DNA of 64,000 bases from Podarcis liolepis (Eukaryota). A model generated the notes under the pieces. It made no database searches and was not told the origin of the DNA. It worked only from the letters and a program-made list of their open reading frames with translations. The stretch lies in the NCBI GenBank assembly GCA_965112155.1, contig OZ218102.1; one strand, given 5' to 3'. The translations under genes were made by a program, and so were the position numbers. Shown here piece by piece: positions 1-64,000 of this stretch. Positions within the stretch are counted from its first letter, which is position 1, and each line of letters starts with the position of its first letter.

Positions 1-2717
1 CACATTTAAAGCAGGTTTGGAGAAAGCTAGAAAGTGGGCATTTCTTGCATTTGAAGTGTAAGCTGGGCTGAGGTGCTTTTTGATTCTAAGATACAGTTGC
101 AACATATAGAACATAATAATTTCCATGCCCCCCCAGCAAAAATAAATAAATCCTGGTGGAGACATATATTATTTTTAGTGTTAGAGATTGCCTTTATAAA
201 AGTATTTCTACATAAATGCTCAGAACTCTCAGTGCTCACAGCACTTGTTAGGAAAGCATCTTCAGTCAGTCTTTACAGATGTACAGTGTAGATTTGGAGA
301 TTGCTGGAGTAATTTTAAGTCACTGCAATTTACCTTTCAATTGTAGCACCAAGATGCTTGGGGATAATTTTCTTACAGTTTTCCAAGTGTTTTTGTTGCC
401 AGCGGCCAACACTTTCTATTCATGATTGCTCTTTCTTTGACTTTTGTACAAAATACACACCTTGCAAAAGAACTCCAGACATGGGGAAACGTTGAATAAA
501 GTATGACCAATTAGCATTATTATACAGCTTAAAAAAACAACCACCGCCAACCTGTGATTCATTGCATCTATATTACCCTCTTTGCTATAGGGACCAGGAC
601 TGGAAATAGTCATGTCTGGAGATGTCTAGCTGCCACCAAAAATAGCATCCTGACATTTTCTTGTCCTCTGTGCCCTGGTAATGTCTGCTACTGCGAAACC
701 CATGTCACAATTTCTGGGTGCTGTGGTGATCTCCACCACATTCCACTTGGACTGCCCTTTATGATGACTTGTAGTGCACTGATGTTACAGTGTATGCTCT
801 GTTGTATTATGCTGTGTACACCCTCTTTGTTTACTCTGCATCCAGTCAGTGCTTTTTTCTGGGAGTTCTCAAGGGTACGTAGTACCAGCACCCTTTTTTC
901 TAGAAGAAAAGCACTGCATCCAATGACCTCCCATTGCTAGTTTGGGAAGGTGTACACACAACATTAGCTACAATCTATATCTATCCTGTCATTTCCTATG
1001 AAATACTGTGTTTTGATGCATTTTCCCACAAACTATATTTGATCTAAATTGATAAAAAGAAAGGCCTAGCTGCATCTTAAGCTGGTAATGTGTACACAGC
1101 CATAAACTCTCTGGGGAGACAGGATTTTGCTACATGCCTGCTGTCTTGACTAGTTCCAGACTAGTGCACTATTGCCACCCAAGTTACCTACAAAAATAAA
1201 TGGACAATTTTTAATATGTGGGGAGATGAAACAAATGCTTTATATTGTATAAATAACTAAAGTGATATTTAGTGTAGTTCAGCTCAGAAATAATACTTTT
1301 CAACAGAGATAGTTCACACGTGCAGTTATTTAAGTCCTCATGTACTAATTAAATCTAGAGAACAAGTGATGAATATTCGTGAGTAGAATTAATCCATGAA
1401 TAGAATTAATACTTTTAAAGAGAGATAACAGTATGCTACTATGTTAACAGAATTTAAGTATTTATGATTGCAATCCGGTGGTGGTACTACACACTTACGT
1501 GCTGGGGAAATAGTCCTTTTGTCACTGAAAAGTTGCAAATGGCTCAGTCGTACTAAATGAGCATTGATCATTTGCCTTCTATTCTATTTTCGGACTCTTA
1601 TCTGTGTTGATTGCAAGCTACGAGTTGCTGGTTGGAAGCCCAAAGTTGTGCAGCATTTTATTTTTTTAATTCTTCTGGAGTTTTAAGTTCCAAATCAATA
1701 TAATATGAGGATATTTATCATCATAATGACTGTTCTGGAGTACCCCAAGGATGAGCTAAGAATCTGAACACTGATTAAAAGACATAAGGGATCAACACTC
1801 CCCTCAGAAGTAGGAGGACAATGATGGACAGAGTGGAGGAAGCTGAAGCTGTGAGCCAAGCACTTAGAGAAGCCCTGTGAGGATGTTTTATTTGCACATT
1901 TGTTTATTTGCCTATCGAACATATGGCTGGTGCATAACTTGGAGTAATGGTTCTAATTAGAAATGGTACAAGAAACACCACTTGTATCTGAAAGTGTTCC
2001 ACATGTGAGTGAAAGGCAAAATACCTATTCTTCCAGTGCATCTAGTGAAATGCACTCCACAAAGAATTGATGGCTGGTGTTCTCCATGCATCATTTTCAA
2101 TCTGCTACTATAATCTTCCTCTTTTCTGCAAGGGAGTTTGCCCATGTCTTCTCTTCATTGCTTTGCTACTGAAGGCAGGAGACAGGTTCCATCATAAGGC
2201 GAGCCACTATGACATCAGCAGCCCAACCTGACATCAGTAGCCAGTAGCATCCACTGCACAGGAATGAAAGATGGGAAGCAGGGGTGAGACCCTGAGTTAA
2301 AGGGATGACATGGAAGCAAGCAGTGTATGGAGGGAAGGTGATGAAGTCAAAGAAGAATTCAAGCAGTAAGTCTGGGAAAGAAGGTGTGGAAGAAGAAGAG
2401 CTTAAGGAGACAGAAGCTGGATCAGGAGAAGCTTGGAGGCTTACAAAATGAGAAGAAGCCAATATCAGAGAAAGAGAAGAGGTGGTAGGAGTTTGAGGGA
2501 AGATGTGAAATAATGCAGCAGGCAGAGGAGGCATGAAGGCAAAGAGAAGGGAGGGACCCAGAGAAGAGAAGGTAGGGCAATGCCGCTTGGGAGCAGGAAA
2601 ACTTGGGCATACAGTCTCTCTTTGTAACCACATTTTCAACATGCGCCACTCCCACCATTTCCACAGGAGTATGAATAAATACCACAATATACATATAAGT
2701 GAAGAGTTTTAACACAA

Positions 2718-4296
2718 TTTATTTTATGCTTAAATAATCAACTAGATCATCCAGTGTTTGTGTTTTCTTCATACATATTTAATTAGAGCTATTATCAATG
2801 AAACCTGTTTTCATATGAAGATAATTAACAAATTAAAGTATTTCACCAAAAACCCAAATAAAAATGCCCTTTAAAACACAGCAGCCTTAGCAACCTAATA
2901 TTACACTGCTAGAATGATTACAGATGATTGGCTTACTTAAAGATTCTACATCTTAGAGCCAGTACACAATACAGTAATATTTTTACAGCGTGCTGCCAGT
3001 CTGTTAGCTAAGAATTTCTCTTCATTTCTTTTTTTTTTATTTAAATATCCCAAACTTGTGCTGACAAGAGCACCAACCCACTTCTAAAAGCTGCAAGCAT
3101 ATTCCCCCTGGTATAAAGCAAGAACAGATAGCACCCCCCTCCCTATAATGCAACTACTGTATATGTTATGGTTTCTTTAAATTTCAGGTCGTTTCCATTG
3201 AAAAAATTGGCAACAGCAACAAATATTAGATGAAGGGCTTTGTGTTTACAGGTAAAGGGCACCTTCCGCCAAGCACTGCTGCTGTGTAACCAGCCTTCGT
3301 TTTCAGTGGCGGTTGTGCTGGAGCCCACTGCAAGCCCCATTTAAATGCTCGGGGGGTGGGAGGGGCCTTAGCAGCTGTGCTTGGTTGATTGCACCCCCCA
3401 GAGTTTTATTTGTCACATTGCGGCCTAGTGTTTGCAAAACTGGAAAAGATTTCATCAAAATAAGGTGAATCGCATGCATCAAAATATTAGTACTCTGAAG
3501 AAAAAAAATGTTTTTTTCACAGAACTACAGAATTCCTCATTTTAGGAATCATTAAATTTGCAGCAGATTTTAAAGATTTTTTTAAAATCAAGCTAGCGTT
3601 TTGCATATACAAACATTATAATTGCTAAATATACAAGAATCTGTGAAGATACACCCAGAATACCCCTGCAGGTGTAGCCGTTTGAGACACTGATTTCTGT
3701 TCAACATGAATGCAATATTCCGTTTGTGAGCTAAGAATTATCAACATTTATTCTACTTCTCCTTAGAATTTATACAGTGTTATTTATTTACAGTGAAACT
3801 ATTGATGTTAGTTATTTTTTTCCTTAAAAAAAGAGAAAAAAACGAAAGAGTATTTTATTACCCTGACAGTTTGGGTCCAAGAAAAATAAGGCGAGCTGTT
3901 GTGGATTTTAGTAAATTTTAGTGTCTTTCTGTGGTTTAAACCATTTTTTCAGTGTCGTTACATCCCCTCATCCTACAGGAATTCCTTTTTTCAGATGACA
4001 TCAAATTGCTTCAACGAAGCTGTTCCAGTGTGGGAATCTTGTATATACACTGCATCGTTCTCCATTGCACACTCTCCAATGCTGTGAATGAAAGTGAATT
4101 TCCATGCTCTTGTAGAACTGGCTCATGCTAAATTAAATTTGTTTTGTTCGTCGCATAAAATCCATGCGGTTAATGTGTGGAAGCAGCAAACACACACACA
4201 CACACGCTTTATCAGTGACTTGAAAATTCCTGTTGATTTTTTCCCCCATTTCCTTGAGTTTCTCTCTAGAATACTGGCAGTAAAAGCGTATACAGT
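2718..4296 (-). other. ANK3: ANK3 terminal non-coding exon / 3' UTR (minimum extent; may continue to the window start)
   Basis: Long pyrimidine tract (about 4300-4345) then tctcaag|ACTG; AU-rich; AATAAA on minus at 3854-3859, 3783-3788, 3405-3410 and 2718-2723; exact acceptor and 3' end uncertain. Confidence 0.65.
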
Positions 4297-4943
4297 CTTG
4301 AGACAGAAGGGAGAGGGGTGAGGGAAGAAGAAGAAAAAAAACAGTACCAATATCAGAAATCTACCTTTCAAAAGCACCTAATATTTCAGTCCTAAAGATT
4401 CCTTTGGCATAAGCAGTAATGACATAATCTTTGCAATAGCGGCTTAAGTGTATGTTTTTGTGGTGTTGGCCTGCACAGGCCACCCTAAGCATGTCTTTGT
4501 TTAGAAAGGGGCGTGCTGGTGCAACATTTGATAACTTGGCATAATCACATTAAAGTTATGGTACCTGAAAGATCATCGCACTCCTTTTATTCATAAATTA
4601 TCACTATGCTCTGCAAGAGAGGGCCTCCTTCAGGTACCATCTGATCAAAAGTTCTGTTCCATACAATACAGGAATCAGACCATTACTGTGGTGGCACCTA
4701 CCCTTTTGGTACTCCCACAATTTAAAAGATAGGCACCATTTCTAGTGTATTTCCGTTGGCTAGCAAATACTTTCCTTTTTCAGCAAGCCTTTTAAGTAGA
4801 GATTTTTGTCCCAGTCTGTGCCTGTATTGAGTCTGAAACTCTCTTAACATATGCCATTGTTGCTGGCGTGCCTCTTTATTGCTTCCTAAGACTCCATTTT
4901 TGCTCAGAGTATTAAGGGTAGAATGTCTGTGTAGCAAACTGAC

Positions 4944-5029
4944 CATTTGCTGTTTGTATGTTATGAATACGTCGTCTTCTCCACATGCCGGACTTCCTTC
5001 TTCGTCTTCATCTTATAACCTTCTCCCTG
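4944..5029 (-). CDS. ANK3: ANK3 last coding exon, (Q)[21 protein letters not shown] plus 17 nt of UTR
   Basis: NAGNAG acceptor aag|cag|GGA; TAA at 4961-4963; AATG|gtcagt donor. Confidence 0.93.
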
Positions 5030-8000
5030 CTTTAATGGAAAGGTACACATTCAGAAATCAGATGCCGAGGTTTCTATCAAACTGATTTCTAGCACATCCC
5101 ATGCAGCTGGAATGGGACATGTAAGAAGCTATTAAATCTGAGCACTTCAGAGACACACAAACCACAGTTCTGTAGCCAGTCTACTAAGCTGCAAAAACAC
5201 AAGCTTTCAGTACCATCAGGAAACATAGAAAACATAGCCTTACAATGTTATGAATTGTATGCTAGACTGGGATACTGCCGCAGTTCAGTGATTATCAGGA
5301 AATATCACAGGTCTACTTCCGTTAATGCAATTTTGAATTTTGAATGTTTCACCCCTCTTGAAAACCCAGATTCCCAGATTTCCCTTTCTGGGCATCCCAA
5401 GTTGGCAGATCCTTTGGAAACAAAGCTCACTGCTCTTAAGAGAGTTCATAACAGCTCAGCTTCAACTGAAGTAGATTAGTAATGCAGAAAATGTCATGAA
5501 AGGGGGAAAGAGGAAAGCCAGTAAAAGTATTTGCTAAAGCGGAACGCATCTGCAACAAAATCTAAAAGCTGACACACAGTGCAGATCTCCTGTCTTTTGC
5601 CACTGAAAGACAATAACCAATGATGCAGAGTACTGTTGAAGGAATGAAAGCTCATTGGTATTAATGAAAAAATGTGGTCTCTAAAAAGCATAGGTCTGAT
5701 ACAGAAGAACCAGAATTTTCACAAGTTGCTTTTTCTGAAAATTGTGAGATGCAAGTGATGGTCTCAGCCTACTCTCCCTTCTAAGTATATAATGGTGTTC
5801 CATGATGCTGAACCTGGTACTCAGTTGGACAAGGAAAACCATGGTTAGACAATCCCATTTCCTCCTCATTAATGCCTGTCATTCTCCCTGCCCTGTTTTT
5901 TTTTTTTTTAAATTAATTCATTGAGAGTATTCCATTCTCCTGATATAGAAATACATTTTTCTTACATTTTTTCCTTTTAAATTGGCAAACCAACTTTTGC
6001 CTGCAGATGGAACATAGCTCTGCTGGCAAAGGATTGGCAGCATCAAAACATTTTGTTAGAAGAAAGTTGTGCTTTTGACAGGGTAACCAAGTAAACCGTT
6101 AGGTTAGGTCATTAACTTGTGCTGGCCAGTTTTAATGGGGGGGGCAGTCTGTGAATTAAGGGCACACTTGTTTATTTTTTGATGCTGTTTTGCTTCTGGG
6201 GTGTTGCTGTAACTGAGAATGGCTTTAGCCTTTCTTTTTTTAAAAGAAAGCAACCTTCCCTTTTTAGGATAAGCAATACCTTTTGTTTATTAAATAGCAT
6301 GGTATCTTCTTTCAACTTCTCAAAAAGGACAAGAGCTTAAGTCTGGGTATTGTGCAAACTTACTTTAAATGTAATTCATTAATTGGTTAAAAAAACAGGT
6401 GATTAATCAAGACTTTCCGTAGGGCCTTTTTTAAAAAATAGGAATTCAAAGATCATTAGAAAAGCTGACTTCAATTTGGACCTTCATAGGGGAAAATTTA
6501 GAAGAAGAATCGCTTGGTGCTAAAAAGTAAAAAAACCAAAACAAAATCCTCCACAAATCTGGCATTGTTTTAGTCTGTAATCCAAATGTCAAGGATAAGA
6601 AATCTCCCTGATAGCTTTCGACTCCCATCAGTATCGGGCATTGTGCACAGTGGTCAGGATTGAGGGCAGCTATAGTCCAGAAACATCTAGAGGGCTACAG
6701 GCTCCCCATTGCTGGTTCTTGTTTCATGCTTGCACCCTCAGCTACCTGCAGTGCAATCCTAGCATAACGTTTCCTGGGAAGTCAAACCCTACTATGTCCA
6801 CTGGAGGTGGGGACTACTCCCAGGTAGGTTTCCACGGGATTCCAGCCTGTGCCACAGAAAGCCCTTTTACAACAAAAGACCACAAAGTTAGCCCCCCCCC
6901 CCCCCAGTTTGCTGTGTGTCATCCTCTGTCAAGCTAGTAAAAGAAACTGGAGGAGGTGGTAGGAGATGGGAATGGCAAAGTGTGTTCAGGCTCAGACTCC
7001 GCCATTTCAAATGGCTGTATTAAAAACCACTCCTAATGCTAACGTTTCCTACTAGAATATCAAAATGAAATACATTTCTCTCAAGAATCTGAAGGCACTG
7101 AATGAAAAACTGAAGAACCCTGCCAGCACACAACACACTATTTGTGAGACCTCGCCTTTTCTGAGTTCAAATGCACAGCTTGTCAAAAGCACAGGCACTC
7201 TTGCTTTGCATTGCTTTAATGTTAAACTGCAAGCAATCTTTAGCATTTAGAGAACAGCCCTTATTTGCTATTCCTGCACACACACGCTGGTTACCATGTC
7301 ACCAGGTTTTTTCTCATGTGGGATAACAACACGCCTTAACACTTTCCGGGTAACCTGTAGGGAAGCAATATGGAAAAAAACCAAAAATCGATACTTTTTC
7401 CACCCGACTATGAAAGGACAAAGCTAATGTAAAAAGAGTCAACAGAGAGAGGCAGAGGGAGAGGGAGAAAAAAATGAAAATGCAAGGTGGGATTACTTTT
7501 CGGGTGACGAGGTTGCCTTCTTCATCAGTAAACTGTTCTTCTGTAACAGATTCACCAGGAATGTTTTTTGCCTCCTCACCCTAAAGAATGTGTTACAATA
7601 TTAGCCAGTTACCCATATTCCCAAATATTGGCTATTCAACACCACTCCGAGCAATAAAATCATGCCATGTTGGATTTTACTTGTCAGAAACAGCAGCTAC
7701 TGATGTCCACATGGTAATGTCACATTTTAAAAGTCTTCTTAAACTTAGACAGAAGCCATCTGTGATGGGCTGTCATTGGAAGGAGAGTTTGCCTGTAGTG
7801 GAAGTACTCTGTGTACATGCACAGGCCTATCTTGATCCGTGCCATGCTATGAAGGAACCCCCCCCAAAATGGGTGGGATTTATCTAACAAACCCCATCAG
7901 TGGAAGCCCTGTGCAAGGGCTTTAGCTTGTGCAACAGGGCTTTCAGTCCTTCCCCCAGCACCCCGCAAAATTTGCTTGTGGGAGTCAGGAGAACCCTCAG

Positions 8001-11000
8001 AACAATATGTAGGGGTGTTTCATTCTGTTTGGCAAGCTGAAATACTTGCGCTGATAGAATATTTGTAGTAGCATGGTGTTTACTTCTACTCAGAGGATTC
8101 CCCTCCCCCCCCCCCCGGAAAATAATGGTTTTCCTTTCTTGCTGACTATTCCAGCAGACAAAAACTAAGGTTCCATCTACCCCCATGATTCTTTTTAACT
8201 TCACATTTTGAATAGGCCTTCCCTAACACTATAGGTTTTTTTTTAATAAGTCATACCAGAAATGCTGATTAGTCATTGGTGGCCAGGTAATAAATTACAG
8301 AAGCAAACAAATTAGTGTGTTTAAAAAGTCAATTCTGGCATGCAGAAATAGTTCATCTTGACTATATCACTTAATACTGCAGTTGCTGTTATCATGCTTG
8401 ACTACTCTTTGTGTGTGAATCTTAACTGTTATGAAAATCTGGAACAAAACAATGGGAAAGCAGTTTAGGGTAAAATCATTTTCTCTGATATGCTAACCTT
8501 AAACATTCAGAGAGGTTTTTTTTAAACAACAACAACAAAAACCAACCAACCAGCCATGAGATAACTGTCCAACACATGCATTCTGAAGTGGAACAGCCCC
8601 TAGGAAGCAGACCACATGTTCAGAAGCTGAATCTCTGCATCCTAGGGAGCTGCTCTTAGAAGAAGAAAGCAAAAGAGCCCTGCAACCCATGTAGGTCTTT
8701 CTGACTGACTCTTCTTGTGTCTTCTTCCCTTTTAGATGAAGTAATTTCTCACGGCATGAACTTTCCCAGGTAACTGCCTCCACCGGTAGTGTAGCTAGGT
8801 AATCTCAGGCCCTGGGCTTCATGGTCTTACCCTACACTTCCCTCTTTAGGTGGCCATGTGTATTGGCTCAGTTGTGAAGCACACAACTAACATTCCTCAC
8901 CCTCCCCACAACAGTGCTTATTTATAAATAAGCACAATTTTGCTGTAGAAAATGATAATATATTTTACAGTAAACAGAATAAAGTGAGCATCTTTTTAAG
9001 ATGCTGGCCCAGCTGCTGACACCAGGCCTGTTAGCCTGACATTTCGGACTCTATAGGGTGGGTGGGTGCTGTGTTGCAGTGCCTTTGATTTTGGCCCTGA
9101 GGTCTAGCCCTCTGCATCACTGCCAAGTGCCTGGTAGGAGCAGACAGACACTCTACAGTGTCTGCTTTCGGATAGATATTTAAGTGTTAGTCAAGAATGT
9201 GCATGAATTGCATAAATTACTGAGGAGCAAAGAGAAGAGGAGAAAGATGTTGGGGGGCCATGAATATTTTTCTGCCTCCCTCCAAGAACCCATAAATTTT
9301 GCCAGTGGTGGCAAAATGGGGGAATAAACCTAAGCTAGACATATTATATAATTAAAGTAGGTATCAGCCCATCAGATGGATAGTAATGCAAAGAACCCCC
9401 TAGCTAGTCATCTATTTATTATTCACATTTATAACCTACTCTTCTCTGCAAGGGAGCCCAGGATTGCTCAAAATAATAAAAATTACATAAAAGGTTTTTT
9501 TAAAAAACAAAAATATAACTTATTGCAGACAGCAGCTAAAACCAGCCAATTGATCATCAGTTGAGGGAGTAGGGATAACCTTTCCCCCACAGCTGATTGT
9601 ATGGATCAGCTCATGGAGGGGGGGCTGTGGGTCTTGTACATGTGTGTGGTTTGTGGATGTGCAAGAGTGTGGGGTCACACCTGCCACTAGCATACAGCCC
9701 CCAGAGTGTTTCTTGGCCAACGGGGAATGCCATCCTTGGGTTGAAAAAGGCTAACCACCCCTGATTTAGACTGTTCAGAAGAATGCTATTAAAAACAAAA
9801 ACTGCAAGAACATAGGATCCTGCTAGATCAGGCCAACAGCCCAGCATCTTGTTCTCACAGTAACCAACCAGATCCCTGTAGGAAACCCACAAGTGGGAAC
9901 AGAGCACAAGAGTGCTCACCCTGTGCTTTCCAGCAAGTGTTATTCATAAGCAGTACTACCTCAGACCGTGGAGGCAGAGAATACCCATCATGACTAGTAG
10001 CCATCAATAGCTTTGTCCTCTATGAATTTGTTCAATCCTCTTTTAAAGCCATCCAACTTGGTGGCCACCGCTACCTCCTGGGGGAGGAGTTCCATAGCTG
10101 TGTGAAGTACTTTCTTTTATCTGTCCCAAATCTTCCAACATTCAGCTTCAAAATCAGAATTAATATATCTTTCACAGTTGTTACTAGCCAAGCTATAATG
10201 GTCATAGTTGCAAAACTGCTGTTGATCCAGGTTATAATTTCACTATACTGAGCGGCATTTGTATATATTTAGTCAAAGTGCACCTATAGAGGCAAAGTCA
10301 TGCTGCACACAGTGGGATTACCAAAGGAAACCCATCGTGCAATTTGGTTGTTTTCCACCACAAGTCTTAAGATTATACAAGGGGCAGCCATCAGTTATGA
10401 AATACATACCACACCAAGAGAAGGAGTATAATGTGAACACTATTAGTACTGCAGTCCAAGACCAACTCCATGCCAGTGGGAACTACAGTCATGCGATACC
10501 TTCAGAATCAAACGTCGCCGATAAACCCTTGTAGTGATTCTCTGTTCTTCATCTGAGCTTGAATCACTCTGAATCTCAATGTCACTGTCACTGTCACTCT
10601 CACTATACTCCTGATAAATGCAGTTTTTAGTACATTTTACCAGCTCATTTAAAAGACAAACATGAATCTGAGCAGGAATAGAGGGGGAAAATGGTTATAC
10701 CCAACATTAGTTCATCCTGAAAAACACCATAGGGGGGATGTCTGCAATCTTGCTTTCAGGGTAGGTAATATTTCACAGTTAGGAGCTTTTTGCCATGTCC
10801 ACAAGTGAGGTAGGCATTCTGCATTCAGAGCTGCCTTAAAAATATTTCAAAATACACCACAGTTTTGTACAGGTATAGCCTGGCATAGCCATAAATGCGT
10901 GGCAGGCTACATGCAAACCATAGTTTACTGACAGCGAGGCACACCCTTGGGGACATGTACTCCCTTCCCACTTCCGGTGCACATTTCCCCCCTCTTGTCC

Positions 11001-14000
11001 CTTGTTGATCTCAAGTGTGGTTTTATATTACATCAGCAAACCATTGATTGTATATCAGGGGTTGGGCACAAGACCAGGGTTTCAAATTCTGGTTAAGTGG
11101 AGACTCTTGTTTAGGAATGTTCAGGGCTACAGGGAAGGAGGAAGGGCATGGGAAGGCTCTTGTGGTTGGCTCCTCATTTGCAAACCACGGTTTGCAGAAG
11201 CAATACAAAAAGCCAAAAGACTGAAGAATATTAGCAGAAATAATTCTATGATTCTAAGTAGAAGCCCACAAGGAACTTGTGACAGAGGGTAGAGAAGAGA
11301 GTAAAGAGCATTTTAATTTTTTTGCCTTCCATCTGCTCCTGTGGCTGTCTCAACTGACTGGCGAGAGGATCCTGGAGAGCTTGGCACCACAACCCTAGTC
11401 CTTTATGTAGGCTTCCTCAGAGTCCTCTCTTAGGCTGAGTCTATGGACCTGGGTGGCCAGCAGGACTCATGGGGTGCTGGTTTCATGTCTAGAGGGTTCT
11501 CCTGATGGGGCACTAGACCTCTGAGGTCCCTTGACCAGTCTCCAAAATAGGTTTGGGGCTGAGCAAGAGCCTTGACTCCATCACAGTTTCCCTCATTGAC
11601 CTAACTTTCAGTAGCTGCATGCTGCTCTCCACTGCCAACAGTGAGCAGCATGCACACACATTCCTTGGTTCAGAAAGATTTATTGAGAGTTGGGGTTTTT
11701 TAACCCATTTGGGGGCAAATGCCAGATTCTCAGAAGGGACCCTTTGCAGTTTTTTGAGCAGGCTCAAAATCACCCCCATCATTTCTTCCTGCTCCCTCAC
11801 CACAATCCTGCTTCTCTGCTTTCATTTCAAGGAAAGCTTAAACCTGGGTTTAAGCGAGGCTTTTAAAGTGGCTGATGAGAGGAATGGAGTTTGCGTAAGA
11901 GAGGGGAGATCACTAAACTCTGTTGCTCTCTAAACTGAAGTTTCAGCACTGCATGGTTGGCCCTAGCTGGGAAGTTTTTGGGGAGAAATATAAAAGGGAA
12001 GCCACGGAGGGAAGTTCATTCTATATTCACAATGCTTTAGCTGAATTAAGAATGAAAACTCCCACACAAAGTAAGGCGGATGGCATTTATACCTTTTGTT
12101 CGGACGATGTTGCTCCTTCCTCTTCCTGGGCTTTTGGTCTCAGCTTGCTGTCATCGGAAGTATTCCAGCTTGTCTTTTTCATGCTGACAGGCACAGAGGT
12201 TTTAGGTGTATCGACTGCTGGCTTGCTTGCCTCTTGCAAAGATTTCTGATGCGACGTTAATGAGATGGTTTGCTGCTCAGTTCGGAGAGAACTTTGCGTT
12301 TTTGGTTTCACAGTTTCCTTGTCGCTCTGTTTTCCTAGGATCTTTGCAGACTCCTGAACGAAAGGCTTAGTCTTTGCTTCTGTTGTAGATTCTGAGTAGC
12401 TTCCATTGGTTTCCAACTTTCCTGCTTCTCCTTTGAGATATGAGGTAATAGAATCTCTACACTGGTCAGGGCTACAAGAGACAAAGCAAACATGATCAAG
12501 CACTGGAAAATAGATAAGTGTTAATTTATGTGTTGTACTTCTGTCCCACCCTTCCACCTCCAAGGAGTTCAGGGTGACATAGATGGCTAAATATTTTCTT
12601 CACAAAAAACCTGTGAGGCCGGTTAGCCTGAGAATGAGAATATGCACCAAAGGCTCAATATCTACCAATGAGCTTCTATGGCTCAGAGAAAATTTGATGA
12701 TGATCTGAAGGCAAAAAGAAGCTCTGCTTTTTTGGTTTCTCAAACAAAGAGCAGAATAAAGTTTGTGTGTGTGCTTAACACACAATTCAGACTAGAGCTT
12801 TCCATTAAGTACAGTGGGAGGGAGTATAACTCTGCAATAAATTTGGCATTCAAAATGTCCCAGGTTTAGTCCCTTACAATTCCTCTTAAAAGGATTTCAG
12901 TAAGCAGGTGTAGGAAAAGCATTTGCCCCCAAGACCTTGGTGGTAGCTGCCAACAGTGTGCTCGATTGTTAATAGCATAAGGAAGATTCATATATCCACA
13001 TGCCAGTATGGCTAATTAGCATTTTACCAGTGCTGGTTTTGATCTTGTAGTCCTAGCTTATTTCAGGAATCATATCCCCTTACATAATTTCCCTCCCTAC
13101 CCAGAGTATCGAGATCAGCTAACAAGACCCTCCTAAAAGTATAATCACCTTTGGATTTTGCATTAGCATCCAATGCAAATGCAAAAAGGGCAGGGTCAGG
13201 ATTTTTTGTCACTGCTCTGGGACTTCAGTATACCCATCCTCTCTCCAGGAGGCCTGTGCAACTTTTACTTTACTTTTTTTGATATTGGAAAAGTGGTCAA
13301 ATATTCTTCTGTTCCTTTGGGATAGGCTTATGTATTTCCTGCTGCCCATTCTGTTCTGAGCCTGATTTTATTGTGCACCCCCCCCAATCGTAACAGTGTT
13401 TGGGATTTCACTGTTTTAAATGCCATACTGTAAATTTGCCTTGAGAATATCGGTGCCTTATAATCTGGATTGCTGCTTACTTACATAAGCATTATATAGG
13501 TACTTCATCTAGAAATACAATGACCATGGGTTTGGGGGAAAAAGTCATGTGTTTTCAAAATGAGAATACTTGGTTAGTTGAGCACTTTCATACCTGTCAT
13601 CTAGTCGATCCAGCAAATCACCGCTTATTCTGCGTCCTGGTGTTGGCGGCTCCACATTGACGCTGGAGGCCTCACTCTGCCAACCTGTAATTGAAGACAG
13701 TTCCTGTTCTGCCTGCTGCACATACTTAAGAATAGACAAGACTTTTTCTTCTGTCATCTCCTCAGACTCAACTACTTCGTCAAGGTGAATGTCTTCAAAC
13801 AGAGATTTAAGCTTTTCTTCCGTCATCTCATCAGTACCAGACTTTTCTCTCTCCTGCTGCTCAGTTCTCACTAAAGTTGGACTAGTCTCTTGGCTTAGCT
13901 TTTGTTTTGGTACCTCGGCATAACTACCAAGATAGCGTGGGTAATCATTAAGGTCCATTTCATCCAATTGGATCTGGCCTACATCTTTAGATGCTCCTTC

Positions 14001-17000
14001 TCTAGGCACTGAGAAATCGTGTTTGCCGTCTTCCAGTGAAGTGTCTTCTTCAGTCACCACTGGAGGTTCTGCTGCTGTATCATCTATGTTTCCCTGTGGA
14101 GTTACTAACACGTCACTCAGTCTACTGGGAGTTCTAAGGGGTGACTCTATGCTAGAGAAATCGCTAAAGAAATCATCTTGCTGGGAAGGGGTGGGTGGCA
14201 CGAAGCGCAACCCAGTGGGAGTTTCCAGTTCCACTTGGATGGTGGGATAACCTATGGAAGACAGCACATTTGGACTGATTGCAATGAAGTATGGAGTGAC
14301 ATATAATCAAGCATGCAGAGTGGCCAGTTAATTATGTAAAATGCGGAAAATGTATGAAATGATAACAACACTTTAATTAGGAATGTAATAATGAATGTAA
14401 CATCCTTAAAGAATGCAACAAAACCAAAGTAGATGAAATGGCTAATACAGCACAGCTTATTACTATTATTGGCCTACAGCACACATGGTTGCAATTTTTC
14501 AATTACTGGTTTTCCAGTAATTTAAGTAGTATTATATTTCTCTTCTCAAAAGCAAATGGACTGAATCTGGATGGCTGCTTGCTGTCTTTTTATATCGAGT
14601 GGTATTTTGTGGCAAAATAACTTTTCTGCTTGTATTTGGATTTACTCAAAAAGTTTAGATGTAATGAATTATGTTATAAAGCAAGACAGCCAGGATTTCT
14701 TAAAAATTGGTGTACATTTTTATAATCCAGTTTCCAAAAGATAAAACTACTTGGCTTTATACCATTACAAATGTGAAATATCATCCGTAGATACTTCAAC
14801 TTTAATCACTGCATCATGATAACGCAGTTGTTAGAAACAAATGAACCTTAAAGAGGGCAGAAAAGTATAGCATATTCTCAGTGACTGTAGAGTCAAAATC
14901 TAAAACAAAAACTACAGGGTAGGGAGGATCTAGATATAAATTTCGGGAACAGTAAAACTACAGAGATGAGAGGATTGTGATGAATAAGGAGATCTTGGTG
15001 ATCTTGGAGACTGAGGCGATCTTGGTGACATGGGTACAATCAGAAACACTGATTGAATAAAGAGAGAAAAGAAAAACATAAGCAACAAAAAAGAGAGAAC
15101 AATAATTATCTAGAACAGGGATGGCCCGCTGGAGACCTGTGAGCCTGATCAGCCCTGAAGTACCTCCCCAATTTTAATAAATGTGTCTTTACAAACAATT
15201 GCCCAAAGGATATTGCATGTAGAATTTAGTGTATAGCTATATTAAGAGCATCCTGAAAAGGCAAAAGCAAGCTACCAATCAGCCTCATGACAGAATCTTT
15301 CTGGAAGGACATTACTTCCTCCACCCAGCAATTAATGATCTTTTGCCACCCGAATGTGAATGCTCCATACCTATAGAGCCCTTACTGCTAGCTTTGCTAT
15401 GAAGCCTGATCATCCATAATGAGGTCTGCTTGCTTCTGTGAAAAGTGCTCCCAAAGCCCAGAGTAGCAGCTGGTGAATGGAGCAGCCCCCAGGAATACAG
15501 AGGTTGACCATCCCTGCTCTGGCAGTTAGACTTGAACATAGACAAATGAAATGACAGTGAACTGTAAACCATATTCTCAGAGGTAAATATTAAGTTGATG
15601 AGCTGATGAAAGGCTGGGATGGGGAGAGAGATCAGCATTACATTGTGCTGCCTGGAGAGCAATGTGCACTAATGTCCCCGTGTTCTGCAACTGAATCAAC
15701 TGAGAGAAAGTTAAAAGGTAGTCTGGTCTTGGTGAGGACAAGAAGCTTGAGGAAGGTTCAGAGGAGAGGAAGGATAGACAGCAACACAGAGAAGCACATT
15801 CTCTTTGTAGAAAAGATACTTGTCTCTGATTAAAAGGCACAAGCAACATTTCAAGAGAAAACTTCTTAAAATGTCCACAGAATTTTAATTTCTGCAATGC
15901 GGTGATTCAATGACCAAGAATGTTGCTTGGGGATGAATTAAGCTCATAAGCGCTGCACACAGCCAGAAAATCCTTGCAGAAGGCAGCAAAAACAGCATGT
16001 GTTTGAATAAAATACAAGAAAAAGGGAGATTCATAGTGTTTAGAAGAACATAGCTTACAAAACGAAACAAAAAAAGGAAGTATTTGGAAAGCAGCTTAAT
16101 GTATCTTCAAAGTCAGAATTGGTTTTTAGCACATGATCAGTAGTACAGATTCATTTATATATTTATCTGCTCAATAAAAGCCTTTACAGTTGAAGAACAA
16201 AAATTGAAGTTAAATCTCAGCATAAATCTGGGCATTGATTAGAGTACCAGAATTTCATTATCCCATTAGGGTAATTTTAGAATGTAAAGAAACAATAAGC
16301 AGTTGTAATTTTACCAAAGGGAACGATTTCACAGTAATTTTAGACTGAGTTCAAAGTAAGTTAATGGAGCCAAACAACTCTGAAGTGTTCATTGATACAT
16401 ACCCTGATTTTTTTTATATTTGAGATAAATAAATATATATTTTATTTGAAACAGTATCATCTTGCATAGTTTATGTTATTAGATGAAAAGACTTTTCTGG
16501 TGGATAAATATTGGTCAAAATGAAACAAATTCAGTTACCATCAACAGGATCATGGAAAACATTGTTTTCATCTGCAAAGCTTCTGGTGCCTGAAATGTTT
16601 CCATAATCAAATATTGGTCCTTCCAACAAAGTTACAATGTCAATCCGATTGATTTTTGTCAATATAGAGGTTAAGGCATCAGCTGTGGAAGGAAGAACAA
16701 AATAGATGAAAAGTATTTCATAACTGAAATTTGTAACTGTCTATGAGTATGGCCAGTGGTCGCAACAGTAACATGTATAGCATGGGAATCTTTATGCATG
16801 CAGTGGATTCAATCAACCAGTCTTTACTTTCCAGTGCACGTCCTCAAGTGTTTAGAGACATGTGTCTCACCTTCACACTTCATGTATCTACCATAGTGAA
16901 TACTGGTGTCATAGAGTGCCAATAAAGCACAAATCAGCTCTTCGTCAATACTCTGTGTATAAGTGCATGCTACTGTAAAAATGGAATAATTCTATTGCCA

Positions 17001-20000
17001 TGCAGTACCTCCCATAGCCATGCCTTATCACAATCTCTAAAACAGTGGATAGCATTCTCCTCACTGCATTGTATGTGCATGGAACTACTTTGGGAAAGGG
17101 CTATGGCTCAGTAGGGGAACATATGGTTTGCACACAGAAGGTCCCAGATATCTCTGCGCAGGGCTAGAAAGACTTATGGGGAGCTGCTGCCAGTTACAGT
17201 TGGCAATGCTGGACTAGAAGGATCAATAGTCTGATTCAATATAAGGCAGTTTCATCTGTTCTCACTGTGAGAACTGTGAAATTGTATTGTTTTAAGCCTA
17301 TCCAGACAAATCCAGTTCACACACGCATGCAGATTCCTTATTCCTTGACTTCTCAAAACTTGATGACCCACAGCTGAATGCATGAATTGAAATGTATGAA
17401 TGAATGTATGAATTGAAAATTATATCTATAGTCTTTGATCTGTGGCATTTTATTCTAACATACTGGTTGAGGCTACAGTCATTAAGTGATAGGTCTAGTC
17501 TGTGTATGAAGTTCAGCAAAATATGGACTTCTACATACTTAAAACAATAATAGTTATGAAACTTACTTGTAGCATTTTTCCCATCTCTTGTCACCCATTT
17601 CTTTAACAACATGAAGCTCTGAGCAATCAAAGAGTTTGGGTTTTCTACCCGGATTTGATTAATTTCATCAACAGAAAAATTCAGCTCTCTTGCCAGTTCT
17701 ATAACACGGGGGAAATGGAGGGGGGAGAGAGATAACAAAGTTTATTTTGAAAACTCTGTTCAGCAGGTCACACATGGAAAAACCAAGTTTGGTTCAGATT
17801 TCTGCCTTTTCAGTGTAACTTGTCATAGAAATCGGAAAGGAGAAAGTCCTCTGAGAGAGCAGGTATCATTTCATCCTGCTGTCTGAAACCTATCAGCCAC
17901 TGTTTGTGGAGCTTTGGGCTGTATCCTTCCTTCACCAGTTCTACAAACCCCACCCAAGAGAGGTCAAGAGGTTGCACAGTTTCTCTAGTTTCCTGCTGTG
18001 TCTAAATGTAGCCTTCTCCAACCTGCTGCTCTCTAGGTTTTTCGGACCACACCTCGGTCGACAACCCTAGCCAGCATGGCCAACTGTCAGGGATGATGGG
18101 AGTTGTGTTCTAAAACATCAGCAGCAGGCTGAGGAAGTCTGTTCTAATAGGACTAAATCAGGCTTCCAGTCAGGTAGACAATCACTGATGACCTCACAAT
18201 TACTATGTGGCATAGCAACACATTGGCTTCAACTCAAAGAACTGAAGCTGGTGTTTTATGCATGCACCAGGGCTTTCTTGTCTTCACCTCCTCATGTTGT
18301 AAGTTACCCTGAAGACTCAGATAAATCTCTGGAAAGGTATATGATGTAGCAAGAGAACTGCAGTCAGAGAGAGGGGAAATGGCCAAAGCAGACACACAAA
18401 GAGTCTTCAAAGTGCAAACAGGTACCTTCCACTCTCATACAGAATACTTTGAATCCAAACTGTCAAATATTGTATACAAAGCTATAAAATATTTCTGACA
18501 TGCCTGGGGTATGTAGGAGGAAGCAGGAGAAGGCAGCAATGAGAGCTCCATTCTTTTGTCAACAGTGGACAAGAGGGGCATGTCAGGAGATCTGCCTGCT
18601 CCTTGAGCAGGACTGGTCATCTGCCTTACTGCCAAGGCAACATGGCTGCAACCAGTGCCTCTCATGGCCCTGGATGCCCCGTGTGCAGTCAAGATCCTTT
18701 CTGGAAGCTACACAATTTTTAGTGCCTATATTACAATACTAGTTGGTGAGAATGAAGAGAAGACTAACTCGCTGGCTTTGCTTTGGAGAGAGGTCTTTAT
18801 AAAAAGGGCCTTTGTGCTACTTCAAAAGTATTTATTTCTTACATTTCTACAGGACAGATGAGGAAGAATAAACCTTGTTAACCTCTCCCCACCCTACAAT
18901 ATCCGAGGCCTGTGAGGAGACAGGACCAATGCAGTGGATTCTAGAGATAAAATGGGGTAACAAAATTGTGAACAAAAACCCCATGCAACATGTGATGGTC
19001 TCAAGACTAAGTTTCCTGCTTGCCCACCTAATGCTATGAAGCTCGCTAGGGGTGTCCTGACCAGGTTACTATCATGTTAACTGATTGCACAGGGTGGTTG
19101 TGTGGCTGGCACATCAGACTTAGCTCCCTGAAGAAATGATGGGATACAAATGCCACAAATGCTTTATAAACACCAGTTTTATAATCTTCTTCATCTTCGG
19201 CGATCACTCATAGCCAAGTAAGATTGTATTCCATAAACCGTGTTTATGGAAATTTTATAAGGAGTACTACTAGAGCACACTTCATAAAGACTTCTTGCAA
19301 TCTCGCTTGTCCACTGTATCCCTCTTTTTCTGAAGACAAAAGATGCCCTGAGGACTAAACTGCACTCTAACACACACACATATACACCCTCAGCCTGGGT
19401 ATCCAAAGGAATTGCTAGTTGCAATATCATCACCACAAAATAAAATCTTACCCGTCCAACTAAGTCCCAGGTGATCGGCCACTATTGCCATCCTTATATC
19501 TGTCCGTTCACATGGACTCTGTGGACCTGTGATTTATAATTTATTGATTAAAGAGGTGCTGTGAAAGAATTCTTAGCACTAACAGCATTTTAATACATTG
19601 TACTATGTTAACTGGTGCTCAGATCAATTGCTAAAATGACTGAGTGCCCTAAAACCTACAATAAATAAATATATTTTTGTCACAGATTTGAAAAAAAATG
19701 CCACCTTTATAAGGCCGAGTGTCAAACTACATGATGTTAATTGTGTAAATGAAACCAAACATGCCAACAATCTATCTACTCAACTGTTCAACAGTGCTTT
19801 AACTACTGGTGGGGTGGTGGAAAACAGTCCACCAGTACTTAAAGGGGGAAAAAAGTTTTCTCTGTTTGACAAAATGAGGGGTGGTTTTTTTTTGCTGTCA
19901 CAAAATGAAGTCTTCTAAGACCTAAACTAGTACATGAATGTATTTAGCATGCTTCACTAGCTGTCTATAGTATAGGCTTCACTTAGAGGAAGAAAGAAGA

Positions 20001-23000
20001 GTATAAAAGACAGCACATACAGATGACAATGACAGAATGAGAACTACAGTAAGTCACTTCACAGGCAATCACAACAGTTCATGCACTAGGATCAACAAGT
20101 TGAAAGTTTTACAAACTAGGCTTGATCTCCACGAGGTGAGCCACGAGAGCTCCAGAAACCTGACTCCCTCCATTCTCACCAGTCCTCTTACTCCTCCTCC
20201 TCTCACTGTCGGACTTTTCAATCTTTGATTTTAAAGATGCTGCCTCTGTTCTCATATCTCTAGCGGGCTTCGATGTAATGGAAGGCTGGAAAACTTGAGT
20301 GGCTTCGGACAGGGACGTGTTTCTTGATGTACTGTCTTCTTCTTCATCGTCATCGGACACCTCTGACTGCAACTTTTTGTCTTCATCAGACAGGCGGTCC
20401 ACAAGCTTTAAAGCCTCTCCACTAATTCCCTTAAAATATTCAATAGAATGTTTACATACCTCCCTAAGCTGACTCTGCTTTACTTTAACTGTTGCTGCTG
20501 CAGCGGTGGTGGTGGTGGTAGAGGTGCTGGTGGTAGATCTTACCTTTAATGGTAATTTAGAAGGAAGCGGTTTGGCTTTGCTTCTCTCTAGCTGCTCTTG
20601 GTTTTGAACTGCTGGTGTCTTTCTAGCTATGGCTAAGTTATGCCTTTGTGTATTTTTTACAGGAATCTTAGACCTTACTTCTACATGTGGGAAAGAGCTG
20701 TTTTGTTTCCTTTTGTCAAGTTTACTATCCTGTCTGACTTTACTCACTCTGCAGGCTTGGCTACTGCTATGTGGGATAGCTTCTTTTGCTGAGGTAGCCT
20801 TTATGGGAAGTTTTGATCTGGCTCTATTCCCTACTGGCTCTGATGACTTCTGCTGTTCTCCGTGTACTTTTGGTTTACAGTGTCCTTGTGTTGCACCTGT
20901 ATCATTTCCTGAAGTGTTTTTCAATTGAGTAGCTTTCTGTGTGGGACACTTAGGCTCAAAATGTTCATTTAGCACTACTTTACAGGTAACGCTATCGTTA
21001 GGTAAAGCGGATGGGTCCAAATTGTTGTTGTTATTAAAATTATCTTTTTGGAAATCATGCTTTTCTGCTTCCCTACCACTTGACTGGCTTGTAACCTCCT
21101 CTATGGCATCATATTCTAACCCCTGAACACCTGGCGTCACAGCCTCTAGCTTATCTGTCACTTCTCCAGAGACATCTTTCTTCAGCGTCATGGCGGAAGC
21201 AGAAATTCCCATTTTAATAGGTGTGCGCAATTTGGGATCAACTTTAGAAGCATTAACAGTGGTCGATGATTTCTCCAGGGAGTTACTACCGGGTGTTGCT
21301 TCCGTACAATCTCCACTGGCCTGGGTGATGAGCTTACATTCAACTTTTGGTGTTTCTACTTCTCCCTCTACGTTTTTTCCTACAGCTTTGTCCCCTGACT
21401 GCAGCTGTGTGATGGCAGTGACTTTATTTTTATCCCCTTCCCCCTTGTCCCCTGACTTCCCTTCAGAAGTATGCTCACCAATCTGAAAAAATTGGAGTCT
21501 TTCTTCAACAAAATCCCTCTTGCTCATGTCAATTGCGCCACTGCGAGTCATCTCAAACATCTTCCCTTCGTGAAACGGGAAGGGATTGGGCTCACTAGTT
21601 GGTGTACTTTCATCAGTTGGAGTTCTGGCTGGAGTCGTATCTGGGGTTGTCGCTTGAGATCTGTCTTCTACAGCAAGGCCAAAAGGCTTAGCCTCGTCAT
21701 CCCTCGATTTGGACTCAAACACTTCATCATCACCACGGTTATTGGACCAAGGGTCAAAATCTAGGCTTTTAGTAGCTACTGTCTTAAAAGGGGTTGCAAA
21801 CTCTTCATCTACTTTGTAACTGAAATATGTATCAGGAAACACAGTCCTGTCAGGGTGCCTGCCTTCCAAAGTGAAAAACTGTGCCCCTGATTTTTGTTCA
21901 GTCTTATCGGCACTTTTTTCAGCTGCTGGACATTTTGATAAAAGTTTGTTTTCTTCAGTACCAACTTTTTCTTCCTCCTCAATAACTTCCAGCTTACTTT
22001 GGCTAAAACACCGATCAGTCTGTTTCAAAATGCCTTCTGTAGCCCATATGTCTTTTTTGATTTCCACTGCTGGGCCTGCAAGTTTGGAATCACTCTCGGT
22101 TAAGCCATCATCTTCATCTTGTAGATCATACCCATCAAGAGAGTCAATTTCAGTTGCATCTGTATCATGGGAAAATTCTGCAGTGGTTGCTATGGAACAC
22201 TCAGTGACAGACTGGTCATTGTTCCCATTTTGCGCAATATCATTCTGGGGAGAATCAAGGCTAAGATCAAAATCATTAGGTTTCCCATTCTCTCTTTTCG
22301 CAGGCAATTTATGCTTGGAGCCTTCCTTCTGGCCATCTTCAAGGTCATTCAATTTAAACATGTATCTTTTAATGGGAACAGGCTGATACAGGGATTCATC
22401 ATCACTGGAGTCACTAAGATCTTCTCCTGGTGGCCCAGGAGAAGGTGGCTGTACTCTTATGAGTGGTTCAGCCAGCTGATATTTGTCATGTTCATCCCGT
22501 AGGTTTACTTCTATCATCTCCATTTCACTCTCAGAGGAGTGGCGCTGCTTTTCTGATTCTGTCTGATCGGCATCTAGCGGAGGAGGAGGAGGGAACTCAA
22601 TGTACGCAACCCGGTTCCCTTTGGGCCTTTTATTAGAATCTCTGTCTAAGCTACTGGGCAGCACTCTGTCAATTTTTGGTGGCTCAACAATGGCCTGTTT
22701 TACAGAGGTTGACTTAGCCTCTGCTTCCTCTTCAGACTCCTCAGAAACCTCAGGGATAGGACTGGGTTTGCCTGGTATATAAGCAATTAGTGAATCAGGC
22801 GTTTTAGATGTAAATTCGTAACTCACTTCCTCTGAGCTAGGAGTTTCAGGTGTTAATGGACTTTTCCCAGAACTATCTATAAAGGACACCTGTTCTAATG
22901 TGTCGTCTTCTGGACTGCCTTGTGGAGAAGGAAGCTGTTTCTGCTGCCTTGTGGTGTAAAAGCCCCCCCTTGTCTCTTGTACCGTCTTACTTTCCTGGCT

Positions 23001-26000
23001 TACAATTTTTTTAATATTTCCTTGTTGCACCTCCCTTTCATATTGCCTCCCTACTTGAACAAAACTGACATAAACAGGTAAGGTTTTTATCTCTTTTGTT
23101 CCCTCAGCTGTTGCTAAAGGGGCTGATTTTGCCAAGTTATCACTATGAATAGAGTCAAAGTCCCTCGAGGGAGACTCCTTTCCTGGGCTATTTTCTAAAG
23201 AATCTGGTGATTTACTAAGGGATAGCTCAGCATCCTCCATAGGAGGACTTAATTTGATGTGCCTACTGCTAAACTGACAAAATTCTGAATACTTATTTTT
23301 AACATGCTCTGTATAATCAAAATTCCTCTCAGTTTTTTCCTTTGCCACACTAGCATGGGACACTTTAGCTGACAGTTCATGTGCTGCATGTTTTAGCTGT
23401 TCATGAACTCCATCGGGAATGCTAGCTGATAACATTCGTTTTTCTTCTGAAATTCTGACTGGAATATGGGATGCAGTCAATGGTTCTTTTTTCTTTGAGG
23501 TTTTATCCATCACTTCACTGGGGGGCTCTCCTTCTCTGACAAAATATTCTCTATAAAGGACCTTTTTGGATGGAGATTTTACAGTCACTTCCTTCACCTC
23601 CTTTGAATGGGACCCACTCGTTGACACCTTGTGCTCATGCTCTGTCACAGTGATGAATTCACTGGCTCTGCCCAGGTCTTTAGTCTCGGGGTGGTCAATG
23701 TGATTGTCTTTTACTGCATCCTGAACAAGCACATGGGACAGTTTTTCTTTTTGTGTGTTATGGGCAAATGTTCCAGGGCTTTCCCATGTCCTATAGACCT
23801 TTTTATCCCAATGCCCCTTGGCTGATGCAGTATCTGAGCTCGTACTGTACGCCAAACCTTTCAGCTTCTGCTCTGCAAAGCCTTCTGGAACATTCTTACT
23901 TGGCATTTCATTTCTGTGTCTGAGTACATCTGAAGCAGCAGCATCTTCCATCGCTTTGCCTTTACCCTGGGCACCATCTTTTAATTTGCTAGCAGGAGAT
24001 TCCCTCTGTAATGTTATACTCCCATCTGCGAGGTCTACCTCTTTTGCATGCTTTTCTCTTGCATAAAACTGATAGACTGGGAGCTTGCTCTCTTGCATTT
24101 TTTTCACTGGGATTTTAGATTGAGTGTCCTGCTTCTTATCATCATGATGTAGGTCCTTATTCTTTGAGCCTATGCTCTGTTCAAACTTCAGCCTAATAGA
24201 ACTGAGTTTGGATTGCTTCAGCTGGAATCCGGTTGGCGAAGCCTCGGGTGTCCTACTCTTCTGAGCTGCTCCTTTCTGCTCCATCAACTGCTTACAGTCC
24301 TCGGTCTGTTGTGTAAGAGCCCTTCTCTCGGGACTGCTAGGCAAACTAGCTGCTTTTCTTTCATCAGCTTTTGGGAAGCTCTTCCCACAATGGCCAAAGG
24401 GCCCTCCTCTAGTCCAGTCATCCTTTGAACTCTGCACCTCAGAAATCGTCACCTTTTCGGGGCTGCTGCTGGTTGAACTATGGCCAGAGTGTGCTTCTTT
24501 CCCATTCCTTTTCTGCTGCTTTTTCTCTGGAGATTGCAGTTCATCATTCAGTTTCTCTGTTTTGTCCCGGAAGAACTGTGATACTTCTGTCAGTTTTTCT
24601 TCTGCCTCCTTAACAGTCCTGTCCACCCTGTCTTCATACATCAACTTTTCTCTACCTCTGTCTAATCTGTTCTCAGTAAAGCGCATCCACATTGCGTGCT
24701 TTGGGCTACTAACATCTCCGGTATAATGTAACACTGTCACTTTATCATAATGATCATCTTTAGACATTTTACCTACACCATTTTCTGATATATCTTTAGA
24801 GATTTTGGTGAGGATTTCTTTGGGGGGGGCTGTGGCTATTTTTTCTCTGCATCGTTTATCATGCCCCTGAAAGTCTGAGCTAAGGGGTAGAACATGGTCA
24901 GTAACTGACTCCTCAGTATCAGAGTGAGACACATCTAGCTTTTCTGAGAGCAGCATTTTCTCAGCAAACCTGTAAGACTCCCCTCTTAGTTCTGACAACT
25001 CATCGTCATGGTACTCTACTGAGTGCTGACTCAGAAGCTTCAGTGTTTTGTACGAGTCATCAGACATAAGTTGGGCAGAACTAGGGCGACTGTCTTCTTC
25101 CTGAGACACGGGAGTATTTACTCTAGAAGACTCCAGATAAGAAGGTAGGGACTCTTCTGCTGTCAGTTCTTCTTCTTCTTGCTGACCTTGTTCATCTGAA
25201 CAAGGAAGAGCATCATGTTTTTCCAAATCACCTCGAGGTAAGTCTTTCTGATAAACATACATTTCTTTCTCTGGGTGCTTTTTGGTTTCTCTAATAATGA
25301 CTTCAGTAGGTTCAGCCTCATTACCTTTTTCGATATGGACCTCTATTATACGCTCCAGTTTGGGTTTCATTTTGCTGTCCTTCTCTGTATGTTGTGGTGA
25401 AATTTCAGTAGACTTGCTAACATCTGGTGTTACCGAAGACTTATGTTCAAACAGACCTGCCAACTCTTTGGAAGGATCGCGTCCTGACTGAAAAGCTTTC
25501 ATGATATCATGAACAGACATGGTTTCTTCAATTCTTTCTGAAGAACTCTCAGTGCACGGAGGCTTATGGTAAACCATTCTGGTTGTGGTAGTTATATGAG
25601 TTTCTTCTTTTACACGGACACCTTTACCAAGAACACATTTGTGGTCTTCATCTTCATTACTGGCTTTCATTTGAAAGGCTTTCATTTTTTCTTTGATAGA
25701 CCCTCCGTTTGGCCTCGGTTCCAGTTCCATAAAAGTAGGTGCTGTTTTCATTGATGGCGGCTCTTCTGCTTGAGGTTCAGGAACTTCTTCTGATGAAGGT
25801 TCATAGCTACGGATCACGTGAACCACCTCAGTTCTTGTCTCTGTAATGACCGGAGGGATGGGTACATCATGGAAAAGTGGTTTCGGCCCTGTGCTCTCAG
25901 CGCTTTGTGGGGCTGAAGGAGTTTTCTCGCTTCTTGTTTCAAAGCCACTGTCAGACAAAGGACTTTTGTCTTGGTCATGTTGGGAAAAGTCATCAGGAGA

Positions 26001-29000
26001 CTCCAAAATAGTATCAGTTCCAAAAAAGGAATCTGCAATTTTACACAACTCTTTTTCTGAAGTAGAAGGCCTCATGGAGGCTGGAGGCATTTTAAGTTTG
26101 TGTTCTTGCAATGCAATGGCTGGTTTTAAAACTCTCTTTTGTCTCTCTTCGCCTTCTCTTTTCCCCTCTTCAAACTTGTACTTCAGACTTGCCAGAGAAC
26201 TACTACCAATGTCATTCGTCAAATAATCGATGACTTTAGTCAAGTTATAATCCTTTTCAGATACAGCCTTCGCTTTAATTTGCACCTTTTCAGGAATAGT
26301 TATAGGAGGATATGTCATGCCTTGCCGTCTTGCTTCATCAATCTCATCTGCACTGAACTCTACCCATTCATCCTCAGAAGAGTGTCCTTTATCATTTTTT
26401 GATAGCTTGGTTGATGCTTTCTTTTCTAAACACACATCTTTTTTCAGTATCTCACTAACTTTTACTAAGTCCTCTTTTACTTTCTCAACAATTTTAAAAG
26501 GTTCTTCATCATCTATTCTACCCTCCTTTGTTAGTTCTGGCTGGAATTCCTTGTCCTCCATTACATCTGTCTGCAATATCGCTGTCATTCTTATTAGGTC
26601 CTCTTTCATCTCAGCCACATCTTTTAACATCTCCTGACTAGAAGATAAAGAAGATGGTACGGACAACTTAAGAGCAGAGGGTGCTAAAAACAAGGATGAT
26701 TTTATAGGAGATGAGGTTCGGTTAAAGTGAGGCTGTGTGCGTGTCTCTGTAGTCAATGTTTTAATAGGCGATAGCAACGCAGCTGCCGATTTTGTAAGGG
26801 AAGATGACTCTGGGAGCTTCTTTAGTGCTGGTTCAGACAAAACATTGACTACAGAATATACTGGGACTGTGATAGTTGATGAAGTTACTGACGAGGTAGT
26901 TGCTGATATTGACCCAAGAGATGTGTACAATACACCTGCAGGAGTAGTTCTTATTGACTGAAAGGCTGATGGAGTTGAAGACACATGCGACCTGAGTGGA
27001 GAAAATGGGGTTGCAGTAGTGGTTGGAAACATTTTCTCAACAGTATCAGTTGCTGCGTTAACAGCACAACTTGCAGAACTGGTTGCTGCAGTGATCTTGT
27101 CTTGAAATGTGGCTGTGGCTTTAGCTCCATTGATTAAATTGGCAGGGGACGGATATTTCAAAGGTGACATGGATCCGTTAACCATGGCTACCTCTGTATG
27201 CCCGACTGTGTGTTTCACAGGGGAAGTGAGGGATGAAGCCATCGTGACCTTAGATGGTGAAACAGCATCAACTGCTGACTTAGCAGGAGACACCACTGAC
27301 TTTAAAGGTGAAGATAAAAGCGGTGATGCTGATGTGATGATTGACTTAAATGGCAAACTTGAAGAGTACATGTTAATGTTCGATTTGGGGGATGCTGGAG
27401 GCGTCATGGTAATGGATGATCTCTCCAAAAGAGACCCAGCTGTAGTCACTGGAGATGTCCGAGAGGGGAATGCGGATGCCAGCCCTTTCAAACTAGTGGC
27501 TTCTGTTACTGTGGGTGCTCTGACGAAAGAACCAGAAGAGACTTGGATATTATATGGAGGCTGTGAGACCACGGTTTTTATTGGAGAGGAGATTGTCCGA
27601 AATGATCTAATTGGAGAAGCTACATCGCTAACAGATTTAATTGAAGACGTAGTGGAGGCTCCTAATGTGGATTTGATTGGTGAAGCAGAAGAAACGGACC
27701 ATATTGATTTTAATGGAGAAGCTGTTGGAGTGTTAGAGGAAGAGCTTGATAGAGAAGTGAAGCCTGATTTGGAATGCCCAGGCACAGTAATTGGTGCTGT
27801 TGTCCAAGACTGATACGGTCTTGCTGAAAAGAATGGCTTGTATGAATAGGTAGCAGGTAGGGATCTTGTTGCTCCTGCACTTCGTTCAACTGTTTCTTAA
27901 ATTGTTAAACCAAAATAATCAAACGTAAAAATCAACAAAAATGATTGAAAAACAGAGAGACCAGAGAAGAAAATTGGTCAGTAAACGTTGTAATATTACA
28001 AAAAAAGCAAGTACAACTGTTTGTATGAATTAGAATGAAGTAGGTAAAATCAACAGCTAAACAGGTAGGGAAAAATAGGAATGAGTCACATAATTATGGA
28101 TGATCCAAAATTAAAAAAAGAAAGAAAGAAACCAACATGAAATGAAAGACAGGAAAGCACAAGGCAACCGAGTCTGCAAACAATAAAAGAACAGAAAACA
28201 CATAGAAGGAAGTCCATTATGGTCCAAAGTAATAGCCACAACCAAAAATTCTTCTCTTACTTCCTATTGACTTTCTGATGTGCTAAAGTTAAGATATTAA
28301 GTATCTCAGCTCCATTTTGCCTGTTATCAGTATGTCTTTGCTTTGTGCAAGTATCAAAATTATCCTCTGGAAAATTTCTATCATTATATCCTTTGCAGTT
28401 TCATTAATACATTTTATATTTACTGTATAGCAGTTTCGTTAACACAAAACGGTGTAAACTTGTGCAAATGACATTGAGTAGCTAAAGTCTGCTTTGAAAA
28501 CCACTCCGAACTATTTCATGCAGAACCCAAAATACCTTTAAGGTGACAGGCAATTGATGTGCAAACTGTGAAGCAACGGGAATATAAGTCAAAACTTTCT
28601 CTCTCTCCCATGCACATTTTGTATATGCTTCACTCTCACAAAGCCAATAAGAGCAAGACCTTTTCTGACTCAAGGATTAAAAGAACCAAAAAAAGGGGGG
28701 GGGGGAGCTTTTTGCATTTGTTGGCTTTTTCATGCGATATTCCTTTTACTTGGTAAAACTTAAAAGATAAAAAGCTTCACATAAAATGACTTTAAGAAGC
28801 ATTTGTCATACATAAAAAATGGGAAATACGATTAATGAAAAAACGTGAGCAAGCAAAGCAACCAAACTTTAAATTTTATTCATGCATGGTTTATCATGTC
28901 AAAAACAAGCACATGGAATAAAACAGTTTGCATGGTGTACTATGCAAAATATACAAATGTTCAAAAATCTTTCCACAGGAGGCATTTAAAAAGAAGAGTA

Positions 29001-29306
29001 CACTTTTTCTACAAGGTGTAGTGTCTTGGTACCTTTTGAAGACAGTTTTCCTAGCAGTTCAAGGAAAGCAAGCTCAACCTTCCCTATCACAAAATTAACA
29101 GGGGGCTTCCAGAGAGAGGGACTTTTCTGTGGTAGCACCATGGTTACCAAACTGCACCCCTGCCAGTCAGGGTCATCTGATGTTGTCTTCACTGTCTTCA
29201 GTTGCCAGTTGAATCCATCTTGTCTGCCCATAGAAAGTGTCAATACTAATGGAAATTGTTAGAATATTGGCTGCTGATCTTAATGTGCTGTTTACATTTT
29301 TGAAGA

Positions 29307-29364
<58 letters not shown>

Positions 29365-31711
29365 TTTATAATGTGTTTTTATAACTTGCAAGCTGCCTGG
29401 AGACTATTTTCAAAAAAAAAGACGGGATATATATTTAAAAATAGCTAAGTAAATACTTAGCTGGGAATGTCAACTCTAGGAAGCTGTAATTTGAGATTAA
29501 CATCACCAGTATCTTTTAATATAGTAATGACTTTCAGAACTCCAGTATTTTAAGTTACCAGTGGTGGCCTTCTCAGAGGAATAGCAGAAGGATTTTCCTT
29601 CTCTATTTTCAACGCCAGCTGCATGTTAAAGCAGCTCCAGGCAGGGTGTACTGAGGCAACTCTTCCCCAACACACACACACACACACACACACACGTATT
29701 TGTTTGCTTTCCCAGCTGTGGGCTTGCTTTGATGGCAGTAGCTGGCTACATCTGAAAAACCAAATGCCATTTAATTTTCCTAGATGCCCTGGAGTGACAC
29801 TACATTGGACGCTCGAGAGCACTGGGGAATGCACAATGGCAGGTGCCTTCCCAGCCACTGCCAGCAGGCAAGCCACCAGCTGGGGAACTTGGTAGACGCA
29901 GGTGAGGCCCAGGAGCTGCTTGAAGATGCTGGGCGCTTCAGTGTGTCTTCAGCTAATGCCTTTACACCAACAGCCAGTTGTGCAGTTTTTCTCCCCTCCC
30001 CCTTCCTGTAAGGGACTCCATGCAAATGGGTGTCATTATGGGGAAGCTGGCTCACATAGTCTTTGATGTAAAGAGGGGAGGCAAGGGGAGCGGCACTTGC
30101 CTGCTTCTCTGATTTGCAAGGGCCACCACTGGTCATGTTATGACCCATGGCAGAGTTCTTTTGTCACGAATGCTTAAATGGTAAAACACAGAAACACATT
30201 AAGGCACAATCTCTTCACTAGGAACTAGCATGGAAACAAAAATACCTTCTCAGCGCAGCTTTGTCTGACATTACTCTGATATTATTTCAAACAAACTTTT
30301 GCCAGTTTTTTTAAGGCAAACAATAGTTATGTACAAAATAATCAACTGTAAAGAGTAAGCATTGGTAGACCAGCTTCTCTAAGAGCTGTCCATTGTACAG
30401 TGGGAAATTATGTATACATTTTCCCACTGTACAGTGAGTAGTAGTTTGAAAATTTTGTACATTGGTTCTACTTCATTTGTATTTACATTTACAACACACA
30501 CATACTAACTCTGGATCAACATGACAAGTTAAAAACCTACCTGTTGGGATGGTGGCTGATGGAAAACATGCTGAGTCCCAGTCAGGATCATATTCCCTAA
30601 TTGCTCCCAAAGTTGCTATTTACTGCAGACAACATCTTTGCAGGTAAACAGCCACCAAGAGACAATTCTGATTCTGGGCCCTGATTCTGACTGAGGTTCC
30701 ACCCAGCTGTTTTTCCTTTAAAATAAAGATTCAGCACATTTTAAAAAATGCATTTCTAATGTAAAATATTGTTTGGCTCTCTGCTACAGCCGTGTTAGTG
30801 CCCATCTACTAACAAGCCAGGTTCAAGGTCCTTGCATTAATTTACGAAGCCCTGAACAACTTAGGTCCAGGGTTCCTCAGGGACCACACAACTTGATCAC
30901 TCTAATCATCTGCAGAGATGTTGCTGGACATTCCCTAAATGTGTGAGGTTGGTTTGGGGAAAAAATGCAACAAACAAACATATAAAGAACATTTTAAAAA
31001 CAGCTCATCTGTTTGGCAGTGCAAACTACTACAGTGAACAGTGAACTCTTAAGTGTGTAATTCTCTTCTACATTCTCTTCAGAATTCTCTTCAAAAGTGT
31101 TTTTGATCTGTGTTTTGCTGGTCAATATGTTACTAACTCCATAAAACTTACTATGATTTAACCACCTCGTCTTATTAAAGGTAGAATAGCCTGTCTTCTT
31201 TTGCTATAGAAGTACCGATTAGGGATTCCACCCTAATGATCCTTTTAGTCCATGGATATTTCAAGAGACAAACTATGGTTTATTAGCCTGAATTTCCCAA
31301 GTTATCTGCACTCCAAAGGGTTCTTGGATAAATGGAGACTTTTGCTTGTTAAATCAGGCATTTTCCAATGACACCAAAACATGACATTTATAGAAAAAAT
31401 GTCTCTTCTTGTGAAAGATCAGTTTACAGCATTAGTAGGTTTGTTAAGAAACTCACTCATTCCAGGCTCAGTCAGATAGCTGTAGCGCTTACGTAAAGCA
31501 AGGGACACAAAGTTCTGTCGCCGGTCTGTTTTCTCGGTCTGTAACAAAGCATACTTCCGTTTGGTACCTTTAACATACAGTTGCTGCTGTCTAGACAGGT
31601 TTCTTTCTTTTAATTAATGAATTAACATTCCACTTTTCAAAATATTGTCCAAAGTGGCAGACAGAATATACCAATAATTCTTGTTCGTTTTTGTTTAAAT
31701 GGGAAACTACT

Positions 31712-31745
<34 letters not shown>

Positions 31746-34700
31746 ACACCCTTACATATTTTTAGATCTTCAGGAGAACTAATTGTGCCTTGGAGAAGAA
31801 TATTTGCAACTAAAGTGTGCTATGAGCTTATATGGAGAGTGGAGCAGTGACTTGCACTTCTTCAGCATAGCATTTTAGCCTATCACCCTATAAAGCAAAT
31901 CAGTCTCAAAGACAGGGCAACCAATGCCATGAAAGTGAAAGAGTATATTTTTGTCACACTTCCCCTACACACACTCCCCTTTCTATGAATGCCTCATTCA
32001 TTCATATATAAACTGCTTTGAGGTTTTTATTTACAATCAAGTGGTATAATTTTAAGAATAAAATAATAAAGTAAGCTAAGTTCAAATTACAGCCCAATCC
32101 ACTTCTATGATTTTAAAGTTATCCCTGCTCACAGACTCAAATTCCACCCGCCCGCCCCCAAATCCCTTATTTCTACCAAGCTTGCACCTGAAATTACATT
32201 TTACCAACATTCAAGTCTTGTAACCATGAGATGTGTGTTGTCTTTGAAGAATAGATTTACAAAGTTCTCATTTCATTGCTAAAGCTTCTTGAGCTTATTT
32301 GGAGAGAACAAACATTTTGAGGCCTTATCAGGTGCTATCCAAATCCAGGATTCAACCTCTTGGAGCAGGCTTTGGGCACACCCATTTACTCCCTTCTCAC
32401 AGGCTGAAGGGCATGAGGGTTCATGTTTTGTATGATCATGGGATCTACCTGACCTTATAAGACAAGTGAGTTCTGCCCCACAGGATCAGAGATCGTTTGT
32501 TAGAACAAACATAGGATCTCCCATTCACTAGCTGTTGTCTGTTCACATTGAGGGAAGCTGGGGAAGGCTGTGGGATGCAGCATGAGCCCAAGGCCTGCTC
32601 CTAATATCACCCCAGGTAGAATCCTGGAAAGAAAGAAAAACCAGTACTCTAACAGGCCTTGTGTCGTGAAAGAGATCTATGTATTCTTAAAGTGAAAGAC
32701 ACATGGCATTAAGATGAATGTTGGCAAAATGTAACACCAAAAACATTGTTAGTAATTTAGAGAACATATAAAACATGGCCAAATATCACACACCTGTTTC
32801 TTTAAGGAACCTTTGTGAGTTGCTAAGCCTTAATTTTTGTATTACAAAGCACCATCATTGTAAATCCCCCATATCATATAGCTAGCATTTTAGTAATTAT
32901 TTTTGGCACACACAAGGCTACAGTTAGACATGTAGAATATCACTATAGCTGTAACTTAGGCCAGCCAAATAAGTTCTTCAAAAATCAGTTTGTTGCAAAA
33001 GCACATATATCACAATGTACACCTACTTTAAAGGAACTACATAAAGGACAAAGATAAATAAATGAAAAGAGGAATGGACTGGGATTTTTATAAATATGCA
33101 CAAATGCAGGGATGCAGATTAGAAAGCAGGTTACAATCACTAACAGATTACAACTTGCTTCAAAAATCTCTATACAGGTTGTAGATCTGTTTTTAGTAAA
33201 GTTTCTAGTTGCTAATAGTGGGGTGTTTTTAAAGATATATATTTAGTTTGGTAAGAAAATAGGACAAGTCAAAAAGTACTTTTGGGTTTTTTTGTTTAGA
33301 CGACCAATACCCATGTTATAATATCTAAAGATGCTGTCCTGCTAAGCTCAATCACATTTTAAGGCCCTATTGATTTCAGTGGCAGAACAGAACACATGCT
33401 TAACTTCCCCCCACTGAGATTAGTGCTTAACTTTGCCTGAATCATGCTTTCATCTTCCTTTACAATGTGTCTCCCAGTGAACAAGAGAGTCATAAATTTT
33501 ACAGAGACAACAGTCAGAAACCATGAATCCCATGGTGCTGATCCATCTGCTTCCTCCAAGGGAGCAAGTGGCTTGCAGCTTCCAGTCAGGAGCCATTCTT
33601 CTAAAGGTAATTATTGCAGGACCACTAGGCCTGGAATACCCGAGCAAAGGATTTGCTGGGTCTCAGTTGCCTATTGGGTATTGAGAGGAGGGATGGACAG
33701 GCAAGACAATGTGGTTTGCTATATTAAAGAGGATTAAAAATACTGTCTAGCTGGAACTAAGGAAGTGGAAGGAAAATAGCTTCTCTGCTGGTCCTCACCT
33801 AGATGAATAGCAATGGGTATAATCAAGGGATCTCCTTCAAAACCTCATGCATGCATCCAGTGGTCTGTTTCTCTCTGGGTGTACAAGCTACTCCCGCAAA
33901 GAGGAGAGGGCAGAAAGCTGGGGTCTCTGTGTGAAGCAAGCATGCAAGAGCTCTCCATGACTGGTAAATGGTCAGGTGCTTTGCTGTGTGCAAAGCAGAA
34001 GACATAGTATATCTAAGGCTAGTGAAGAGTGAGGGCAGAGGGACAGAGGCTAGGCTCATATTGTTCAAAGCACATGTTATTGGCTTCATTTATTTGGTTT
34101 AGTAAATCTTTTTTGTGATACCATATATCTTTAATGGATAAGAATTCTGATTATAATAAAAGTAAAANNNNNNNNNNNNNNNNNNNNNNNNNNNNNNNNN
34201 NNNNNNNNNNNNNNNNNNNNNNNNNNNNNNNNNNNNNNNNNNNNNNNNNNNNNNNNNNNNNNNNNNNNNNNNNNNNNNNNNNNNNNNNNNNNNNNNNNNN
34301 NNNNNNNGAGCACAAAAAATGCAAGCTAATTTATAAAAGGCAAAACAAACCCAAAATGTCAACAGAATATAAATTAACAAACAAAACTTTACATCAAATG
34401 CAAATCAACACATGACATTACTAAAAGCATAAAGTATATGAACTGTAAGCTGAAGCATGAATTGTAAACGGAGGACCCGGTAATCAAAAATTGCAGAAAC
34501 GCAGCACCACAGTAACAAGTCTCAAAAAGCTTTCTGCATACATGAAAACATTAAGACATAAAACAGGCTTAATCAGATTGCAAAGCATTCGCATTACTAG
34601 TGGTTCATTACAATCAGCAAAAACAAAGAGAAAAAAGAAATTAAACTAGTCTTAGTGATCTTACCTTTTTGTGTGCTGGCAAGGTGATATTCAAATTGCA

Positions 34701-37700
34701 AACAGCTGTTTGCGGCAGACCCTTTGTAGTCTTTGGTTCTTTCAGAAATGATAAACGACCACAAGGTTCTTGGCTGGTGTCTCTAATCTATATATATATA
34801 AAATGTTCACACACTGGTTTGAAATGTTTACAGTCCTTTGGGTTCCGTTAAATTTAGTTTAGCTATTAGCTCTAATTTAAAAACAAAACACGCAAAGAAA
34901 CCCAAAAAGATAAGTTCCTTGAACCATACAATGGGAAGGCACCTGATGATAATCAGATCAAATGCCTTGTGCTGAAACAGGATCTCCAAACATTAATTCT
35001 CATCTGTCCTACACATTAATCCTCCACATTATTTCTACCACAGGGTGTCACAAACACAAAGCTAAAGCAATTACAAGGTGTCTGCATTATTCCAAGGACA
35101 GTTTAATAAGACTAGATGAAGTTGGCCAAACTCTGAGATTGCATTTAATTATCTAAAGCATTTATAGCCATCCTGCCTTTCCATCATAATAAGACCGGTG
35201 ACTTAAATTTTTAAAAAAGAAAACTTCTACAATAAAATCCAATAAAACCACAAAGTCAAACTGAGCCAATTGATAGTAGCAAAAAGGAAATACATTAAAT
35301 AAAAACATAATTGACAGCCCAGACATGCAATATCTTATTAAATTGCCAACTAATTGCCAAGTGGTAATATGGACCTTTCCCTGGTCACCATCTAATCTTA
35401 AGCTTCATGTTAATTATGTGAAAAGGTGGCATATGAACAAAATAAATCCATCCATCCATCAACATGGAAGAAAGTGGTCTTTCTGGCAACCTAGACTTAA
35501 GGCCAGAAAGAAAAAAACCTCCCATTTTTGTCTGGAAACAAATTAAAGTGCTTAAACTAAATCAACAAGGCAACAACACAAGCCACTCGGTGGCTGCATT
35601 TTCTCCTGTTTGGGAGACAGCATTCTGAAGGTATATTGTGAACACTGGCAACCTGGCTGGATGGATAACGTGGTAACTTTTTTGCATGTGGATATTGTGG
35701 TTATATAATTCTTCTTTTAAAGAACTGCCAACCATTTAAGGGGCTTTACAAACACATTTAAAATCCTAACAAAATCACAACTCAGAAGTAAAATTAAAAT
35801 GCAGCTGAGCAGCAGTCCATAATATATATATATATATTTTAAAGAAGCAGCTTGGTCTTTTAAACTTTGCCTAATAAGTGGTGGGTATTACAAAGCTTTC
35901 AAAATACTAGCAAGGAGGTAAACTGAAGCCTATCATCTTGAAGTTCATCCCAGAGCCCTGGAGCTCCTTTCTGCCAGCAACCTAATTTCCTCAGTGTACC
36001 TTAAGCAGGCCTCAAACCTGCCATTCCCAATTGGTGGGATGGGGGCTCACATCTCGTGGTAGCAATATGCCGTTGCACAGGTGAAGTGGATGGCGCACCT
36101 TTTCCAAACACCACAGACAAACAGAGGCTTTGAAAAACACACACAAACACACAAGGTTTGTCATCACGCAGGAACATTTTTCTCATTGTGACTGCTCCAG
36201 TGCAGTGTTACTTTTACCTTGATAGAAAATGGCAGTCTATTTTCTTTGAAAGCATAAAAATTAAATACAAGCTGCTGTCCTCCTTTTGTCAAAGGGGCTA
36301 GATTCCCGTAGCAATCCACATAAATAGGCTTTCCTTCCAAAACCTGTTGGGTCAACAATAAATCTGTTAGATCTATTTCCATGCCGAACTACTGCAATAA
36401 ACAGTAAGCATCCCAACTGTTAAATTACTATTTAAACCCACAGTTAACGTTGCCTTTCAACACGGCTTCACTGCAGTGTTTTCAACAGGAAGAGATGTGT
36501 GGTATGTTCTTTGGTGTGTGTGTGGGGGGGGGGGGAAGGTCACAGTCAAGACTACAGATATTTATTTCTAAACTGACCCTTCAACAGCCAGCTGGCAGTT
36601 TTAGCTAGGCAAAGCTCAGTTCTTTACTTCTTCTTTCTTTCTCTCCCCCCCCCCTAACTGATAAAAGGACTCATGGACAATGTGAAAGTAAGTTCACACA
36701 TTCCACTACTTGTTCGTCATGCCTAGGTCTACCAGGAAGAAAGGGGGTAAGCAATGCCCCAGTTCTGGAAGACATCAGCTGAATTACACTAGCATCTTAC
36801 TCCATTCAAATTAAATAAAATATTTTGAACAGATAGATTCATGTATTGGAAGCATTTGTTTAGCAAGACTGGACATATTATATCCATCCTTAGGCATCTA
36901 TGCTCAGGCTTATTGGACTCAGGTGTAGGAAAATTAAACTGACGATAGTCATTGTTTTGATATCTCTTGATACTTTACCAACAATGCAATCTTGAATTTG
37001 TTTAGAGACGCAGGAAATTTGTAACTGTCTTGACAGCTGTGAACAGACTGGTTTTAAAGTGCCTGAAATATCTGAATTGGCCAAGCTAACTGATAAACAC
37101 AGTGATGTATACTGTATTGACAGGTTTATAGACACAATTTATTCTTTATTAGAATATCAACTGTAACTTTTAGAAAGCACCCACAAAGCCTGTAGATATA
37201 CAATAGGCCTTTAATGCAGAATGATGGTATACCTCAATATCTTTACTTCTTGCAACTTCTTCGAAGTTTTCTTGCTGCTCCAAAGTTTTGTCGACTTTAT
37301 CATCTGTCATGCAGAAGCAGCGCAGATTGGATTCTACCGCATCATTCATTTTGGCAAAAATGACAAACTTGGCCATGTAGGGAACACATATTAATTCCCT
37401 ATAAAGCTGTGTGGCCAACCCGACAGTTTCGTGAACTTGATGGCAGTCTGCTAGCCAAAATCTGGATGCACATACATAGATGTAAAGACCAATCAGTCCA
37501 TCTTCATACAATGGTGATTTCCCACCATAACTTTACTGTGGTTTGAACTACCTCGCCAGCTAACAGAACTAAGTCACATTCCTGGGTTTCTAACTTACTT
37601 TTTATTATATATACTTATAAATTATTTCTGGCAAAACTTAGAGGTGGCTGATCTGAGAACTGTCAGACAAAAAGCATGTTATAGACAGGTTCAATACAAT

Positions 37701-40700
37701 ATTTATTATTTTTTCTGGTCTGCTCATAATGTGCTGTGTTGGTTTTCTGTAATCAAGGAAAAGGGAAATCTCCACTGCTGGTGGCTGTGGTGCACACCTT
37801 GGAGGCCAGATCTGCCACCTCCTTGGCAAACAAGCACTTTTGCACATTGGTGACGTGTGTGGAAAAACAGATCTCAGTGAGCAGAAGGAACCGCTCCTCT
37901 GTATAATATCTAGATATCAATATTGGAAGAATGGCGGATTACTAAGGCACTGGTGCCACTCTGTTAAAAACAACAAGATGTGAGTAGGGACACCAAAATC
38001 TGAGGAGAAATTCAGATGGAAGGATTTTATTTATTTTTTGGTAAATATCCCTAGTTATGAATCTGTTTTTGCTCCTCTCCTCTCCCATCAGTAAAAAAAA
38101 GTCCTGCTATTGAGCTAGTTATTCTAGTGTGTATCACTCAAGTTATTCTGATCTTCATAATACAACCAGTAAGCCTTAATAATTATTTGTGTTTCATTTG
38201 CTTTTACTGTACCTGGCTGAAACGTTGGTTGTGAAAGAGACACAATCATTTACAAAAGTCAGTGGAGTGGTTCCTGTGATGTCTTCCCACTGAGCTGGTG
38301 AAGTACCTCCTAGGAAATAAAAGATGAAGTCACACTTGTTTAAAGGGATCTGAATTTTTCCATAGATCTGAAATAGTGCTTTTGGACTTTGGCCAAAGCC
38401 ATCTGTCTCCACCCCAGCAGTCCACTGGACAAGAAGGGGGACAGTTAAGGAGAGAGAAAGGGGTGTTGGGGGTGTGTGTGGAGAAAAGGGGGCGTGACAA
38501 AAAGAGAGAAAGGTGGTGACCCCACATACTGCTGGCTTCGGCTGATTCCATATGTTATATGGAAGATGCTCCTGGGGGAAATGCGACTCTTGAGAGAGAG
38601 GAAGAGGAAAAGTTTGCCCAATTTAGAAAAGATATGTTGAATGAATGGGGATGCCCTTCCTTATGCCTTTGCCTAACCTGTTATGCTACACAGTAGCCGA
38701 AGGCTGGGTGTCGTGTCTCCTTTGTATCCATTGGTTATCCCTTCCCCTGATGGGGGTGGCACAGGAATTGTCATGGTGATTGGCTTATGGAATTTTCTTC
38801 TTCTTGGTTCCACAGTGACAATGGGGCTGAATGTTGCTTTGTTACCAAGGATTTTCTTGACTGTTTCATCTGGAACTGGTTGAGCCTATTTTCAATATAG
38901 GAAAAAGAGATTCTAAAATCATGGGATATAAGATTCTCAAACATGCAATTTATAATTACAGTTAGGTAGCCATGTTGGTCTGCCATAGTCGAAACAAAAT
39001 AAAAAAAATCCTTCCAGTAGTACCATACTTTACCTAGATGTTATTTTTCTGTAAAATTTCTGTTGCTGGTATACACCATAAATGCTACACAAATCCAGGA
39101 TTTTAGGGTAAAATTCCATTACAGAAGAGCTGCTCCTTTTATTAACAGGCCAGATTGGACAGTGCACCTCTTAGGAAGTGGTGTACTGTGTAGAGGGGAG
39201 CGTGTGGACAGGTCCTCTGCTCACTGTCCCACCTCTGCCATTCGCACATGCTGCCTATGCATGTAGGGTTTAATGCATGCAGGTAAGGAATGTGGTTGAT
39301 TTCCTCATTATATCAGGAAGTGTGTGTGTGTGTGTGTGTGTGTGTACATATGTTGAACTATAGGCATATATACAGCATTTGCATAATCCATCCTTGTGTC
39401 TACATGAAGGAATGGTGGGCAGGCTGAAGCTGCAGGCACTCATTTCCCTCAACTTGTTAGGCCAGATCTAGGGAGGTACATCATCTGATCCAGCCCCACT
39501 AAACCTTACTTCTGGTTTTCAAAAATGCAAAGAAAGGTACATCTTATTACCTGCAGGCCCACTCGTATCCGCTTAGTTAATGCTCCTTCAGGGAAGGAAG
39601 CCTGGACTCGAGGCACAGTTGTGCTGCTCAGAATGCCACCCTCTGGACCAATCTGGTTGCTTTCTTGCTTAATTCGTGAAACCACAGCAAAGTACTGAGG
39701 AAAGTCCTTCGTGACAATTCTGCAGATACGCTTCTTCTCAAGTTCCTCTGCGCTGTCCAATTCTATGCAAGGGAAAATCAGAAATGTTTATAAATATTTA
39801 TAAATATTACTGATCAGGTATTGTGAGTGGGCTTTTAAAGAGAGTTGCAGCCTTGTCCAAGAAAGTCTTCGAGTTGCTTTGAATACTAATGCACATGCTG
39901 TCCTCAATGTAATGTTTTCTGGAAGAACCTCTTCCTGTTCCATTTCAAGGCTGAAAAAAATCTGTAACGGCAAGCTAGACTTAACATCAGTTTTGTTGGA
40001 TTTGAACACCCAGCCTGAATAGGAATTCGGTGTAACTCAGTAATGCACAGACTGCACTGTGAATACTGATTGGACCACATGAAAGATACTATTTTTTTAC
40101 TCTTATTTACTCCTTTCTGGTTCAACATGGCTATTTCATTTTGATCTGATAAAGGGCTAAGTAATCACCTTTAAAATCAACCTGATGACAGAAAGGTGTA
40201 TTAATGAAAGGAACAAAACGTGACTCTGCATCCAAACTTTTTTTGTTTGGAGTTTTGGTTTATTGGGAGACGAGAAGTATCTCATAACTCAGTTGGTTAG
40301 ATTAGCTCATGGTGGTCTGATCTGAGGAAATACCAGATGAATATAAAAAATATTATTTATGCATTTAATAAATGAATACCTCACCATTCAATGTGCAACA
40401 TTTCTGGGTTATATGTTCCACTTTTAAAGGCTGGTTCCATTTTTACAGGTCTACAAATTACGTTTTGGTTCTAATATCTAGCTTTGCCAGTAGATGGTGC
40501 TGCTTTCATCAAACCCAGTAATTTTTCCCTCATAAAAGGGAAAAGATACACTGAATGGATGGTTTAATTTATCTCACCACTGAGTTAGATAACAAATAAG
40601 TCATAGTATACCCAGACCACTCCTATAAGTCAATCAAGATGGCATCACTTAGGTATGCTGCTTCCATACCATACCACATAGGGCTGATTCTTCAAACATT

Positions 40701-40942
40701 TGTCAGTTTCTCTTCCTTTCCTACACTCACAATTGCATGGAGGAAGCAATGTCTGACTTAGCATGTTCCTGCTTACTGCCACCGGCAGCAATTCAGGTGA
40801 ACACAAATTTTTCAACTGAATACTTGTGAACATTTTCTAACACTGGCATAAACAGAAATAGCAGCAAGAGGGGAAATAATGGATATTCAAACAAAAACTT
40901 GAAGTTAGAGAAATTATGCAGTGGTACCTGCAGTAATAGTTT

Positions 40943-40989
<47 letters not shown>

Positions 40990-43900
40990 TTTTATTTATA
41001 CCTCGCCCTCCCCAGCCAAGACCGGGCTCAGGGCGGCTAACAACCAATAATAAAAACAAGTTGATTAAAATACAATTTAAAAGATTAAGATACAACATTA
41101 AAACAATTAGGGAGCAATGTCTTCATAGGAGGAGAAAGGAAAAGGAAAGAGGGGGAGGGAATCAAATTGGCTCCAAGCCAAAGGCCAGGTGGAACAACTC
41201 TGTCTTACAGGCCCTGCGGAAAGAGATCAGATCCCGCAGGGCCCTGGTCTCAAGAGACAGAGCATTCCACCAGGCTGGGGCCAGTGTTGAGAAGGCTCTG
41301 GCTCTGGTTGAGGCTAATCTAACTTCCTTAGGGCCCGGGACCTCTAGGGTGTTGCTATATGTGGACCTTAAGGTCCTCCGTGGGGCATGCCAGGAGAGGC
41401 GGTCCCGTAGGTACGAGGGTCCTAGGCCGTGAAGGGCTTTAAAAGTCAAAACCAGCACCTTAAATCTGACCCTGTACTCCACCGGGAGCCAATGCAGCTG
41501 GAAAAGCACTGGGTGAATATGCTGCCATGGCAGAGACCCTGTGAGGAGCCTCGCTGCAGCATTCTGCACCCGCTGGAGTTTCTGGGACAGCTTCAGGGGC
41601 AGCCCTGCGTAGAGTGAATTGCAGTACTCAAGCCTGGAGGTGACCATCACATGGATCACTGTGGCCAGGTCGGGGCGGGAAAGGTAAGGGACCAACTGTT
41701 TGATGCGGCGAAGGTGGAAAAATGTCGCCTTGGCTGTTGTTGTACCCTGCGCCTCCATGGAAAGGGAGGCCTCAAGGATTACACCCAAACTCTTAACAGA
41801 AGGCAATGGCACTAATTGGGCCCCCGCAAGAGAAGGGAGTTGGTCCCTCATCCCCATACCATCCCGACCCAGCCAGAGGACCTCTGTCTTTGAAGGATTT
41901 AGTTTCAATTGGCTCCCACGAAACCATCCAGCCACAGCTTCCAAACATCTGGTCAGTATGTCAGGGATTGAGTTGGTCTGGCTATCCATCAGCAGATAGA
42001 GCTGAGTGTCATCAGTATATTGGTGACAACCCAGCCCAAAGCTCCGGATAATCTGGGCAAGGGGGCGCATAAAGATGTTAAAAAGCATCGGGGAGAGGAT
42101 TGCGCCCTGTGGTACTCCATATGGGAGTTGGAACTTAAGAGGTTAAGTTGTTCCCATGATGCCTCAGCATTCTGACGTCAGGAATGGAAGCTGGGAGGAG
42201 CTTTCCTGTCTGTTCCTCTCTAGTCGTTGAGAGAGAGAGGGAGTTTGCCATGTCTGCGAGAAGTCCTGGAAATATCTGAGAAAATGATGCAATAAAAGAG
42301 CTGTAAATGGACATTACTATGCTCTGTGTGTTTGTGGGAAACTGAGTGACAAGTTGCTGCTGTGTTTGACTCTGCTGGGCGTGACGGAGAAGAAGGAGCA
42401 GATTCGCGCAGAGGAAGTGTGCCGGACCTGCCGAAGCTGCCATAAAGAGCTAATTGCCGATAGTAAATCAATTAGCACGTCACGGACTAATCAAAATACC
42501 TACACTCCACACACCAAGGGGTGGCGCGACGACAACTCCCTCCCTAGTGCCACCCTCTGTCCCCGACCAGAGATAAAAGAGCACAGCCATTTATGGGCTA
42601 TGCCCTGTATCCCCACATCGGCGAGGCGGTGGTCCAAAAGATCATGATCGATCATGTCAAATGCTGCTGACAAATCTAAGAGAATCAGCAGTCCCGACCC
42701 GCCTCGATCCAGTTGTCTGCGGAGATCATCTGTTAGGGCGACCAGAGCCGTCTCAGTTCCAAAACCAGGACGGAACTGGACTGAAATGGATTTAAAGCCA
42801 ATGTTTCCTCTAGAAACCTACCAAGCTGGTCAGCAGCTGCTCTCTCAATTACCTTACCCAGATATGGGAGATTTGAAACTGGGTGGTAATTGGATAGATC
42901 TAAAGGATCTAGTGAAGTTTTCTTTAAGAGCGGACACACCATTGCTTCCTTCAGCTCCCCTGGGAATGTCCCTGTGTTAAGGAACAAATTGATAATTTCA
43001 ACCAGAGGGGTCCGCGCGATATCTGGGCATGCCCTAATCAGCCAAGATGGGCACGGATCGAGGAGGCAGGTGGTGGGCCTACCAGCTTGGAGCAGTCTAT
43101 CCACATCTGCAGGGAGTATCTGATTGAAATGTTCTAACACTGGACCCGAAGACAGTCAAGGGGTCTCCAGTTCTGTCACTGTATCTAAATTGGCAGGGAG
43201 GTCACGGCGGAGCAACAGGACTTTCTCCGCAAAAAAGCTCGCAAATGCCTCACAGCTGTGGGTTGAATTTGTGCTTAATTTTGGTTGTCCTCCTAAGGAC
43301 GTTATTGACCTAATTATTCTAAAAAGTTGTGCCGGGTGAGAGCTAGCGGATGCAATGGAAGCTGCAATTTCTTAGCAGCTTTCATAGCCATCTCATAGGC
43401 TTTCATAAGCGTCCTATAAGATGTTCTTTGAGCTCCGTCATGAGTCCATCGCCATACTCGCTCTAGCCGTCTGAGATCCCGCTTCATTTTCCGGAGCTCC
43501 TCGGTAAACCAAGGGACCCAGTTTCGACGGGGTTGCAGAGGGCGCTTGGGCTCAATCTCATCGATGGCCGCCAAGAGCTGGTTATTCCAGTCCTAGACAA
43601 GGTCATCTAATGAGTCGCCAGGAGGAGCAAGGTCCCTCAAGGCAAGACAGAATCTATCAGGATCCATCAGTTTTCGCGGGCGAGCCCAAATAGGCTCGCC
43701 ACCCAAGCAGGGGAGGAGCGGGAAGTCAATCTTGACTTTCAGAGCGTAGTGATCAGACCATGGCACTTCCACAGGGGGGAGCATTATCACATTTATGCCA
43801 GCACCAAAGATCAAATCCAGTGTGTGGCCTGCTTGAGGGGCCGGGCCCATAACAAACTGGGAGAGCCCCAGTGTTGCCATGGAAGTCACTAGGTCCAGAG

Positions 43901-46900
43901 CCTGTGAGGAGGAGGAGGCATCAGCATGGACGTTGAAGACTCCCAAAACCAATAGGTTTGGGAACTCCAAGGCCCACCCTGCCACCACCTCCAGCAGGTC
44001 TGACAAGGTGGCTGCCGGATGCGTTAGGTGGTCGGTACACCAACCAGACAGCCAAGTTCTCCTTGGTGCCCCACAAAACAACAACACATTCAATGCCGGA
44101 GATCGCCAGTGGTGGCAGAGCCCTGAAAAAGCAATCCTCCCGGATCAACAACGCTGCTCCCCCCCCCCGACCCACAGTCCCTGATTGATGGAGAACAGAG
44201 AAACCTGGAGGTGTTATCTCATGTAGGGAGATTACTTCGCCTTCCCGTACCCAGGTCTCTGTCACGCAAGCCAGGTCAATCCCCTGCGAGACAAAAAAGT
44301 CACACATGGTGGCGGTTTTATTGCCTATGGACCTGGCATTGCACAACACCAATGACGGAGGTGGGTGATCCCTGCTCGCCCTACCCTTGTCCCTTGAGAC
44401 GGGGCGTAGATTGGAAGGGGTTCTAGCATCACTGCATCTCAAAACCCTTCGCCGATAGTGATATTTAGCCCCACCGCCATTCTTCCCTAGCCCTTCAATA
44501 GTGGGAATCCCAGACCCCATACTAGCCTCCCCAATAGAGGGGTAAGATCTCACTAACAAGTCATCTCTGGGCCAGGACTCTTGGGTCAGAATGATATGGG
44601 GAAGAGGTGAAGGTTTGATAGGGTAATTATCCCTAGAAGATAAAACCCAACCAACCGCACGCTGAGCAAAGATGTTCAGTTCCTCTGCCAATGAGGCATC
44701 AGTCTTAGCCATGTTCCTTGTATTGCCCTTGTAGTTGGTTAGGTGCTGCAGTCGTTGCCACACTCGTTTCATGATGTTATTGGCTAAATAATTTTCCACC
44801 TTAAGCTTATACTGTTGTTTTGCTGCCTTAATGCCTTTTTTGAGATTTATTCTCGCCTCTCTGTATATGTCTATATTCCCTGTTTTAAAGGCAGAATCCT
44901 GCAGTCATCCATGGTTTACAGTTCCCATAGAGTCTAATGCATCTCTGCGATGTTACATTATCGATGCACACTTTAATATAGGAGAGTATAGCATCTGTGT
45001 ATCTATGCAGATCTTGATGTTCAAACACACGCCAATCAGTGCTCTCAAAACAATCCTGGAGCTGACTAAGAACACCCTCTGGCCAAGTTCTAACTGTTTT
45101 TATAACTGACTGAATTCTTCTCCTGAGAGGGATGTACTTCGGACATAGAAAAACTGAAGAATGGTCGGATGAGCCTAAGTGGGGGAAGGGGATTGCCCTG
45201 TATGCCCGTTTCAAATTGGAATACGCGAGATCTAGAATATTCTGTCCTCTAGTGGGAAATTTCACAAACTGTTCAAACTTAGGAAAAACCCTCTTTAGGC
45301 AGGCTTGATTGAAGTCCCCTGCCACAACAATGGTGTCCTCTGGGTGGATTTGCTGCTGCTCGGAAATGACATCATATAGCTTAGAAAGTGCCGCATTGAC
45401 ATTAGCATCGGATGGAATATAAACAGCTATAATAATTATGACAGTTACTTCTCTAGGCAAATAAAATGGCCGACATGTAACTGCCATCAACTCTAGATCT
45501 GGGGAGCAATACGTGTAAGCTACTTTGCTGTTAACGCACCAACCATTGTGTATGTAAATACAGACTCCTCCGCCCCTAGCTTTACCAGAATCACTGTTTC
45601 TATCAGAGCGATAAATTATTCGATTTATCAGCTCAACTGCCGCATCCGGTACTGCTGAATGTAGCCAAGTTTCTGTAATATTTACCACACAGCTCTCACA
45701 AAGAAGCTTGTTTGCTGCCATCAGTAACTGTAGTTCGTCAATTTTGTGGGTGAGAGATCTGGTGTTGGTCAAGAAGACGCTTGGCAGTGCTGGTCTCGTG
45801 GGTCTTTTTCGAAGCCGGGTTAACAGACCAGCTCTGCAACCACATTTTTGCTTTCACTCTTTTCTCTTTCGCTTCTTTCGGCACTTCCCCCTCCTGTTGA
45901 CAATCCATAGAGATCCTGGAGGTCTTACTATGCAGTTTGATATACAATGGGACCTTTGAAACTCTCTAGTTATCTCTATTTTTCTTGTGAGCCCGATGTT
46001 TACCAGTTTTGTGCGTGAGTAGGTGAGGTATTGGGAGCTCAGAGCCGCAGCGTATGAACGCGCTGCCATCATGGAACGCTAAGTTAAATGAGCATCATTA
46101 ATTCACTTCTGTAACAAATAATTGGGATACTGAAATATATTTCTTAACTGCAAATAGGTTCTTTGGTTGTGTATTTTTCTGCTGGCAAGCATAACAGCAT
46201 ATATGGTATTATATCCATGCCACATGGCACTGTGGTAACGCTATTTGTCTAGTCACCGCCTAATTCACCTTTAATCATTCAAAAACAAACCCAACACATG
46301 TTTCTACTTGCTATTTGCCCAGGCCAAAACAGTAACAGTGCATATATACCTTCATTCATGCCGTTCAGTATTTCAGTGAGGTTTTCATGCCTGCTGTCAT
46401 ACTGATGTTCCTTCCACGTTTCACCGTTTTCACTTCGAAGCACAATCAGTTCTCTTTCCTTTCCTCGCATCGATCCAAAATGAGGGATTTCCACTATGAC
46501 AGGACTACACCAAATAAAAGAAGAAGAAGAAGCAATTCATATTGTACATGCGTTTTTTCAGTTTACTAAGTGCTGCTCCCTTACTCAAGAGTTGTCTGTC
46601 ACACAGCTACAAGTGCGCTCATGGGGGGAAATGGTTAATAATTGGCAAAGCTGCAAAACCCTTTCCAATTCAAATTGCAAGGTTTTTTGTTTGTTTGTTT
46701 TTGTTTTCAATAATCCACTCCAATTACACACTTAGATAAGCACGCACAGGAGTGCTGACATACATCAATTTACACAGACAACAAAAACAAGTTACAAAAA
46801 TGCATATAAGCAAATAAAAAGAAAGGGTTTCAGCAGGCAAGCTTAGATCCTGCACTTGGCTATGCATACATAATGCTATTTACTCAGGGCTGTGTGTACT

Positions 46901-49900
46901 CGGCACTTAACACACATAAACATTTGGCTGTGTCAAAGTAACCCGTGTTCCGTGTCTAGAAAAGCTGAATTCTTTCAACCAGCATTAATATGCAACCTAA
47001 GCCAGTCTGGACAACTTATTTGACTCTGTACAATTTATTCTGCTTCTGCTAGTCACAGGAAGAAGGAAGAAGCAATGCCAGGGCACTGATGCACAGGACC
47101 CTGATTGCTGGAAATCTTCTTTTTCAACACTTTGTTTTGAGACTTCACCTGATGCTCTCCACCCAGTTGCAAACTTACTTTTAAAAATTGTTTCTAAAAA
47201 GTGAAACTCAGAGTTTGAATTTTGCTTTTCTTGTGCTTGAAGAACTCTGTGCATATGCAATGCTGTTTACTTAGCGCTGTGTGGGAGCTTTGACTTAAAA
47301 TAAAGAAAATGGGGGGGGGGGAGAGAAGAGAACTAACAATTTGCACCAAAGCTCATTTCCCCAGCCAATATATATTGTGGAAATTCGCCAGATTTGCAAG
47401 TTTTGCTCACTTTGCCTGATTTAAATATATTTAAATACGCTAAATAACTTTAAATATGTTTTAATCTTGGGAGGAGTAAGGAGGTACAGATGTAGAAGGA
47501 TATAAAAAAGCACTGAAGTTCCATCCTCTTACCACTGGGCAATCTTAATTACCCATGCAATTTCAAGTCCATGTGCATGGTCATAAAGACTAGACATTAA
47601 AAAACAACAACCAGGGAGAGCACTGAAAGTCTCAGGAAGTTGAATTTGGCACCCAGTACTATAGACTCTACTTTTCTGCCCTTGCACAGAATCACAGAAT
47701 ACACACAGCCCTTAAACAATTATCAACGGGCGATGCACCAGCATAGGCAAAGACCAACTTGATTCTAAGGTGTAGAAGAGACACAGTCAGATATAAAACA
47801 AAAAACAAGCAAACATAAGTTCATTTTGCTGGCATGCCATATTTACATTGACTTTAATGGAAAGTGTACATTTTGATCCAATGAAATCTTTCATACAAAG
47901 AATTAATGCAACTGAAAATATATATAGTCTAATTTTATAAAATAACGTGCAGCGCAATCCAATGCACGAGGAGTTCAGTGGGGAATAAGCCTGCAGAAGA
48001 CTGGGCTATGAGAACCTGTATTGTGACTCCTATTTTCCTCCAGCACCATTTGTGTGAGCATGTGTTTCTTTTCAAACACTACATATACTAAAGCCCCTGG
48101 TAAATATTGATCGTATAGGGACAAAACTGTAGCAGTTTTAGTCACTTACGGGAGCATCTGCATGCCAGAATGGCTTGATGTGATCTTCCTCATATGTCAA
48201 AGAAAACCTACTGGTATTAGTCTAGGATTGTAGAAAAGATTGGCTCAACAACTTAACCTGGAGGATTTGAGGAAATATTTTGGTCCTTATAACTTACAAT
48301 CAGTCCAGGGGCTGGGGCTGCCTGTCCACTTCCTTCTCCCTGGCCTAAGTTTCCACTTGTGGAACTTAGCAGGGAGGAGGATGGGTACAAAAGCAGAATT
48401 AGTTTGCTCCATCTGTCACTGGCTCTGGCCTATGTTGGTCTCCCTGTCTTCCACACTTTCACAATGGGCACCACTTCAAACAGCTAACTAATGGGTGGTC
48501 TAGCTCTTGGCTGCTGAATTCAGCAGCACAGGCCTGCACAACCTCTTAACTTTTAAAACCAAACACACTTATTTGTGGTGAAGGGCCTGCAATCCCTCCT
48601 ACCCGCCTCCATGTTAACAACAGAAAGAGAGATTTATTCAGCCTCTGATGGTCAGCCATACATATCTGGTGAGCTGTGCTCAGCTTGGTAGGTACAAAGT
48701 TGTGTAGGCCTCTGACAGAACCATGATCTTATGTAGCTGTATTTATCTTGGGTAGCTGGTCGGATCCATTTGCACCCCTACTTAAATAATACACCTAGTG
48801 TTACCTGACTGTGTGCCTTCAACCAAAGATTACAAGAGCATAATTAAGTGGCCAGTGTAATAAACGAACAGGTTGTTTTCCGTGCCTTTTTTTCTTTTTT
48901 TAATAAAATGGAAATCTTTGCTCATGGGCAAGGAAAGCCTTTGAAGTATTCCATCAGAGAAACACGAGCAGTTATGGATTATGCAGCCTTAAGACATTTA
49001 AACAGACAGTATCATTAATTTCCCACAGAGGTTGTACTTAGCTTTGCTTATATATATATATAGAGAGAGAGAGAGAACACCTCACCATTCTGCATAAACA
49101 TCAAAGAGTAGCAGCGCTACTAGCTGAGACTTTCTTCAGCTGTTACATTTTTTTCTTTTACAAGGGAGAATCAGAAACAGTAATAGCAGTATTTTTTAAG
49201 GCAATTTAGGGTATGACCCAACTAATCACTTTTACATCTCATTGATTTCAATGGGTGCATTAAGCCATTGTTTAAATCACCCCAATGGGATGAAAAAGTG
49301 CTCCGTTTCTGACAGATTGTGGGTTTATTTTTGTGAAGTGCCAAATATTCTAGTGTTGCATTTGGTTATTGGTTCTATCATCTCAACAAGAGATGGATGA
49401 TAGCAGTTCCACTTGTTTGCCTAATGTTTGTGCAGGCCTTGCAAAACAGAAAATGTTTAAGCCCATTGAAAACTATCCTATGAATACAATCTTTGCAGGC
49501 GAATATGTAAGATACTGTCTCTCTGTATAAGACGCACACAGTTTTGTGCATGAACATAAACAATACTCACAGAGAAGGTATTAGACAGGTATTGAACACA
49601 GGACTTGGAACAACATGCTACGTTAGAACCTCACAAGCTCTGAAGGCAGGCAGTCAAAATAGTCAAATCTTCCCAAGATTTTAAATATTAATATCACAGT
49701 TTTCTAATAATTGTAAATAGATATACACAAAATTCATACTTTGTTTTCAAACCTGAAATATAATTCAGTTTTAGAAGGGTTAACATTTTCACCAATCTTA
49801 TTCAACCAGATCATTTACTGAATTTTATTGAACAAGACAGAACTTTGGTCACAGGGGTGGCCAAACTGTCACTCCTGGGCATTTCAAGATACATACAGAG

Positions 49901-52900
49901 AGTTAGTGGCATTCTCAGTGCATAGGCACACTCTGAGTACATCATGAACCAAGCAATCAGTCACCCACCTATACATTTGGGCCATAGACAACTGGCGGGA
50001 TGGGGAATTAGGAGATCAAATTCTAAGTTCTTAGTGTTTAGGCAGACTTTTCATGCTTCTTAATATTCTAAAGTGAGTCTCACAGGTGATGAGCTACAGT
50101 TGTCTGAAAGCAAAGAGCTAAACTAGAAGTGATGTTTATCATGCAACTGGGAGTTTCCTCCCATTGCAAATAGCAGCTGTGCAGGAGTAACAATCCTGTT
50201 GAGACCCCAATGGAGGCAAAGAGGTAAAAATATTTTCCCCCACTGTGCTGATGATCTGGATCTACCTCCCGCCCATCAGGGTGCTTAAGTATTTATTTTT
50301 ATATAAAAACAACAATCACCAGAAACTGCTATTTGCATGATTACGATTGTGTCTAGTTTGGCCCAGAGTTAAAGGTAAAGAATGAGTATCTATTGTGAGG
50401 ACTCAAGCACATGAAGATTTTGGTATATATTAATTATACTTATATCTTGCAACCCCCTGGAAACTTTCCCCAGCTTCAATAATGCTATGGCCTCAGATGT
50501 TCTCAGGCCATTCATAGGGCCCTTGGGAATGTGCTGAACACAGAATTCAGAATAACATTCTACATTAAACATCCATCACAGACTTCAGATGCAGGTGGAA
50601 TTTCTAGGAATGTGTTTTTTGAACTTTCTTTTGAGTCAGTAGCAGATGCCATTGCAAGGGAGATGGACTTCCCACTCTCAAGAAAACATAACTTTATCTG
50701 CTATGGAAGCTCAGGATATATGGGGTGGTTCTATGGCACATTGTGAGAGCCCCTCTTATATGATATAACTGATATGTTAAGACCTTGTTACTGCCTCACA
50801 TGAGCTGAGTTTACACATTGGAACATTCCCTCTTGGTTGCACAATGTTGGGGAAGGTCAGTAATAGAGGAATTCGTATTTTTAGGAATGCCTGGCCATCA
50901 TTACTGATCTTATTGTGATAAAATCCCAGGGTCCTGCAGGAGACAGTTTGAACACCACTGTCTTAAGCTTATATTTATCCACCCCTGCTTTACAAATACT
51001 TCCTTGTCGGTCCAAATTTGGCAAAGCTATTTATTTGTGCCAGAAGCTGGCTCCAAAACCATGCAAATACCTTCTCTACCAACAGAACTTAAACAGGACC
51101 ATGTGTGTGGTGTCGCTGTAGTGCTTTTTAAAAGGTGTAGTCAATGCAGCTGAAACAGTCAAAATTGGTTAAAACATAGGAAAAAAGCACAAAGTTATGA
51201 AAGCAGAAATGCTTGCAGTGAATTCCACATGCCTAGAAGCACAAGATCAATTACAGGAGCAGTGCTAGAATAAAATCAAGCCACTATGATTTTTTCTTTC
51301 AGTGACGGTTAATCAGCTGAAAGCTTTTGTTGTTGTTGTGAACCAAAAAATAAAAAATAAAAAAAATGGGAATGACCAAAACACAAAACCAAAAAAAGCA
51401 AGTCAGAACAAAAAGGAATTAAATAAAAAGAAAAAAAAGAACTGTAGACATTTGATATCTTTTCTTAGAAACATCCTACCCAATAAATTTTGTTCCTTGA
51501 GGCCCAAGCTGCAGGATTCGGCTAACCATGCTCTCACCCTCATTTAGAGGGGGAGGATTGGTAGGAAGGTGCAGTTTACTGAATAACATCCATGCAGCAG
51601 GAAGAAAAACAAGAGGGGAAATTAGGAACAAACTGTCATTCCCGACAGAACTTTCTACTGGGGACCATGTATGGTAATGAACAAAATTTATCATCATATA
51701 TAAATTTATGTACTCCCATATCATAGTGGATTGTTTCCCCTAATGTTAGCTTTGGGGGGGGAAAGTCTGCTGTTGGCATTTGTGTTAGTATACGGCTCAG
51801 AGTAGCTGCTACAAAATTCACATTCAGCTGCACAGTCTTCTCTTGGTAAATGTTTGCAGCTCTTGAGGATGAGCGGATAGTTTGTACAGAGTACTCCTTT
51901 AGAAATCAATGGCATTCCATAATCACTGGGTGCTGGGCATATAATTCAGCAGTGCTCCCAACATCCTGCCTTTGTATACATATCTGCATGAATCAAGAAT
52001 AAGAGAGAAGGTTTTGGGTCCCACCCCCACTCACCCCTTAAACATAACATATTACCATAGGAAAAATTATTCATGATACCATAGAGAATTTGGCCTAGGA
52101 TAAAATTGCTAGGTGCTTACCTAGCAAAAGGAAAGGAAGCCTACCTCCAATCCTCAAGTTATTTCAATTTTAAAAGACCCAACAACTTAGACCCATATGG
52201 TAAAGGAAAGCAAAACTATAGATGCAAAATGGCAGCCAATAATACGATTCACAGAACAACTCACCCTAAAAATTGTGCTCCGGAAGGCCCCATTTCTACC
52301 AGTCTACTAGCCAATCCTTCTCCTTCAACCATTGGTGGAGGGCTGGCCAGTTTGTGCCTCTTTACCAAGCGGCAGGTGATGCGAGTGGGCGCTGTGCATT
52401 TACGCGGTGGAATAATAATCCTCATGCCATGATGACGGCTGCCCCTCATTGAACCCCCGCGTGCATCAACCATAAAACTAACCAGAAAACTGCAGGAGAA
52501 AAAACACAGAAAGAAAGTGTCATCGGGTAGTTTAAAAAAAGAAGTATGAGCACAAATGTTGACTAAAATGAAACCAATGAGAAAGAAGATCATGTAAAAT
52601 AAAAAAACAACACAACAACATTCCTATACATGTCAACTGATAAATACCCTTGTACCTTGTGCTAAGGAAGTGGACATCAGCAGAATCCCCAGAATGTCTA
52701 CTCAGAAGTAAGTCACACTTTGTTCAATGGGATTTATTCTCAAGTAAATGTAGTATATCCACTAACCTGGGAGTAAGTCTCACTGAACTTGATGGCTTAA
52801 TATTGAATAGACACAACATAGGCTTGTGCGAATACTCACCTTCCTAGCAGAAGGTATGACAGTAATTCTTAGAATGACCATATGCATGAAATTCTACTAT

Positions 52901-54432
52901 TTTACTAGCAAGACAAACATTTAGTCAAAACTTCTTTGTAGAATACAGTGTCAAAGTCCAAACTACTAGGGTTAACTGTGTCTTCATCTACTATTGTGAA
53001 AATATTAGTGTATTATTCATGCACTAATTGGCTACATGGCACCATTAGACAGCCTGCTGCAAACATCCTGTGTTTCTTTCAAAGAGCAAGTCGGACATGC
53101 ACAACAGAACTGCTCAGTATTATGATAGCTACTTATTTTGTTTTTGCAAACCCATTGTTCTACTACTGAGATTTTCCAGGTCTTTAAAGCACAGAATTAA
53201 ACATGAAGGGGCAGATTCACAAAGTGGCTTTGGTAAAAAAAATAAAAATCTAATTTTCTTTAGCAGCTGGGTATCAGCAACAGGATGACACACTCCTTCT
53301 TCACCTCTCCCTTTCTCAGTGTTTCCATTCTCTTTTAACAGAACCACAGTTAGATTACATGCAAAATAGGGAACCATGCTTTATTTTCACTTTATTAACC
53401 AGAATCTTAAACCATCTTCAAGCAGGTGTTTAAGATCCTGCTTAGTAAATTGGCATTAAAGATGCAATCTTTTACAGACATTGAATTTGATGGGACTTGA
53501 ATAGATGTGTATAAGATTGCCCTGTAAATCACAGTTCCATGCTTGGGATATAATGGCCTAACAATGGTTCAATTAAATAAGGATGTAAACTATTCATGGT
53601 GATTTCATCATAGTGACATGAAAATGCTACTGATGTCACTACACATTTTAGGGAATGAGCTGGATCCAGATTAAGTTAGTTGAACTTAATTCCCATTAAA
53701 ATCAATGGGGCTTAAGTAGTGATTTCAACAGGAGCTACATTCAACTAATTCAGTCTGATGCCAAGCCACTGTCTTTTTATTGGGCGCGTGCCACAAAATG
53801 CTGACATGTCATGAAGATGCACAGTGCATGGATAAGACCATCCTTCCTGTTTTTTTTCAAACAACAGGAGACATGCAAGCCCAACAATGGGGGATGTGAG
53901 GTGCTTCTAAACCTAGATTTTTCTGCCGATGTTACCATCATCTGTCCTATATGTGGGAGACATATGAAATGTCAGATATTCCACTGCCCTGTCCTACAGG
54001 TCCAAATACAGACAGGCACAACAAATGTAATTAATTTCCAGTGCCCTGTCCGGGGCTAGGTGTGACAGTGGGACATGTGTCCTATTTGTTTCAGTAGACA
54101 GCTCTGTAGGAGTCACTGATACAATCCACTCTTTAGACCAGTGTTTTTCAAACTTAATACCTTCTAGGAATTCTTTTTCCATTGATCTGTCTGCTGAGGA
54201 AGCCCTCAGTCATCTGCCATGAATTCCAGAGGGTTCTGGGGTATATTCAATTCAGCACACACCTAATTAATCTGTTTTCAGTTCACTGCTAATCTGTTTT
54301 TAGTTTATTCCCGATTTCATTTTATTTTTGGATGTTTTAAAAAGTTGTTTTTAACTATTATTTTAACTGATAATTTTATTGCTTTGTTCCCTTTGTAAAC
54401 CGCTTTGAGGTTGTTGTTTTTACAATCAAACG

Positions 54433-54476
<44 letters not shown>

Positions 54477-57400
54477 TAAATAAATAATATATAATTCGCT
54501 CAAGGCATAGGCAAGGCCCATTGGGCATCACCCTCTATGAGCAGTGCATCCTCAAATGAAATTTCCGACAACATCTAGGAACCCAAGGTTGAAGAACACT
54601 GCTCTACTCGGACCAACAAAATCCAGGATGGCACTTCTAACATGAGCAGATTTGATTCAACAATATTGCTGCCCAGCCACCTGCAGATTCTACAGTTTGC
54701 CCACCCTGTGAATGCAACTAATGTGCCATGGTACTCTCCTGCGGTCCATCAGCGGCAAATTCAACCACTGTTTCTTGTCCTTTAAAAATGCTGCTTCTAG
54801 ATATTTTGTCCAAACTCACCTGCCGGTAAAACTCTACTCTTCCCCCCACTAGTTTACACATTACTATCCATTATGTTTTTGAGCACATCATGCACAGTCT
54901 GTAAGAACACAATTAGTAGTTGATGATCGTCTAAATTATTGCCAGGTAAATGACGTGAGCTACAGGACAACCGCTAAAAACTACACAAACAAACAAACAA
55001 ACAAACAAACAAAGAAGTGGGATGTCTACAATAAAAGGTAGAAAGGGCTGGGAAATCAGATGCACTAAAAACCATCTAGGCACATTTCAACTGTGGAGAA
55101 AATAAATAAATAAACATATATAGAAGCAAAACAAGGAGTCACAGACAGTGTCATCACCTTGAATCATACTGGGGGAGTGGAGAGGAATAGCTGCAAAATA
55201 ATTTAGAAAGCAAATTGGAAAAAAATTAATGTGAGATAATTAGAAGCCAGCAACAGAAAATGTCGATCATAAGCAAAGGCAAAATAATAACAAAAGCAAA
55301 GCTTTTCAGTTTGATCAGAGCGGGGGAAACGTGCGTGTTCTGTAATATAAAATATGCATTTAATTGCACTTTAAATATTTGCTAAAGAGGGCCAACACCA
55401 CTTAGTATGTATAAAAGCAAGTATTCTAATTAGTAATTGTGCCGGCAAAGGTAATGCACACCGTTTAAGAAATCAGGATGGTGGACGCAGCACCATTAGG
55501 ATGCACAACTGAGTAACAATATGTAAGCTGCAGTGGGGATAACTCGCCACCACTTGATTGGCTACAGCAAACAGAGTCTGGTGTGACAGTGAGCAGAATC
55601 CTTTCATTGAGCAGCCTCATTGCTGGCCAGTGTCACCTTCCCAGCCTGATTAACAGGAACACCTTGACTTGAGTTGCATAACTAGCAGGCCCACCATGGT
55701 ATGAATGGATAATGTGGCTCCATCAACCAACCTGAAGTGTAGCAGCCATACCAGTCCCTCTTCACAATTTGGGGCTAAGCTCTTCTGGTGACACCTCGAC
55801 ACACCTTAAGGGAATCACACACTGGGACAGCAACATATCCACCTCTGCTAATGCATGCTTGGGTCCGGCTCAATTCCTCATGCAGCTCCAATTGTTAGTT
55901 GTGACAAATGTCAAAAGACATTTGCTGGGAGGTTGGCTGGGAGGAAGGCAAAAACCCTGCAATGTAATGCAGAGCCCAACTGGGGTGCCTAGGTAAAATC
56001 CCTTCCCAGCTACACAGCAAACGGATGCCCAGATTTGAGGGAGGGCAGGGTGGAAAGTCAGTGCTGGTATTGTTGAAGCCACAAGCCAAGCCTCCAATTT
56101 ATGCCCTGGGAGCAGACCACAGAGAGAAAGTTCGCTTTCTGGCCCAGTCCCTGGCCCCTCCCCCTGGGAGCAAATTGGTGCTGCTGATTGGCTCCTGCAG
56201 CAGAGCACTGCACTCATGCTGCTTCCAACACACTAGCAGTGCTGGTCCATGCCCAACAGAACAGGTCTCTCTCCACCTACCACAAACGGGTTGTAGACAA
56301 GCAGGGACCTGGGACTTATGTTAGCAGGCATGGGGGAAAGCCACTGTTGTGCCAGAATACGGCAGCTGGTTTCCAGTTAGTCAATAAAGCTGGTGTTGAT
56401 CATGTGTCAGAAGCTCAACATCACATTTCCCAAATATTGTGTATATTAGAATGTAATGTAATAAAGGAGCAATTGTGTATTGATAATTTTAGACCTAACC
56501 TTTCTAATTCTTCTGTCATTTCTAGAGCAGTTAGGTCTACTTAAAAACAAACAAACCCATAGTAAAAAATAATAATTCCAAGAGTACATATAAGTTTGTA
56601 TGCCGGAAAGCTGAATGTTTCATGGCATTGGCCTTTTAGTACTAACACTTGTATATTACTACTTTACTTTTCTGTAGGTTGTGAATATCTGGGGCAGAGG
56701 TGGAATTAAGCAAAATGGCCCAAGCAGAGTGCCCATGACACATTTTTGTGAACTGGGTAAATTCAACACGCAACAAGAAAATGGAATGGCATCTCCTAGT
56801 GGAAAGCTCACATGGGGATCTTGTAACCAACTGCTATCTCCCAGCTTACCCTCTCCTGTATGGATGTTGGGAGGATAGAAGGGTAGGTTTTTTCTTAGCT
56901 CCTTAAAGGAAGACCAATATAATAATGTAAATCATAATAATGATGTGAATTGGTAATGATGTAAATTTATTATTTTTATGCTTAGATTACAGCACACAAT
57001 TGACCAGCAGAGTAAAGATTGGTCATATCAGATCTACATACTCAGAACTCAAGGGGGTCAAACAACCTCTAAATATTTTGCCAAGTATGCAGAGGCAAGG
57101 GAAATATTCTTTGTTCCCACCATGAAGGGAGGAGCCAAGTTGCTGCATGCCTGGGTAAAAGATGTAGTCATATATCAGTTGATTCAAGATATGTTCACCT
57201 GCACTCTGCATAAATATCCTCATTGAGTAAATCCAATGGGTTGGATTCAAATTCAGTCATGCTGAGAGTAGACTCACTGAAATCAGTGGGACATGTTAGA
57301 ACAATTAGGGCCCTTCCATTAGGCAGAATGAGGCAAGTGCCTCAAGTGGAGGGTCACAAATTGGTGCCCCCACAGAGGCCGGTCTCACTGCCTCCTGCCC

Positions 57401-60341
57401 ACTTGGGAAGCTCTCCACATCATCCCCTGCTGCCTTGCTCTAGGAAGGACCATGCACAGTGGTACCTTGGTTTTCAAACGCCTTGGTACCCAAACGCCGA
57501 AAACCTGGAAGTGTTCCAGTTTTCAAATGTTTTTTGGAAGTCAAACTTCCAATGTGGCTGTTGCCTATTGTTTCCGGTTTCGCCTGCATCAATGAGAAGC
57601 TGCACCTTGGTTTTTGAACATTTTAAAAGTCAAACGGACTTTCGGAATGGATTAAGTTTGGTGCTTTTGTTTTTGCTATTTATTTTGCGTTTTTGATTTT
57701 GAGGCTTTCTCAGTTAATTTATTTTTGTGACTGTGTGGAACCCAGTTCAGCTACTGATTGACTGCGTGCCTGTGGAAATGGATAAAAGCCCCCATCCTAA
57801 CAGTGACTATCATCAGTGCAGGTAAGAAAAGAAAAAAAATTCAATTTTGCCTTATTTATCTTATAGTATAGTACATTGATTATTGATTTCATTTTATGGA
57901 TCAATGGTCTTGTTAGATAGCAAAATTCATGTTAAATTGCTGTTTTAGGGGTTGTTTTTAAAAGCCTGGAACGGATTAATCCATTTTGCATTACTTTCTA
58001 TGGAAAAGCATGCCTTGGTTTTAGAACACTTTGGTTGTGGAACAGACTTCCGGAACAGATAAAGTTTGAGAACCAAGGTAGCACTGTACGTGTGTGTGTT
58101 TCCTGCACTTGGAGCGAGGCATTCTTGGTGGGGTGGTTGTGAAAGGGCCTGCAGTGGCAGCCAAATTTGCTATAGTGGCCTGTGATGTGTTTTGGTAACA
58201 CAGTAGCTTTGATTTGCAGCAAGGAGATGGGTAATTAAGACCTGTTAACAGTTTATCAAAGTTAGAAATCATGACATTATATATAAAGTCTTCCATTGTG
58301 AAGAAACAGCAATACCCCTTTTATGAAATTGCTCATTGCCACATCTCCCCCAATTCCCAATTCCTGTAATTTCCCAGGATCTACATTTTTGAGAATTTGG
58401 TGGTGTTTCAATGAAATCTGCGTGTTTCCTAGTTAACCTTTAAAGCTTCAAGTAGAAGGAGTCAACACCTCTTTGAAGCATTTCCCTCACTTGCAAGGGT
58501 AACATGAGCTGCAGTCATTCAAATGCAATTGCATGCTATCTATTTTAATAGGCTACAGGGTGTGTCAGCTAAGAATATGAATGTCACCCACAATACTGTG
58601 ATTGTATTTTGAATGTATTTTCTGTTGGGGACTCTCCCCACCTCCACAAAGTTAAATAAAGCAAAAGTGTGTTGAGGTTTTGTAGACCAATATATTTTAT
58701 TCTATTGGAATACACTGATTTAAAGTGTGTTATCTGGGCTAAAATGGAATGCTGATAATAAAAACAAAGGAAAGAACACGAAGAAGTATGTACAGTGGTA
58801 CCTCGGGTTAAGTACTTAATTCATTCCAGAGGTCCATTCTTAACCTGAAACTGTTCTTAACCTGAAGCACCACTTTAGCTAATGGGGCCTCCTGCTGCTG
58901 CTGCGCCACCGGAGCACAATTTCTGTTCTCATCCTGAAGCAAAGTTCTTAACCTGAGGTAATATTTCTGGGTTAGAGGAGTCTGTAACCTGAAGCGTATG
59001 TAACCCAAGGTACCACTGTTGCTCACTTGTGAGTGATTCCCCCCCCCTCCACCTGTACTATTATAAAACACAAATGATAAAAATTTGTATTTTTATCATT
59101 TTTTAAATAAAGGAAATATCCTTTGTGGGCATTTCAAAACTGATCCTTACATTATTTACATCCTACCACTGATGGGCTCCATGAGTTCATACTGTTCGCT
59201 TATTCTTATTTGTGCACTGTAGACATGAACTCTAGAGAAAAACAAATGCTTATACAGTACAGAACTTAAGACTTAAACATTGCTGTGTAAGCCTCTAAAA
59301 CAATGTTTTGTGCCTCTCTGCTCTCTGTTTTTTGGTTTACATTCACTTTTATGTAATGTTTGTTGTTTATTATTATAACAACTACATTCTTCAATGTTTC
59401 TGAATGGAAGGGGAAATGAGACACACTGAAATTATACTAACTAAATCTAAACATTTAAAAATAAGCTTTTTAAAAGACAGAGAGTTTATTAACATTTGTT
59501 AAATTTATTCATGGTTTTGATGTAATGAACTTTGCAACTCTCTGGACAATTCAAAACAAGTTAATTCTGATTTTAAAAGGCTTGACTGAAATCTAGATAA
59601 CTCGAACATTAACTGGGCACAGTATTTCTCTGGATTGCACCCACTGTCATTCATTACAAGCATTTATTTGCCCTGGTATTAAATGCCCCTTGCTTTTCAT
59701 ATGTAAATGTGCCATACATATGGTTCGACCAACTAAAAATAGATTAGATGGAATCTGACAAAATAGTAAGGCCTAAGTTCTACTCTGTTTTCTTAAAGAG
59801 AACCACTCCACAGCCTCCAAATAAATTAGAAATAATAAGCATACATTGGGTGGGACCCAAAGATGCACTGGGACTTTCCCCAAACCCCTTTCCCACAGCA
59901 AGCCCTGCAGAAGAGAACTGCAGTTCAACAAGCCAAATCAGAAATGTTAAAAGAAATGTTTTTATATTTCTGAATGGCAAAGTAAGTAACACTATTTTTC
60001 TTATTAATTTATCCATGGTATTATAGAGTTTTTTTGCCCAAGTGCAACCCTGTAACTTTAAAACATAGCATGCATTGGTGTGGTTGGTTGTTGTTCTGAT
60101 GATGCTTACACCCGAGTCCCTGGCTTTGGGGAAAACAGAAATGGAAGTTTCACCAGGGCTATTTCCCGTCTACCCCCCAACTGTTGCTTCGTTTCATATA
60201 TAAGGACATGAGAGAAATCCTTCAGGTAACTCACCCAGAATGGATGGGGCTGGAGACAAGATTGACATTGTCCAAGGTGTCTGCGGCCCAGCTATAGTGC
60301 CTGAGCGAATCAGAGTCAAATTCTCTTGGAAACGTCAGATG
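4961..60341 (-). CDS. ANK3: Ankyrin-3 / ankyrin-G, 3' portion of a multi-exon CDS (ZU5-ZU5-UPA, giant insert, death domain, C-terminal tail); ankyrin-repeat exons lie beyond position 64000
   Basis: Chain of GT-AG exons with consistent phases encoding recognisable AnkG peptides ([59 protein letters not shown]); stop TAA at 4961-4963. Confidence 0.99.
7295..7354 (-). CDS. ANK3: ANK3 muscle-type alternative exon C, 60 nt ([20 protein letters not shown])
   Basis: cctacag|GTT acceptor; ATG|gtaacc donor; phase 0-0. Confidence 0.92.
7497..7580 (-). CDS. ANK3: ANK3 muscle-type alternative exon B, 84 nt ([28 protein letters not shown])
   Basis: tctttag|GGT acceptor; AAA|gtaatc donor; [12 protein letters not shown] motif shared with the small ankyrin-1/AnkB obscurin-binding domain. 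Confidence 0.95.
9806..10150 (-). mobile_element. CR1 LINE 3'-end fragment
   Basis: AAGAACATAGG...CCTGCTAGATCAGGCCAA...CCAGCATCTTGTTCTCACAG...TTTTAAAGCCATCCAA resembles the reverse complement of squamate CR1 3' ends (from memory). Confidence 0.75.
10500..10610 (-). CDS. ANK3: ANK3 muscle-type alternative exon A, 111 nt ([37 protein letters not shown])
   Basis: tttatcag|GAG acceptor; AAG|gtatcg donor; phase 0-0; TTRVxRRR obscurin-binding-domain motif. Confidence 0.92.
12093..12471 (-). CDS. ANK3: ANK3 exon 42 equivalent, 379 nt ([16 protein letters not shown]...GATSSEQK)
   Basis: tcttgtag|C acceptor; AAG|gtataa donor. Confidence 0.96.
12530..12720 (-). mobile_element. CORE-SINE (MIR-like) remnant
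   Basis: CACAAAAAACCTGTGAGG..GGTTAGCCTGAG...TGAGCTTCTATGGCTCAG resembles the CORE domain. Confidence 0.5.
12843..12995 (+). mobile_element. Squam3-like SINE, heavily degraded
   Basis: GTCCCAGGTTTAGTCCC B-box-like segment, AAGACCTTGG..AGCTGCC. Confidence 0.45.
13594..14251 (-). CDS. ANK3: ANK3 exon 41 equivalent: long form 658 nt ([12 protein letters not shown]..., acidic insert); short form 13594-13684 (91 nt, GWQSEASS...) via an internal acceptor
   Basis: ttccatag|GT and aattacag|GT acceptors 567 nt apart (in frame); GACAG|gtatga donor. Confidence 0.92.
16539..16682 (-). CDS. ANK3: ANK3 exon 40 equivalent, 144 nt ([47 protein letters not shown])
   Basis: ttccacag|CT acceptor; GATG|gtaact donor. 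Confidence 0.97.
17095..17261 (+). mobile_element. Squam3-like SINE, degraded
   Basis: GCTATGGCTCAGTAGG...TTTGCACACAGAAGGTCCCAG...GCTGCTGCCAG...GTCTGATTCAATATAAGGCAG; same layout as the copy at 62679. Confidence 0.7.
17567..17698 (-). CDS. ANK3: ANK3 exon 39 equivalent, 132 nt, death domain ([24 protein letters not shown]...DGKNAT)
   Basis: gttatag|AA acceptor; ACAA|gtaagt donor. Confidence 0.97.
18008..18142. mobile_element. Degraded hAT-like MITE of the same family as 62790-62925
   Basis: GCCTTCTCCAACCTG...GGGATGATGGGAGTTGT...AGGCTGAGGAAGTCTG. Confidence 0.55.
19452..19526 (-). CDS. ANK3: ANK3 exon 38 equivalent, 75 nt, start of death domain ([25 protein letters not shown])
   Basis: atcacag|GT acceptor; ACGG|gtaaga donor. 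Confidence 0.97.
20180..27889 (-). CDS. ANK3: ANK3 giant neuronal exon (exon 37 equivalent), 7710 nt; Ser/Thr-rich domain plus long tail of the 270/480-kDa isoforms
   Basis: Stop-free frame covering the 2558-aa ORF; aaacag|TT acceptor (alternative at 27895); ACTG|gtgaga donor; phase 1-1. Confidence 0.98.
29308..29361 (+). repeat. (ATT)18 microsatellite
   Basis: Direct reading. Confidence 0.97.
30790..30960 (+). mobile_element. Old L2 ORF2 C-terminal fragment
   Basis: AGGTTCAAGGTCCTTG...AAGCCCTGAACAACTTAGGTCCAGGG..CCTCAGGGACC corresponds to the RFKVL..KAL..LGP..LRD segment of the L2 at 41400-41470. Confidence 0.55.
31457..31538 (-). CDS. ANK3: ANK3 exon 36 equivalent, 82 nt ([27 protein letters not shown])
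   Basis: gttacag|ACC acceptor; ATGA|gtgagt donor. Confidence 0.96.
34168..34307. other. Assembly gap (140 N)
   Basis: Run of N bases. Confidence 1.
34665..34787 (-). CDS. ANK3: ANK3 exon 34 equivalent, 123 nt ([41 protein letters not shown])
   Basis: tatatag|ATT acceptor; AAG|gtaaga donor. Confidence 0.96.
36218..36343 (-). CDS. ANK3: ANK3 exon 33 equivalent, 126 nt ([18 protein letters not shown]...PFSIK)
   Basis: caacag|GTT acceptor; AAG|gtaaaa donor. Confidence 0.97.
37233..37461 (-). CDS. ANK3: ANK3 exon 32 equivalent, 229 nt (FWLADCHQ...ARSKDIE), UPA domain
   Basis: catccag|A acceptor; GAG|gtatac donor. Confidence 0.97.
38213..38309 (-). CDS. ANK3: ANK3 exon 31 equivalent, 97 nt ([32 protein letters not shown])
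   Basis: ttcctag|GA acceptor; CCAG|gtacag donor. Confidence 0.97.
38678..38885 (-). CDS. ANK3: ANK3 exon 30 equivalent, 208 nt ([38 protein letters not shown]...LLCSIT)
   Basis: aaatag|GCT acceptor; ACAG|gttagg donor; ZU5-B motif [15 protein letters not shown]. Confidence 0.97.
39551..39762 (-). CDS. ANK3: ANK3 exon 29 equivalent, 212 nt ([16 protein letters not shown]...KRIRVGLQ)
   Basis: gcatag|AA acceptor; CAG|gtaata donor. Confidence 0.97.
40945..44660 (-). mobile_element. L2-clade LINE with near-complete ORF2 (APE endonuclease plus reverse transcriptase), frameshifted, (ATT)15 tail
   Basis: LCNARS...VTETW endonuclease motifs, [20 protein letters not shown] (degenerate YADD), [10 protein letters not shown]...[12 protein letters not shown]...LHWLPV C-terminus; microsatellite tail at 40945-40989. 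Confidence 0.93.
42120..42504 (+). mobile_element. Solo LTR (385 bp) inserted in the L2 RT gene
   Basis: L2 sequence resumes exactly on both sides; 5-bp direct repeat CTCCA at 42115-42119 and 42505-42509; ends TATGGG...CCTACA (degenerate TG..CA inverted termini); AATAAA at 42291. Confidence 0.8.
44661..46080 (-). mobile_element. Rex1/Babar-clade LINE, 5' half only (leader, basic N-terminus, APE endonuclease, linker); no RT
   Basis: [73 protein letters not shown] and DASLAEELN motifs typical of Rex1; ATGATGGCAGCG resembles the AAGATGGCG 5' motif. Confidence 0.85.
46350..46504 (-). CDS. ANK3: ANK3 exon 28 equivalent, 155 nt ([33 protein letters not shown]...)
   Basis: gtgtag|T acceptor; GAAG|gtatat donor; ZU5-A sequence. 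Confidence 0.97.
51480..51578 (-). CDS. ANK3: ANK3 99-nt alternative exon, (G)[32 protein letters not shown](G)
   Basis: ttattcag|T acceptor; ATTGG|gtagga donor; phase 2-2; peptide paralogous to the last 33 codons of the preceding exon. Confidence 0.9.
51591..51596 (-). promoter_or_regulatory. RBFOX-type UGCAUG element 13 nt upstream of the 99-nt alternative exon
   Basis: Plus-strand CATGCA; minus reads ttcctgcTGCATGgatgttattcag|. Confidence 0.55.
52265..52489 (-). CDS. ANK3: ANK3 exon 27 equivalent, 225 nt, start of ZU5-A ([12 protein letters not shown]...GAQFLG)
   Basis: cctgcag|T acceptor; TTAGG|gtgag donor; contains the DAR spectrin-binding motif. Confidence 0.98.
54139..54601. mobile_element. 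Old hAT/Charlie-like element carrying an inserted LINE 3'-tail fragment and (GT)n
   Basis: Termini CAGTGTTTTTCAAACT / AGGTTGAAGAACACTG; degenerate 8-bp flanks CTTTAGAC / CTCTACTC; internal TGTAAACCGCTTTGAG...AAATAAATAAAT tail. Confidence 0.55.
54434..54472 (+). repeat. (GT)n microsatellite; similar CA/GT tracts near 29670-29695, 31713-31749, 39321-39344, 60468-60506 (CT then CA) and 63073-63098
   Basis: Direct reading. Confidence 0.95.
54985..55012 (+). repeat. (AAAC)n tetranucleotide repeat
   Basis: Direct reading. Confidence 0.9.
55158..55190 (-). CDS. ANK3: ANK3 33-nt alternative microexon upstream of ZU5-A, (G)[10 protein letters not shown](S)
   Basis: tattttgcag|C acceptor after a U-rich tract; TCAAG|gtgatg donor; phase 2-2, frame-preserving, no stop. 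Confidence 0.88.
57457..58086. mobile_element. Non-autonomous Tc1/mariner-superfamily (Tigger/pogo-like) DNA transposon, 630 bp
   Basis: 23-bp TIRs CAGTGGTACCTTGGTTTTCAAAC / GTTTGAGAACCAAGGTAGCACTG (2 mismatches); TA on the right, CA on the left. Confidence 0.88.
58793..59018. mobile_element. Tigger/pogo-like MITE, 226 bp
   Basis: TIRs CAGTGGTACCTCGGGTTA / TAACCCAAGGTACCACTG; TA on the left, TT on the right; internal repeats of TTAACCTGA. Confidence 0.9.
60235..60341 (-). CDS. ANK3: ANK3 exon (human exon 26 equivalent), 107 nt, [36 protein letters not shown]
   Basis: tttgaag|CAT acceptor; TCTGG|gtgagt donor; not called in this frame by the ORF track. Confidence 0.96.
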
Positions 60342-60466
60342 CTTCAAAGAGATGAAAGAGAAGAAATATTAACTCATCAGAGAGGAAAAAATCAAGCATT
60401 TCCTGTGGTATATGACAACTGAGAAATAAAATCGACCTTTTATTAGCACTTGTAACACCTGCAATC

Positions 60467-60506
<40 letters not shown>

Positions 60507-62678
60507 CAATCATTTTAATTACTTAACAAACCTTGTTTATGTAGGACATAGCAGCCTAGCTCATGGTAGTGCCCATTTTGTTTATTTATTACAGCTATAT
60601 CCTGCCTTGGTCTATCACCTTATTTTATTCTAGGTCACCTTCAGGGTTGACTGGAGAGTTGAACCTGCATCTCCCCAGTCCTAGATTGACACTCTTGACC
60701 ACTATGCAACAAAATGAGCTCAGAGGGAACAGTGATTTGAAAGAACGATGTAAAGAAGTATGTTATCCATGGCATCTCAATGGGGATCCCAGTAACAATC
60801 TCTGCACTAAACACAGAATACACATTGACAACTTCAGACAAACTGGGTATATTCAATATTTGTTGTGGCTGTGGATTCAGGCCCCACCTGATAATGTGTG
60901 ATCTGATCCTCGTCCCTCAAAACCAGGGGTGGAGTGGAGGAGATTGTGTGCACCAGGGCTATATATTTTGCCCATGGAATATTATAACTTTCTATTCCTT
61001 AAAGTGGCTTACTTATATCTCATGCAGGGAAGGACTTTGGTAATAGGGCGTCTTGAGCGAGGACAAAATTTGGTGCCCCCAATAATTCATTTTTTATTCA
61101 TTCTTATTTTGCGCCACCTCGGCTTAGCATCCGGTGCAGGGGAACCTAAACCCAGTGTTGATCTATGATTTCCAAGCAGCCTACTGTCCAGGCAGCGTCA
61201 CCAGTAAAACTGCATCATGTACCTTGAGACAGTGCTTGGATCACTCCCTCTATGCATGTATTTCCTATTTTACATATGTCAAATGTTGAGGGATGGGCAG
61301 ACAAGCAACTAGAATTCTACTGCCCTGTACCAGACTTGATCCAGACTGGCGAATGGGCAGGTGGGCCTGCAGAGCGATAACAGAAATGCCTTTGAGCAGT
61401 CACCATAAAACAAGCAAGCAAGACAAAAGAGCAATTTTAAAAGGGCAATTTAAATGAGCTGTTTTTTCTTCTTTGTGTCATATTGCATGCCAGCTAGCAT
61501 CTATGAGTTCCTCTTGTTTACTGAGCATTCATCTAGTCCCCCCCCCCCCACACACAAAATTTGCATTTATTGAGCATTGGTAACAGAGGTTATATCACCT
61601 GGCACCACCGTTACCTCACACTTTCCAGCAAGTTTTCCTTTTGTTTTCCCTACCCCAGAAGTTCCATTTTGGAGACGGGATGGGGAAGCTGACTTGTCGT
61701 GCCAGAGTGCCAAATCCACTTTAACTGCATACTCTAAAATTGCTGGCAAACAATTAAATGGTACCCAAAGAATAGTGAGAGTCTGGAGACAGTGTAGCTT
61801 TCAGAAGGGACCGAGTTACAGGGACAACTACATCTTGTTTCCATATATTCTAATGATAAACCACCTCATGCCTCACGTAACCTCAATGTCTGTTAGTGCT
61901 CAAAAGCAGACAAACCAGCTCAGGAATCCTGAGAAACAAAGTAGCCAAAAAATAACAGTAGCCTCTCTGGCAGTAGCATAATACCCCATTCCAAACTACA
62001 GCGAAAATTAAAAATAAGTTGTTTTCTGACTATATTTAAAGCATGAATAAAGATAGCCACTGTAGCCTGACTTACATGAAACCTTCTTGCGTCTATTATT
62101 AACCAGCCTCCCAGCTCACAGACTGTTTCAAAAATAATTTTCAGGTTCCTATGTCAGGAATAATTTATCAGTTCCATCTCTATGTGCTATGCATGGGGAT
62201 GAGCAGCCAAGGTGATGAAGCCAGTGGCAGATTAGGAAAGTGCTCTCTCCCTTCCTTTGCAAAGATGAATTTTCGAGATAAAAAACGAATGCGCCAAATA
62301 TTCCTGTTTCTACGTCTCTCCTGCTTTTTAGCATTTCACTTTTAAATAACTATTCTATTTATCTGAAAAGAATAACAACAACCCACCTTTCCGCCCACAC
62401 CAAAGGCATCTTCTAATCTTAACAATAAAATGCAATGCAATAAGATAAAATAATCAAAAGTAGTAACAGAAAGCTAAAGCCACTCAAAAGCAGGGGAACT
62501 GAAATTCAACCCAGACTAATGGCTTGGCAAAATAAAAATGTTTTTATAGCTCACCAAAAGCCATTAAAAAAGCTGTAATATATTTCCAAGGAAGGTCTTT
62601 ATGAAAACAGTTTCTTCAGTCATATGCCGAAGATGGACCCAAAACTAATTTTAGTATTGTATTCTTACATTGTTGTAG

Positions 62679-62987
62679 GAAGAGCCATAGATCAGTGTCA
62701 GAGTTTTCACACAGAAAATCCCAGGTTCAGTCCCTGGCATCTTGAGGCAGGACTGGGAAATCCTGTCTGAAATGCTAGTGAGTCACTGCCAGGGTTTCCC
62801 AAACATTGGTCTCCAGCTGTTTTTGGACTACACTTCCCATCATCCCCGACTACTGGTCCTAATGGCTAGGGATGATGGGAGTTGTAGTCCAAAAACAGCT
62901 GGAGACCAATGTTTGGGAAACACTGGTAGCTAATGCTGAGTTTGATGGACCAATGGTCTGAGTGGAGGGCAGCTTTGTATGTTCCTA
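62679..62987 (+). mobile_element. tRNA-derived squamate SINE (Squam3-like), interrupted by the MITE above
   Basis: A-box-like CCATAGATCAGTG, B-box-like CCCAGGTTCAGTCCCTGGCATCT, 3' part GATGGACCAATGGTCTGA...GGCAGCTT...ATGTTCCTA. Confidence 0.75.
62790..62925. mobile_element. Palindromic hAT-like MITE (136 bp) nested in a SINE
   Basis: About 57-bp near-perfect inverted arms CAGGGTTTCCCAAACATTGGTCTCCAGCTGTTTTTGGACTACA... / ...TGTAGTCCAAAAACAGCTGGAGACCAATGTTTGGGAAACACTG. Confidence 0.88.
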
Positions 62988-63390
62988 TCTAGGGCAGTTC
63001 ATACTCCACATATCTTCCTATAGCACAGGGATTGTAGTTCTATTGAATTCTAGCTTCCCCAAGTGCCCTCAGTGTGTGTGTGTGTGTGTGTGTGTGTGTT
63101 TATCTAAAACTAAAACTAAAAAAGCACAGTGGGCGTCTGAGTCCAATTAAAGTGGATTTGAAAAATGAAAAAATGACCTTTCAGTAACTGGGTGAAATCT
63201 CTTATTAAATACCTCATTAACAGTTGTGTGTTCATGCAGCAGTTTAGGTAAGAAGTGTTATGTATTCAGTATTTTCTGTTTCAAAAATGAATACTGGAGG
63301 TTTTTAGCTGAAGAAAGGAAGCTTTGAGAGATCAACACGGAGGACTATTACAGACCATCCCTATATACCCTTAACCCCTATACTGTAAAC

Positions 63391-63596
63391 TAGAACTTTC
63401 CAAACTGTGTGTCACGACATGTTAGTGTGTCAGCTGCAGTGTGCAGTTGTGTCGCGTGAAAGCTCCCCGGGCTCCTCCCGGGGCTGGAAAGGGGTTAGTT
63501 TAACCTCCGGTTTGCTCGTAAAACTGAATGGCCATTCCATAAAATGATGCATGTCTTAAAAGTGTGCCACCAACATGAAAAGTCTGGAAAGCTCTG
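63391..63596. mobile_element. hAT-type MITE, 206 bp
   Basis: TIRs TAGAACTTTCCAAACT / AGTCTGGAAAGCTCTG; 8-bp TSD CTGTAAAC / CCGTAAAC (7/8). Confidence 0.82.
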
Positions 63597-64000
63597 CCGT
63601 AAACAATCCTAAATGCATTTTCCTATTTCACATTAAACTGGAACCATTGCCAAACACATCTCTTCTTGTTGTTATTGCTGTTGTTTTAAACTAAGGCTTA
63701 TTTGTGGTTGACCTGACCCCCATGTCAGCAGATTACAGGTAATATGATACACTTCACAAGAGGGTTAAAATTAAGATTTGCCACTCCTGCCAAAATCAGG
63801 GAAGTCAGGAATAGCAATTCAAGCATACTGAAAGCCACTGTGGGCACACAAGCCTGCTAAGCACGACAGGAATACCAAAATATTGCTATCCAGGTCACTG
63901 CACAAGAATGCTACATTTAAACTTTTAATGAATGCCACTTCTCTTAAAGCCCTTTCATTAGGGAATTAAGGACTCTTTCATATTCCCTGCAGAAAACAGC

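Follow-up and report, generated by a model that had tools for sequence, protein, structure and literature searches.

Does the joint between a Rex1/Babar-type LINE and an L2 LINE in a lizard ankyrin gene record a single accident, or does it belong to a LINE family founded by the fusion of two clades? The window analysed here, 64,000 nucleotides of Podarcis liolepis (contig OZ218102.1), contains an element with this joint. On balance we consider it probable that this element is the dead remnant of a hybrid LINE, formerly mobile, which originated in a jump of the L2 reverse transcriptase (RT) and spread in cis by means of a single 1518-aa protein.

The element in the window

The window copy occupies positions 46078-40945 on the minus strand and lies, in the orientation of the host gene, in the intron following the ZU5 exon of an ankyrin gene that we take to be ANK3-like; the next exon is located at about 39760-39550. 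Its parts are the following.

46350..46500, minus strand: host ankyrin exon (ZU5), upstream of the element
44663..46078, minus strand: Rex1/Babar-type 5' half with basic N-terminus, APE endonuclease 1 and a linker ending ...EELNIF(F)A
44885..45853, minus strand: open stretch of APE domain 1 in the window copy, with motifs N-x-x-S, ETW, VYIP, GDFN, ILDL and SDH
44662..44663, minus strand: Rex1-L2 junction, the same at base level in 8 loci
41162..44662, minus strand: L2 ORF2 from about codon 13, comprising spacer, APE endonuclease 2, RT and C-terminal region; broken in the window copy
42119..42503, minus strand: private insertion of about 385 nt inside the RT, flanked by a target duplication of 5-6 nt and bounded by TG...CA-like ends
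40990..41161, minus strand: L2 3' UTR with terminal stem-loop (z -2.0); pure L2 has the same stem
40945..40989, minus strand: (ATT)n tail, the 3' terminus of the element

The first-pass annotation of this DNA had described a Rex1 5' half joined to an L2 on the same strand, and the boundaries (Rex1 46078-44663, L2 from 44662) bear this out. The start codon of the Rex1 part lies about 9 nt in from the 5' end, and this part matches Pfam Exo_endo_phos (E=2.7e-5). As had also been noticed, the ORF at 43921-44799 (GTG start, 292 aa) runs across the junction without a stop; its final 33 or so codons are out of frame. The absence of a Rex1 RT or 3' half, noted earlier for the DNA beyond the L2 tail, extends to the whole 64-kb window, and the other hybrid loci likewise lack a Rex1-type RT and 3' end. 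Only the 5' half of the hybrid is Rex1-derived, and the hybrid as such does not belong to the Rex1 clade. The proposal that the L2 begins about 140 nt before its ORF2 has to be corrected, since pure L2 copies have an ORF2 frame that is open straight after the ORF1 stop, some 38 nt before the junction, and the junction falls about 13 codons into this open frame.

The window copy is dead, being broken in both halves: the Rex1 half by a stop at 45856 and a 26-nt deletion at 44902, the L2 half by frameshifts at 44019, 43368 and 42776 and stops at 43595 and 43158. The private insertion at 42119..42503, which the first-pass annotation does not mention, is likely a solo LTR, foreign to the hybrid family.

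A mobile family with a shared junction

Of 40 scored matches (74 candidates), 8 span the junction query with identical bases at the joint. These 8 loci represent 6 independent insertions, and in a seventh insertion a deletion ends at the junction. The junction-bearing copies start at a common 5' end and finish in an (ATT)n tail, and no consistent target-site duplications were seen among the full-length copies inspected. In raw RNA (about 12% of one run) two reads from a different copy extend over the junction; they are too few, and possibly intronic, to count as evidence of expression. A one-off rearrangement, segmental duplication or misassembly at the window site is scarcely credible, for although tandem duplication accounts for the three of the 8 loci that have common flanks, the others have unrelated flanks and different truncations, and the junction lies inside contigs obtained from independent runs.

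The L2 halves of nine chimeric copies lie on one side of a branch separating them from 25 pure L2 copies (UFBoot 100; SH-aLRT 99), and an outgroup at 82% roots outside the four chimeric copies and one chimera-type copy tested (91/85). The junction search that the first-pass annotation had recommended thus uncovers a mobile chimeric family: its suggestion of a copy of a recombinant family is upheld by the 8 loci, their unrelated flanks and the single L2-half clade, and its alternative, a one-off insertion here with loss of the Rex1 3' half, is rejected.

Copy C1b branches first and, at 31 sites distributed over the Rex1 and the L2 half, still has the ancestral base, from which it follows that the source elements changed by about 1% after the fusion without acquiring a stop or frameshift. 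A diagnostic 34-mer gave 177 matches. All 60 newly fetched loci carrying it are 5'-truncated, none extending into the pure-L2 5' region; of 58 copies that could be assigned, 36 belong to the stage after C1b and 22 possibly predate the fusion. The number of 5'-truncated relatives is about 100 or more. The hybrid is a mobile family with successive source elements rather than a one-off.

The majority sequence of 11 copies, which individual copies match at 94.6-97.3%, is a single ORF (nt 10-4566, 1518 aa) that encodes, in order, the Rex1 N-terminus, an APE, a linker and the L2 ORF2, which contributes a second APE and the RT. Both APE motif sets and YADD are present, and the EN and RT catalytic motifs are complete. 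The two endonuclease domains and one RT attributed to the window are therefore found in the family majority, the window copy itself being broken; no intact hybrid copy was found among the copies examined. Both nucleases belong to Exo_endo_phos, and the tandem APE domains are about 23% identical to each other; no other nuclease family matched the hybrid, nor was a restriction-like endonuclease found in it. A PDB sequence search with the Rex1 APE returned nothing significant.

With its ATG at nt 10, the family majority has one ORF that starts near the 5' end and no ORF1, an organization described, in the sections cited here, as a trait of the Rex1/Babar clade (PMC13343379). The L2 5' end and ORF1 are lost: about 1.76 kb with an ORF1 of about 480 aa, present upstream in the parent L2, have been replaced. 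A protein search with the junction ORF for a prior two-APE hybrid gave one weak match, and of 193 stored proteins the one with two EN stretches is a tandem EN-RT-EN-RT repeat, which is weak evidence. Searches of the openly accessible literature listed no Rex1-L2 or two-APE LINE family, although Repbase or Dfam may contain an entry.

Parent families

Longer homologues of the Rex1 part are mostly proteins of about 850-1010 aa with an RT and PF09004, the best matches being 48-63% identical. Most of 92 such homologues carry RVT_1 and/or PF09004, and a pure Rex1 relative (L051) carries both; we take PF09004 to be a mark of Rex1. The first-sampled Rex1 relatives (80-86%) were rejected as donor, the donor subfamily surfacing only in a search with the 5' end. 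Among 52 fetched donor-type loci, a few of which are the same copy, none was found to reach the junction.

The L2 part has an APE and RT in ORF2, as expected for L2. Its nearest named matches are lizard proteins without clade names, and we assign the RT half to L2 on the assumption that its C-terminal motifs are diagnostic. Hybrid and pure L2 have the same 3' stem-loop, with weak z values of -2.0 and -1.1, respectively. Pure L2 copies with intact ORF2 are still present in the genome; pure L2 with this stem was active throughout, so that a helper in trans existed.

Origin of the fusion

But how did parts of two LINE clades come to be joined in frame? Of the origins offered in the first-pass annotation we infer that a template switch is the likeliest, in which the L2 RT would have jumped from L2 RNA onto Rex1 RNA. 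We prefer this route because no founder retaining the Rex1 3' half is found, while products consisting of a 5' piece and a 3' end are common. In the 5'-end search 24 of 28 matches begin at the exact 5' end; a 5' piece of 45-207 nt is joined directly to a Rex1 3' end at 12 loci and to an L2 3' end at two, with an overlap of 0-5 nt or a few extra bases at the joints, and two more loci are inverted. At base 52 all eight Rex1-ended pieces that extend over this position have T, whereas L2-ended pieces and full hybrids have C.

It is possible, though rather unlikely, that a 5'-truncated L2 instead inserted into a genomic Rex1 and that transcription starting at the Rex1 promoter and continuing as far as the L2 tail yielded the first hybrid RNA. 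Such a nested insertion would need no jump between RNAs, corresponds to a route proposed for ORF1 shuffling (in the part of PMC4120745 drawn on here), and agrees with the blunt junction, which suits an L2 5' truncation point; no microhomology is seen there against comparable Rex1 and L2 relatives, the Rex1 side being judged on an 80-86% relative only. However, a founder with the Rex1 3' half is missing not only from the window: no such half begining at the junction was seen among 40 of 44 scored candidates or among the 52 donor-type loci (a few being the same copy), and none lies in the 10-20 kb that follow the copies inspected on their downstream side. Since a founder may be lost, this is weak evidence. 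Moreover, no long donor-type Rex1 targets came to light, while products of the jump-like kind that carry this 5' end are common.

That the frame across the junction is open by chance, as the first-pass annotation allowed, holds for its phase. The open spacer frame is inherited from L2 and hence only the junction phase (1 in 3) is left to chance, which does not extend to the 1518 codons that stayed open through later sources.

Probable autonomy after the fusion

In the reading that we favour, the Rex1 end would supply promoter and start codon, ribosomes would pass through the Rex1 part and so reach L2 ORF2, and the L2 RT would bind the L2 3' stem-loop and prime there. One 1518-aa protein with Rex1 APE, L2 APE and L2 RT would then spread the hybrid in cis, and it is likely that this two-endonuclease protein allowed the hybrid to make a hundred or more copies of itself. 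Disabling changes in dead copies amount to 0.075-0.091 per substitution, and neutral survival of the frame has P(0) of 0.06-0.10 on the 31 substitutions seen and 0.006-0.015 when scaled to the ORF. Judged from these sequence comparisons, survival of the frame through about 1% of post-fusion change favours autonomy.

An alternative that we regard as unlikely is that the same family was non-autonomous, transcribed from its Rex1 end and mobilised in trans by pure L2 protein via the 3' stem-loop, its open frame reflecting 1-in-3 luck and short time. Post-fusion substitutions (17 nonsynonymous, 7 synonymous) look neutral, being like those of dead copies (Fisher p=1.0) and different from those of older branches (p=0.0025), so that no amino-acid selection is seen after the fusion; the 3' stem is common to pure L2, intact pure L2 is present, and ORF1 has been lost. 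SINEs with LINE tails are mobilised in trans likewise, according to the portion of PMC3747384 consulted. Yet this reading demands luck in phase multiplied by survival of a 4.5-kb frame through 31-56 substitutions (P 0.006-0.10), and ideal short passengers with 5' and 3' ends do exist (L286 and L294) but occur once each among the 28 matches.

For the Rex1 part alone, survival of the frame is compatible with chance (P 0.12-0.35). In the autonomous hybrid that we favour, the Rex1 endonuclease is, as far as its sequence indicates, probably a passenger, kept open because it stands between the start codon and the RT. We think it quite improbable that this was an autonomous inter-clade LINE in a fuller sense, founded by one template jump, in which both APEs were used, or in which the Rex1 N-terminus and 5' RNA stood in for the missing L2 ORF1 and also conferred the way in which Rex1 completes its insertions, by a jump to the 5' end of the RNA.

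Significance and comparison with known systems

Recombination is regarded as the means by which LINE lineages renew their 5' ends, but such events are usually inferred long afterwards. Here a single genome contains the junction together with both parent families, copies from early and late stages, and by-products of the likely jump mechanism; the hybrid, if our reading is true, is a recent, datable case of a LINE exchanging its front end. Three questions thereby become testable: can an L2 driven by a foreign promoter do without ORF1, does its protein tolerate or make use of an N-terminal addition of about 480 aa that includes a second endonuclease, and are new families founded when the RT jumps between clades? 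Should the autonomous two-APE reading be true, a single template jump would have given rise to a new LINE architecture in a genome where both parents persist. A recent vertebrate survey, in the sections available, gives one APE and one RT throughout the group and reports that chimeric seeds were removed (PMC13343379); standard curation could thus filter out families such as this one.

Exchange of 5' parts or ORF1 has been reported among LINE lineages of the CR1-Jockey group, there too combining the 5' part of one lineage with the ORF2 of another, and 5' truncation with nested insertion, or recombination, was proposed as the route (Metcalfe and Casane 2014, PMC4120745, as far as excerpted here). 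Those cases concern a separate ORF1 and are inferred over deep time, with ORF2 constrained and tree-like, whereas the hybrid gains an ORF2 N-terminus with its own APE, in frame, and both parents are in the same genome. Chimeric L1 insertions and promoter co-option (U6/L1, Alu/L1, RAP1GDS1/L1PA2) likewise unite a 5' partner in the same orientation with a LINE truncated at its 5' end; the mechanism proposed is either template switching or RNA ligation, and they are a possible source of new 5' UTRs (excerpts of PMC13174262). In that material the partners are non-coding RNAs, Alu or mRNAs and a re-mobilised case gave two copies, whereas here the partner is another LINE clade and the coding fusion was amplified through successive sources.

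The bipartite non-autonomous LINEs of RTE, Ingi, Vingi and R2 resemble our short pieces in joining the 5' and 3' ends of a LINE RNA, and are, in the passages used, amplified non-coding derivatives of one LINE (Kojima 2018, PMC5786205). The short pieces seen here differ in being single copies, derived from Rex1 and the hybrid; the hybrid itself unites two different LINEs in an amplified unit with a full frame. Finally, Dualen/RandI shares with the hybrid a non-LTR protein with two endonucleases; that ancient group, as presented in the part of PMC4640811 used, combines an APE with a restriction-like endonuclease, whereas the hybrid is recent and carries two APEs in tandem.

Results

The fusion of a Rex1 5' half to an L2 ORF2 recurs in the genome. 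A 401-nt query across the junction gave 74 candidates, and among the best 40 of these, which were scored, it was covered in full at 8 loci, the window included, with identical bases at the joint in all 8. Three of them, on C3, have common flanks and are a single insertion that was later duplicated in tandem; the flanks of the remaining loci are unrelated. A further hybrid copy, L037 (G000:C21:3645040-3649000), carries an internal deletion whose end is the junction, and its deletion junction is present in organism D too. With the C3 trio counted once, the others having unrelated flanks, and this C21 copy added, there are thus 7 independent hybrid insertions. Of the alternatives offered by the first-pass annotation, a recombinant family is the one borne out. 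Misassembly of the junction is ruled out by contigs from independent runs that bridge it, in organisms D and E under a 31-letter rule (E being a guessed RNA run) and in A and C from a variant lying 31-32 letters off the contig ends; bridging in organism B is borderline (28-30 letters). That the hybrid family is real can be regarded as practically certain.

Features of the hybrid family and of its parent L2
G000:C5:29140001-29204000: the window, in the 1.57-Gb genome searched
Window 46078-40945, minus strand: hybrid element, window copy, within an ankyrin-gene intron and in the orientation of the gene
Window 42119-42503: private insertion of ~385 nt in the RT of the window copy; its ends resemble TG...CA, and 5-6 nt are duplicated
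G000:C3:117.94-118.01 Mb: tandem duplication with three hybrid copies
L200:2727-7790 and L201:2689-7700: two young copies of pure L2 in which ORF2 is intact; ORF1 (~480 aa) ends just before the ORF2 frame opens

Two side observations concern related copies. Pure-L2 bases occur in patches along the 3' part of L037, a hint of gene conversion or of an additional template switch, and a tandem duplication with five Rex1 copies lies at C7:79.72-79.90 Mb.

The window copy has the anatomy originally claimed for it, a Rex1-type 5' half followed by an L2-type 3' part and an (ATT)n tail, with the joint between 44663 and 44662, and, again as claimed, no Rex1 3' half was found anywhere within the window. 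The copy is dead, with three stops and four frameshifting indels. Its private insertion is likely a solo LTR and is multi-copy in runs X1, X9 and X14, with no cover in X8. Since TTC or TTCC directly precedes the mapped 5' end in the flanks of many copies (L274, L276, L279, L289, L291, L293, L294, L297), the real start probably lies 3-5 nt beyond 46078. The host gene was recognised as an ankyrin gene by a ZU5 match (Pfam), and may be ANK3-like. Elsewhere in the window, an inverted repeat at 62786-62929 (61-nt arms, 22 nt spacing), with a related piece at 18062-18115, is probably a small DNA transposon.

The family majority, built from 11 copies with the three C3 copies as one vote and large private insertions excluded, is 4742 nt long and holds a single frame (nt 10-4566, 1518 aa). 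The encoded protein contains two complete APE motif sets (residues 101-300 and 587-781) and a YADD-bearing RT. Identity between its APE domains is ~23%, and the junction falls at codon 479. The clade names Rex1 and L2 are tentative assignments, based in part on motifs typical of these clades. The parent pure L2 is ~5 kb long, its ORF1 has no Pfam match, and the nearest named protein to its ORF2 is from Podarcis muralis (94%). In the hybrid, 1.45 kb of Rex1 stands in place of 1.76 kb of L2 5' region and ORF1. The first-pass suggestion that the open frame across the junction could be chance holds for the phase only (1 in 3); the spacer was inherited open from L2, as the pure L2 ORF2 frame begins right behind the ORF1 stop, ~38 nt upstream of the junction position.

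In a tree of the L2 halves with CpG columns masked, 9 hybrids fall on one side of a branch and 25 pure L2 copies on the other. An 82% outgroup places the root outside the chimeric sequences tested (support 91/85, 772 columns, C1b not covered), and these would therefore be sister to the pure lineage. The first-branching hybrid, C1b, has ancestral bases at 31 sites spread over both halves, and the 3' ends form a ladder of shared changes. A diagnostic 34-mer gave 177 matches at up to 1 mismatch (control 0). Among the 100 matches listed, 60 loci were examined: all 60 are 5'-truncated (median 421 nt), none extends into the pure-L2 5' region and one has the Rex1 5' end; 29 of 29 copies from a separate earlier search are likewise truncated. 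Of 58 copies assignable to a stage, 36 are later than C1b and 22 are of early type and may predate the fusion, so that a total of ~100 or more hybrid-derived copies is an extrapolation.

On the branches leading to the hybrid's ancestor, which include pre-fusion history, the N:S ratio is 0.17-0.23 of that of dead copies in both halves (p<0.001), showing purifying selection on both. Changes after C1b (17N:7S) equal those of dead copies (p=1.0), unlike the older branches (p=0.0025); the Rex1 APE has 6N:5S, very small numbers, since its split from a donor-type copy. No stops or frameshifts were fixed after C1b. From the 0.075-0.091 disabling hits per substitution in dead copies, the probability of frame survival works out at 0.06-0.10 for the 31 observed changes; extended to the full ORF it is 0.006-0.015, and for the Rex1 part alone 0.12-0.35. 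We infer that the source element had to remain translatable while its residues drifted. The hybrid was probably autonomous; a functional Rex1 APE seems doubtful.

Discussion

How did the junction arise? Non-LTR reverse transcriptases can jump between templates without homology, and we lean towards the view that the L2 RT jumped onto donor Rex1 RNA. Such an origin would be consistent with the short products found here. Of 28 matches in a 5'-end search, 24 begin at the exact end. At twelve loci a 45-207-nt 5' piece is fused straight onto the 3' end of the donor Rex1 subfamily, which is large and of similar age (1103 first-look candidates); at two it is joined to an L2 3' end, and two are inverted, with the geometry that twin priming would give. 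Base 52 is T in 8/8 Rex1-ended pieces covering it and C in the L2-ended pieces, as in full hybrids, so the L2-ended pieces came from hybrid RNA. Fusion of a 3' cDNA to this 5' end, with at most slight homology, was thus common, and two larger hybrids, C8 and C1a, likewise combine a long 5' with a short 3' part. The rival origin, an L2 nested in a genomic Rex1 and mobilised by read-through (the route proposed in PMC4120745), predicts a founder with the Rex1 3' half. None beginning at the junction was found in 40 of the 44 scored candidates, nor 10-20 kb downstream of the hybrid copies checked, and among 52 donor-type loci (a few being the same copy) none comes closer than ~300 nt to the junction and no long donor copy was found; such a founder could, however, have been lost.

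Further rearranged copies were noted. At L061:8678-9653 a hybrid 5' end lies head-to-head with a hybrid-type L2 3' end, in twin-priming geometry, and for donor Rex1 there are numerous 3' pieces plus at least 13 short-5'-to-3' products, one inverted (L280, L281, L284, L285, L287, L289, L290, L293, L295, L297-L300).

For mobility of the hybrid, transcription would start from the Rex1 5' end, and translation would begin at the Rex1 ATG, pass through APE 1 and then the linker, and so reach L2 ORF2. The L2 3' stem-loop, common to hybrid and pure L2, would be bound, and target-primed reverse transcription would proceed without ORF1. According to PMC13343379, Rex1 lacks ORF1 and some L2/CR1 elements transpose apparently independently of ORF1 esterase activity. 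The same source describes lepidosaur L2 as lacking ORF1, whereas pure L2 at L200 and L201 has one.

An amplified in-frame fusion of two LINE clades with tandem APE domains was not found in the literature searched, Repbase and Dfam lying outside the search. The nearest known systems, none of them described in this form in the accessible text of the sources, comprise the exchange of ORF1 between LINEs of the CR1 group, chimeric L1 insertions and promoter co-option, Dualen, and bipartite LINEs. PMC5786205 reports bipartite products for RTE, Ingi, Vingi and R2; the short 5'+3' products described here come from Rex1 and from the hybrid.
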